A stretch of 64,000 bases of DNA from Phyllosticta citribraziliensis (GCF_038025025.1 NW_027117345.1:1612001-1676000), one strand, 5' to 3'; positions 1 through 64,000 are shown, numbered from the stretch's first letter. Notes: generated by a model from the letters alone, not told the origin. Numbers and translations: made by a program.

Positions 1-682
1 CTCGCAATTCATTCTTGTTGAAAACAGTCTTGAAACGGAACGTGGTTGTGTCAGCATGGTGCCATGGGTAGAATGGCTGAGTTTCGTCTCCAGGCTCGGC
101 ATAGGCGAACTCGTGCCTGATGGACACCTCGCAACGCCATTGTGCGTTGGGCTCTTGTTTGTCCGTAAGCGTGATCTGCATGGGACATCGCGTGCAGGTG
201 CCGGTGCTGCGTGGCACCTGAATGCCAGAGATGGCATTGATGACTGAGCTTTTGCCGGCGCTTTGGTCGCCAACGACGACAATCTTGGGCGTGTTGCCGG
301 CGACGTGGTTGATTCCGAGGGTTTCAATGTGGGTGATTGTCTCAACCAGCTCTCTGATGTACTTGCCCACATTTTCAAGAGGCTGAGTTTCGGGCATGGC
401 TGTGACTACGACACATGTCAGCTTCAATCGCTGGGGGTTGAAGGCAATGGAGGCATCCGTACCAGACCTGCGAGACGGGGCTTGCTGATCGTTGAGGGTT
501 TCCTGTTTGACTCTTGTAGCCAGTGACTCGGTCTTTGCACGCTGATTCTGTGCAGGCGCTACTCCGGCAGATGAGGTCCCTTCCACAGTCCCGGCATCCA
601 CCAGCTCGACACTTGGTCGCTGTGATGGCTGGCGAGCGAGACGGCTGCCTCCGGCGCTGGTAGAGTTCCTGCGACCTGGCAT
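1..682 (-). CDS. Dynamin-superfamily GTPase (Mx-like), 5' part; runs off the window
   Basis: Hand translation of the minus strand: ATG 682 (MPGRRNSTS...), intron at about 400-462, then ...PKIVVVGDQSAGKSSVINAISGIQVPRSTGTCTRCPMQITL, containing the dynamin G1 (GDQSAGKS) and G2 (CTRCP) motifs. Absent from the ORF track because no stop lies within the window. Confidence 0.85.
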   Translation of the reverse strand, partial: MPGRRNSTSAGGSRLARQPSQRPSVELVDAGTVEGTSSAGVAPAQNQRAKTESLATRVKQETLNDQQAPSRRSGTDASIAFNPQRLKLTCVVVTAMPETQPLENVGKYIRELVETITHIETLGINHVAGNTPKIVVVGDQSAGKSSVINAISGIQVPRSTGTCTRCPMQITLTDKQEPNAQWRCEVSIRHEFAYAEPGDETQPFYPWHHADTTTFRFKTVFNKNELR

Positions 683-1837
683 TGGTGTAGAGGACAAAGG
701 TTGCGAGCAACAAAACAGCAGGCAGGGCGTGAAGTGAGTGAAGAAGAACGGTGCAGAGAGGTGATTGGAGTTGGAGAGGTGGGAGGAGGATGGTGGGCGA
801 GGTCGCTTTTTAAAATAAATCGCGAGCTAGGTCTGTCGGCGGGGCAGCAGCTGGGGTTGTTTGGTGAAAGCGTGGATGGGCTGTGGGTGGGTGGTGGATG
901 TCCCAGAGCAACAACAGAAGTTTACGAGAACCTGTGAACCGTCCGTGGCCAGCGACCAGAGACGATGCTGCAAACTGGGTTCCTGCGGAGGCAGAAGACG
1001 GCAAAATTGCAAAGATGTAGTATATGGACACGCCACGGCTGATGCATGTCCTGAGAGAGGTGGTTGGGAGCATCCACAACGGTAGCCGGAGGCGCCGTGA
1101 AGATGGATATCCCAATACATTACGGAGAGTCACAGAGCATCGTGAAGGCCGGGACAGTGCCTGGATACAGATACAGGTCTTTGAGTTTCTCAAGGCAGGG
1201 GGGCCCTGGAAAATATGCATGCACTGTGAGATACAGAAGTGGACTCCGTGGTAGCCGTAAGGTTGGAGGGTTCGCTTACGGCTCGTCGTGGTGTTTGGCT
1301 GCGACCTCGACCAAAGTTCCCCGACTTCTCGTGCCTTTCTACAGCCTCTTCACAGCGCATTGGATCCTGATTCCAACGCGACCCGCTCCTGCAGGTTGTA
1401 CAATGTCCCGCGCGCTCCGGTGGTCGTCATCGCGTGATGGGCTTGGCCTTGGCTTTGCGTCTGGCGCTGTGCCCTCTCTCGACTGTGGCAATGAGCCGGA
1501 GAGCTGTTGCAGGGTCACCAGACATGGTCCAAGCCGCCAGTGCAGTCAATTCTGTGGCGGTCGACAACGGAATGCCATCGAGAAGCAATGCCCGGCCGAT
1601 GCGTGGTTGATGGGCGCGAGTCGTCGTGTCGGCCATTTTCGAGGACGCGCCTTGAGTCGGCCTCCGCTGACCGCCTTCCCGCCCTCCAAGGGTCCGCGTC
1701 GCGTACTACCAGCCAGGGCAGGACTCCTTGCGCCGCTGCCCAGCCCGCCGTCACTCGGGAAAGCTGTCCTCTGCTCGATCCCTCTGATGCCAAACCCCCC
1801 CTTCTCGATTCTTGACTTGACCTGACTTGACTTGACC

Positions 1838-3324
1838 ATGAGCCTCCAAGTTCCTCTCAGAGCAAAGATGCCCGGCCATGCCCCCTCCACCAAGGCTGTC
1901 ATTCTGGTGCGCCGAGCTCCACTGTTTTCTGTCCACGAGCACCTTGCTAACACTCAATCCAGGTCGGTGGTCCCTCCAGAGGAACACGCTTCAGGCCCTT
2001 GTCTTTGGATGTCCCCAAGGTACTCCTCCTGCTGCCCAATTGCCTCGCCAATGCTGACCATGGCAGCCGCTGTTCGACGTCGCCGGTCACCCCATCATCG
2101 AACACTGCTTCCGCGCAATCACAAAGGTTCCGGACATCAAGGAAGTCTTCATTGTTGGCTACTACGACGAGTCCGTCTTCCGCGACTTCATCAAGGAATC
2201 TGCCAACAAGTTTCCCAACATCAAGCTTCAATATCTCCGCGAATACCAGGCGTTGGGTACCGCAGGCGGCCTCTACCACTTCCGCGATGCGATTCTCAAG
2301 GGACACCCCGAGCGCTTCTTCGTCATCAACGCCGACGTGTGCTGCTCCTTCCCGCTCAACGAGATGCTCAAGCTGTTTGAGGAGAAGGATGCCGAGGCTG
2401 TCATTCTGGGCACCCGCGTGAGCAACGAAGCCGCCACCAACTTTGGTTGCATAGTCTCAGACACGCACACGAAGCGGGTTCTGCACTACGTCGAGAAGCC
2501 CGAATCTCACATCTCGAACCTCATCAACTGCGGCGTCTACCTCTTCTCCACCGAGGCCATCTTCCCGTCGATTCGCTCTGCCATCAAGCGCCGCACCGAG
2601 CGTCCTCGCCTGCTCTCATACCCCTCGTCCGAGAACCTCGACTCGTCATTCATGCAAGCCGACGACGACGACGAAGGCGAGACCCAGGTCATTCGACTCG
2701 AGCAAGATATTCTGTCCGACCTGGCTGACAGCCGTCAATTCTACGTCCTCGAAACTAAGGATTTCTGGCGACAGATCAAGACTGCTGGATCCGCCGTGCC
2801 GGCCAATGCCCTTTACCTGCAAAAGGCGTGGCAGTCGGGATCAGAAGAGCTTGCGCAGCCCTCAGCCAACATCATCCCACCTGTCTTCATCCACCCTACG
2901 GCGCAGGTCGACCCCACCGCTAAGCTCGGTCCCAACGTGTCCATTGGACCAAGGGTGCACGTCGGAGCTGGTGTGCGCATCAAGGAGTCCATCGTGCTTG
3001 AGGACGCGTCCATCAAGCACGATGCTTGCGTGCTGTACACCATTGTGGGTTGGAGCAGCAAGGTCGGCGCATGGGCGCGTGTTGAAGGCACCCCGCTGCC
3101 GCACACCACGCACAACACCAGCATCGTCAAGAATGGCGTCAAGGTTCAGAGCATCACAATTCTTAGCAAGGAATGTGCTGTTGGAGATGAGGTGCGCGTG
3201 CAGAACTGCGTGTGTCTGCCAAACAAGGAGTTGAAGAAGGTAAGCTACGCTCTGCTTGCTCCAATACAAGTAGTACGTGTACTGATTGGTATCATAGGAC
3301 GTGGCCAACGAAGTCATCATGTGA
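1838..3324 (+). CDS. Mannose-1-phosphate guanylyltransferase (GMPPA/alpha-type), spliced
   Basis: KAVIL|VGGPSRGTRFRPLSLDVPK|PLFDVAGHP nucleotidyltransferase N-terminus across introns; C-terminal hexapeptide beta-helix; last exon DVANEVIM* after a GTAAGC..TAG intron. Confidence 0.92.
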
Positions 3325-5057
3325 AGAGGGAAAAAGATAAGCATTTTTCATGCATCTCCCCATCGGAGGGGAAATCAGAGGATGAACTGGGAGGAAATCA
3401 TTCACCAAAAGCACATACACCACTCCATCAGTCCATGCGTAGCTGACTACGCACCACATAGCCCATGGCGGTGTTAAAGGAACCTTAGTCATTATACCAC
3501 TGAATCACCCATTAATATCATCGTTTCTTGCGTCCTCATATTCGTCACTGCCATTTCCATTCTTGCATTAAGCCTTGTAGCCGAGGCTTCTTCTTCAATT
3601 GAGTTTGCTGAATAGAGCATTCGCAACGACAATGAGAGCTGATGGATGAAGCAACAATGGATATTCTATTCATGCGTACCAAACAACGACCGTGACTTCG
3701 TTCAAGACCGACCAATGAATGGCCCAATCTGATTCGACCCAATCCAATCCAACACACAGCAAAGGGCAGCCATCGCGCAGTAGCTACGTCATCGACGTCA
3801 TTCTACGCAGTCGGGCAGCCCTGTCCAGTAGTCCTCCGCACACTCTTCCCGCGCATCCATTCCTGTGCGAGCATTCATATACAGACAGACGCAACAACCC
3901 CTTGCCTCATTCCAGACAGGTGGACGCCGCGAATCGACGATGATGACGGGATGCTCCACCCACTGAGCAAGCACGCAAGCAAGCAAGAAACAAAGAGAGA
4001 AAGAAGCCGATTCTTCACATTTCCCAGCGACACGATGGGAAGACACCTTTCTGTACAACACCCGAATGTTCATTCGCTCGCTCATCAAGCCCCCAGTCGT
4101 CCAGTCCAGCTTGGTCCAGCTAGCCCGCCGACCAATCAACCAACCAATCCCATCCATTCATCCGTCGTTTTCGTGTGTTCGTGTTCAGTCCTTCTATCCA
4201 GGAGCACCGGGTGCGCATCACAAAAAGACAGCGCAGAGCACCAGGGGGGAAAAGCAAAGAAAAGGATAATAAACAAGACCCCCCCTCCCAGTCTCTGGTG
4301 AAAGCAGAGCAAACAAGCAAGCAGCAAGTCGAACACGGGGAAAAAAAGAAAGAGGAAACCGTCACGCGTGGTCCAAGCCCAACACTCACTCTGCACCATA
4401 ATGCAAGCAAGGAGAATGGGGAGGGGGAGAAAAGAGGTTGCAAGCGAAAGAAGGAAGAAGTGAAAATAGGCCCTCCCACGCCAGTCTGCCTACCTACCTG
4501 ACCTGCCTGCCTGCCGTGGTAGAATGCCCACGGTGCACCCGTCTCAGCTCGCCGTAAAACGCCTTTTGGTGTCTGCCTAATACAAAAGAGAAGAAAGAGA
4601 AGAAAGAGAAGAAAGAGTGTGAAAAGGGAGGCCGCCGACGGAAGAACAGGGCGGTAGGAATGAAACAGAGGAAGACGCCAACCACCTTGTAGATTTCGAG
4701 GTGGAGGCGTATCTTGTTCCCCACCACGCAACTATTCATCCAGTCCTGGCGGCCATCCAGTCCGGCCTAGTCCACCTCCTGCTGTGACTTTGACATGAGA
4801 CCCATGTACCCGCCGCCGCCCGCTTCCACCAAAGACCTCGATTTTCATTTTGCCTGATTTTGTTGGGCGGTGATTTCGTTTTGCTGGCCAAAGCTCGAGC
4901 GCAAATAGAGAAAGGCCGGGAAGAGGCAGTGGAGAACATTGCTCAAGGGAGCGCAACTCGTTCGGGTTCGTGTCATCCGGGCCCAGCGAAAACAAATGTT
5001 GGTTCGCACGCAAGCAAGCAACCGCGAGAGACGGCCGGACAGATGAGAGCGAAGCCA

Positions 5058-6299
5058 CTAGTGATATCCGTTCTTCAAGCTCGGCACGTATGCGCTGTCC
5101 TCGGTAAAGTACGGGTGCTGGCACGCCTGCTTGGCCGAAATGCGACCTGCCGGGTCGTACACAAGCAACGCGTCGAGGAGGTCGAGACCGTTATCGTCGA
5201 GAGCTGGCACGACGGCTGCAACGTCCGTCCTGTGCCACTTGGGGAATGACGGCTTGAAGTCAGGGAACGACGTGACGCCAGGCCAATCTTGTTCGGAGGG
5301 GGTGCCCAGGATGCTGTATTGGCAAGGTTAGTTGTAACTCAGGAGAACAAGGGGGTAATCAGGGGGCTGACGAAGCCCTGCACCCGGGTTTCACGAGCTA
5401 GGGGCAAGGTGCTGTTGCACACATACCGGAAAATCTTGAAGATTTCGTCGATTTCGGAGTCGCCTGGGAAAAGAGGCTTGCGAGTGCACATTTCGGCAAA
5501 GATGCAGCCTGCAGACCACATGTCGACGCCGGTCGAGTACTGACGACCACCGAGAAGAATCTCCGGGGCGCGATACCACAAAGTAACGACCTATCCGCGA
5601 CGGTCAGTCAATGTCCAGGAACATGTGCCTTGCATCGCTGTCTGTGCTTCGGCCCAGACCGGTGGTGCACCTACCTCGTGAGTGTACGTCCGCAAGGGCA
5701 CACCAAAGGCCCTGGCAAGACCAAAATCTGCCAATTTCAGGTTGCCTTCCTGGTTGATGAGTAGGTTCTGGGGCTTGAGGTCGCGGTGGAGAACGCGATG
5801 GGCGTGGCAGTATCGGATGCCCTCGATCAGCTGGCTCATGAACTTCTTGACAATGTCCGGCCCGAGACCCGGGTGGTGCATGTTGGCGTCCGGGAGCGCC
5901 TTGCCGCGGCCGCCCTGGCTCACTGGCAGAGCCTCCATGTACTTCTTGAGGTCGAGGTCCAGATACTCGAAGACGAGGTAAAGCTTGTGTCCGTCGGCAT
6001 GCACAATGTTGAGCAAGCGCACAATGTTGGCATTGTTCATCTCCTTGAGCAGGGAGATTTCGCGAATGGCGGTGCTGGGGACGCCCTCGTCCTCGGCCTC
6101 GAGACGGATCTTCTTGAGGGCAACAATGCGCTGGTCCTTGGTCGTCAGATCGCGCGCCTTGTAAACGACCCCGTAGGTTCCTGGACGCAGATTGCGGTCA
6201 GCCATATTCGGGCAGGGATGTGATTTCGAAGCTGGCAGATACTGCCATCCGGATAGCCATACCCTCTCCAATCTTTTCTATCTTTTGGTAGTTCTCCAT
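5058..6299 (-). CDS. cdc2: Cyclin-dependent kinase 1 (Cdc2/Cdc28), 4 exons
   Basis: [36 protein letters not shown] (PSTAIRE), [45 protein letters not shown]; stop TAG at 5058-5060. Confidence 0.97.
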
Positions 6300-6777
6300 G
6301 TCGACGGGTGCAGGGCAAGTCTTGTTGCAGGCTCAATCAACAGTCGTCGGTCGATGCGGTGGTCTCCGGGGGGGCTCGCGGGGCGGCGACGGGTCAATCA
6401 GCTCGCAACAGGAGTTGAGGGCCGGTGGAAGGCGGCAGTAGCGGAGCGTCGTCGGTGCTGGAGGGTTAGTAGAGGCGTGGGAACGAGAGGGGTTGGAGCA
6501 GTTGTGTTGGCCAGCGGACGGGCTTAAGAGTCTTGTTGCCGCAGCTCGTGTGTTTACGTCCAGAGGGCAGCGCCCGCGCCGAAGCCAATCAAGGCCCTTG
6601 GTGCGTCCGAGTCCGTGCCCTCACCGCCCGACGTCCAAGGAATCGCGTCCAGTCTGCCTCCCGTCAGTGCGTGAGGACTCTACACTCAACACCACGACCA
6701 CACGGCAGACACGGCTCCCACTGGGCGCTGCTCCGGCTCCAGCACCATCCCACCAGACCTTCAAAGCCACACAAACC

Positions 6778-7864
6778 ATGTCACAATCTCTAGACGCCCA
6801 CCAACGGCCGCCCATCCACCTCCGAAACGTCTACAAGAAGTTCCAGAAACTGCGCGGCCATGACCTACAATCCGATTCCGATATAATAGACCTAACGCGT
6901 CCTGCCTCGGTAAATCAGCTCCACGTCAAACGCTCCCTTGACTCTACAATTACACAACCGCTGTTCCAAACCTTCTTGGGCGCAGATGCTGAGCAGTCGA
7001 CTCCGCCATCTGCATCCGTACCTGTCTACGAACATCCGTCCATGCCAGGTACGCCCCGAGTCAATCTCACTTTGGCTACGTAAACTTCCTGATGTCAGAA
7101 TGGTAGGTCTCCACGCGATACCTTCTCTTTTCCCTCCCGACGTTCAAAAGCTGTTGCTCTCGCGCCTGATCCACAGAGATCTCTCGGATCAAGCCCACAA
7201 AACCAACGTACATATGCACTACGAAGTTCCCTATCCGTCTGGCCATTCATTCTTCTCCATAGCTCCTTCATCCGAGCCAGTGTTTCTCCCCAAGGACCCC
7301 ACCGTTCACAAGCCGCTCTCCATCAACCAGTTCCTAGGTCGCAAGCTACGATGGGTCACCCTTGGAGGACAGTATGACTGGACCGAAAAGTTATATCCTT
7401 CAACTCCGCCTCCGCCATTCCCTCCGGACATAGGCGAGCTGCTCCAAGGTTTATATCCAGAAATGAGGGCAGAGGCAGCAATCGTCAATTTCTACACGCC
7501 CGGCGACACGTTGAGCATGCATCGCGATGTCAGCGAGGAATGTGAGCGTGGCTTGGTCAGTATCAGCATAGGTTGTGACGGCATATTTGTAATAGGCCGC
7601 AACGACGAAAGCGAGACGGATTCTTCCACGGTCCTTGCTTTCCGCTTAAGGTCGGGCGATGCTGTATACATGTCTGGAGAGTCCCGGTTTGCCTGGCACG
7701 GTGTGCCCCAAGTGATTCCCGGTACGTGCCCCGAGTGGCTCAAGGAGTGGCCGGCGCGATCAGCAAACGAGGAGGCGGAAGAGCCCAGCCCCCGCTATGA
7801 GCAATGGAGGGGGTGGATGCAAACGAAGCGCATCAACGTCAATGTACGCCAGATGAGGGAGTAG
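6778..7864 (+). CDS. AlkB-family 2OG-Fe(II) dioxygenase (ALKBH1-like)
   Basis: KLRWVTLGGQYDW, EAAIVNFY, HRD (HxD), SRFAWHGV, RINVNVRQ motifs; intron at about 7049-7107. Confidence 0.9.
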
Positions 7865-8999
7865 CTGCGCGTAGGAAGTATGAGTCTCGGCTTTCCGACA
7901 CTGCGGCATCAGCGTACCTGACAGAAATGTTCGCCACCTTCGAGCTGGGTGTTGAATTTCCAATCGTCACAAGTTCAAATAGCAATCGAAGCTGTCTGCG
8001 GAGTGTGTTCGCCCTCCCACCCTGAAGCAAGACATCGGAATCTTTTGTGGAGTGAGGTTTGCATGCAGCATCCTGGTCCGCCGCCGTGGTAACCCAAATT
8101 GTTGCAATGTCAAGCTGACCCTGCGAATCCACGAAGCCTAATTACGTACGATTAAACGTGATGTAACCAGACTACATGTAAAGTCGCCGTCTGCCAGATC
8201 ATTGATCAGCGGGGGAAGTGATGCCCGAAACGTGGTTTTTGATCCCACGAGTTCTGCCATAAGACGCTTGCTGAACGAAGCTTAGCCTACTTTGTATGCA
8301 GGCGTGTTAGTGCGGGGCGATTGATCTTGCATCGGAACTGTTGAGCATCTCGTAGGCAGTGTGCATTTGATCAAAGTAGGTACATGTAGCGAGTACAGAT
8401 CACCTGCGAGGAGAGGCAAGTGCCAATTATAAATCCGGACGACCAACATATCCGGACGACTAACGTAAATCAAACTAACGCCAAAAAGCAGGTTCTCGGG
8501 AGGCTGACAGTTATACAATAAGCACTCAAAATCCTCAAGAGCGAGCACCGAGAGATTCAACTCTGATTGCTCTAAACTCCGGATTTGTAAGAGGCGAAGA
8601 TGGCGTCATAGCGGACCCTGAACCGTGCTGTAAGCGCGCACGCATAATTCTTGAGAGAGCAACAAGCAAGCAGCCGATCCAGACATCGGGAACTGGAAGT
8701 CACTCGAAATCTTTCAATTGGTTCGTAAAGTTTCTACAGCCTGTGATTACGAACCTTGGTTTTGGTTTTCGGGCCCGAGCACTCCACTTCGGAGCAGCTG
8801 GCGTCAACACCTAATGCTGGCATCCCTGATCCCGCCGCTGATGGTGGGTAGCGCTAGCGGGTAAAGCTGATCCGCATGGAGGAGCTATGGATCCGTGGTG
8901 AGGTATAAGAGAGAACTGACGTGCAGCCGGTGACGCCTCATTTCGTCGCATCTTCACCGCTTCTGACTTGCTCTCCAACGTTCTTCGAAGACTTCCACC

Positions 9000-10154
9000 A
9001 TGACCACAGCATTCCAAGACCCTGCCCTCCCCAAAGGCTCGACCATCCTGGTGACAGGTGTCAATGGTCTCATCGGCTCCCATGTCGCGGACCAGCTCAT
9101 CAAGTTTGGCTACAAAGTCCGCGGTACGGTTCGCGAGCCCAGCAAGCACAAGTGGATCGAGGATCTTTTCGAGAAGAGCTATGGACCAGGCAAAATCGAA
9201 CTGGTCTCTGTGAAGGACATGGCTGTTGAAGGTGCATTTGATGAAGCCGTCAAAGGTAACCTGGTCGCTACCCCTTCCTGCTCATCAACAGTACTAATGG
9301 TGTGTCTCAGGGGTATCGGGTGTCGCGCACGTCGCCTCGGTCCTGACGTTCGACTTGGACCCTGAAAAGGTCATTCCTCCCGTCGTTGCCGGTACCCTGA
9401 ATGCTGCCAAGGCGGCTGCGAAAGAGCCCAGCGTCAAGCGTTTCGTCCTGACCTCTTCTGCCGTGGCGGCAACCTTCGCCAACACCGAGAAGGAGACTGT
9501 CGTCGACGAAAACTCTTGGGATGAGTGGGCTGTGAATGAGTCGAAGAAACGGACTCCTGAACTTGAAGAAGTGCGCAGCTACATCGTGTATGCTGCTAGT
9601 AAGACCGTGGGCGAGCAAGAATTGTGGAAGTGGTATCGGGAGACCAAGCCACACTTCGTGGTGAACACGGTTTTGCCCTACGCCAACTTTGGACTTTGCT
9701 TGGACCCCAAGAACCAGGGAACGCCTTCAACTGCTGGATGGGTGCCCGCTTTGATCAAGGGAGACATGAGCAACCCCTCTCTGCACGCTCCGCCGCGTAC
9801 GTCAATGTCGAACTACCCTTTTGGAGTATGCAGTTACTGACGATACCGCTAGAATACTACGTCGACACCCAAGATACGGCTCTTCAACACGTAGCTGGGC
9901 TCATCGATCCCGAAGTCAAGGATGAGCGCATCTTTGGCTTTGCTGGCAAGTACAATCTTGACATGGCCCTCGAGATTTTGCGCAAGCAGTATCCTCAGCA
10001 CAAGTTCCCCGAAAACTACCATTCGAAATTCGATCAGACCAACATAGCTCCGGCGACTCAGGCCAGAGGAGAGGAGGTTTTGAAAAGGCTGGGCAGGCCG
10101 GGATGGACTCCTTTCGAAGAGTCCGTCAAGAAGAATGCCGCGGCGGTGCTCTGA
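9000..10154 (+). CDS. NAD(P)-dependent extended SDR / aldehyde reductase (Gre2/ARII-like)
   Basis: ILVTGVNGLIGSHV Rossmann motif, RFVLTSS, YAASK catalytic motif; two introns; TATA-like TATAAGA near 8904. Confidence 0.9.
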
Positions 10155-10631
10155 GTCGGTACAGGTCAGGACAGAAGGCCAAGGAAAGTCATGGCTGGCA
10201 CTGGACGGGATAGTTGGATGTTGCAAGCGCGTCGATGCAGGTTGTAGCGAAAATATCACCCAGTCGAAACCGTGTGTTGGCGTGCCATGCAGAGTGACGG
10301 CGTTGTTCCTTGGAGAACTTCCCTGAGCGGATTAGCAATTGAGGTCAGGGAAGGCAAGGTGAGGTAAGCGAGCCGTCGGGGTGCTCCACCTTTCCGCTGC
10401 CGGTTGCTAGCGCAACCGGGCCGACAACGTGCCTGCGGTGCCCATCAATGAGATTCGCCCAAGCGTCAGGTCAACACTCGCTGGACTTGTTCCGTCCACT
10501 GCCCTGCCCAAAACCAGTCACTGCACCTGGCCAGTCGACTGCTTCCCCCAGCACATCACAGCGCCAAGCAAGCGGGTCAGGTATTCGGCGATCCTGGCCC
10601 ACTCATTCCAAGCGCAAAATTATTGACCTGA

Positions 10632-13600
10632 ATGTCCAAGTCCAGAAAAGACACTCGACGAGGGCCTTTTCGACCTAGCAATACGCTCTCCTCCAAACCC
10701 GCATCGTCCTTATCCAGCCAGGGATCCGACAATACCTCAAAGAATCTCGAAGACCTTCTCGAATACGCGCCGATCGACTATTCCCGTCTCCTGGGACACG
10801 AAGCTATCGTGGTTCTTGACGCGTCGAGCCAAAGTCTCTCAGCGCAACGATTGGGTCGTTCTCCACAACAAAGTCCTGCCAGCAGTTTGAGACTCGGCGA
10901 TTCCAGCTCGCTTTTTGAAGAGAGCGAGTACAATCCGCGGCTGAGCCCTGCAACTCCGCCTTCACAGCGCCAGGCGCGACTCTGTGAGGCCTCGAAGAGA
11001 CCGAAGACATCGATAGACGTAGACAACCTATATTGGGGTGGAGAAATTTCTAAAGACTTCAAATACCGTTCGGACAAGGGAAAGACGCAAGAACTCATCA
11101 TGGTCAACGAACGGGAACCTCCCAGGCCAATGGACCACCACCAGCGGCCGCCACCTCCGAGGCCGGTGCATGACCTTACCAGCACGCCCTCTGCGCCAAA
11201 GTTTGGCGAAGCTAGTCCGCTCCGCAATCCTCTCATGCGCGACCAACAATCAAACGTCTTTATAAACAGGAAGCCAGGACATCGACCAGAGTTCCACAAG
11301 ACCAACTCTCAAGGCTTCCAGAGAGGTGCGGCCCAACCTGTTGGAATACCAAAGCCGGCTGGTCCCAAACTGCACACCATTCCCCCGACGCCTCGCCAGG
11401 TCTTCTCTTCTGCTGCTCGTCCAATGCAAGGATTTGTTCCCATCAACAACTATGATAAGCCCAAGCCTCTCGACTTCTCGGGTGGCAAGAAACCCATCGA
11501 CTTGACCGGAAGCGATGACGAATTTGATGCGGACGCTGCTATTAGAAAGGACCAAGGCTTCGGCGCCGTGGATCCGTTTGCCTATGTTGAATCCAACCAG
11601 GCGAATGACAACATCAAAGCGTTGCTTGAAGGCGCTTTCGAAGAAGATGACGATGACAAACCCAAGACGCGTTTGCGACGCAGGAAGAAGAAGGAGCAAA
11701 GCCAAAAGGAAGAAAGCAAGGTTATGAACCTTGCTGACAGGCTCAAGGCGCTTGACATGAAGTTGGAGGCAAAGAAAGCGCCAGAGCCGGAGCCGGAAGA
11801 AGAGGAAGAAGAAGAGGATGATGGAACTGTCGACGGCCTAGATGTAAGGCTGTTGCCCCACCAAGTCGACGGTGTGTCTTGGATGACCGATAAGGAGAGC
11901 GGACCGCGTAAGAAGAATGGTGTGCTTCCAAAGGGCGGCATCCTGGCTGATGATGTAAGTCTCGAGGCCCATTCTAGAAAGTGGAAGCTAAAACTTGCTA
12001 TAGATGGGTCTGGGAAAAACAATCCAGTCAATTGCACTCATCCTCAGCAACCCTCGTCCAGATCCCGATGAGGTAGCCGCGGATCCCAAAGCCAAGAAGG
12101 ACCCCAACAAGATACCCTCTTCCGTCGGCAAGTCCACTCTTGTTGTAGCGCCTTTGGCCCTGATCAAACAATGGGAGGCGGAAATCAAGACGAAGGTGCT
12201 GTCTTCTCACGGCCTAAGAGTCAAGGTTCATCACGGCCAGTCGCGTACGAAATCAGCAGATGAACTCAAGAAATACGACGTCGTCATCACGACGTATCAT
12301 GTCATCGCCTCTGAGCACTCTGCCAGTTCCGATGCAGACGGACCCAGGGTCGGCTGCTTTGGAGTGCATTGGTACCGTGTCATGCTTGACGAAGCTCACA
12401 CGATCAAGAACCGCAATGCGAAAATGACAAAGGCTGCATACGCTCTCCGTTCGCATTACCGCTGGTGCTTAACGGGAACGCCTATGCAGAACAACCTGGA
12501 CGAGCTGCAAAGTCTGATTAAATTTCTCCGAATTAAGCCATACGATGAGCTATCCAGGTGGAAGAACGACATTGCTGGCCCCATGAAGAATGGTCGTGGA
12601 AATCTGGCCATGCGGAGACTGCAGGTATTCCTCAAGGCATTCATGAAAAGGAGAACCAAGGACGTGCTGAAGAAGGACGGTGCGCTCAACCCTGGTGGCA
12701 AGGCTTCGAAGGATGGCAAGGGGACGGAAGGTTTCAAGATTGTTGGACGCAAAATCGAAACGATCGTTGCTGACTTTTCACCCGAAGAACGACGCTTCTA
12801 CGACCGCCTGGCAGACAGGGCTCAGAATCGTTTGAAGGAGCTGATGGGAGGCGCGAAGAATGACTACATTGGTGCCTTGGTGTTGCTCTTGCGTCTCCGA
12901 CAGGCCTGCAACCATCCTGAGCTCGTGGGTGGCCAAGTTGGACAAGACAAGGATGCCATTGCTGGTGCTGGCTCTGGTGGTGCACCAGCGGGATCGCAAA
13001 CTCCACGGAAGTCGAAATCGGAAGAAAGCAAGGAGCTGGATGACGTTGCCGACCTGTTCGGTAGTCTCACGGTCGCCACCAAACTGTGTGACGTCTGTCA
13101 GATTGAGATTTCGAAAGACGAGGCCTCAGCCGGTGCTGTCAGATGCGCCGATTGTGAGGCTGACCTTGCCGCACAAAAGCAGAAGCACAAGAAGAAGCGC
13201 AAGTCCAAGGGAAAGGAAAAGAAGCCAAAGACAGTGGAGCTTGATCAGGACGAGGGAGACGAATCACCCCGGAAGCCTGCTAGAATGATGCGCAAAAAGC
13301 CCGTCATTGTCGACAGCGATGACGAAGAGGAGGGAGATTGGGTTATTCCCGAGAAGGAACGCAGCTCGACCGATCTTGGCAAGGCGGGTGGTACTGATGA
13401 CGAGAACGCAGATGGTCCTGGAGAGTGGTTGGAATCCGAAGAATCCGACTCTGGCGACGAGCCCGGTACTCCTACACCAAAGAAGGTCATCAATCTCGTT
13501 TCGTCAGAAGGCGAGCAAGATTCTGAATCAGAGTCAGAAGATGAAGAGGAGGAGGATTCAGAATACGACAGCGACTCTCCTGAGGACTTCCGAATGGTGC

Positions 13601-14359
13601 CCTCGACCAAGATCACCCGTCTGCTCGACATTCTCGACAAGGAGACACCTAACCACAAGGTCATCGTCTTCAGCCAGTTCACATCCATGCTCGACTTGCT
13701 GGAGCCATTCCTGCGCAACTCTGGATTTGACTTCACTCGCTACGACGGCAGCATGAGGAATGACCACCGTGAGGCAAGCCTTGAAAAACTGCGCAACGAT
13801 CCCTCTTGTCGCATTTTGCTCTGCAGTCTCAAGTGCGGTAGCTTGGGTCTGAACTTGACGGCAGCTTCTCGCGTAGTCATTCTTGAGCCCTTCTGGAATC
13901 CCGTAAGTTCATACGACCCATTATGGAAGTTTCATGATCATTTGCTAACCAGAGTTGCAGTTCGTCGAAGAGCAAGCCATCGACCGCGTGCACCGCATCA
14001 ACCAAACAGTCGACGTCGTCGTCTACAAGCTCACCATCTCTCGAAGCGTCGAGGAGCGCATCCTCGACCTGCAGGAAGCCAAGCGCAAGCTCGCCAACGC
14101 CGCCATCGAGGGCGGCAAGGCCATCAACAAGCTCAGCATGAAGGACATCATGAACCTCTTCCGCCGCGACGCCGAGCACGAACACCCCGTCGACGTCGAT
14201 CACGACAATTTCGCAAGCGGCTTCAAGGGCATGCTGGGCCACGCTGTCGGTGACTTTGAGGATCAGAGCGGCATGAGGGATTTACTGAAGAAGGGACGGG
14301 GCAAGAAGGAGAGGACGGAGGTTTCGCGTCATGAGCATGCGGTCTATGGACGTCGTTGA
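10632..14359 (+). CDS. SNF2-family ATPase, Rad5/16-like group (Uls1/Ris1-like); start uncertain (10632 or 11100)
   Basis: GGILADD|MGLGKT, DEAH, LTGTPMQN, LLLRLRQACNHP, VFSQF, GLNLT, PFWNP|FVEEQAIDRVHRI; introns 11955-12003 and about 13903-13960. Confidence 0.9.
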
Positions 14360-14877
14360 ACGCGGCAAAGGAGGCAATGGTTGTTTTTGGAGTTGGTTCT
14401 TGGGCGGGGAAATTGGCTTTACTGTTGGAGATTCCAAACGACGCTCACGAATGAAGAGTTTCATTCTGTAGACTTGGATTGATTGTCCAGAGACCAGACA
14501 AGTCCCTCTTTGATGAATGGTTTCAGACTCTACAAACTTGAAGAATCTTGGGCTCTGATCTATTCTGACTGTACAGGCCAGATGCCTATCGGATCATCCG
14601 TCCATGGGTGCTTCGCCCTTTCTGTTATGACCCCAACCACTTAGCCCCCTAGTCCGACATCGCTAACGGATCCAGCCACAGCCATCCAAGGCCATCTAGC
14701 GGTAAGGGCCATAGACTTTCTGGAGCTCTGCCGATGCTTCAGCAAGCGTGTGCCAGTCGGCAAAGCCGACTTATTTTGGCCGTGGGCAGAGCGTGTGGAC
14801 ACGAAGCTTTTCAAACGGCTTAAGAGTTATTTTTGAAAGATGAGTTGCAGATTCTGCCACGAGGTGCCGCGCCACTC

Positions 14878-16023
14878 TCACTCTGGGACCTGGAACATCT
14901 TCGTCTTTCCATAATGGCCACCCATCTTCTTCCGCATCTCAAGCGCTCTTTTGTATGGTGGCGCCGTGGGCGGCTGGACGGGATCGAGCGTCACTCTATC
15001 CTTGGGCAGGTGGTACGTGGCATCGGCGTCATACGCAGACAGGTCGCCGCAGGCCAGGAAGGGCGGGATCCAACGGATGTCAAAATCCTCCCCAGCGCGA
15101 GGTGCAGGATGGAGTTCCGTGATGCCATCCTCTCGCAAAACGCGCGACGACGAGTTGTCATTCGCCTCGCCCTCGGGCTGCAGCGTTGTGCCCGCGCCCA
15201 GCGGGTTGTCGAGCGACGCCTGGAAGCCTGCCGGCGGCTGAAATCCCTCGCATACGACAAAAGCCTCGAGACTGCTTGCTCGACTGCTGCGCGGCTTCGC
15301 CACACGGACGCGCTCAAAGACGATTTTGAGCTGCGCATACAGCAGGTCGACGTCCTTTCCGCGGAAGATTTTAGCGACGAATTTGCCACCGGGCTTGAGG
15401 ACGCAGAGCGCAAGGTTCAGCGCGGCCCAAAGTAGCTGTGATTGCACGTAGATGTCGAGGTCGTGGAGTCCGGTCACGTCGGGGGCACCGTCGCTGATGA
15501 CAAGGTCGACGGGATGCGACGCCGAAGTGGACGGATTGCTTGCATCGTACGTCTCCGGGTCCAGTGCCTTGAGCAGTAGCGGTACGGTGCTTGGGTGCGT
15601 GATGTCCGCCCTTAATGTTGTAATGCCCTCCAACGGCGCCATGGGCTGCAGGTCAATCGAGACGATCTTGACATCTTTCCGCGGCGCCGTTGCGGTGCCC
15701 AAGTGTTTGACCTGGGCATCCTCCTCTTCCCGCCTCAGGTCTGTCTCTGTGTTTGCGCTTGTCCCGTATACAGCTTGCTGCTCCCGCACCATTTTGTCTT
15801 CCCAGCCTGCGCGTCCAAACTTCTCGCCTTTAATCAGAATGCGAGAGAGTACTTGGCTCCAACTTCCGGGTGCGGCGCACAGATCGACAACTCGAGAGAC
15901 CCCAGCGAACAGATCAAATTCCTCGTCGATCTGCAGGAGTTTGTAGGCGGAGCGAGCGCGCCATCCTTGCTCTTTGGCCAGACGGTAGTAGGCATCGCGC
16001 TTGTCTTTGGATGATTTACCCAT
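14878..16023 (-). CDS. TRM7: tRNA (C32/G34) 2'-O-methyltransferase, FtsJ family
   Basis: MGKSSKDKRDAYYRLAKEQGWRARSAYKLLQ, VDLCAAPGSWSQV, SDGAPDVTGLHD, KPRSSRASS, VQPPTAPPYK. Confidence 0.95.
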   Translation of the reverse strand: MGKSSKDKRDAYYRLAKEQGWRARSAYKLLQIDEEFDLFAGVSRVVDLCAAPGSWSQVLSRILIKGEKFGRAGWEDKMVREQQAVYGTSANTETDLRREEEDAQVKHLGTATAPRKDVKIVSIDLQPMAPLEGITTLRADITHPSTVPLLLKALDPETYDASNPSTSASHPVDLVISDGAPDVTGLHDLDIYVQSQLLWAALNLALCVLKPGGKFVAKIFRGKDVDLLYAQLKIVFERVRVAKPRSSRASSLEAFVVCEGFQPPAGFQASLDNPLGAGTTLQPEGEANDNSSSRVLREDGITELHPAPRAGEDFDIRWIPPFLACGDLSAYDADATYHLPKDRVTLDPVQPPTAPPYKRALEMRKKMGGHYGKTKMFQVPE

Positions 16024-16288
16024 TTTATGGTTGGATCAATGGCTCGATGTCGAGGAAGGACGAGTTAGCCAAAGCGGCGAGGATTGGGAAGGATCGGATG
16101 GTGTCTGTCTGTAGGCGTTGGCCGCTGTGTGGTCGTGGTAGAGGTTGAAGGCGGTGGTGTTGCGGAGGTCGCGGGGGTTTTCCGCTAGTTAGGAAAAAAG
16201 TTCAGGTCGCGCGGGCGCGACTGCCCTGGCCGAGACCAAACAACTTCGCGCAAACCAACCCAAATCCACCGACAACACCACTTCAACC

Positions 16289-18729
16289 ATGTCGTCTGAG
16301 GGAAAGAAGAAGCTGCCTCCAAAGGTTGCTGCGATGAGGTCGCGCAAACGCCAAAAGGTCGAGTCGAATGGCGGCAATGCGGTTTCCGCTCCCAAGCCCA
16401 AGCCCGCGCCCGCTGCCAAAGGAAAAGTCCGTGTGGATGCACTGGATTGGAAATCGGTGGAGATGCCTGATCGTCTGGATGATTTTGAAGGGTTCTATGG
16501 GCTTGAGGAAATCGACGACGTCGACGTTGTTCGGCAAGACGATGGCCGAGTATCGTTCGCGAGGACAGAGAAAGCAGACAAGAACGACCGACAAGGACAA
16601 GACAAGAAGGCTGGCGAGAAGAGAAAAGCGGATGAAGTCGACGATCAAGTCCAGGAGAACGGCGAGGAAGAGGCAGAGTGGTCTGGATTCAGCGACAACG
16701 ACGAGCCTGCACCTGCGGTAGCGTCCGCCAAAGTAAATCCAGAGGACCATGTCGACGCGAAGAAGGTTCAGAAAAAGGAGAAGAACGATAAGAACAAGAA
16801 AGATAAGAAGGGAGACAAGAAGGAGAAAGACAAGCCTAAGACCAAGCAACAAAAACAAGAGAAATCTGTTGAAGGGAAAGTTGTTAGTGCTGGTCCCATC
16901 GGTACGGTCCCATTTGCAGGGTTGTTCGAAAATGAGGACGAGGATGAAATCGACACATCCGCATGGAATCCCCTAAACCTATCCGACGAGACCATGATTG
17001 CGCTTTCAAAGCTCAAGTTCGCAAAACCAACGACCATCCAATCTGCATCGATACCTGAAATTCTAGCCGGTCACGATGTAATAGGCAAGGCGGTCACTGG
17101 CTCTGGTAAAACTCTTGCATTTGGCATTCCGATTCTGGAAAGCTTTCTGGAAAAGAACAACAAGAAATCTACGTCTGGCGAGAAGTCGCCTTTGGCACTG
17201 ATTCTAAGTCCTACTCGAGAATTGGCGCATCAAATTTCCAAACACCTGACAACCTTGTACACCGCTGGATCATTTGACGGTCCTTCTATTGCCACCATCA
17301 CGGGAGGTCTTTCGGTTCAAAAGCAGCAGCGTACTGTCGAAACTGCCGATGTTGTCATTGGAACTCCCGGCCGGCTGTGGGAAATAATTAGTCAAGGTCA
17401 TGGGTTGCTGAAGCGATTCAAGAAGATCAAGTTTCTTGTGGTTGATGAGGCCGACCGCTTGCTCAGCGAGGGCCATTTCAAAGAGGTGGAGGAGATTATG
17501 AACGTCATTGACCGCCAGGATACGTCAGAAGAGGTCGAGGATGAAGTTGAAGAGTTTTCCGACCAGGACGAAATAGAGGAGGAAAAGGCTGAGCGGCAAA
17601 CGCTCGTCTTCTCTGCCACGTTCAACAAGGGTCTTCAGCAAAAGCTCACGGGCAAGTCAAAATGGCATGGAGAGTTGCTATCAAACAAGGAATCCATGGA
17701 GTACCTCTTGAAAAAGTTGAAGTTCAAGGAGAAGCCCAAATTCGTCGATGTCAATCCCATTTCTCAGATGGCAGAGGGCTTGAAGGAGGGACTTGTAGAG
17801 TGTGGAGCTATGGAGAAGGTGAGATTCCGGCCCGAAACATCTTTCCGAATGATCATTAATTGACCCTTGTGCAGGATCTCTATCTCTACGCTCTTCTCCT
17901 CCTCCACCCCAAAACGAGGACGTTGATCTTCACAAACAGCATTTCCGCCGTAAAGCGCCTTCACCCGTTCTTGACCAATCTGGGTCTCCCTACCTTGTCT
18001 TTGCACTCGCAAATGGCACAAAAGGCGCGTCTCCGTGCTGTGGAACGCTTCTCTTCGCAGCCGGATTCAATCCTCATTGCCACTGACGTGGCGGCCCGTG
18101 GTCTCGACATCAAGGGCGTACAGTTGGTCGTTCATTACCACTTGCCCCGAGCCGCGGACATGTACGTCCATCGCTCTGGAAGAACGGCAAGAGGAACGGA
18201 AACGGGCTCAAGTGTCTTGATTTGCTCGCCTGAAGAGGTTGCCGGTGTCAGAAGACTGGTAGCCAAGGTTCACAAGGACAACGACGGACCCCGGGCAAAC
18301 TACTACATGCGGAGTCTTGATATCGACCGACGTATCGTCAGCAGGCTCAAGCCCCGGGCAACTCTGGCCAAGAAGCTTGCGGACACGACGATCGCACAGT
18401 CCAAGTCCAACTCGTCGGAGAATGACCTGCTGAGGCAGGGTGCCGAGGATCTGGGTGTCGAATACGACTCGGAGGAGTTGGACAAAGCTATGGGAAAGTC
18501 TGGAAGGGGTAATGGGCGAAAGCTAAAGGAGCGCGAGGCGAAGAGCTTATCAAAGGATGAGGTGCAGGCCATGAGGGCTGAGCTCAAGTCGCTTTTGAGC
18601 CAGAGGGTTAATGTTGGTGTCAGTGAAAGGTACCTGACGTCTGGTGGCGTGGACGTGGATGCTCTTATTAAGAACGAGGAGACTAGGAGAGGAGAGTTTT
18701 TGGGGACGGTGGATAGCATTGGATTTTAG
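16289..18729 (+). CDS. MAK5: DEAD-box RNA helicase Mak5/DDX24
   Basis: GKAVTGSGKT, PTRELA, DEAD, SAT, HRSGRTAR; DDFEGFYGLEEI N-terminal motif; intron 17819-17874. Confidence 0.9.
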
Positions 18730-19094
18730 GTTGTGGTCCATATCCTTTCAGAATAGTCCTAGATCTGGTTCTGAATAAGAGTTGAATGATATCGTCCTTT
18801 TGTTGGCCAGACTGAAGAACAGGAAATTACGAATTACGACAAAGAATTCTGCAGTGAGCTGCTTCCGATAGACTCAGCGGAGTTCCAATACGGTCCAATA
18901 ATGACAAGAACGGAATCAAGGGAAATTGTGGTGTTGAGCAAAGGGCGGTGTGGCTGGGCGCGGGGTGTGGCGGGGCAGCACGGAAAAATATTTGAGGCGT
19001 GCAGGTGCATCATGACTCTTCTTGGGCGCCGCTCTCCAAAAACTACCGCTTCATCCACTACCTCAATCCTCTCCAGCTTCACACATTCGCAACT

Positions 19095-21052
19095 ATGGCG
19101 GACAAAGTCAAGGACGTCGTCGTTCCCATCGTCGAAAAGGTCACGGGCCAGTCCTCTGAGGGCGACGCCGCCCAGAACCTGCTTCTTGACGAAGTCACTG
19201 GAGAGCGCGTCTCCAAGACTGAGCGTTAGCACCAACTTTGCCGGCTCTTCCAAATTCCTTACTGACCCTCTCATAGTGAAGCGCCGCCAGAAGCAGCGTG
19301 AGAAGGACGCCAAGAAGGCGGAGAAGGCTGCTGCTGCCCCGCCAAAGGCGCAGAAGGAGAAGAAGTCGAGCGCCGAGGACGAGGAGAAGGAATTGACGCC
19401 CAACCAATACTTCGAGATCCGCAGCAGGACCATCAACAAGCTCCGCGAGACCCACGAACCGAACCCATACCCCCACAAGTTCCACGTCACGACCGACCTG
19501 CGCGAATTCCTCAAGGAATATGAGGGCCTCAAGACTGGCGAGATGCGCAAGGATGTCGAGGTTCGGATTGGCGCAAGAATCTACACAAAGCGTTCGTCTG
19601 GACAGAACCTGTGCTTCTACGATGTGCGCGCAGAGGGCGCTCGTGTGCAGGTCATGTGCCAGGCGCAAGAGTCGACGAGCTCTGTGCCCTTCCCCGTCCA
19701 GCACGAGAACCTGAGGAGAGGTGACATTGTTGGTATCGTCGGATTCCCGGGCCGGACGAACCCCAAGAACAGGGCTGAGGGAGAACTCAGCATCTTCGCC
19801 AAGGAGATGGTTCTGCTCGCACCCTGCCTGCACCAGCTGCCGGGTGAGCACTACGGCTTCAAGGACAAGGAGCAGCGTCACAGGAGGAGATATCTTGACT
19901 TGATCATGAACGACTCCACCCGCAACACCTTCGTCACCAGGTCTCGCATGATTACCTACATTCGCAAGTTCTTTGACGAAAAGGACTTCACCGAGGTTGA
20001 GACGCCCATGATGAACGCCATTGCAGGTGGTGCCACTGCCAAGCCCTTCAAGACCTACCACAACGACCTCAAGATGGACATGTTCATGCGTATTGCGCCG
20101 GAACTGTACCTCAAGATGCTGATTGTTGGTGGTATGGAGCGTGTGTACGAGATTGGTCGCCAGTTCCGCAACGAGGACATTGACCTGACGCACAACCCCG
20201 AGTTTACCACTTGCGAGTTCTACCAGGCCTTTGCCGACATGTACGACATTATGGACCTGACCGAGGAGCTGGTCTCCGGCCTGGTCAAGCACGTCACGGG
20301 TGGCTACAAGACCAAGTTCCACACGCAACATGGCGAGGAGTACGAGGTCAACTGGTCGCGCCCGTGGAAGAGGATAGAGATGATTCCGGCCCTTGAGGAG
20401 GCGCTCGGCGAGAAGTTCCCTCCCGGCGATGAACTGCACACCCAAGAGACCAACGAGTTCCTCAAGCGCATGCTCGTCAAGGCCAAGCTGGACTGCTCGC
20501 CGCCGTTGACCAACGCGCGTATGCTCGACGCGATGGTGGGCGAGTTCATTGAGGAGAAATGCATCAACCCGACCATGATCACGGGGCACCCGCAGATGAT
20601 GTCGCCACTGGCCAAGTACCACAGGCAACACAAGGGTCTGTGTGAGCGTTTCGAGGCATTTGTCTGCAAGAAGGAAATCGTCAACGCTTACACGGAGCTT
20701 AATGACCCCTTCGACCAGCGCATGCGCTTCGAGGAGCAGGCCAACCAAAAGGCCCAGGGCGACGACGAGGCCCAGATCATTGACGAGACTTTCTGCACCT
20801 CGCTCGAATACGGCCTGCCCCCGACGGGCGGCTGGGGCATGGGTATCGACCGCATGGTCATGTTCTTGACCGACAACTACTCGATCAAGGAGGTCCTCAC
20901 CTTCCCCATGATGAAGGAGGACAAGTCGCAGAGCGCTCAGCCCAAGGCCGCCGAGGTCGCTGGCGTTCAGCCCCTTCCCGAGGAGGGCATTGGTAAGTAT
21001 GCCGCATTTCTTCAATCCGCCCTGTTGCTGACTAAGTTTAGCCCACAAATAA
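19095..21052 (+). CDS. KRS1: Lysyl-tRNA synthetase (class II, cytosolic)
   Basis: [54 protein letters not shown]; introns 19225-19276 and 20993-21041. Confidence 0.96.
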
Positions 21053-21951
21053 GCTCATGACCGAGCAATTAAGCATAAAGCGAGTCTCCCGGACATGGCG
21101 TCAGACGGTGAAGGCCACACCTCCATCTCTGAGGCAGAACAAGAGATGGGCGAACAACCTCTGGGCTTGGATTTAGACGGGCATCATGCGTGATTGTACC
21201 GTTATGGAATGAAGGATTGATAGAGGCAGAAAAAAGGAACTCGTCAAAAATTTCCTTCTCTCAATCAAACGACATGTTTTACTTGTTTGCGATGCGGCCA
21301 GGCCAGCCTGTGAATTTGATGGATGACATGACGGTGAGCACATTTGCTAGTTATACCGCTTGCCTTCTTCGGCAGAGAAATATCCGTAGGCCGGTTCCAG
21401 TGAGTAGAGCCGTGTCCCTGTTTATGCGAATCATTCGACGGATCCGCAACTCCGCATCAACCGACGGAGCTGGTGGGGTTCGTCTCCAGGACCCTGTCCA
21501 AACAGGCAGCCAGTCTTCGGTCGAACGAGCCATCCAGACCAAGGGGGAGGCCGAAGGTACAGTTTGGGGTCTGATTCAAACGGATGGTTGAGTCACCGTC
21601 CCGAGGTGTCCCGGTAAAGAAAGAAAGCGGCGGTTCCGTTGGCAGAGCATGTTGGGGGCAGTTTCCTAATACGGACTAGCCGACAGGGATCCCCCACCTC
21701 GTAACGATAACGTCACAGGGCGGACGACAACAGCTATGTTCATTACGGTACTACCAAAGCCGCATGCCATTAACAACGTCGGAGAATCAGGCATCCTCCG
21801 GACTTAAAGACGACCTCAATTACTCATCAGGGTGTTGCGCATAAAACCTCCCAAGCACCAGTCGTCTCCACACCACCTCATTTCAATTCCAATCGCCATC
21901 ACAGACTCAAACACTCTTCCATCATCACAAGAGCTGGGAAATCAGGTCACC

Positions 21952-23327
21952 ATGGCTTCTTACGACACGATTCCATCTGCGGCAAAGACCAAACCAACGC
22001 CTTTCAAAGTAGAAATTCCTCAGGAGAAGCTACAGCAGCTCGAACAGCTTGTCAAGCTCTCACCGCTTGGACCCGAGACTTATGAGAATCTCTTTGAAGA
22101 TCGCAAATACGGCATCTCTCGCTCATGGCTCTCAAAAGCCAAGAAGGAATGGGAATCGTTCGACTGGTGCGTGGCACGACAGTCTCCTGCCTTTGGCCTT
22201 GCCCCGCACATCACATCATCACCACGACCAGCTGCGGTGCTGACGCGGGGAACAATCTAACAATTGGCCAGGCGTGCTCATGAAGCCCACATCAACTCGT
22301 TCCCTCACTTCAAGCTGCCCGTCACCGATGACGACGGCCGCAAGCACTCCGTCCACTTCGTTGCTCTCTTCTCCACCAACCCGTCTGCAATCCCCATTGC
22401 TTTCTTCCACGGCTGGCCTGGCTCCTTCCTCGAATTCTTGCCCATTCTCTCGCTGCTCAAATCTCGCTATAAGCCAGAAGAGCTCCCTTTCCATTTCGTT
22501 GTGCCCTCGCTGTCGGGGTACTCGTTCAGCGATCGCCCGCCCAAGGACAAGGACTGGACCATGAGCGATGAGGCGCGCATCATGGACAAGTTCATGCGCG
22601 AGTTGGGATTCGAAGCAGGCTACGTGGCCCAAGGCGGCGACATCGGCAGCTTCATCTCCCGCATTCTGGGCGCGGAGAAGGAGTCGTGCAAAGCTGTCCA
22701 CCGTAAGACCCCTTCTCAACTCCGTCTAGAGTCTCGACCAGAGCAGAAGAGAAGCTGACTGGCGGCCATTCAACAGTCAACTTCAGCCCGTCTCAAAAAC
22801 CCGACGGCGTCTCCGAAGACGACGCAAACGAGCTCGAAAAGAAGGGCCTGCAGCGCGGTTCCGAGTTCCAGCGGTCCGGCTTCGCCTATGCCATGGAGCA
22901 CGGCACGCGACCCGCGACCATCGGGCTCGTCCTGAGCTCGAGCCCCATCGCCCTGCTCTCCTGGATTGGCGAAAAGTTCCTGACGTGGACCGATGAGGAC
23001 CCGCCTACATCGGCCATCCTCGAGTCCGTCTCGCTGTACTGGCTCACCGACAGCTTCCCCACGAGCATCTGGTCGTACCGACAGCACTTTGGCCCGAACC
23101 AGGTCCCTGGTGGCGTCCATGGGTCGCCCAAGTACCGCCTCAACAAGCCCTTTGGCTTCAGCTTCTTCCCGTACGAGCTCATGGGCGTGCCCAAGTCGTG
23201 GGTTGCGGCCAATGGCGATCTGGTCTTTTATAGGCAGCATGAGAGTGGTGGCCATTTCGCTGCCATGGAGCAGCCTGAAGAGCTGTTGAAGGATGTGACG
23301 GACTTTGTGCAGCAGGTTTGGAAGTGA
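21952..23327 (+). CDS. Microsomal-type epoxide hydrolase (EHN + alpha/beta hydrolase)
   Basis: PFKVEIP N-terminus, HGWPGSFLEF oxyanion motif, AQGGDIG nucleophile elbow, GGHFAAMEQP; two introns. Confidence 0.93.
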
Positions 23328-23721
23328 GCGTGTCAGTCCTGCTGTGTGGAGAGGTCTGTTGATGATGCGACCAAAAGTGAAGATGGCCAATGATGCCCGT
23401 CTTTTCATGGAGGCTGGGAGCTGCAAGTGAGAATACTCCGCCATTGGCAAGGGAAAGGACACTCTGGAGCTCCTGATGGAAAATCAAAGGTAGTCGAGCA
23501 ATGGAACGAGAAACGATCTCAATGTACGTTTCCCAGAGATCTCTCAGGACTGTGATCCACATTCGAATGCGCATCTAAAGCAGGTAGGCCAATGATGAAG
23601 TGACATTATCAGTTGAGCTTCGAAGTTGATTCCAAGCCGACGAACATAATTTCATGCAATGTCCATGTTTCCTCATCGTTGAGCCCACAGCCACGTATAC
23701 TTTTATCCAAAAGCGAAAACC

Positions 23722-25676
23722 CTACAAACTCACAACCCCCGCCTCCAACACGCCCTGCTCGCCAATAAGGCCACCAACAACATCGTCGCCGACCATCCGA
23801 TCAATCCCCAGGATCATGAGCGCCTCGCGCGAATCCTTGCCGCTGGCCGCCTCCTCGTAGCTCTGCATCAACGGGGCGACAGTCATGGAGCTGATGTTGA
23901 CGCCGGCGGCGCCGAGGCGGTTGCCCACGAAGCCAATCTTGCCGCAGCTGTCGAAGTTGCGGCAGATGAGCAGCGTGCCCTCGGGGACGAAGTTGGCCGT
24001 GAAGCGGTCGAGCCGCGAAATGTACGGCGTGTTGGCCGACACGAAGCCCTGGATGACCTGCTCCTGCAGCGGGTTGCTGCGTTGTTCGGCTGCATCCGAA
24101 CTGTTGCGCGGGCTCGCGGGACTGAGCGGCACGCCACCACCACCACTACTGCCGCCGCCGCTGACGCCCCGCGTGAAGCTGGGCCGCTGCTGCTCTGCGC
24201 TGCGTGATGCTGATGTCGACCGCGAGGGCCGCGCGCGCAGCGTGACGGAGCTCGCGAAGCCCTTTTCTTCTGCGTCTTCTCGCGCACGCTGCTCGTTGAC
24301 CAGGATGCCGCGCTGCTGGGCTACCAGCTCGGCGTTGACGATGTTGACGTTGAGGCCTTCCGGGGAGCTAATTGGCGCGAGGAGGCCCTTGATCAGCGCA
24401 GCGAAGAGGGGCTTGGTCGTGTTCAGCGAGGCGATTTGCCCCTGGAGGGTCAGGTCGAAGGTTGTGCGGAAGTTGGTCGCCGCTGATCTTGCTTTGGGGC
24501 TGTAGTGCTGTGTGTATAGCGAGCCCATTCTTTCAATCAAGTCGACGTATGGCTGGAGAGTGCGATATTCTTCTGGCAGGATCAGGGGCGCGTTGACGGC
24601 GCTTCGGGGAAGATCGCCGGAAAGTATGGACACGACTTGCTGGCACACGTCTATAGACACGTTCTCCTGGGCCTCGACGGTGGAAGCCCCGAGGTGGGGA
24701 GTGGCTAGAACCTTTGGGTGTGCAACCAGTCTGGAAGCGGGAGAGTCTGGCTGCGGAGGTTCAGATGTAAAAACGTCGATTCCGGCGCCTCCTATCTTTC
24801 CTGCCTCGATTGCCTCGAGCAAAGCCTCTTCATCAATCACTCCGCCTCTTGCAACATTCAGTACTCTCGCAGTTGGTTTCATTTTGGCAAGCTCTGCTCT
24901 GCCAATCATTCCTTTGGTCGATGCGATCAAGGGGGTGTGGATGGTGAAGAAGTCAGCCGCGGTGAGCAAGTCGTCGAGACTGTCTTTCAGCTCCACTGAA
25001 GCAGAGGAGGCAAGCTGCGGGTTGGCATAAGGATCAAAGGCAATAACCTTCATTCCAAAACCATTGGCGATCCGAGCAACCGTCAGGCCCACTGTGAGAT
25101 GTTAGATATTGAAGAGGGTTGATTCGAATGGCCCACCTTTTCCGAGGCCAACGATTGCCAGACATTTCCCCTTGGCCTCCACTCCAACAAGCCGGCTCCT
25201 CTCCCACTTGCCCTGCTTGACACTGGCATAGGCATCGCCAATGTTTCTTGAGACTGCCATCATCAATGCAATCGTGTGCTCTGCAGCGGCATTGATGTTC
25301 CCAACCGGGCTGTTTACCACAATCACACCAAGCTGTGTCGCACTTTTGACGTCGACCTAGTAGCGAATCAGCCTCATCCCGAACCAAAGTATACAGTGGT
25401 ACAAGGTACATTGTCGACACCGACACCGGCTCTAGCGACGACTTTTAATTTCTTGGCAGCGGACAGCAAGTCTGCCGTCACTTTGGTTTCAGAGCGGACG
25501 ATCAAGGCCTCGTAGTCGTGAATGATGCTCTTCAACTCGTCTGGCGACAAGCCCTTGCGCTCGTGGACCTCGAATGCTTCCTGTAGCAACACGAGTCCAT
25601 CCGGTGACACTTTTTCTGGAATCAGGACTTTTGGTCGTGGGGCAGAAGAACCATTGCTGTAGATCGGAGTCGGCAT
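23722..25676 (-). CDS. D-3-phosphoglycerate dehydrogenase with C-terminal regulatory (ACT) domain
   Basis: RAGVGVDN|VDV, GNINAAAEHT, VGLGK|VG, NVARGG, TPHLGASTVEAQ; C-terminal ACT-like segment; two introns. Confidence 0.93.
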
Positions 25677-26135
25677 CGTGGGCTAACAATTATGGTTGCA
25701 GACAGCAAGTCGAGGATTCTCGCAAAGTATCCAACAGGTGGAGGAGACTAGGGTAGATTTTGGTGTCCCGGGTCCAGAGGTAGTTCTGTCAGGTGAGAAA
25801 AGACCTGCATCGAACTAAGAATGCGGGAGGGGGTGTACTCAAGCCGTCTTGCCCAATTGAGGGGCACAGCTGTGTTCCCCGCTCCCGCGCCCGACGCCTT
25901 GGGTGTCTGCGACTGGTTGTCAGGTACATCGTGGTTCTTGTACATGCATCCTAGTCCAAATGGCCAACGCACTAGAAGACCGTAGGCGCTCCGGTTAGTG
26001 TTCAAGTCCAAGACAAAATTAAATGTCGCAGATTGCGCGAGCAAATGTGGCGCGTTATGAGTTGCATTGCACTAGACGCTGGTCGCAAGATTTACATAAC
26101 CGCTGTACTGCTTTCGCAACTCTTCTTTCAACGCA

Positions 26136-27356
26136 TTACCAGTTGCAGCGCTGCTTCAGCTTTTCGTTTTGAACGATTTCAATCCAGTAGTTGTCAGGAT
26201 CTGTGACACAGTCAGCGGTATGCCACGCGCGAGAAAAGGGTGCAAGGCTTACCCAGAACGAAGGCAATGTCCTTCATCCGGCCGTCGGTCAACCTCTTCT
26301 TCCAGGTGACCTTCTTGTCCTCAAACCTCGAACACGCAGCGTCCAAGTCATCAACGGTGATGCAAATGTGGCCGAAGCCCTGCGGCTGGTCATTGCCGTT
26401 GTGGTATTTGAAGTTGGCGTCGTTCTCGGTTCCGTAGTTCCAAGTCAGCTCCAGCACACCTTCGCGATCCGCAATGGGGTTGACGCCGTTGGAACTCTGC
26501 TTTGGGGCATCTGGTCCATATGATAGGAAGTAGAGGTTGAACTTTGCGTCCTTGTTCTCGGAGATCCTCTGCAGCTTCATGCCCATGACGTCTTGGTAAA
26601 AGTTGAGCGACTTTTCGTGGTCCTTGACGCGGATCATGGTGTGGTTCTGTTGCTCGAGTTAGGAAATTCTCGGTCCGGCGCAGAAACGAGCAAACTCACC
26701 ATGCGATAGGTCTGAATGTCCGTCTCATTGACGTTTTCCGTCTGCTCGACAGGGTTTTGAGCGATGAGCTCGACCCAGTATCCATTGGGGTCCAGCGCGA
26801 AAGCAATGCTTCTCATGCGACCATCTGTGAGCTTCTTCTGGAATTTGTAGCCGGCATCCTCCAGCCTCTGGCACGCAGCCTGGATGTTGTCTACCGAAAC
26901 ACAGACGTGGCCAAAGCCCTTGTAAGGCTCGGTGTTGCCGTTTGTGATGTTGTATTCCGGGTCGCTCTCGGTTCCGTAGTTGTGGGTGAGCTCGATGATG
27001 CCCTCACGGTCAGTCCAGTGGTTGCCGTGAGAGGCGGCTTTGGGGCTGTCGTAGGCGAGGTAGTAGAGATCGAACTTGGCATCTGGGTTCTTCATGGTCT
27101 TGATGAGCTTCATGCCAAGAAACTCGTAGAATTTGACCGACTGCTTTGGGTCCTTGACTCGAAGCCTGGGAGAAATTTCAGTATCGGGAGCAGCTAGAAC
27201 CCGAGGGGGTCCTTACATCGAGTGGTTGAACTTGTACTTGGCGGTGTCGGTGGCCATTGTCGCAAAGGCTTTTGCAAAAGCTGGGGCAGTAAAGATGGAT
27301 TGGTGGAATCTAGGCTGCCTGAGGGTGCAGAGGAAGAAGCGGCATGTCGAGAGCAT
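26136..27356 (-). CDS. GLO1: Glyoxalase I (lactoylglutathione lyase), two-domain; second in-frame ATG at 27257
   Basis: KFNHSM|LRVKD, IELTHNYGTE, GFGHVCVSVD, DPNGYWVE, repeated in a second domain (NHTMIRVKD...LELTWNYGTE...GFGHIC); ends KQRCNW*. Confidence 0.93.
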
Positions 27357-28300
27357 CAGCGAAGCGTGAAGCAAGAGAAAGAAGTTGCATTAGCAAGCAA
27401 GCAGGATGACGTGGGGCGTTGCCCCTCTTCAGCCGGCCGGTCCATGCGCAAGGGAAGACGAAGGCCGAGGAGTAAATCCGGGCAGATGGATGTGGGATTG
27501 ACGGGCGTGTCAAGGGGATGGACGTGATGGAGATGAAGTTGTACGTGTCGCAGAAGAAGCATTGCACGAGCAGTCGACGCGTGAAAGCGAATGCAACACC
27601 TTGAGGGCCATGCCATGACTACATACGTCGACTCTGCCTGGCAATGGAAGGAGACGCCAAGTCACGTTTCGTAAGCGAGCGGCTAATGGCGGTTAGCTAA
27701 GATGATTCCATGCTGCTGTACCGACGAGACCAACGAACGCTGGAACAACAAATCATCCCGTTGTTCTCCATGTTCCTTGGTGGTGCCGTGCTCTCTCTGC
27801 TCTCTCTGCTCTCGACTGATCCTTGCGCCAATCACACGGCAGCACCCACTTATCTTGGCGTCTACTCCAACCTCTGGGCTTCCTCACAACATTCCCAAGT
27901 GCCCTCGAGTCTGCTCCTCACGCCTGACGCTATCCATCCCGAGTTAGCTGTTTGCTGACGCCGCCACCTGCGAGCCCCTGGAAGTCCCCCGTCGTCCTGT
28001 TCGCCCCCTATCCCACCTTCGACTTTGCGCAACCTTCCCTCTCTCCCATCGCCGACTCTCGGAGCCATGTACGTTCAACGCCCAATTATTGCCCTTCAGA
28101 CTGCATGACTGGTGCAGGTCGCTTGTGCGACGCTCCTCTTCCAATTCCTGGCCTCGCTTCCAGGATTCTGCACATGTCTGCTGACCTGGGGTAAAAAAAT
28201 TAAAGGATGCGCTTCTTGGCCGTCTGCAATTACTGTTCAGGCTGCCTGCTGACTCGACATGCCTCTTTCAGATCGCAACCGCCGGGGCTCGTTGCCCACA

Positions 28301-29036
28301 ATGCTCAACGTCAAAAAGCTAAGCGACTTGCTGGCTAGCAATGTCGACCCAAAGCTGTATCCTCGCATGTTGTATGTGCACCTGCTGCCGAATCTGGAAG
28401 CCCCCATCGGATTGTCCTAACACCTGCCTCAGCGTCATGTCTCCCAACGGAACTCTGTTGGCCTATAGCAGGCCCGCCAACATCAAGGAACTCCGCGACC
28501 AAGCAGCACTGGTCTCCATGGCATGGAAGGAGCACGAGCACAGTGTCAGATCTGAGACCTCCCACTCTGAAAACCACGAGCCATCAGCCTCATCACGTGC
28601 CCCTCTGGAGACCCTGACGATTGAATTCGACAACGGCAACCTGATCGTCCGCGCCATCCAACCGAAACTGCTCCTGGTTCTTGTTGGCGGTGTGCCTCCT
28701 GGGCGCAAGCAATCTTTCAAGGTCACGCCCGAAATCCAAGGAAGTGCTCGCTACCCCCCAGAAACTGCCGACTCGTCAACCAACGGCCATGGCAGAGTCA
28801 TCCCCCCGCCTTCGACAGATTCTCACAACTCGTCCCAAGATCCAGCCAGCATAGGATCCCCGGATGCTCCATCATCGGTATCAGTCGCCGAGAGCCACAT
28901 GAGCCAACGCGAAAAGGACACCAAATTGGGGCCTTTGTACGTCCAGCGCAAAAAGGTCGACGCCATGACGAATTTCATCCGACAAGACTTTGAACGCAGA
29001 GGCTTTGTCATGCCTGACGATGTGAGCTTCCCTTGA
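28301..29036 (+). CDS. Roadblock/LAMTOR2-like protein (putative Ragulator/EGO subunit)
   Basis: Spliced MLNVKKLSDLLASN...MF|VMSPNGTLLAYS...RDQAALVSMAW...LTIEFDNGNLIVRAI..LLLVLVG...KKVDAMTNFI follows the LAMTOR2 pattern as recalled; intron at about 28372-28431. Confidence 0.6.
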
Positions 29037-29756
29037 TCGCCAGACCCGCATCTCCGGGCCCTGGGGACGATGGTTTCGCACTCGAAAAGACGAATGTTTT
29101 CTTTTTCTTCAAAATCGGGATTTCGGGCAAATAATTGCCGAGGACTTTGCCGCTGTTGAAAGCTATTCTGCAAGGCGTTCGGATTTGCTTTTCAATATCC
29201 CAAGCGTCGTTGCGTTCAGAGGTCCACATTCCGGTTACCTAGCTTTTCTTTACGGCCAGTTTGCCATGCCTCGAGCATTCTGCCGGCCACCATTTTCGCT
29301 ACGCAGAGTAGCACCTGTGTATAGTACGTACAGTGGTGTTGAGCCTGTCCAAAGCTACTCACGATAATGCAGTGTTGAGAATGTTCAAGTCTTAGTTTTG
29401 CAGGCGTGCTGATTGGCGTGGTCTGAGCGATCCCCGGTCCAACTTACAATCTGGGGTAACAGGAGCCTCGACTTCCTTGCCCGGACAGCGCCGTGGTCAC
29501 AATGACGTCACTTGCATCCCAGGGCACCCCAGGGCGGCCATCCACCTCCAGGAACCTCTCACGCTCTTGAAAGCACCCACTCCACCTCTTTTACTTCTTC
29601 TCCGTCCTCGTATCACCAACCGTTTCATTTGCAAAGGTATTGTGCTCCTCTCTCCAGCACGAACGCCTTGCTAATTCGACGCAGCACATCATCCCCCACC
29701 ACGCTCACCCCACAAACTCAATTCCTCCACGCCCCACCCCACTTCACACAAGGACA

Positions 29757-30315
29757 ATGCTTCCCATCCGCCCCACGAGTGCCATCACAGCTGCCACGCG
29801 GCGAGTCACCCAGCTGCCGTACCAGCGAGCCTCAACGCGGCCGACCAGCAGAGCGCTCTCCTCAACAGCACGCTCCCTCTTCCCGGCCAAGGACACCCAA
29901 GACAAGGACAGCCTGAACCCGACGAGCACCGAGTACAGCAAGAGCAGCGGCGACGACGCCGCAGCGCAGACGACCGACGCCGCCTTCAACCCGAACAAGA
30001 CGAGCCCGGAGGAGGAGACGGCGACGGCTAACCGCGAGAGTGGGGAGGTGAGGAAATCCGGTCCCAGCGTACGTGACTGATTGGCTTGCTTGAGCTGAGA
30101 GGAACTGGGGTGGTATTTTGTTGTTCCCCTTTTGCTGACGAGAATGCGTTGCGATGCAGGACACCAACCCACTCGACGTCAGCCCTGGCAACCCAGAAAT
30201 CAGCAAGCCGAGAGATCCGACTGAAGGAGGCGCAGACAAGGCCCCTCAGAAAGAGAGAGCGAGAACGAGTGGCCATGGTAGCCCGAAGAAGGCTGGCGGT
30301 GGAAAGTCGGGTTGA
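29757..30315 (+). CDS. Small hydrophilic hypothetical protein with mitochondrial-presequence-like N-terminus
   Basis: Arg/Ser/Thr-rich N-terminus without acidic residues, then QDKDSLNPTSTEYSKS..DDAAA..AFNP..TSPE; intron at about 30048-30159; ends GGGKSG*. Confidence 0.7.
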
Positions 30316-30743
30316 GACACCTATCTTGAAATGTGAGGGCCAACGGGACAGGAGAAGCCAACTCTGAGACGGAAGATTGAGAAATTAGAAGTTGATCAGA
30401 GCACACCATTCAATTAGGCGTAGTGCGGGACTTTACTGCTTGCCACATGTTTTAGATTCATTCAGATGATTGACCCGCAACGACGAGATCCAAGAAAAAA
30501 TATGGTAGACCAACCACTCCCGAAACTCCACTCATGCCGCCTATACCGCCTCGCACCCATACCGCGGAGTGCCAGCTCCCAACAAATCAATGTAGCTGCA
30601 CAGGGAACCTTAAACCAACCACTTCTCCAAGTCGCATCAAAAATTGATCTCTCCACTCCCATCCACCCAGAGGAACGCTTCCTTCTCAATCACCAAATCT
30701 GCAACCCCTTGCCTATGTGCCCCTCCTCCCGCAAGCCACTCCA

Positions 30744-31988
30744 TCAATACCCCCCCATATCACCATGGACACCATGGTACCCCGTATCATACCTAAACTG
30801 CTGCTCAGGCACAGCATAGTCCTCCAACATGCGACCGGCCTCAGGCTGCTGTTGGTCCTGCTGGTGTTTAGTCCCGCGACAACCAAACACGTCGTCGTCG
30901 TCACTGTCGTCATCGTCATCATGGCGCAGATTGTTGATGGCCGGGTCAAAGGCGCCGAGCCCCGTGCGCTCGATGGGGTGGATGGGCACGGCTTCGGTCT
31001 TGGTTTCGTAGTCGAGCATGGCGTTGTAGGAGCCTCGCTGCGTGAAGCGCTTGTAGACGTAGAGGTCGAGGAGCAGCGCTGCCAGCGTCGACGTGCTGCG
31101 TCGCTTGTCAGTCCCACCGTACCCACAAGAAGGTATACAATACACGACCGTACTCTCATCGAAGGGAAAGGAATGCGACCACGGGAATCCCACCATGGGT
31201 CGGTCACTTACAAGCCTAACATGGCAAACGCAAACAGCGCCTTGTATGTGCGGCACACCATGACGCCGTCTTCGCCGCCCCACCGCGCGACGCTGCACAC
31301 GTGGCCCAGCGTGCCGCTGCTCCACCAGGCCAGCAGCCCGAAGCCCAGCGACCAGAGCAGGACTAGGCCGCCGTTGAGCGCCAGGTTGAATTGCGGCCGC
31401 AGACCCCCGATGCAGTGCGCGATCATGGTTGCGATCAGCGCGAGGACTGTGAGGATTGAGACGCATAGGAGCTGTGGGGTTGAGACGTCAGCTTCACCTT
31501 TTCTTTTTGGTGTCTTCGTTTTGGATGGTACTGTGTGGTGATGCCGGGAAGAGAAAAGCTATTCAGGAGAGCTATCCGACATGGCAACGTATGCCATCTC
31601 GGCGCCAGTCACACAGCACGCCCAGTGCAATCGACCAGCTTGAGTCTCCATTGTCCACAAGACATACAATAATAAGTGCTCAGCACCACCGCACCCCAGC
31701 AATGAGACCAAAGACAAAAAGAAGAAACAGAACAGAATCGAAAGACATGTCCAAAGGCTCAAAACTCACCACAAAAAACGTCCACGGCGTCTCATAATGA
31801 TCATGCGCCAGCTGGTCGATGAAGAAGACCATGACGCTCATTACGATGGCCGACGACACGAGCTGCGTGCAGCGCACGGCGTGGAACGGCACCCGCGGGT
31901 ACGGCGTCGGTTGCACTCTCCTGCTCCGCGATGGTGCTCCCCTGCTGCCGCTGCGCATGCCGGCGCGGAGGAAGCGTGGGGCCTTCAT
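30744..31988 (-). CDS. Multi-pass membrane protein (MARVEL-like), 3 exons
   Basis: About four hydrophobic segments across exons, WG.EDGVMVCRTYKALFAF loop, hydrophilic tail; GTGAGT and GTAAGT introns. Confidence 0.65.
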
Positions 31989-32841
31989 TGTTGCCGTTGC
32001 TCCTTTTGCGGCCGTCCTTCTCTTGCGCCAGGGAAGATTGAGGTGGATTGGACGAATGGATTGGTGGGCGTCGACCGAGGGGTTGCGAGACGAGTGCGCA
32101 TGCAGCGGGAGCCGTCGCTGTTGACGTTGTTCGACGCAGTAGCTTGGGAGGCGAATATTCGAGGCGATGGGGTCAGGCAGGGAGGTACATGGACAGACAG
32201 ACAGACAGGTCGGAGAGCCAAACCGCTACCAGGTACATGTAGGTACCGCTGCAGCTCCTGGTTTCTCTTCAGCTGTCCACCTCCGCTGGTGACCCCTTTC
32301 GCCGCCCCCAAATTCGATCAGCCACCACTCTCAGCTAACCAGACCCTTTGTGGAACAATGTGGTAGGCGACCGACCCCGCTTGGCCTGGCTAGTGCTTAG
32401 CCGCCGTTGAGGGAACTTTGGCGCCCGTCAGAACGTGGTCCCGATCAATCTGGCGGCATCTGGCTGGTGTTTGCTATTGAACGTCAGCTAGTATTGAACG
32501 TATACTGTTGTCTTGAAGTGGTCTGTGAGAATCATCTCGTATTAGATTTTGCAAGGGTAGACTGAAGAACCACTTGCTCTTGCTGTGCCATCAAACAGTG
32601 AATTTTCAACATCAAAAGCGCCACCCGACGCTGCATTGGGAGCCACTGTCGCGCCACGATCTAGAAAGGACGGTCCTGCAATCAATCTTTGGATTCGCTA
32701 CCTCGACTGGAGAATCAGGGCCGTCTCCCAAGAATTGACCAGAGCATCTCTGGTCGTTCCTCCCTCCATGCATGACGTCGTAGCTATATCGATGTTTTGA
32801 ACGCCTCAACTATGCCGCCTGTTCCGGATATCCTTCACCTC

Positions 32842-34866
32842 TTACTCGGTGATGAGCTTGGTTATCTTGCCAATCGCGATGGTTTGACCCTGGGAAAAGT
32901 TAGCTTACTGCGAGATCTAACAAAATACATTGGAATAGAATTACCTGGTCTCTCAGCGTAAAGCGTCCCATCTGCGGGTAATCCTCGAATCTCTCGACAC
33001 AAACACTGCCCGCACCACCAGTAACGGACAGGCGAGCAATGATGCTCATGCCCTTGGTGGCGAATCCAGGAGGCTTCTTGCTCTTCCTGCCGGTGCCCTT
33101 CTCCAGCTTATGCAGCAGGGCGTCAAAAGTTACTTCTTCCGTAGCAGAGTGCACGTGAAGGACACAGTTGAAACCGGCCGAGAGAATGGACTTGAGGTCG
33201 AGCAGGACAATCTGAGCCTCGAATTTGGAAACGCAGTGGACGGGCCGCTTAGGAGAGCAAATGACGAAACCGGGCAGGATGTCTTCTTCTTCAATGCCCC
33301 TCAGACGGATGCGCACCTGTTCACCACAAGTAGCGGCCTGGATTTCGTCTTCCGTCTCGCCATAAAGAGCAGCGATATCAACCTGCTCACGGTTGGGCAT
33401 CATAAGGTACTTGACGCCCTTCTTGACGACACCAGCCTCAATCTTGCCCTCAACCATGGTACCCAAATCCTTGTACTTGGCAGAGATGGGCATCATGAAA
33501 GGAGCATTGAGCTTACGTTCCAGAGTTTTCATGTTGTCGAGGAACTCGAGCAATGAAGGTCCATCGAACCACGGGCAAACTTCCTTGGGTACTCTGTCCT
33601 TGATACCAAGAGTCGTTTGGGCAGAGACGGGCATGAAAGTGAGATCTGTGAGTCAGAGGTCAGCATTGAAACAAACACTGTCGAATTTGTCTTACCAGTC
33701 TTGGGGTTGTAGCCAACACCCTTCAAAAATTGCGTGAGCTTCGAAGTACACTCCTTGTAGCGCTCTTCGCTCCACTCGACCGTGGGGTCGTCCATCTTGT
33801 TGACAACAACGACAAGCTTGTTGACGCCCTGAGTCTTGGCAAGCACGGCGTGCTCTCTTGTTTGGCCGCCCTTTTCGAAACCAGTCTCGTACTCGCCCTT
33901 GCGGGCAGAAATGACGAGAACACCAACGTCGGCCTGGGACGCGCCTCCAATCATGTTGGGCACATAAGTCTTGTGGCCGGGGGCGTCCAAAATTGAGTAA
34001 CGGCGCTTCTCAGTCTCGAAGAAACCCCTGCCGACTTCCACAGTCTTGCCCTTGGAACGTTCTTCCTTGGTCAAATCCAGAGCCCACGACAGGTACCAGG
34101 TCTCACGGCCAGCCTCCTTGGCCTCCCTCTTGTACTTGTCCATGGTCCTCTCGTCAACCATGCCGGTAGCGTAGAGAATAGAACCTCCCAAAGTAGACTT
34201 TCCGGCATCGACGTGGCCCAAGAAAATGACGTTAACGTGCTCCTTGCCGTACATTTCGGCCAGAGTGTCCTCGTCGACGTCGGCGGACTGTTCCTGGGCA
34301 ACCATGTCGGCCTGTTGCTTTGCGGCCTTGATCTCGGCTCTGGTAGGGCTGCTTCTGCCGGTCGATGGGGTGGGCGACGTCTTGCCAGATGCCGCGGGTC
34401 CTGCAGCTTCTCCAGTCTTTTCGATGGCCTTGGCTGCGGTGACCTTCTTTCCGGCCTCTGGGGCGGCCTTGTCCTTGTCCGCAGCAGCCTTTGCGGCTGA
34501 TGCGGCAGGCTTGTCGCTGGCGGCGGGAGTGCCGATGCTGAGCACCTTGGTAGCGCCGGCCTTTTCCAGCTTTGGAGACTCGCCACCCACACTGAGCACC
34601 TTGGTGCCACCGGTCGATTCGACCTTTGCGCTGCCATCTCCGCCGATGGACAGAGTCTTGGGCTGCTTGGGCGCCTCGGCTGCAGGAGCAGCGGCGGGCT
34701 TGGGCGCAGCGGGCTCAGCCTTCAAGTCGTCGCCTCTCTTGGCAATCTTTGGAGCCTGGCTTTGTTGCTGCTGGGGTTGGAAGTTTTGCTGCTGGTTGTT
34801 GTACCCGCCATATTGCTGGTTGCCGCCGTAGCCATAGCCCTGTTGGCCGTAGCCATATTGGCCATA

Positions 34867-34903
<37 letters not shown>

Positions 34904-35160
34904 CCATATTGTGGGTACCCTCCATATCCTTGTTGCGCACCACCACCGTAGTATTGCCCGTATGGCTGCTGGTAGCCGCCGTAGGGCTGGAAGGACTGGC
35001 CGGGGGTAAACGTTGCTGCGCCGGGAGTGAAGGCGGCGGCACCAGGAGTGAAGGAGGGCGCGCGCGCAGCGTTGTTGATGTTCATTTGCTGCTGTGCCTG
35101 TTGGGCAAGGCTCTCATCCTGAGCGTCCTTGTCGTCTTCCCACGAGTTGAGATCAGCCAT
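32842..35160 (-). CDS. SUP35: Eukaryotic release factor 3 (eRF3/Sup35)
   Basis: Q/G/Y-rich N domain, GHVDAGKST, LDAPGHK, NKMD, GRFTLRDQ|GQTIAIGK; two introns. Confidence 0.97.
34867..34902 (-). repeat. (CAG)11 + CAA trinucleotide repeat encoding polyQ in the Sup35 N domain
   Basis: Read directly as a CTG run on the + strand; translates to Q12. Confidence 0.9.
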
Positions 35161-35693
35161 TTTGGCGGCAATGTGGGGGAATCAAAAAAAGGTATGAAAG
35201 GACAGGAAATATGCGAAGTCACTGGAGGAGGAGGCAGCGACAGAAGAGAAGGACCCGGCTATGAAGGAGTCGAATGACAAAGCCTGGCGACCGAGATTGA
35301 ATGGCTGGGTGATGCTCTCGTCCTTGAGAAGTGCAAGCTTTGGGCTGCAAATGGTGGGGCTTCGACTTCAACCCGGACCGCGCACGGCTTCGCTACGACG
35401 CCCGGCAGAAACCCGGCGCCTCTCAACTGACTCACTCGTGACTCCGTCCGCGCTAAGCCGATTTAGTCCATGGCCATCACCGCTCCAAACGCTTCTCCGC
35501 CATGCAACGCTCCAACACTGCCTGGGCTCGCTGCTCTCTTTTTCACAATAACACCAAGTCTTCGAGAAAAACGTATCCCGAATCGACTACAAGGTTCAAA
35601 TACACCGGGCGCTTGCTCCAGCAGCTCCATCTCCATTGAATAATTCGTTTGCGGTCTCGCCTCCCGCCTATACCCTAAAGTCTCAACTCCATC

Positions 35694-37980
35694 ATGGATA
35701 TTCTACTTTCCAAGGTCAGTGGCGCTCATGTCATTTCATTTCTCAGCGTCCGAGGGCATCTCCTTGATTTCGGCTTGGACTCCAATGTGCACTTACACCT
35801 CCCAGGTCACGCAGCAGGCGATGAACTATGCCATCCGCTCCGGCATCGTCATTACAAGTAGCTTTGCCATGAAGCAATGCTCCCGTTTGTTGAAGACCGT
35901 CGGCAACATAGAAGAGCGACAAGAACTTGCAACCCTTCAGAGGCGTCTTGAGGCCAAAATCAGAATCATTTCCCCCGCTATTGACATGATTGAGTTGATA
36001 TCCGCCCGTGGCAACACATCTCTGGAATCTGCTGTCAACTTGACCAAGTCTCTCCGATGGGGTATTCAAGCCTTAGGCCAGCGCCTTGCCAAGGCTGCTG
36101 GCGAAGAGGAATTACAGCGTCGAGGCAGCTCCCGCGCACAGTCAAAAGCCCACAATGAGATGGAGCTCAAATTGATCATTTCAGATATCAGAAAGCTTCT
36201 GGAAAGCATAGAGGATGCAGTGCCGCTCATAAATCTTGCGATAACAACCTCTGGGGCGAATCTTTCGACCTCGCTCCCCGCCACAGTCTCTCCGTCCAGG
36301 TTGTTGCAAGCAAGCACTTTCCTCACCGCTGGAGACTCGCAATATTCAGCGCTTTCCTCGAACGCCGTTCAAATAGGCCCAGCCTTCACTCTTTCAATGT
36401 ACATGCTTTTTTCGGGTCACATTCGCCCACACGATGAAGAAGGAATCAGAGAGACCACTTGGAAAGAAGTAATTCACAAAGCTCGTGTCAAGCTCATGAG
36501 AGTGCCGCTGGATAGGCTGTACGATTTCCCATCATCTCCAGAACAATCTGGAAAAGCCACGCGTCCTCATGGCAGTATTCGGGCTGCAGAAGGCAGAGCA
36601 TTCGAATTCGCGTACCAGCTCATCTTGATTGAAGACCTTGATGACGACCGGGTGCACACTTTTGAGGAAGACGAACCGCAACCAGGTCCATTTGAAGACG
36701 TCCCACAGGCAGGAATAAGAGAAGTCATGCCCATCCACGAGATTTCCAAAATATTCTACGCAGATACCGGCAAGATTCTAAACATTGGGACCGATGGAGA
36801 AACCAACAACCCCATCCTTCTCCTGAAGCGCGACATACATGCTGTCCCACCAAGACGGATGATGGAACGACAGGCTTCAGAAAGTGCTTGGTTTGAAGAT
36901 GCCGAGCCCGATGGCAAAGACGAGCCTCCAAGCGTATCAGAGGAAGACGAGCAGTCAGCGATCGACGCACAGCTCTTTCGGGAGTCCAGGGCTCCAGAAT
37001 CAGAGCCTCCACAGGAGTCCTCCGCACCACCTCTGGAACACTGGCGGCTGCCACCAGATCTCGACCTCGAGTGGATGGCTTTTGAAGTCTACTCGGAAGA
37101 GCCAGATTCAGACGACGAAGACTTGGACGAAACCGAACTCCCACCTTCCAGCACAAGCACCGATCCCAACCGCTCCTCATCGCTCGACCCCCGCCTGACA
37201 GCCGGCATGTCCAACCTCGACCTGCGCACGCCCTCTCCGAGCCCAGCTAGGCCCACGCAGTCGTCACCCCCACCAACCGCCATGACGAAACGACGTCCAA
37301 CTGCCTCTCCTTACCCTCAACCCGCGTCATCGACCGCTGCGCCGGGCCTCCCACCCATCAAGACCTCGCTCTCCCTCCTCGAGATGCTGATCCGCCTGAC
37401 GGCACTCCAGCAATTCCAGCAAAACAGCCACCTCTCGATCCCCGACGAACTCCTCACCTTCTTTCTCTCCGAGAGCAGTACCGTGGGCGCGGGCAACGAC
37501 TCGGACCTGCGCAAGCGCGTCCGCCGCGACGCCGCGCGCCGCGTCGGCTTCGACCCCTACGACGAGAGCCCCATCAAGCGCCGCGGCGAAGAGTACCTGG
37601 TCGAGCACGCCGGCGGCGCCGACTACGACGCCAGCTCCCCTGGCCGCATGTACTCGCGCCAGACGACGCCGTACGGTGCTGAGATCGCTTCGGATCCTCC
37701 TTACCCGTATACAAGCAGCGCGGCGACCACGCGGCCGAGTCCTTCGCCGCGTCGTCCCGTCGCCGGCTCGTCTGCCTCCGTATCATCCAGTGCGTCGTTG
37801 CCGCATCGCGATGTGCCCCTGCCGAGCAGGGAGAGGGATCTGGGACAAGGCGCCAGCCCGAGCCCGCTGCTGCGCAAGGCTACACGGCCTGTTGCTGGTG
37901 TCCATGGTGACCAAGCGCGCAGGCAAGGCATCCGCCATGGACGCGTGCCTGAGACGCCACCGGAATCGGGTTCAGTGTGA
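35694..37980 (+). CDS. YRB30: RanGTP-binding protein (Yrb30-like)
   Basis: MDILLSK|VTQQAMNYAIRSGI, ISPAIDMIELISARGNTSLES, AVPLINLAITTSG, SPSRLLQAS, SLSLLEMLIRLTALQ. Confidence 0.8.
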
Positions 37981-39092
37981 GATGTAACCCTGTGAAGATA
38001 TCAATCTGTTTATTTGGCGATTCTCCGAAGATGGGAAGCATGGGGCGGCTTTAGTGTCTGCTGTTTAGCACGGGCGTTTGCATTCAATGAGGCGTTTTCG
38101 AAGTTTGCTGCCCAGTCGGCTTGCTACTGTGTATGATTACTTCACACTGGAAGATAAATTGGAATGGACGCATGGTCAGAGGATGCAAGTGGAACTAAAT
38201 ATCCGAGTCAAACACGTGGTGCCCATTTTCTTGTGACAATAAACAGAGCGGCTTTCGTGCAACCGCTAAATTCGCGAGCATCCCATGAAAGCGCAAAACT
38301 TCAGACTTGGTAGTTCTATTGACAGTGAATCAACACCTTCCATGTAAGAGAGCACGGCGGCTTTTGCGCAACTTCAAACGTAGCAGTCTTATTGAAAGCC
38401 AATTGAGGAACAACCACCAATCAAAACATCTGCCGCAGTCCAACTGTACTTAACGGTTGCGCAACGTCTGTGCAACGGTTCAGCAATGGTTGTGTAGTGG
38501 TTTAGAAAAGGGCCCTAATGTTACGCCGCTGTAAAACATGAAAGCAATAAACATCTTATTTTCCCCAACGGTGCTCGGTTCATTGACCAAGCACTACAGT
38601 TACACATTTCGTATCTAGCAACTAGACAATCTATAATAGCTAAGTCGGCCCTCAGACGGCGCTGCGGGTACGCCTCGTTATGAGTTGACACAGTACCTAA
38701 AAGGCCCAGCAATGAGGTCAAGGTCACGACTGATGCACCAGTTTCTTTTGCAAGTTGAATTCATCCGTTGCATTGTTGACGTTGCTCAAAACTGAACAGA
38801 CAACACCAGCAAACGCGCTTCATATCCTGCAGGCATCGCAGAGTAACCTCTGCGTCTGCGCGCCTCAAAGTATCCTCACTGCCAAGCAGTGCGTGCGCAA
38901 CCCATCCCATCCATCATGACCCATCGATTCCGAAGAACGCCGCTCCCCATGTTGATGACCGAGGTGGAACTAGCAAGAACAGTCTCGTAGAAGCTCCCAA
39001 TTTCAAACCCCAACCAGAAATTTCCAAAGAAGGCAAAGAAGGAACAATAACAATTCGACTCGTCAGGTTACAGTGGAGTAGCAGACGGAGTT

Positions 39093-40492
39093 CTACTCCC
39101 AGTCCTCCTCGTCGCTCTCGTCGGCCGTCGTGCGCTTGGCCTCCTTGGGGCTGCCGGGCCCGCGGCTCGTGGCGCCGCTGACAACGTCGTAGCTGGCGTC
39201 GCTGTCGGGCTGGGAGCGCTCGTCGCTGAGTTTGCGCACATCCCCCTTGGCCGTCTCGGCCGTCGAAGGCTTGAGCGTGTCTTTGGAGTTGGAGAGGCCG
39301 GCATCTGGAGACGAGGTTTTGGCCGTCGACTTTTCCGCCTCGTCGTCTGAGTCGTCGTCCCATCCGACCTCTTCCTCGTCAACTCGAGAAGCAGAAGCTG
39401 TGACTACATGTGAGCACTGACAAAAACCAAACGAGTTGGGATAGTACGCACCCTTCAGCATCTCCCTGCGACGCTGCTCCTCGCTCTCAATCACATGCCT
39501 GAGGAAGTAGTACCGAGTCCAAAATGGCTTGTACTCGACCTTGTCCGGGACCAGGGCCTCCATTGATTTCCGCAATTCGGGATACCTTTCGAGGTCCTTT
39601 GTAATGTCCGCCGTCTTCTGATCAATATCAAATTCCTTGGTCCAGCCATCCCACTCTGGGCTTTCAGGGTCCTTTGTGAAGCCATCCAGGTTAGAGTGGA
39701 TCACATGCAATTGCGCATCGAAACGGGTAGTGTGGATAATTCGCTTGCCATCAGCGTCTTTGCTTTCGAAAAGCACCTTTGACTGCGAACCGTCCGTTGG
39801 ACTGCCATCCTCGGGTGGCGCAATTGTGACGGCGTCGCGCAAGAAATTACGAATGTTGGTGCCAAATTTGAGCAGAGCTTCGTCAGCCGCATCTTCAGCC
39901 TTTTGGATATCCTTGAGCCTCTTGGCCCCCTCGAGGCGCAAGAGCGAAAGCATGCCTTCAGCCTCCTTGACAATGTCGGCGGGGAGAGATTCGGAGCGTT
40001 CTGCATTTTCGGTTGCGGGGTTCACAGTTGCGGCGGCATTGACTTCGACAGTGTTTCCGTCCTTGTCTGTGACTGTGGTCCTGGAGGAGGAGTCGGCTTC
40101 TGGGAGCTGCACTTGAGGCAAGGATGTAGAGATGTTGCGAGTGTGTGTGGTGATGGTGGAGCGCAGGCCAGTGAGACCTTGGTTGGCCTGTTCTACCAAG
40201 GGTTGTGACTGTTGGAGCGCAGTCTCGTAGTATGTCTCTCCCTGTGTTGGATGGCAGTTAGCACGTGTTGAGTTGGCAACAGAGGCCACGCATTGCTTGC
40301 CTGCTTCTTGACGGTGCCCCAAAGGCCGCCGAGTCGAGCAGCCCACGGGCTGTTGGAAATGGCCTTGTAAGCCTCTTGGACCTCGGTGTTGAAGTCGTTT
40401 TGCTTGGGCTTTTCCTTGGATTCGTCATCCTTTTTGGGGCGCTCGTCGTCGGGGAAGCTCTCCTCCTGGATGTGGTCGTATGCGACGTCCAT
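39093..40492 (-). CDS. BSD-domain protein (Dos2-like)
   Basis: [11 protein letters not shown] start, [31 protein letters not shown] (BSD FW motif), acidic tail ending EDWE; two introns. Confidence 0.85.
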
Positions 40493-40995
40493 GGTGTGGC
40501 GCGGGGCAGTGGGAAGGTGCTGCGGCACTCGCGACAAAAAGCAAGATGTGGGCAGAGCGTATGTGGCGTGGACGTGGGCGTGGGCGTGGGCGTATGTTTC
40601 TTGAGAGGTGGATGGTCGGTTGCGTCGCTGCAGGAGGAGCAGCGGAGGTGGTGACGGCACGGAAGCGGGTTGATCGGGATACGGCGCGGTTACCTTGCGG
40701 TTCCTGGTCTGGTCTCCCTGGTCGGCGGCGGCGGCACACCTGAGGCGGGGGCTCCCGCCGCCGCATTCGGCGAACCGGTGACAGGAGTACTGAATACGAG
40801 TGCCTTGCTTTCAACGGCATATTAAAAATATCATCTATGTACCTTAGACTTGCGCGACCCTCTCCAAAGTAAAAACTCCCTTTTCTTCCGTCTATAGCGC
40901 CCCACTGAAGCCACAGCCACACCAATTATGTCGTATGACTCCGGAAACGCCTTGCCTGTTCAGATGGATGCAGAAATGCAGCACGTCTGTCTTAT

Positions 40996-41671
40996 TCAAC
41001 GCTTCTTCTTGCCCACAACCTTGGTAAAGCCGTCTTCGTCGACCTCGGGTTCCGACTTTTCTTTGGGCGCTGCTGGAACAAGTTGAGGCGCGTCCTCCAT
41101 GGTCGCGTCTTCGTCCTCGTCGCCGTAGACCTCCAGGTCGCTGTCGTCGGTTGCATCGTTGACGCCACCCTCTTGAACAACTTGGATGTTGCCCAGATTC
41201 GGTCCCTTGCCCCTCCTCTCTCGCCACCTGCGCTCCATGGCATCGACAGTGTCGAACTTGCCCTGGGTGACCTCGTCCTTCAGTTTGACAATTGTGGCGG
41301 CGACGAGGACCTCGCTTTCGTCTTCCAGGCGCACTTCGAATTCGTCTTCCATGACCTGAAGCAGAACCGTCTCAATGTCGAGCTGGTCGGTATCCGGGTC
41401 GTTTTCGAGAATGTCTTGTATGGCTCCGGCGAGCCAGTCACGCTTATCGGCGCCATCTGGGCCTCCAAACTGACTCTGGATGGCAACGGTGAGGGCAGGC
41501 CATGCTTGCAGAGCAAACCAGATGCCCTGTCCGAAACGCTCGGACTTGAGTTGGTGGGCTGCGAGGAGATCAGACGACCGTGCGCGTCCAAGGTGCGGAA
41601 ACTCGACGGGACGTACCTGGGCTCGAGTTGGTGGCGGCGGAAACGGGGCCGTTGGTGTTGGAGGCCGACAT
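40996..41671 (-). CDS. TSR2: Pre-rRNA-processing protein Tsr2
   Basis: WPALTVAIQSQFGG...KRDWL, QVMEDEFEVRLEDES, C-terminal VDEDGFTKV; ATG 41671 with intron at about 41559-41616. Confidence 0.85.
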
Positions 41672-42061
41672 GGCAAAGGCCGCGGTGGTGGTGGGGAGGT
41701 CGAGTGGTGGGTGTGCAAATTGAACGTTGGGCACAGAGATTTCCCACGCACCGGTGCTGGGCCTGCAGGCAATGACGTCGGCTGCCGCTAGCGCTGGACC
41801 CTCGCCGCCTGCAGGTGAGCCCGACGGGAGCTCGCCAAACCATCTTCCCCAGACTCGCTCATCTTGGATTGTCCGCCGCTGCGCTCGACCCCCAGAGCCC
41901 CCTATCCTATCACCTTTCATCTCCCTCCTCCTTCTCGACGCTCCTTTGCCTTTTTCGTTCATCGCGAGCATGATCCCCCTCTGACTGCCGCGACTCCAAA
42001 ACCTACCCTCTCGTTGCGCCCCTTCTTTTCTTCTTCTCCCTTGATTTCCAAGACACCAACC

Positions 42062-44978
42062 ATGGTCCTGAATACCTTGACCGTTGCCGCTGCTGTCACA
42101 CCGACTGTCATTGAGACTTACTTTTCCCACGTAAGCCGCCCATCCACACCCATTCGCTGCTGTGCCGCACCTGCTCATTGGCACGCTCCAGTACTTGAAC
42201 CGCAAGCCCCATCAAGGAAAGCCAACCGCGTACATTGGCTACCACGAGGGCCTGCAGCTCGTGCGCCAATTCCTAACATATGCTGCCGACCACACCGTCG
42301 AGGAGGTCCAGGCCTTTACCCAGCAATGGGTGCCAGTTCCCGCCTGGGTCAAGGCAGACGATGTAACCATACCGCTGGACTTTTTGACCAAGGCTGCCGA
42401 CATTCTGCAGGCACAACTGGGTCCTGATGGAATCGAGCGGGTCGGTGGCAAGACATGGTGGCAGTGGCGCGGCGAAAACCCCCACCTCAAGGCTGAATGG
42501 ATCGAAATGCGAAAAGACTACTCTGAGCGCAGAGCTGCACAAGATCCAACGGGACAGAGGATAATCCTGTATATCCATGGCGGCGCATACTACTTTGGGA
42601 GCGTCGATGAGCACCGCTATCAGATCCAACGGCACGCAAGAAAACTGAAAGCAAGGGTCTTTGCTCCGAGATATCGACTATCGCCACAATTCCCGTTCCC
42701 TTGCGGCATACACGACGCTGTCGCGGCATATCTCTATCTGCTACAGGACCACCATCCGTCCACTATTCTTGTAGCTGGCGACTCGGCGGGTGGTGGAATG
42801 GCACTATCACTCCTCATTACACTTCGCGATCAGGGAATCCCTCTCCCGGCTGGTGGCATCTTGCTCTCTCCCTGGGTTGACCTTACGCACTCGTTTCCAA
42901 GTCTCCTCGGCGATGGGAAGCTTGACTACATTCCGTCTCACGGATTTTCTCACAAGCCGTCAATGGCTTGGCCACCTCCCAACGCGGACGACTTAGAAGC
43001 CATCAAGAAGGGTTCCGTTGAGATGAATGCCTCGTCACGCAAGAACAAACCCCCAACGGTCAAAGACACAAAAGAAGAGGGAGAAAATCGCGCTCGGGGC
43101 TATTCCATTGAAAAGCAGGTGGATGGACAGGCCCCGGATCCACTCGACTCTAGCGCCAAAGCAGCTGGATCATCCTTCGCTCTACCCCCGCCAAACCTCA
43201 CCATCACTATAGATGGCAAGCTCATTACGATCAAGGATCAGATCCAGCTTTATGCTGCTAACCATCTGCTCAATCACCCTCTTGTATCTCCTGTTCTCCA
43301 GCCGACTTTGGGTGGCCTTCCGCCTCTCCTGGTTCAGGTTGGAGGTGGGGAGCTTTTGCACGACGAGCAAGTGTACCTCGCGCACAAGGCCGCTGCTCCC
43401 ATGAACTACTTGCCCGACCTGTCGCATTTAACCCCAGAAGAGCAGGAGAGGGTCAAAGAAGAAGCCGATAGATACCCACCAACGGATGTCAAGCTGGAGG
43501 TTTGGGACGATCTTTGTCACGTTCCACACACCCTCAGTTTTACACGCCCGGCAAAGTTGATGTATAGATCCGTGGCTCACTTTGGAGCCTGGGCTCTTGC
43601 ACGAGCCCAGAAAAAGCCTATCGATATTCTGGACGACGAAGAGGTCTCTGACATCGGCGAGTCACCAGACTCCAGTCCTGAGAGACCCGTTGCCAGTAGT
43701 TCTGCCGAGCCGCTACAACAGTCCGATGGTACAGAAATGGACGCGAAAGACATAATCGGTCGTGCCGGAGACCCTCTGCCACCTTTTGAGCATCACATGA
43801 TACGACAACGGATAAACAGGCAGGGTAGGATACGTGCAATGGAGGATCCGGAAAATATCCACCTTCTACAAATTTCTCCATCGGAGATTGGAATTATCAA
43901 AGAAGGGCCTGTGAAGAAGTGGATGAATGTGCAAGAGCGCTGGGCGAAGAAATTCGAAAAGGAGAAGCGCGCAGTTCAAAGCCGAAGAATCGAAGAAATG
44001 GCCGCCGGCTACGAGGGTTTTGATGGAGAAACCCCACCGCCTACTGCCCTTGCAGGGCGCCGCCTCAAAGACCGAGACCTCCCACGCATTAAGAAGGTTA
44101 AGAGTTGGGGTCTTGCCATGTGGAGCGGTTGGGGCAGCAAACACGACCAAGCGACCATTCGACGCGAAACGCGCGCCGACTCGATCGAGGAGGCAACTGT
44201 GGATCCTGAAGGTGCTCCCGATGCCAAATCTCGACCCAGATCAGTCAGCATGAGTAGCAAGAAGAAAGGCAGACGCCTGACCGTCGATAGTCGCCCTCGC
44301 TCCCGTCGTCGCACGGTGACGGACGAGGGTCAAACGGATACAGACACATGGCATCCAGCATCGACCGAAGGCATGCTCTCAGACCAGCTTCCCACGGCAT
44401 CCTCTCCCCCGCCTTTTATCTCGCTCCCAGTGTCGGCGTCTTACCCTGAGACTGGCTCAATTGCTGCGACGATTTCCACTCGCGCCCCTGACCCCGATAC
44501 TGCTTTCTCGTCCCCTATCCCTAGTCCTAGGCTCAGCACCTCGGATGCCCAGCAGCCTCTCATAGTCATGTCGGAGGATGCCGACGGTTCCCCGACGATT
44601 ATCCCTCCTAGCAACAATACAAGCACCCGGCCGACTTGCGAAGGCATCGCGTACCCGTTCAAACTGCAAGTGGGCAATCACAAGCCGAATCCGAGCACAA
44701 CAACTCTCATGAGCTTCCAAAGCAGCATGCGGGAGAGGGATTCCGATAGTCATGGTATAGACACAAGGACAACTGGCACCGGAGCCTCAGTATTGAAAGA
44801 AGACGAGGCGAAGGAAGCAGTCGAAGAGGAAATGGACAGAGAAAAGTATGACGCGGTGCAGAAACAAGAAGTCGAGATGAAGAGCGGGGAGAATCAGGAG
44901 GCCAAGAAGAGTCAAGAGACCGAGAAAAAGGACAAAAGACCGGAGCCTGAGCGCTTCATGACCGCTGCGGAGTTTTAA
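42062..44978 (+). CDS. Alpha/beta hydrolase (HSL-family lipase/esterase)
   Basis: HGGAY, AGDSAGG, SPWVD, HVPH motifs; short first exon MVLNTL...YFSH then intron; long low-complexity C-terminus. Confidence 0.88.
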
Positions 44979-47725
44979 TACGGCATAGAGGCCCGTTGTG
45001 CATTACTAACGGGCGCGTCAGAATTGTCTACTACTTTATCGCTGTAATATTTCCTTTGTTTGCTACAGCATTTACACAGCATTGCTCCTGTTGCATCTTT
45101 CACTATACCCTCTCAGTTCATTCGTTTTGTTGTAACCAGACTTGTCCTTTTTCTTTTTGCAAATTGTAGCGTTGTCGCCTTTCTCATATATTGCCGGCAT
45201 ATATTTTGTGATGATTGTGTCTCTATTTGCTGGGGGCTGAGCCAGGTTTGAGGCTGTCACTGCATCGGAGGAGGCCCTGGTTGCATGCATATTTCATTTA
45301 CTCAATTCGACCACAGATCTAATCCCCCATGCTTACACACAGAGAAACCCAACATATTGTCCACACTCTCCTGATTTCGCCGATCGTCATCGAATGCGAC
45401 CCGTTCTACCAGTTTTGTCGAGCGACCAGTTGGATCTTCGTCTGCCCTCCTCTCCACAGCTGAGCCGCAATATTCGCAGTATGACAGAAAACTGTTCACC
45501 AACGCCATCCCTCCTCGTTGGGAATCGTGCAAGCAGAATCCACGGCCCACCCTCGTCACTGACCATTCCACAAGGCCTTGGTCACCATCCACTAACCAAT
45601 CGCAGCGTACTTGCTGGAATTCGGGACGCATCGGATTTTTGGGCCGCGCAAGAGGAAGGAGGTGTGCAGGCACAAGTTGATGCGATTGATGAAGTCGTAC
45701 TAATCAGTCGTCACTCACTTCGCCTTACCGCTGACTCGCCGCTTGACCCTCCAGTCCGGACTACTCGGTTCCAGTCCGAACTTTAGGCAAAGCAGGCCGA
45801 GGTGGAGCAGTCTGCCTCTTCAGGTGCTTCGTATGACACGGTGCCATTGAGCGGAACGCCCTCGCCCCTCCTCCTCGTTCGAGCTCTTCGGTACCAAATC
45901 TCAAGCCCGCAACATACAACTTTAAACGTCGCAAGACGAGAATGGAAATAAGAAAAGAGAAAAAAGAGTAGGTAGGTGGGTGGGTAAGGGGTACAACACC
46001 CACACCCTCGTCCTGCGCTACCTTACTCAGTACCCGCATCCCATCTTACCCTCCCTTGGTAGTTTGCTCTCCGCCAAAGGCAATGACAAACGGAACCAGT
46101 GACTCGCAACTTCAAACGTAGTGGGTAACATGGCTTTTCCAAACGCGGCATGAAGCCCACCGTAGCGAGCTCTCACGGGCAACGAGAAGGTGCGCGAGAA
46201 ACTCTTTCCATGGTTTGTCGTCTCCCTATCCCGGGTGGATGCCAGGAATAATGTGACGTGTAAGCTGGGCGGACCGACGTTCGTCAAAGGGATGGCAGAG
46301 GGGATGGTGGTGGTCCATGGGCGGAGTGTTGAATGCTTCCATGGCGCAGGCGAACCGAACAAAGAGCTGCCAGGAGAATGACGGAACTTTGACGTGACAA
46401 GGCCGTGTTTTGGGATTGTGTGCAACCGTTGGAATGGAGGGAACGTGGTGAGTGAATCAGCCAAGTAATTGTAAGCGTCCCGAGCCCCCTTTTCCGCACT
46501 CTTCTTGTCTCCTTTTCCGGTGCTCTTCCATTCGCTTGCGCAGAGCCATCCAATGGAACGATTTATTAGGTAACTTCGACCACAGTAGAGGACGCCGGGG
46601 ATGGGGATGTTCAGCTCGGATGGGGAAGTTCAGCACGTGGTCTTGCTTTGTCGATTGCGGGACGTGGTTTGGTTGCGTGTACCGTGGATGCAAGATTTGA
46701 AAAGTCACCACGCCTAGCAAGATTGCAGGAAAACGATACAACCTAGCAGTGTGACGTGATGGAGATGGAGAATTAGATGTGAAGATAAGGAGAGGGAGAG
46801 ATAGAGAGAGAGAAAGGGGAGGGCGTAAGGTATTTAAATGTGATGCTCCCCCTGTTATTTTGCTTTTTTTCTTCTTCTCTTTTTCTCTCTTTCTCTCATT
46901 CCCCCCTCACTTTTTCTCTTTCTCCTCTATATCTTTCCCCTCTCTCCTTCTCCCCTCTCTGTTCCTTTACTTCTTCTCGGTCTTAGTCTTATTAGTCTTC
47001 TTCGTCTTCCGGTCCGACCTATCCCCGTTGTCTGGGAGACAACCTCGCCCCAACGACACCCGCCACCGTCAGGACCTACCACCATCACCGAAGAACGTCC
47101 CTCATCGACGCGACCCAAGGCTTCTCCTGTCCCGTACCACTGCGCTCACAACTTCAAACGTCGCAAAGACTTACGCATGTGAAATCACATGTGCGCATGT
47201 CAGTTTTGGGCATTGTAGCCACGCGAAGGCGGCACATGGGCCAGAAAGGGATTGCCAGAAGGGGGAAGCAGGTGGGTGGGTCCGTTGGGGCGAAAGAGGC
47301 AACATTGAACGTCGTGTCGCGGTGGGCTGCCTGACATGTGAAGACGACGGGCGATAAGGAGGAGGCGCAGGTGATTCGGACGGAAGAGGGAGAGGAGCGG
47401 TCGAGAGCGACTGAGGCGCGCGAGTGTAGGAGGTGACGATGTCTGTTCAATTTTTGGTGGTATCTGGGGCGGATTCTTGCGGATGTTGCGTCAGGGGGAC
47501 GTATTTATGAGCATTTCAGGGGCCGCTTTTTCTCGAAGAGAGAGTTCTGAGTAGAAAGTCTTGCAGCGAAAGTAAGATTGGGAGAGATGTGAATATCAGG
47601 AGAGAAATCATAGAGTGCTTCCATAGAGCATCAACAAGATAGATTCAATGAAAACAGTGTCAATGTATATGTCGTATACTGCAAATGAACCACCCACAAC
47701 TCTATCTACAGCCATGCAATCTTTC

Positions 47726-48885
47726 TCACAGTGACGTCGACGTCGCACTCACGCTCGCCGCTGTCGACACAGCAGCTGTCGTAGGCGTCGGATTCGCGGT
47801 GCACGACGGAGCACCCGTCGTGCTCGGTTCGATGCTCGTATAGGGGGGTTGGCCGGACAAGCGCTCCGCCTTGACGAGGACTGGAATGACAGCGCCCGTG
47901 ACGAGGCTAAAAGTGCGGTGACCGAGGGCCTTGAGCGTAGCGCCAATGCTGCCCGAGTGGCTGGTCAGAGAGATGAAAGTGGAATTGTCCGAGGCGAAGA
48001 TGTCATCGAGCAGCGTCTTGAGGCGCGCGACCTGCTGGGTGCTGGACTCGCGCGTGTTCGAGTTCCAGAGCAGGTCGTCCTCGGCGAATCCCGGCTCAAA
48101 CTCCCACGCCGGATACGACTCGTGGATCCACGTCTTGGAGCTGCGGCGGTCGCACGTGTGCAGGCCGAGGCTCTCGCGCAGCAGCTCCTTGACGACGGGC
48201 GCGAACGGCCGCGACTCGGGGAGCGACAGGTCGCTGAAGGTGTAGTTGGCCGTGGCGAGGCAGCGCGCCAGCGGCGAGACGTAGTACGACTCGGGGGCGG
48301 GGATGCCCGCCGTGGCGAGGGCGTTGGCCCAGAAGGCGTTGGCGACGAGCGCTTGCTGGATGCCCGTCTCCGTCAGGTGCGCGTCGGCCCAGGTGATGGT
48401 GCCGTTGCCGTCGGCCAGCGACCAGTAGCAGTCCCATGCTGGTGTACCGTAGAACGACTCGGCCACGTTGTGGTAGCCTTCGCCGTGCCGTCCCATAATG
48501 AGCACTTTGTATTGCTCATTGGACGCGGCCTTTTCGTTGAGGCTTGAGACGTAGTTGGAGAAGCGCTCCCATTGCGTCTTCTTACCCGCAGGATCAAATG
48601 AGTCGTCCGTTGGGTATGTGCGGTTTATAAGGCCCAGGTTGACTTGGGACTGCAGAATGTCAGCTGTTGGACCGGCGACTCGCTCCCAAGAGACATTGTC
48701 GAGCTACGCACGTAGTCAAAAGTCTTGGCATCGGTCGAGTTTTCATCTTGCAGGAAAAATCCAGTGACGGTGGTGTACCTCAAGTAAGACGAGTTGGAAG
48801 GAATGTAGGCTGCTCGCGTGGACTCGCTCATGGTGAAGAGCAGAGCCAGAAGCACTGTTGTCGCAAAGAGGACCGGACTGCCCAT
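47726..48885 (-). CDS. Histidine phosphatase / phosphoglycerate mutase family (Pmu1-like), probably secreted
   Basis: Signal-peptide-like N-terminus, GRHGEGYHN, SPLARC, HTCDRRS, TSHSG; Ser/Thr-rich tail; one intron. Confidence 0.85.
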
Positions 48886-49534
48886 GATAAGAAACTGACT
48901 GGCGCAGACGCGAAAGGAAAATGTCCAATGAAAGGAGATCACGCGCAGAGGGAGAGCAGAGCAGGACAAACGAGTGGAAGCGACAGGCTGACGAGGGACT
49001 TTTTAAAGAAGAGACGGCACTTACACGACCTTTCGAATGGTCCAAGCGAGACCCCACCGGCTGTGATGAGGCGGTCTATCTGGGCATGGCATATTACGAG
49101 ATGGGCGACATTTCCGTCGGCGAGTTGGGGCGATGAGGTGTAGCAGAGGAGACGCGAACCGAAGGCCTCTTGCGGGGAAGCCACAGCCAATGGCACAGAA
49201 ACGTGATGGCAGCGGGCAAGCCACATGGGGCAAGGGTCCGACGAGCCGCATCAGCCACGCCGCACTGGGAAGAGGCCTTCTCGGCATGCCGTTTGTTTGT
49301 GCTCTATCACCGACCCGTGGTCGACCTACACGAAAAAGCTATCCTCCCCACAACTGAGGGCCTGCTGCTGTCTACCTCTTCGTCGCTTTTGGGTACTCGT
49401 GCCGGGCCTCATTCCAGCCCGGTCCCCTGACAAACGCCAGACATGCTTCGTGAAAAGGAACCCAAAACCTGCAAAAGCCTCTCTTTTGGAACCCACTCAG
49501 TTCTTGCATATTCAATTGAAATCCGCCACTCCGC

Positions 49535-50778
49535 TCACAAGTTTGCCGCCTTCTGCTCCCTCTCCACCTCGTACAGGAAGTCGAAGTACGGCTTGTCGAA
49601 GTGGTGCACACGGACGTAACCGTCCTCACCACCGGAGCAGTATCCTGTGCCCTTGGGGTGGACGGCAACGTAGTTGAGGGGTCCAAAGTGGCCACGCACA
49701 CGGCCAACCTCCTCCTCGAAGATCTTGTGGTAGAAACGAGCCTCGAATTTACCCTGGCGAGCCGACGTTGTCGTGACATCCATGGCGGCCTGACCACCAC
49801 CGAGAACAACAAAATCCTTGACGGGCGTAATGGCAGCGCTGTTGAGAGGAGTGTCGGTGACGTAGGTGTGGAGGATTTGGAGGTCGTCGGTGGAGACGAG
49901 CTGCGAATTCAAGTCAGTACTTTTTGCTGAGCCATGAAAAAAGCCGCACGACTTACTCTGGCAGTCTTGTCCTTGCCAGCGGTGATGAAGTAGGTCCTGT
50001 CGGGAGCCCACTGCAGGTCCGTTATTTGTGTGTCGATCTCGTGGACTTCGACAAGTTCGAGCATCTCGCCGGTCTGGAGAGAAACATCAGCACGAGCTCG
50101 CTAATCCAACCGCTTTCAGAATCTACCTTGGCATCCCACTGCGTGACGGTGCCGTCCTCGTGGCCAGAAATAATGTACTTGGCGCCATAGCTGAAGCCCG
50201 CGACTGTCGGCTTTGCATCCTCGCAAACAATCCTCAGCTTGCGCTCGTCCGTCTGCTCCGCCTCCGGGTCCGGGTTGATGTCGTAAACGCTAATGGTACC
50301 GAGGTGACCGCTCCGCTTCTCCGTCACACCCAGAAGCTGCCTTCCGTCGGGGCTAAACTCGACCCGCTTGATCGACGTCTCAAACTCCCAAGTCTTGAGC
50401 AGCTTGCCAGTCTTGACCTCCCACAGGCGCATCGTGTTGTCGGCGCCACCGGTGGCGAGCAGCGTCGTCGTGGGGTCGACATCGACGGTCCAGAGGGCTC
50501 CGATATGGCCGTGGTAGGTGCCCAGGCGCTCGCCGTTGGCGCTGTACCATGCGCAGACGACATGGTCCTTGGAAACGGAGAAAATCAGGTCGCCATCGGC
50601 GTTGTACCTTGTGGGAGTCAGCACGCGCCGTGGGTTTCGTGATCGGGAACAATGACGGCGTACTTCACTTGAGTCAAGGCACGTTCCTGAAGATGCGCAT
50701 TAGCAAGAGGCAAGAATATTTGCACATGTAAAGCTGCAGGGAGGTACTTACGTGACCGGAGAGCAGGATGGGTCTCAT
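49535..50778 (-). CDS. TIF34: eIF3 subunit I (WD40)
   Basis: [57 protein letters not shown]. Confidence 0.95.
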
Positions 50779-51159
50779 GGTGGGCGGTCTGGGGGGTTGT
50801 TGGCTCACTGCTGCTCAGGTCGCCGCGAAATGTCGACAACGCCGAAGTGGGATTTCGCCGTCCGTGCGTGCTTGAGATCTTATCTCGTTTATGTAATCAA
50901 GGACCAGCTGCAGCGAAGCGAGCATGTGCCTTCCGAACGCGGTAGAAACTACGACACACTTGTAGGTAGGTTTGGGCCGGCTTTCAAAGACCTTCCAATA
51001 CGTAGACATTTAATAGAATTCCATGTCCGCTCATAGTATGCACAGTATCCGTTCCCCAACCACAAGGAAAATTCCGCTATTTAGTATACAATCACAGCGC
51101 GCTCACGCCTGCTAGATGCAAATGCGAAACTGAATCCAACCCAACTTTTCTCGCATCAA

Positions 51160-52934
51160 TTACAACTTCTCCTTGAGACCCTGCTTCAGCCTCCTCTCGA
51201 CAGCCTCCAAGAAGCCCTTGGTCGTGACATAGGCGTCCCTGTTCTTGTTGCCGCAGGCCAGGGCAAGGTCCTTGGTCATGATGCCGTCGACATCGACCGT
51301 GTCAACGCAGGCCCTCTCCAGCGACTCGGCAAAGGCGGTAACCTCGGGGGTTCCGTCAAGCTCACCACGCTTGGCCAAGCCACGGGTCCAGGCGAAGATG
51401 GAAGCAATCGGGTTCGTCGACGTCTCGTTGCCCTTCTGGTGCTCGCGGTAGTGGCGAGTGACGGTGCCGTGAGCGGCCTCAGACTCGAAGGTCTTGCCAT
51501 CAGGGGTGATGAGGACCGAGGTCATGAGACCCAGAGAGCCGAAGCCTTGGGCGACAATGTCCGACTGAACATCACCGTCGTAGTCTGAGACGAGTTAGCA
51601 AAGCAACGACAAGGTGAACCGCGGAGTCCATACTCTTCAAAGCGCAAACGAAACCGCCCTCGCTCTTGACCATCTGAGCAACCATGTCGTCAATGAGGCG
51701 GTGCTCGTACCAGATCTTCTTCGACTCAAACTCCTGCTTGTAAGTAGTCTCGTAGATCTCCTGGAAAATGTCCTTGAAGCGGCCGTCGTACTTCTTCAAG
51801 ATGGTGTTCTTGGTGCTCATGTAAAGAGGCATCTTCTTGTCAAGCGCATACTTGAAGCAAGCGTGGGCAAAGCCCGAGATGGACTCGGCCGTGTTGTACT
51901 GGGTTTGCGCGACACCACCAGTGGCAGGGTAGTCAAAGACCTTGATGGTCTCGGGCTTGCCGCCCTTGGGGGTGAAGACCATTTCCAGGGTACCTTCGCC
52001 CTCAATGACGCGGTCCTTGGCGCGGTATTGGTCACCAAAGGCGTGACGACCAATGATGATCGGCTGCTTCCAGCCAGGTACAAGACGAGGAATGCGGGGG
52101 ATGACGATAGGCTCGCGGAAAACGGTACCGCCGCTAAGGAAAGTTTAGTCTCATTCTTCACGCCGAAGGGATCGTCCTTACAGGTGGTTCCTGATAGTGC
52201 CGTTGGGAGACAGCCACACTACAAAGCCCCTGGTAAGCATAACATCTTGATTCTTCAAAGGTCCAGCGTACTCTGCTTCAGGTTGAACTCCTTGACGCGC
52301 GCCTCGTCCGGAGTGATGGTGGCGCACTTGACACCAACCGAGTGCTGCTTGATGGCTTCCGCGGCGTCAAGCGTGACCTTGTCGCTGGTGGCATCACGGT
52401 GCTCGAGACCCTACGGCGCAATCAGCATTGTATTTCCATGGCTACAGTCCCAGGAATGTACCCACCAGGTCGTAGTACTTGAGGTCGACATCGAGGTAGC
52501 TTGGAACACGTCAGGTGGTGTGATTCGGAGCTCTGGGCTGGTCTGTACTCACGGGTGGATGAACTGCGAGAGAAACAAATCAGCACTTGAAAAATATATC
52601 AGCGCGAGGAGCTTACCCTGTCCTTGATGTCCTGCCAGATGATCCTGGTCATCTCATCACCGTCCAGCTCCACCACCGGGTTCTTGACCTTGATCTTCTG
52701 AGCACTCGCCATTCCCCGGGCCTGGGTAGCGAAACCGAGAGTGATGGGGGCAACGAGGTTGGTCTTTTGGGCGGCGAAACCGGCGACCGAAGCAGCAAGG
52801 CGAGAGCTCGGCGCCGAAGCTTGAGAAGCGCGGAATTGAGGTCTGGCAGCAGCGGCGGTCAGGGAAGCAAAAGATCTGGTGGCAGAAGCAGGAGCAGAGC
52901 GATAAGCCCTCGAGGCAGTCCTAGCGGCGAGCAT
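51160..52934 (-). CDS. IDP1: NADP-dependent isocitrate dehydrogenase with mitochondrial presequence; many introns
   Basis: [63 protein letters not shown]. Confidence 0.95.
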
Positions 52935-53984
52935 TGTGGGGGGGTAAATAATGACGAGAGCGCGGGGGTATTCTGGCAGATTTTCCGGGATTGAGCGAGT
53001 TGCTTAGCCGTGAGAGGCGAGACGAGAGAGGAGAAGGAGGGCCGGAGGATAATAGCAACTGGCCAAAGGGGATTGGCGCGAGACAATCACACCACGAGGT
53101 GTTGGTTCTGCGGAAAGCTGCGAGCTGCAGGGTGCGCGGGCAACGGTAACGGAGCTATACTGTGTGACGGAGCACAGCAGGCGGGTAAACGGAGAGGGCG
53201 CCGCAGGTCGACCGAGGTCCGATGATTAGGTCTTCTTCCCGCTGACGAAGGTTGACAGAAAAACGACCGAGAGTAGCAAAGAGCTCGCCAGGATTGCAAT
53301 GGGTGGGAGGTGGTGTTTTGACTGCTTCGTCCCGCAAAATAATTAAGCTTTCGTCAGAGTCCGACGTCGGAGCAAGGCACAACAACGTCAGTGCATGGAC
53401 CCTGGCAGCGACCACGAGCGGGACCCTTCCTTCTTCAGCCTCAGCATCTGATGTGCATACTGTATACATGTCTATCATACAACCTCTACAGTGTATCAAT
53501 ATTCCGCTCTCCCACCCCCGAAATCTCATCGACGTTTCTACTCATCATCTGAACGACTTTTAAACATCCATTCGTGCGCCCTCGCGCTGCCTACCGCATC
53601 TATGCTGTAACAACCGGGCCATGCTGCTTCCGTCTCGCATCAATCAGTACTTTTGGTCTGGCTGCCCGTTTCCTTGTGCCTAGAGGTGTGAAAACCCAAA
53701 TGAACCACCCAACCGCGCTTTGCACACCAACCGCATCAACTGATTTGAATATTTTGGGGAATTGTTGGCTCTCACTGCCCGCAGCCCGCATCCCTTCCAC
53801 TACGAATCACGCTGTCCCCCTTACCGGTCAATCCATAAGACCGTGGTATGCCTCCTTTGCTAGCATGTTAAAGAAAAATGAGGAGACTTGAGAAGTGGGA
53901 TGGAAGAAGAACTTAAGGAAATCAAGAAAAGCGCTCCGGCGTCTCCCTCGCGAAAGACCAGCCGAATGGCAGGTTCAAGACATC

Positions 53985-56900
53985 TCAACGGGCTCTCGCC
54001 TTGGTGTTGGCATAGAGCAACTTGAATCCGTTCTTCAGACTGCGCATGTCCGGATACATGTTCCTCTGCAGCTCAAAGGCGTTGGGGATGATCTTGACAG
54101 GCCAAGCTTGAAATGGCGCGTCACGGCCGGCTTTGAAGCAGAGGTAAAAGTAGCCCGGAAACTGTGGGCAAAGGCAGAAGGCGTACATGCTGCGCTTGGG
54201 GTTGGCCTCGGTGTAAGTCGAAAGCCATGCTTCTGTTAGATACGTTAGCCTCAGTGTGCCATGTGCAAGATTTGAAATGCGGTCATCATCGCTTACCAGT
54301 CTGCGCCCTCGTGCCGTTGTTGTACTTCTCATCGCCCATCATCTCCTCCACCTTCTTCGCCATGGCTTTGACGTGGCCGACAATCAACTCGTCGAGATCC
54401 GAGTAGGTGAACTTGCCGCCAATCTTGAGAGTGCGGCCCAGAGAAAACTCATTCTCTTTGTCCAACTCCAGGACGTCAATGTGTTGATACACACCATCAG
54501 CCACCTTCCAGGTCACAGCCAAGTGATCCAGGCCCCTGCCTGATGGTCGGATCACCACATCACCACGACTGTGACTGCCCAAGAACTCTTCGGCCTGGGC
54601 GGCATTGAAAGGCCGGAACAGCGGGTGCTTGATGACGCGCTGGGCGCGGCCCGTCTTGCTCTCTTTATCTTTTGCCTCGGCGTCCCTGTCAGCCTGCTCT
54701 TGTTCAAAGTCCCACTCGCCTTGCTGCCGCTCAATGTGCCTCTCGAAGCCCGACTTGAGAGATTGCTCGTCGAGAGATATTGTCGCGCTGAAACCTTTGC
54801 GATTCAGGAAAAGGAGCTTCGCCTGGACGGTCTGGTTCGATTGGAACACCTGGCGTGGGTCCACACCGCGGTCGCCGCCAACGCTGCGGGGCAAGTTGTG
54901 CTCATCCGCTACTGCTTCGACACCACAATCCAGGCGCGCTTCGACGCGGTCGGGGAACACGCGACGAATCTTGACAGGAACAATCATACCCTCTGTCAGC
55001 GATTCCCGAGTCTCACCTGTCAACATGGTGAAGACTTCTTCCGAGTTGAGGTAACTGTACTTGTTACGCAGTTCCTCGTAGGGGACTTGCAACTCAGCGC
55101 GGATGGTCTCGAGGGTGGCGCGCTTCTTTTGGTTGAATTGTTGCTCCAGCTGTTCGGCATATTCTTCCAAAACGAGATCGTTGACCTTGTCTTGAGCCTC
55201 ATCACGCACCAGGCGCTTGACCACCGCAGCAGGTCCGTTCTCGTCGACCTCGGCCTTGATGTCTTCCTCGTCCATTTCGAGCGCGTCGGCAGCCATCTTG
55301 CGGCCAAGCTCGTAGTCTTCGGGGTGCACACGAGTGCCGTCGAGATACTCGGATTCGGGATCGGTAGACTCGTGCGGGATGTACAGGAAGCTGGCGCAGT
55401 TTGTCCACACCTTGAAACCAACGGCCGGCATGATTTTCTTGTCTGGATCGCCGACCAGTTCATCTCGGCTGTTGACCACGCCTCCGTTGAGGTTGATGAC
55501 CTTGAGAAGTTGCTGTGCCTTGCGGGGACCAAGGCCACATACGTGCGGCAGAAGGGTAGCCAGGTATGGATCTTGCAAGGCTTCGTTGATATCAACTCCC
55601 ACAAGGTTGACAATATCGACCAGCGCCATTTCCAAGTACTTCAGCAGTTTCTCTTGAGACAGGAGATTCTGATTCGGGTCGAAGGAGATGGATATGATGT
55701 CTTTTCCAAGAGCGGCGTACTCCTTGAGTGGGCTCTGGATGTAATGCCCAAGGGCGACACAGTACTTGACAAGAGATGGTACTCCGGGGTGCTCTATATT
55801 CGACCTGTCGCTGGTGTGGTAGAGTCTGGCGACCTCATCATTCACAATGACGACCTCCAGCTTGTCGTTCTTTTCTTGACCGTCTTCATCTTCATAGTCG
55901 GCGCCGCGGAGATCATGATCGTCGACAATCTGTTGGAGGTCCTTGAACAGCTTGCGAGTCTCGGCGGAGAAACCCGAAACTGCGAGGACGTCGGGCCGGA
56001 ATCCCCAAACCATTTTCTTGAAATCTTCAATCTCCTTGGCGTCGGCTATGTACTTCTCTTTGTTGCCTGGATGAAGGTCAATGTATTTGCCAGAATCTGT
56101 CATGAGACCTTCCTCGTTGACACACGCATAGCAAATCGCGTCTCTTCCAGGTATGCCGTTGCCATTCGAGAGCGCAATGACGCGTGGAATCGTGCCGAGG
56201 GCCATTCCCTTTGGCTTGTAAGGAGCCTGGTCCAGCTTCTCGGTGAATTTATCTCTGCAGGACTTGGCCAAGGAATTCTCGCACTCGTTGCGCAGAGACT
56301 CCTTGACTCCCTTGGAGATGATGCGGTCGAGTCGTGGCAGTGCAATGGACAAAATCTCGCGTCGCAGGTCATTCCAGGCTTGAGCTACATCACTGCGGTT
56401 GTCTGTGCAGAAAATGTCTTCGAAGTCCTTCCTGATACGGTCTTGGTCCTGCAAGCGGATCTTAACTTCGACCATGCCCTCATCCTCGGCTTTAAGCATG
56501 CGAAGGAAGAGTTCTGGTCTACGAGCCACGGCCGAGTAACCTTGGTTGCGGAGGTACTTGAATTCGTAGTAGGGATGGTCATCTGTGATTTTCCGCAATC
56601 CTTTCTCGGTGCGGTAAACGTCCAAAAGACCGTTCTCGTAGTAAAGTCGCCTCATGACGTGGCGCATTCGTGGACTCATGATTAGCTCCTCGGCGAAGGT
56701 CGTCTTGGCAGCACGAAGCACGTTCTTTCCAGTGTTGTACTCTTCGTCGATGAGGCTGTCGGCCATGTCCTCGGGCGCCTCCTGGGGGTCCTCTGTGTAC
56801 ACTCGATGGCCGTCCCTGTTGAGATTGTGCGCCAGGTCATCAGATGCAATGCCAACAGCGCGCACGAGGCTGTAGGCCTTGCTGGCACGCATCCTCTCCC

Positions 56901-58419
56901 ATCGCGTAGAGCTGGCGCGAGCTTTCTTTTGAACGCCCGTCGACTCTGACTCGGCGATTTCTACGTCCTTAAGCTGGGCCGAGTATTGGAAATGCACATA
57001 GTCCTGGATATCCTGAATCTCCTCAATGGTCTCCGCCTTGTCGAGCAAAGTCTCCAACACCTCGTCCTTGATTGATGAAAAACTGCCCAGGTTGTCACGG
57101 GTCCGTTGCAAGGCCTCAACCTTTTCCATGTAGGCGCGGAATTTGAGATCGAGCTCGAATATTTCCCACAGATGAGCTTGGGTCAGGAGTCGCTGGGGTC
57201 CCGCATTTGCGTCGGCATCATCAGGATCTTGGTCCGTGCTGGAGTGGATGAGGTAGTCTTTCCTGTGGTTGAAGATGAAGGGAACCTCCAGGTCCTCGAG
57301 GTTCATGAATTCAAGCACTTTCCGAACCGCTTGCTGGAAGGGCTCGAGCAAGGAAGGGCTGAGCCGCGTCTTGGGCCAAAGCAGCTTCGATATCCAGACG
57401 TATTCCGTATTCAATCTTGTCGTCATGTCTTCCTCGGACAGCTCAAGCTCCTTGAAAGGCTTCCGGGCAATCTGGAAGCGCTCCGGGACGTCGTTGAAGC
57501 GAATAATGTCGTCCTCTTCCGTCATCATTTTCTCGGCAAGTTGCGCCGGCTCGAAGACGTCCTTGAGCTCCAGCGGCTTCTCGTCGCCACGGTCCTCCTC
57601 ATCCATCTCTTCCTGAAGTTGCAGCGCCCAGTCGTATTCTGTGCCATCACCGAACGCGTTGCGGTAGTCCTCCATTTCAGCCTCATCCAAGCCAGCCTCG
57701 GGGAACCCAACGACGCCCGGCATTCGTTTGCCAGGCCTGGCCACCTCGCGGTCTTCCTCGTCCTGCAGACCTTCCTCGTCTTCGAACACGTCTTCTTCGA
57801 TGAAGTCGGCAAACTCGTCGTTGATGCCGCCCCTAGGCTCGCGACGCGAAGGGCGCTCGTCGTATCCATCGCCGAGGTCGTCGTCTTCGTCGGAGAAAAT
57901 TTCGTCTACGCCGCGGGGTGCCCTGGGGGAGCGTTCTTCTCGGTGGCCACGCTTGAGTCGCTTAAACTTGGACTGTTGGGGGGGTTAGAAGATGATCAAG
58001 CTACGAGTCGGGCTACACAGACCTGAGTGGGTTCCTCACGCGGAACCGTCTCGCCAATGAGGTCGAGATCTTCCTCGTCAAGGGCGGCTTCCTCCTCTTC
58101 GCGTTGCTCGCGCCTCCGCTTGCGCTTCTCGCGTCTTCGAGCCTTGCGGTCCTCCTCATCATCCTCATCCTCATCCACGATGAAGCCTTCGCGGACCTGC
58201 GACGTGTTAACAATTGGACCGTGGTGAGGCGCGCGTGCATGCACTTACGGCGCGGGCTGCCTCCTCGTCGTCATCGTCGTCTTCCTCCTCGCTGGAGTCA
58301 TCGACGCCTGGAGCACGATTGCCATTGCGCTGCTTCTGCTCGCCGTTTTCCTCGTCGTAGTCGCCGTCGTCCGATTCACTGCCCAGCTCAGCAGCGACAT
58401 CGAGCAGGGAGGCGGCCAT
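53985..58419 (-). CDS. SPT6: Transcription elongation factor / histone chaperone Spt6
   Basis: Acidic N-terminus ([18 protein letters not shown]), [27 protein letters not shown]2 region RVIKHPLF...HIDVLEL; three introns. Confidence 0.95.
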
Positions 58420-58670
58420 GTTGGGGTGAGGATACGGCAACGGGGAAGGAAAGAGGGAAGAGTGGCGAGGGTAGAGCGCGTCTCGAGAGGCGGCAGGCTG
58501 AGAAGGAGGGTGAGGCGGTGGGCGAGAGGTGAGTGTTGAGGGCGCAGGGAGTCTTGATGTTTGGTAGCAATGGAACAGACTTGAGCTCGCGGGCCAAGGA
58601 AGATGGCGCTAACAGCGAGGGCGGTGACGGAGGCATCCGAAGAACGGCCGCGGTCGTCCGCGTTGGCAGT

Positions 58671-58715
58671 GGAGCGGAGAGGAGCGGAGCGGAGAGGAGC
58701 GGAGCGGAGAGCGGA
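58671..58715. repeat. (CGGAG/AGGAG)n pentanucleotide microsatellite upstream of SPT6
   Basis: ggagcggagaggagcggagcggagaggagcggagcggagagcgga read directly. Confidence 0.8.
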
Positions 58716-59685
58716 CATCACGTGAGAGTTCGTTAGCGGAGGGGGTCGGAGGAGGAGCGGAGGTGGAGGGCACGCATGGATGCATGTCAGACCACAGAGA
58801 CGCCCGGAGATGCACGACTTGACCTCAACCAATCGAATCTTTGCTTGGCCGGCGCACAGCACAGCACAGCACACCCTCGCCCTCACCCTCACCCTCACCA
58901 CCAGATCTGCTAACATGGAGACACAGCTCAAGTCCGTCTAATGAATGCTCGCGCTGATCGTGGGCGCGCTGGTTCCACGTGAAACTCGCGTCCGGGTGCG
59001 CTGGAGCCCAGGCGACCCGGGCTTCATGGTCGTCGGCCGTGATTGATGCGGATCACGCTCCTCTTCTCCGCAGCCACGAGAGTGAAACAAGACCCGCTGT
59101 CGCAGCCAGCCCGTCGTGGTTGGTGCATCATGACATTCAAACGTTGAAATAGCGACGCCTCTCCTCGCCGGCCTGGACGTTCTGAGGTGTACCCTTTGTC
59201 AACCTACCTGTACTAACCAACCCTGTCCGTCCTGCCAGGGCCTGCGTCATCCACGACTTGGTTTAGCCCAAGCCACCACGGCTTCTTTCGTCAACCACTA
59301 GTTGCTTCCAGCTGCTCTCTGCTGCTGCGCACAACTCCATCTCGCCCTCTCCTCCTCTCTGCTGACGCCAGGCCCTCGCAATCTTTGCTTCCCACCACCA
59401 GACCCACTCGCAACCCCCAAAGCGGCAATCCAATAGTCGTACCGCCGCACTGCACAACGGCCACCACCTCCTGTCGCCTGCACCCTGCCGATTGGCGCAT
59501 CCCGCCGACTCCTCGCACCCCACGCCGAACCTGCTCATAACCGCCGCAACCACAGGCCCGTCCTGCGGCCGCCATCCAACCCACCTAACCTACCCTCTTA
59601 CTCTCTTTCTCCCTTCCGACTCCGCTCGCTCGCCACTCCCGACCTATACGACGCCGCCGCAGTCCCCCGCGCGCATTTGCCCGAC

Positions 59686-61232
59686 ATGGCCGACCAGTTC
59701 AAGACAAGGACTATGAAGAGGAAGAACGTCAAGGGCCTGGCCCTGAATGCGCCTCAGCCCAGGACCATGCAGTCTGGCGCTGACGCTCAGATGCCTGGTT
59801 CCCGCAGAGACGACGACGACAGAGCCGCCGGCCAGCTCGAAATCGGCGTCGAATTCAGGCTGGACCTGCGAGCCGAAGATCTCATCGTGCTCAAGGAGCT
59901 CGGTCACGGCAACGGCGGCACCGTGAGCAAGGTGCAGCATGCCGCGACAAAGGCCATAATGGCGCGCAAGGTGCGTTTCTTGAGACGAGACGGTGGATGC
60001 CGCGCCCTTGGTTAATGCGCCCTCCAGATCATCCACGTCGAAGCCAAAAACGAGGTCCGGAAAAGAATTGTGCGTGAGCTACGCATCATGCACGATTGCG
60101 CCTGCCCCTACATCGTGTCCTTCTACGGCGCCTTCCAGAATGATTCCGGAGACGTCGTCATGTGCATGGAATACATGGACTGCGGGTACGCTTCGACGCT
60201 TGACTCGTCGGGACATGGTTCAAGGCTAACTTGGCACTAGCTCTCTCGACTCCATATCCAAAAACTTTGGCCCCGTCCGAGTCGATGTCCTCGGAAAGAT
60301 TGCTGAAGCAGTCCTCGGCGGCTTGACCTACCTCTACAAACAACACCGCATCATGCATCGCGACATGAAACCCTCAAACATACTAGTCAACTCCAGGGGA
60401 CAGATCAAGATTTGCGACTTTGGTGTGTCAAGCGAGTTGGAAGGCTCCGTGGCCGAGACGTTCGTCGGCACAGGCACCTACATGGCACCTGAGAGAATAC
60501 AAGGTGCCAAGTACACGGTCAAGTCAGACGTGTGGAGCGTCGGTCTGACTTTGATGGAACTCGCGATTGGAAAGTTTCCTTTCAACAACAGCGACGCGGA
60601 CGATGAGACCGGCGGACCGCAGGGCATTCTTGACCTGCTCCAACAAATTGTCCTGGAACCAGCCCCCAAGCTCCCCAAGAGCGACGCCTTCCCCACCATC
60701 TTGGAGGACATGATAGCGCGCTGCCTGATGAAAGACCCAGAGCAGCGCCCCACTCCCCAAGAGCTCTATGTGCGTACCTCTGTCCAAAGCTGGGTCGAGT
60801 GTTGCTAATCCGTCTTACCAGGAATCCGATGCCTTCATTCTTGCCGCAAAGCGCACCCCTGTCGACCTTGCCGCCTGGGCAGTGAGCATGATGGAACGCC
60901 AGAACCGCAAGTCACATCTGGCACCACGCCCGCATAGCGCCAAAACTCGCGAAATGCTTCGCTCCTCGCCAAACCACAGCCCGCCGTCTTCAGTCTCCGC
61001 AAACCAAAACGACCGCAACCACGGTACCTCCAGCTCTTCCGGCCAGACTCCACGCTCCGCAACCAGCCAAGAATCCTCTGGCGCACGGAACGGCGACAGG
61101 CTTGATCGTCCTTCCTACCCGACACGCGCCAGTAGTACAGGTCAACTGAGTGGAGGTCAGCCGATGCAATTGCCCATCCGCCCAGCACCACCGCCAACGA
61201 CCCCACTGCCGCATCCACCTCGGGGAATCTAA
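59686..61232 (+). CDS. STE7: MAP kinase kinase Ste7/MkkB/Mek2
   Basis: D-site MKRKNVKGLAL, ELGHGNGGTV, HRDMKPSN, DFGVSSELEGSVAETFVGT, YMAPERIQG; three introns. Confidence 0.93.
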
Positions 61233-61810
61233 TCTCGGGGACAAGACAAACAAGACACGAGAGGGACCTTGTTGGTGGAAGTTCTCCACATGTGAGAACC
61301 ATGTCTTGAAAGTGCAAGGTTTACACTTGAAACCATCATCCACATAGAGCATGTCAATGTGGACTACTTCAAGTGAATCAAACAAACCTTTTCATTAAGT
61401 TTCTTGGAAAAGATAGAGGGGGGACGATGATGATCCAAATCCAACACCCAAACAGGGAGTTTTTTGCTACCATTCAGACTTTTTCCAAACTGCGTTTGTG
61501 CGGGCACCGTTGTTATTTCTCCAGCTTTTTTGTCGTTGTTTTCTTGTGTGTGAAGTAGCAGCATGGCTGGGCGCTTGTTACTTTTCTTGACTTTTGTTCC
61601 TCCCATTCTTCCCGCATTTGGTCGGTCAAAGCCGTTGTGCGATTCTGGCGGTGGTGGTTGATTTGTTGGCTGATTTCATTTGGGAATGGCGCATTTGGGT
61701 GCGTGTGAGGAGGCTCCATGCGCGAGGAGGTGCTGACCGGCGCGTGGTCCCTTGTAGAGGAGAAGTTGATGCAGATCAAATGTAAAACATTGACAATGCG
61801 TGTGCTGTCA

Positions 61811-62250
61811 CTGGGAGCATTCGTGAGCCGTTACAAGGTGAATATGCTTAGGGAGCATCTGTACATGTACCAAGGCAGTGGGCACCTAAGGAACATTCAT
61901 AAACTCACCCCCGCGATGTGCAAGGAGCATTCATCAGCTAAGGTGGGTTAGCATTAGGAGCATTCTCACGTTTACTCCTTGGGCAGCAGCTAAGGAGCAT
62001 TCATGGCCTATTTATTGCCTTTCAACTCAGGGAGCATTCAAACGCTATAACCGGTATAGCTGAGGAGCGTTCATACATGTACTCGTTGGACAGGAGGGTA
62101 AGGAGCATTTAAAAGATACGACTGGTACAGTCTAGGAGCATTCATGCGTTTACTCCCTATATAGAAGGATAGGGAGCGTTCATAAGCTGCAGTGAGTCGG
62201 CTTAGGGAGCATTTAAATGATACTACAGATACAGCCCAGGAGAATTCATA
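61811..62250. repeat. Regularly interspaced short-repeat array (13 copies of GGAGCATTY core, period 33-38 nt, divergent spacers)
   Basis: Core starts at 61814, 61852, 61890, 61924, 61957, 61994, 62031, 62064, 62102, 62135, 62173, 62206, 62239; consensus about TA(A/G)GGAGCATTCAT. Confidence 0.92.
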
Positions 62251-62371
62251 CCCACCCCTAACTGCCTAACCCGCCATATGCATATACACATCCTACACAT
62301 TCCTAGTAACCGAACCTATCTTCCGTAGCACGTATTTCAATCCATTAAGCAGCCTTAATCCTCACCAAACA

Positions 62372-62518
62372 GCGGAGTGTCATAGTGGTTAGAGCACATG
62401 CTGATGATAGTAGATCATAGAATTGCCCGATTGGGCAAGAACGTAGAACTGAAGTAAACCCTTTCATCCATTATAGACTATTTATCTAGTGATCCTCCGT
62501 TCGAACCCAAGCCGCCGC
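62372..62518 (+). pseudogene. Degenerate tRNA-like / Pol III type-2 element
   Basis: A-box/D-loop-like TGTCATAGTGGTTAGAGC (62378-62395), B-box/T-loop GTTCGAACCC (62499-62508), terminal GCGG/CCGC pairing; D and T stems poorly paired. Confidence 0.45.
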
Positions 62519-62682
62519 CGCCCCTGTACCTAGTCTAGTATGCTGGGTTGTCTTTCTGCTGCTCCTTAAGGTGAGTGAGCAGCTTATGCGGCGGATTTTC
62601 CAGCCTGCCGCCGACCTCGCGGACTACGTAGCCGCAATCAAGATTGAAGCCGGCCGGGTCTATGCGCACTATAGTTTGCCTA

Positions 62683-63598
62683 TCAGTCTACACTCCTATG
62701 CAAATGCAGGGGAACTTTACCAGGGACGTAGTGGGTTGGGATGGTGCCAAACTCGCAGTCCAAGCCTCTGGCAACGCACCTGGCGCAGGGCCAGGAAAAG
62801 TGCGCATGGCAGCGCCGATGCGAGATTGCGCGTTCGCCACAGCGGACAATCTTGTTGCCCCTGGTAGTGGCCTCAAGCGCGGTGTACGCGCGGACGAAAG
62901 TGCCCATAGGCGGGGGAGGAAGGCCTTCGGTCGCCCAATGGGGGGGAGGGCCGTCAAGGGGCCGTTTACCCCAGCCTTTGATGTCCTTGACCTTTTGTGC
63001 ATGTTCGGCCGTGATGGGCGCGAGCTGGGCGGGAGTCGAGGGTGGCGGCGGCGGCGGCGGAGCGGCGAGAGCAGGGTCAGGGGCTGCATGGCCCAGGGGA
63101 AGCTGGCCAACAGCTGGAGCTTGGTGGTGGTGGTGGTGCTGGTACGGCAGCTGCGGTGGCATGTTGTAAGGGTTGTCGGGACCCTGAGCGTTCTCGGCGG
63201 CGTGCAGCAGCTGGAAGTTTGCCATCGAATTCACTGTGATTCATGAGTTAGAAGATCCTACTGACAGAAGAGTAAACAAAGTACTGACCTGGCACCACTC
63301 CTGGCACCACTTGCTCCTGAGGAGCTTGCAGCTGCGCGTACTGCGCCTGCATGTGCTGCTGCTGCTGCTGCTCCGTGTTCTGGAGGCCGTCCTGGGGGCC
63401 ATCCTGGAGCTCCTGGCGACCATTGTGATGATCGATGCTGCGTCAGAGACACCGCGCCCACTCGAGAGCGGCCCAGGAAAGGTTTTTCATCCCACGAAAG
63501 CGGTCCGGGAGCGGCGTGTTCTCCTCGTGCCTCTCCAGGTTGGTCTCGTACTCAGCAAAGAGCCTGCTGCATACTGGACACTCGCATTCTCCTGGCAT
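62683..63598 (-). pseudogene. Disrupted gene with degenerate Zn(II)2Cys6-like cluster
   Basis: ATG 63598, in-frame TGA 63443-63445, Q-rich segment, intron 63234-63288 (GTCAGT..CTAAC..CAG) joining in frame to an exon with CGERAISHRRCHAHFSWPCARCVARGLDC. Confidence 0.6.
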
Positions 63599-64000
63599 GA
63601 TGTGGCGATGATGAGGCTCAAATAGGTCGAGATGGGGTAGGGCGAAAGAATGGCAGGTGAGTGTTGAGGTGATGCGAAAGGTGGTGGGATGGACAGGCTC
63701 TGAGTGGGCAGTATGGAAAAACATTGACCACCAAACGAAGTAATTGCTGTCGCCCTCCAGGCGCAACGCCGGCGCCTGTTTTGACCCTAGCCTCGACAAG
63801 ATAGGCCTCTTCTTCCATCAACACTGTATGGACCAACCTCGACATTGGACAGTAATTCCCACATGATGGAATTATCTGAGTTGCCTGCAGGTACGTGAGC
63901 TTTACCGCGAGCCACGTGGCGTTCGTATCAAGGAGAGAAAGCAAATACGATTCGAGACTGAAGATGACAGCAAGGAAACTTCCACCGGCTCCTGGGCCTT

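Follow-up and report, generated by a model that had tools for sequence, protein, structure and literature searches.

A diverged tandem repeat with a putatively constrained box between two convergent genes of Phyllosticta citribraziliensis

How does an array with the look of alternating repeats and spacers come to lie in a fungal genome, and what has kept its repeats alike amid strongly diverged surroundings? The stretch of 64,000 nucleotides analyzed here (the window) carries such an array in its last few kilobases, which a first-pass annotation had described as CRISPR-like, with a protein-binding-site array and an old minisatellite among the possible explanations. On the evidence of its sequence, we regard the array as a diverged tandem repeat with a probably constrained box, a locus of moderate interest until conservation of the box across species is shown. 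In the following, we describe its layout, the kinship of its units and its genomic surroundings, and weigh the explanations that each of these brings up.

Layout of the array and conservation of the box

The array comprises 13 direct copies of a 15-nt box with the consensus YTARGGAGCATTCAT(A), which follow each other head-to-tail on the same strand in units of 33–38 nt (numbered U1 to U13 below).

61811..62250, + strand: array of 13 boxes; the 9-nt cores start at 61814, 61852, 61890, 61924, 61957, 61994, 62031, 62064, 62102, 62135, 62173, 62206 and 62239

The spacings from core to core are 38, 38, 34, 33, 37, 37, 33, 38, 33, 38, 33 and 33 nt. The number of copies and these spacings agree exactly with the first-pass annotation, which had also given all five variant cores correctly. 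Its statement that the mixed periods (33, 34, 37 and 38 nt) rule out a single reading frame holds as well. Of the two ORFs that overlap the array, neither has a match in Pfam, and a search of a protein collection with an 80-aa ORF over the left part of the array, used as a proxy for the DNA of relatives, yielded no candidate.

Next, the frequency of the box was compared with shuffled sequence. The core GGAGCATTC has 34 matches in the 64-kb window when at most one mismatch is allowed, a count reached by one of 100 shuffles (mean 20.6, sd 4.7); 12 of these matches are located within 61814-62247, all on the + strand, and 22 are scattered elsewhere. The 13th copy of the core, GGAGCATCT at 61852, differs at two positions and was found by direct reading. 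With the longer 12-mer AGGAGCATTCAT and up to two mismatches, 17 matches were obtained in the window, 11 of them in the array, versus 5.6 ± 2.7 in shuffles, none of which (0/100) reached 17. The six further matches outside the array compare with 5.6 expected, and weight-matrix matches of at least 8 bits in the rest of the window number 26 versus 22–37 in five shuffles. As the box is not enriched outside the array, there is no sign of a wider regulon, for which 64 kb is a small sample. A k-mer clustering scan picked up no further array of this type in the window.

Conservation around the core extends from position -3 to +11 (15 nt) and amounts to 18.2 bits with small-sample correction; the 18 columns from +12 to +29 average 0.11 bit each. 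A MAFFT alignment of the 13 units likewise showed conserved columns confined to the box, with G4, G5, A6 and T10 invariant. Over all 13 copies of the 9-nt core, 8 of 117 positions depart from the consensus; one core variant, ending in T, is common to U9 and U12, and another is common to U8 and U11. The base directly 3' of the core is A in 10/13 units, G in 2/13 and T in 1/13. Scored with the weight matrix, the 13 boxes reach 16.4–22.6 bits, a circular measure as the matrix was made from the same boxes, and the edge units U1, U2 and U13 rank among the four weakest. The flanks reach a maximum of 6.9 bits on the left and 7.9 bits on the right, which gives the array sharp edges. Tandem Repeats Finder reported no repeat at the array even at a score of 30, and this fits units that are strongly diverged outside the box.

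Besides that, some short words were noted at the array and its borders. The telomere-repeat-like words CCCTAA and CCTAACCC occur at 62256..62272, directly right of the last box, two boxes have TTAGGG at their left edge (at 61848 and 62202), and the word CACTG adjoins the first box on its left.

We also looked for arrays of this type in sequence collections and in the literature. A pattern scan for three cores at the spacing of the array returned at least 116 metagenome, at least 120 prokaryote-genome and 18 viral loci, collections that contain few fungal sequences, so that the scan says little. The loci inspected (15 displayed) turned out to be ordinary homogeneous tandem repeats with unrelated units. 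In the window and the 254 loci listed, we counted 159 chains of three or more copies; among these loci, no chain of at least five copies had a spacer identity below 0.45 except the array in the window. Its value in this comparison is 0.36, and the next ones (0.49 for locus L088 and 0.50 for locus L081) belong to ordinary repeats shifted by indels. Literature searches with the motif and its reverse complement gave, among the papers listed, apparently only primer or unrelated matches, and searches for intergenic tandem repeats in Phyllosticta or fungal minisatellites with a conserved core and variable spacers gave nothing relevant as judged by title and start of the abstract.

Kinship of the units and descent by duplication

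To describe how the units are related, we refer to the following elements of the array.

61921..62235, + strand: central part with alternating unit classes, short (33 nt: U4, U7, U9, U11, U12) and long (37/38 nt: U5, U6, U8, U10)
62099..62145 versus 62203-62249, + strand: internal duplicate pair, 47 nt, 83% identical (BLAST against the window)
61955..62076, + strand: block of about four units, paralogous to 62133-62251, 123 nt, 67.5% identical (BLAST)
62153..62176, no strand assigned: best local inverted repeat, an 8-bp stem in which the end of spacer U10 pairs with the start of the next box

In the identity matrix, units of the same length class (short with short, long with long) resemble each other most. 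A family of four 57-nt repeat copies, with 60–70% identity and spacings of 107, 71 and 71, suggests together with the alternating units a dimer of about 71 nt that consists of a short and a long unit. Judged by these patterns and by the duplicates listed above, the array has grown by duplication of units and blocks, in the manner of a minisatellite.

The spacers carry traces of the same descent. In local alignments, three spacer pairs (U5-U10, U5-U8 and U9-U12) exceed the 99th percentile of the scores of shuffled pairs, and a fourth, U2-U8, equals it; the mean of the top five spacer scores was reached by 0/300 shuffles. Gapped global alignment gave a mean spacer identity of 46.4% versus 43.6 ± 1.0% for shuffled spacers (0/200 shuffles reach this value), and the best pairs show 72% (U9-U12), 70% and 65% identity. 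The first-pass annotation had called the spacers mostly dissimilar, which is right at about 46% identity but misses their weak, significant mutual homology. When the region was compared with the 64-kb window using BLAST, the spacers matched nothing outside the array beyond 11 nt.

The boxes have diverged far less: on average, two units are identical at 87.5% of the core (9 nt) and at 72% of the box (15 nt), and each of the 78 unit pairs shows lower conservation in the spacer than in the box. Since the units descend by duplication, box and spacer of paralogous units are of the same age, yet their divergence differs greatly. Even divergence along the unit, as in ordinary neutral decay, is the result that had been named beforehand as speaking against a special status of the motif; what we found is strongly non-uniform divergence (87.5% in the core versus 46.4% in the spacer). 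The earlier suggestion of an old minisatellite with selection acting on the motif alone essentially matches this picture of two unit classes, block duplications and a core that is much better conserved than the spacer.

However, a contrast between box and spacer might also be produced by mutation. Short hairpins are enriched about 2.7-fold in the array, where 13 stems reach 5 bp or more and form 8 distinct hairpins; shuffles give 4.9 ± 2.7 stems, and a count of 13 was reached by 5/500 shuffles and by about 1% of 282 tiles of the window. The best inverted repeat has a counterpart in U5, the homologue of U10, where a 6-bp version of the stem at 61975-61997 is built from different letters; the spacers of both units open with an identical 10-nt stretch and then differ abruptly. 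Stems maintained with differing letters could reflect selection for the hairpin, but they could equally reflect template-switch mutation, a mechanism that acts at quasi-palindromes.

The latter possibility leads to an explanation without function, according to which the array is a decaying minisatellite with hypermutable spacers and a box that was merely spared. Palindromes in the spacers would invite template-switch mutations and indels, which alter a group of bases in one step; the box, not being palindromic, would be open to point mutation only, and unequal exchange would maintain the similarity of the central units. Several observations agree with such a course of events: an intergenic gap between two 3' ends tolerates neutral repeats, hairpins are enriched, the weakest boxes belong to the edge units, and box sites were not found elsewhere in the 64 kb. 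The abrupt change between U5 and U10 after their shared 10 nt, with a perfect stem of its own in each, resembles block replacement and not point decay. On the other side, nearly all spacers are saturated, with 46.4% identity against the shuffled 43.6%, and 8 of 117 core positions have changed. Neutral decay would thus need an approximately ten-fold contrast in rate that alternates every 15–20 nt across 13 units, and we know of no neutral process that gives such a contrast. The roughly eight hairpins face 13 spacers, the diverged U1, U3, U6, U12 and U13 being without any, and unequal exchange should homogenise the spacers as well. Altogether, we consider functionless decay unlikely, although it deserves to be taken seriously. 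If the array were only a decaying repeat, it would still serve as a caution that arrays with the appearance of repeats and spacers arise in eukaryotes without CRISPR-like biology.

Neighbouring genes, transcripts and window content

The array is located between two convergent genes, and a third gene illustrates the relationship of the window to other fungi.

59700..61746, + strand: upstream convergent gene, MAP-kinase-kinase-type protein kinase (Pfam Pkinase, E 4e-45; introns 60185-60239 and 60770-60821; stop 61230-61232); its start near 59700 derives from ORF translation only
62461..64000, - strand: downstream convergent gene, Q/H/P-rich (introns 62669-62720 and 63234-63288; stop 62535-62537)
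54286-57984, - strand: Spt6 gene, 97% identical to a Phyllosticta paracitricarpa protein

In comparison with the Spt6 proteins of Lasiodiplodia, Neofusicoccum and Diplodia, identity drops to 76%, which places the source of the window with the Phyllosticta-like Botryosphaeriales. Overall, the window represents a gene-dense fungal housekeeping region with 78 ORFs of at least 170 aa, whose matches include dynamin, nucleotidyl transferase, kinases, helicases, tRNA synthetase and translation factors. The downstream gene contains a stretch that weakly resembles a Zn(2)Cys(6) cluster (Zn_clus, E 0.0078, below the Pfam cut-off).

Sequencing runs were used to place the array relative to the transcripts of its neighbours. 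Two of them, X2 and X3, bear no RNA label on record and were assigned to RNA from their spliced contigs only; they behave as RNA because the contigs are spliced at introns of 52–55 nt with GT..AG or CT..AC borders. The kinase-gene contigs stop at 61746 in run X2 and at 61741 in run X3, from two studies, and a DNA run continues beyond this point, which we take as a weak hint of the 3' end of the kinase transcript. The RNA contig of the downstream gene extends down to 62461. Between the contig ends of the two convergent genes lies a gap of 714 nt, most of which is filled by the array; it starts about 65 nt beyond one contig end and stops about 210 nt beyond the other. No abundant RNA contig of X2 or X3 covers 61747-62460, and this lack of cover does not equal silence. 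The metagenomic DNA run X1 is identical to the window where it covers it, leaves 61862-62123 uncovered by its contigs and possibly stems from the source sample, so that it gives no independent support.

One small contig of run X3 comes from within the array. It consists of 159 letters at a depth of 3.7 and contains the insert 61996-62138 with sequencing adaptor on both sides. The insert ends inside boxes four units apart, at the third base of the U6 core and the fourth base of the U10 core. According to a rough estimate, the chance that both ends fall in cores at a near-equal offset is a few percent. In our interpretation, the two ends (core base 3 at the 5' end, base 4 at the 3' end) resemble a 2-nt staggered cut after fill-in.

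Another explanation is that the box acts as RNA, with the array transcribed under unsampled conditions or by read-through from a neighbour. The array could then be a multi-site decoy for an RNA-binding protein or a small RNA, or it could be cut at the boxes into unit-length RNAs. This explanation includes the small-RNA precursor proposed in the first-pass annotation, which our results neither favour nor contradict. Arrays of a short word on one strand are the architecture of multi-site decoy RNAs such as the DSR clusters of meiRNA, CDR1as and the A-repeat of Xist; the boxes of the present array likewise share a single strand, and its constraint is limited to a short word. The X3 insert with both ends in boxes is a single weak observation in the same direction, which could also be explained by contaminating DNA or by copies of one molecule. 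Against a role as RNA, a global fold is absent on both strands (z = +0.16 on the + strand, where 52/100 shuffles fold as well, and z = -1.63 on the - strand, 4/100), and an Rfam search of 58000-64000 with E up to 1 found no family in the array and one chance-level viral match outside it. Furthermore, the mapped RNA contig ends of the neighbours fall outside the array, and no spacer matches another part of the window beyond 11 nt. We therefore consider an RNA-level function of the box improbable.

Other RNA features and signals were searched for in the same region. No tRNA was found in or around the array. A tRNA-like stretch at approximately 62363-62519, in which words resembling A- and B-boxes had been seen by eye, was rejected, as ARAGORN needed a lowered threshold to report it and gave it an aberrant geometry, and Rfam had no match. 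A scan for bacterial promoters and terminators stayed at chance level and is not applicable to a fungus.

The X3 insert also raises the idea that the box is a specific site of cleavage or processing, with the array being cut either at the RNA level, into guide- or decoy-like multiples of the unit, or at the DNA level, by a nuclease or recombinase specific to the box. We see a very slight chance for such a site. It is kept above zero because of this single insert, and one fragment proves nothing. If it did exist, it would amount to a eukaryotic repeat-unit system without a described fungal counterpart.

Short, variably spaced direct repeats near the ends are typical of DNA transposons such as CACTA, hAT and Mutator elements. 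Accordingly worth considering is a relic of a mobile element, either in the form of subterminal transposase-binding repeats, as had been proposed in the first-pass annotation, or of internal repeats of a retroelement. The CACTG directly left of the first box would suit such an origin. However, the left flank (61747-61813) and the right flank (62251-62460) are not linked by any inverted repeat, there is no second, inverted array, and the boxes are all on the + strand with none elsewhere in the 64 kb. No transposase, integrase or reverse transcriptase family was detected in the 73 of 78 long ORFs scanned (five antisense or alternative-frame ORFs were left out), and on either side of the gap lies an expressed, spliced host gene. 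With neither flanking inverted repeats nor transposon genes found, the proposal of transposon repeats has no support, and we regard a mobile-element origin in general as very unlikely.

The same set of 73 ORFs contains no Cas family, in agreement with the earlier remark that cas genes are missing nearby. A fungal CRISPR-like adaptive system with spacers acquired from invaders would share with this locus the visual layout of repeats and spacers, and the array does keep this non-canonical resemblance. In all other respects the comparison fails. The spacers are homologous to each other and were copied in blocks (83% and 67.5% identity), the repeat has no hairpin and is strongly conserved over 9 nt and detectably over 15 nt versus roughly 23–50 nt in CRISPR repeats, and the surrounding genes are eukaryotic, with spliceosomal introns and without a cas-like gene among them in the window. 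In addition, no similar array was found among the 254 loci listed from the metagenome, prokaryote and viral collections. The short, unstructured repeat, the kinship of the spacers, the eukaryotic host and the lack of cas genes together lead us to reject a CRISPR-like system, an explanation to which we give practically no credence.

A candidate binding-site array compared with known systems

The explanation that we tentatively favour is an old minisatellite with a constrained box, in which the boxes form a homotypic array of DNA-protein binding sites and perhaps a boundary or roadblock element. An asymmetric 18-bit word that is kept in 13/13 units amid randomised surroundings is best explained by sequence-specific recognition. 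The case for constraint is built on the comparison of units within the array, at a single locus, and from it we infer both the binding of a protein to the box and an action of the array so bound. Several copies of one motif stand against a variable background here, as is expected for a homotypic cluster.

The proposed sequence of events would start from an old tandem repeat in which units of two types, 33 and 37/38 nt long, alternate. In each unit, one asymmetric box of 15 nt would have been kept almost unchanged, and the 18–23 nt between the boxes would have drifted to a near-random state. Each box would then be a putative site for one sequence-specific DNA-binding protein, making the locus a homotypic cluster of 13 equally oriented putative sites. 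Such a cluster may act as a boundary between the two genes, whether as a roadblock to transcription, as a fail-safe terminator or as a polar barrier to replication forks. A boundary role is proposed because the cluster is located where the polymerases of the convergent genes run out.

Some features of the array tell little about this role. The equal orientation of the boxes results from tandem duplication and is therefore no evidence for a polar function. Concerted evolution would also give weak boxes at the edges (U1, U2, U13) without any function. Helical phasing of the boxes is absent (Rayleigh p 0.23–0.71 for periods of 10–11 bp), and with the boxes out of phase, cooperative binding on the same face of the helix is not indicated. 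Of the earlier idea of a phased array of protein-binding sites, the binding sites are retained as the preferred mechanism for the constraint, but the phasing is lost, and so is the assignment to TEA factors. The consensus of TEA/ATTS sites (AbaA, Tec1) is CATTCY. This word occurs once in the array (61961), that is, in 1/13 boxes, and in most boxes CATTC is followed by A; a TEA/AbaA cluster was rejected for this reason. Long, asymmetric motifs of high information are typical of multi-finger or Myb-repeat boundary proteins. The box matched none of the factor sites tested. We presume a partial resemblance to the sites of Reb1, Sph/GT-IIC, Tbf1 and other factors, and claim identity with none of them.

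If the box does bind a protein, the array would represent a compact, natural boundary, terminator or fork-barrier element with 13 sites in a filamentous ascomycete, and its box would be a ready high-information motif for fishing out the binding factor. To our knowledge, insulator and barrier elements are essentially uncharacterised in filamentous ascomycetes outside the rDNA and outside yeasts.

Among the known systems, CRISPR arrays are similar in that a constant word alternates with variable filler, here with a period of 33–38 nt. Closer in descent are minisatellites, which may keep a protein-binding box within diverged higher-order units, as exemplified by the CENP-B box in alpha satellite and the 'core' sequences of Jeffreys. 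The array shares with minisatellites its head-to-tail units of 33–38 nt, the dimer of about 71 nt, the block duplications and the weaker edge units. In contrast, ordinary minisatellite units diverge evenly and are detected by Tandem Repeats Finder, whereas the present array goes undetected and has its divergence outside the 15-nt box.

A further parallel is offered by the gypsy insulator of Drosophila, where a conserved motif is likewise combined with variable sequence between the closely spaced sites. Its binder Su(Hw) is a 12-zinc-finger protein of which we know no fungal counterpart. The insulator belongs to an insect retroelement and has another motif, whereas no mobile element was found here and the binding sites are putative. 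As far as the accessible part of the source describes it, the insulator consists of Su(Hw) sites, 12 in number and tightly clustered, within the 5' UTR of the gypsy retroelement, and how it functions depends on how many sites there are and how they are arranged (PMC3384341). On this description, both loci present about a dozen close copies of one motif within a few hundred bp.

For budding yeast, the accessible portion of another study describes DNA-bound general regulatory factors, Reb1 among others, that roadblock RNA polymerase II and replication forks (PMC5052057). The array is similarly placed where the polymerases of convergent genes would meet. The yeast roadblocks differ in being single sites with other motifs, and the available text of that study describes no tandem array of 13 sites (PMC5052057).

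Finally, the fork barriers of fission yeast provide a fungal case with repeated sites. In the accessible part of its description, region B of RTS1 spans about 450 bp, contains four repeats to which the Myb-domain protein Rtf1 binds, and acts as a polar barrier that stops forks coming from one direction (PMC10473836). It differs from the present array by its four repeats versus 13, its other sequence and its position at the mating-type locus, and Rtf1 is specific to S. pombe according to the same text (PMC10473836). Nevertheless, RTS1 and the Ter/Reb1 barriers of the rDNA are fungal, non-coding elements that work in one direction, and region B of RTS1 is, as far as that source describes it, composed of direct repeats for one binder (PMC10473836), with a size of about 450 bp that matches the 440 bp of the array.

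Telomere-like words and an array-internal fragment from run X3

Immediately past the last box of the array (13 same-strand copies of a 15-nt box that carries a 9-nt core), two words resembling telomere repeats, CCCTAA and CCTAACCC, are located at 62256-62272, and the left edge of two of the boxes (at 61848 and 62202) reads TTAGGG. These words may have arisen by chance or may hint at a putative telobox-type binding site.

Besides that, public sequencing run X3, treated as RNA on account of its spliced contigs, yielded a contig of 159 letters (depth 3.7), in which a 143-nt insert corresponding to 61996-62138 is flanked by adaptor at either side. Both ends of this single fragment (n = 1) fall within boxes, namely at core base 3 of unit U6 and core base 4 of unit U10; the fragment could represent DNA contamination or copies of one molecule.

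A tRNA-like stretch and simple repeats

Other elements observed around the array and elsewhere in the window were as follows:

62363-62519, to the right of the array: tRNA-like stretch with A-box-like and B-box-like words and partial acceptor pairing
58672-58755: simple pentamer-type repeat, GAGCGGA seven times in steps of 5, 7, 10 and 46 nt
34767-35088: trinucleotide repeat, GCTGCTG words in a run

The tRNA-like stretch, which overlaps the minus-strand gene in its 3' UTR, is broken up by an intervening ~85-120 nt. ARAGORN called it only once the threshold was lowered, with aberrant geometry, and it was not detected by Rfam; it may be a degenerate element of tRNA origin. The GAGCGGA repeat sits in the region that separates the Spt6 gene from the kinase gene, which point away from each other. 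The GCTGCTG run lies within an ORF bearing an EF-Tu-type GTPase domain, where it probably encodes a poly-Q/A-type tract in the N-terminal part.

A recurrent array family in metagenomes

Several gut and fermentation metagenome contigs among the matches listed seemingly belong to one recurrent array family, whose units of 33-39 nt have a similar core at their start, differ through indels and are preceded by an AT-rich stretch.

Members of the metagenome array family among the matches listed, by basis of assignment
L006, L016, L045, L081, L088: whole upstream and downstream context examined (five loci)
L010, L033, L077, L078, L103: matching spacing patterns only

This family was retrieved only because it has a 9-mer in common with the fungal array, to which it is unrelated.
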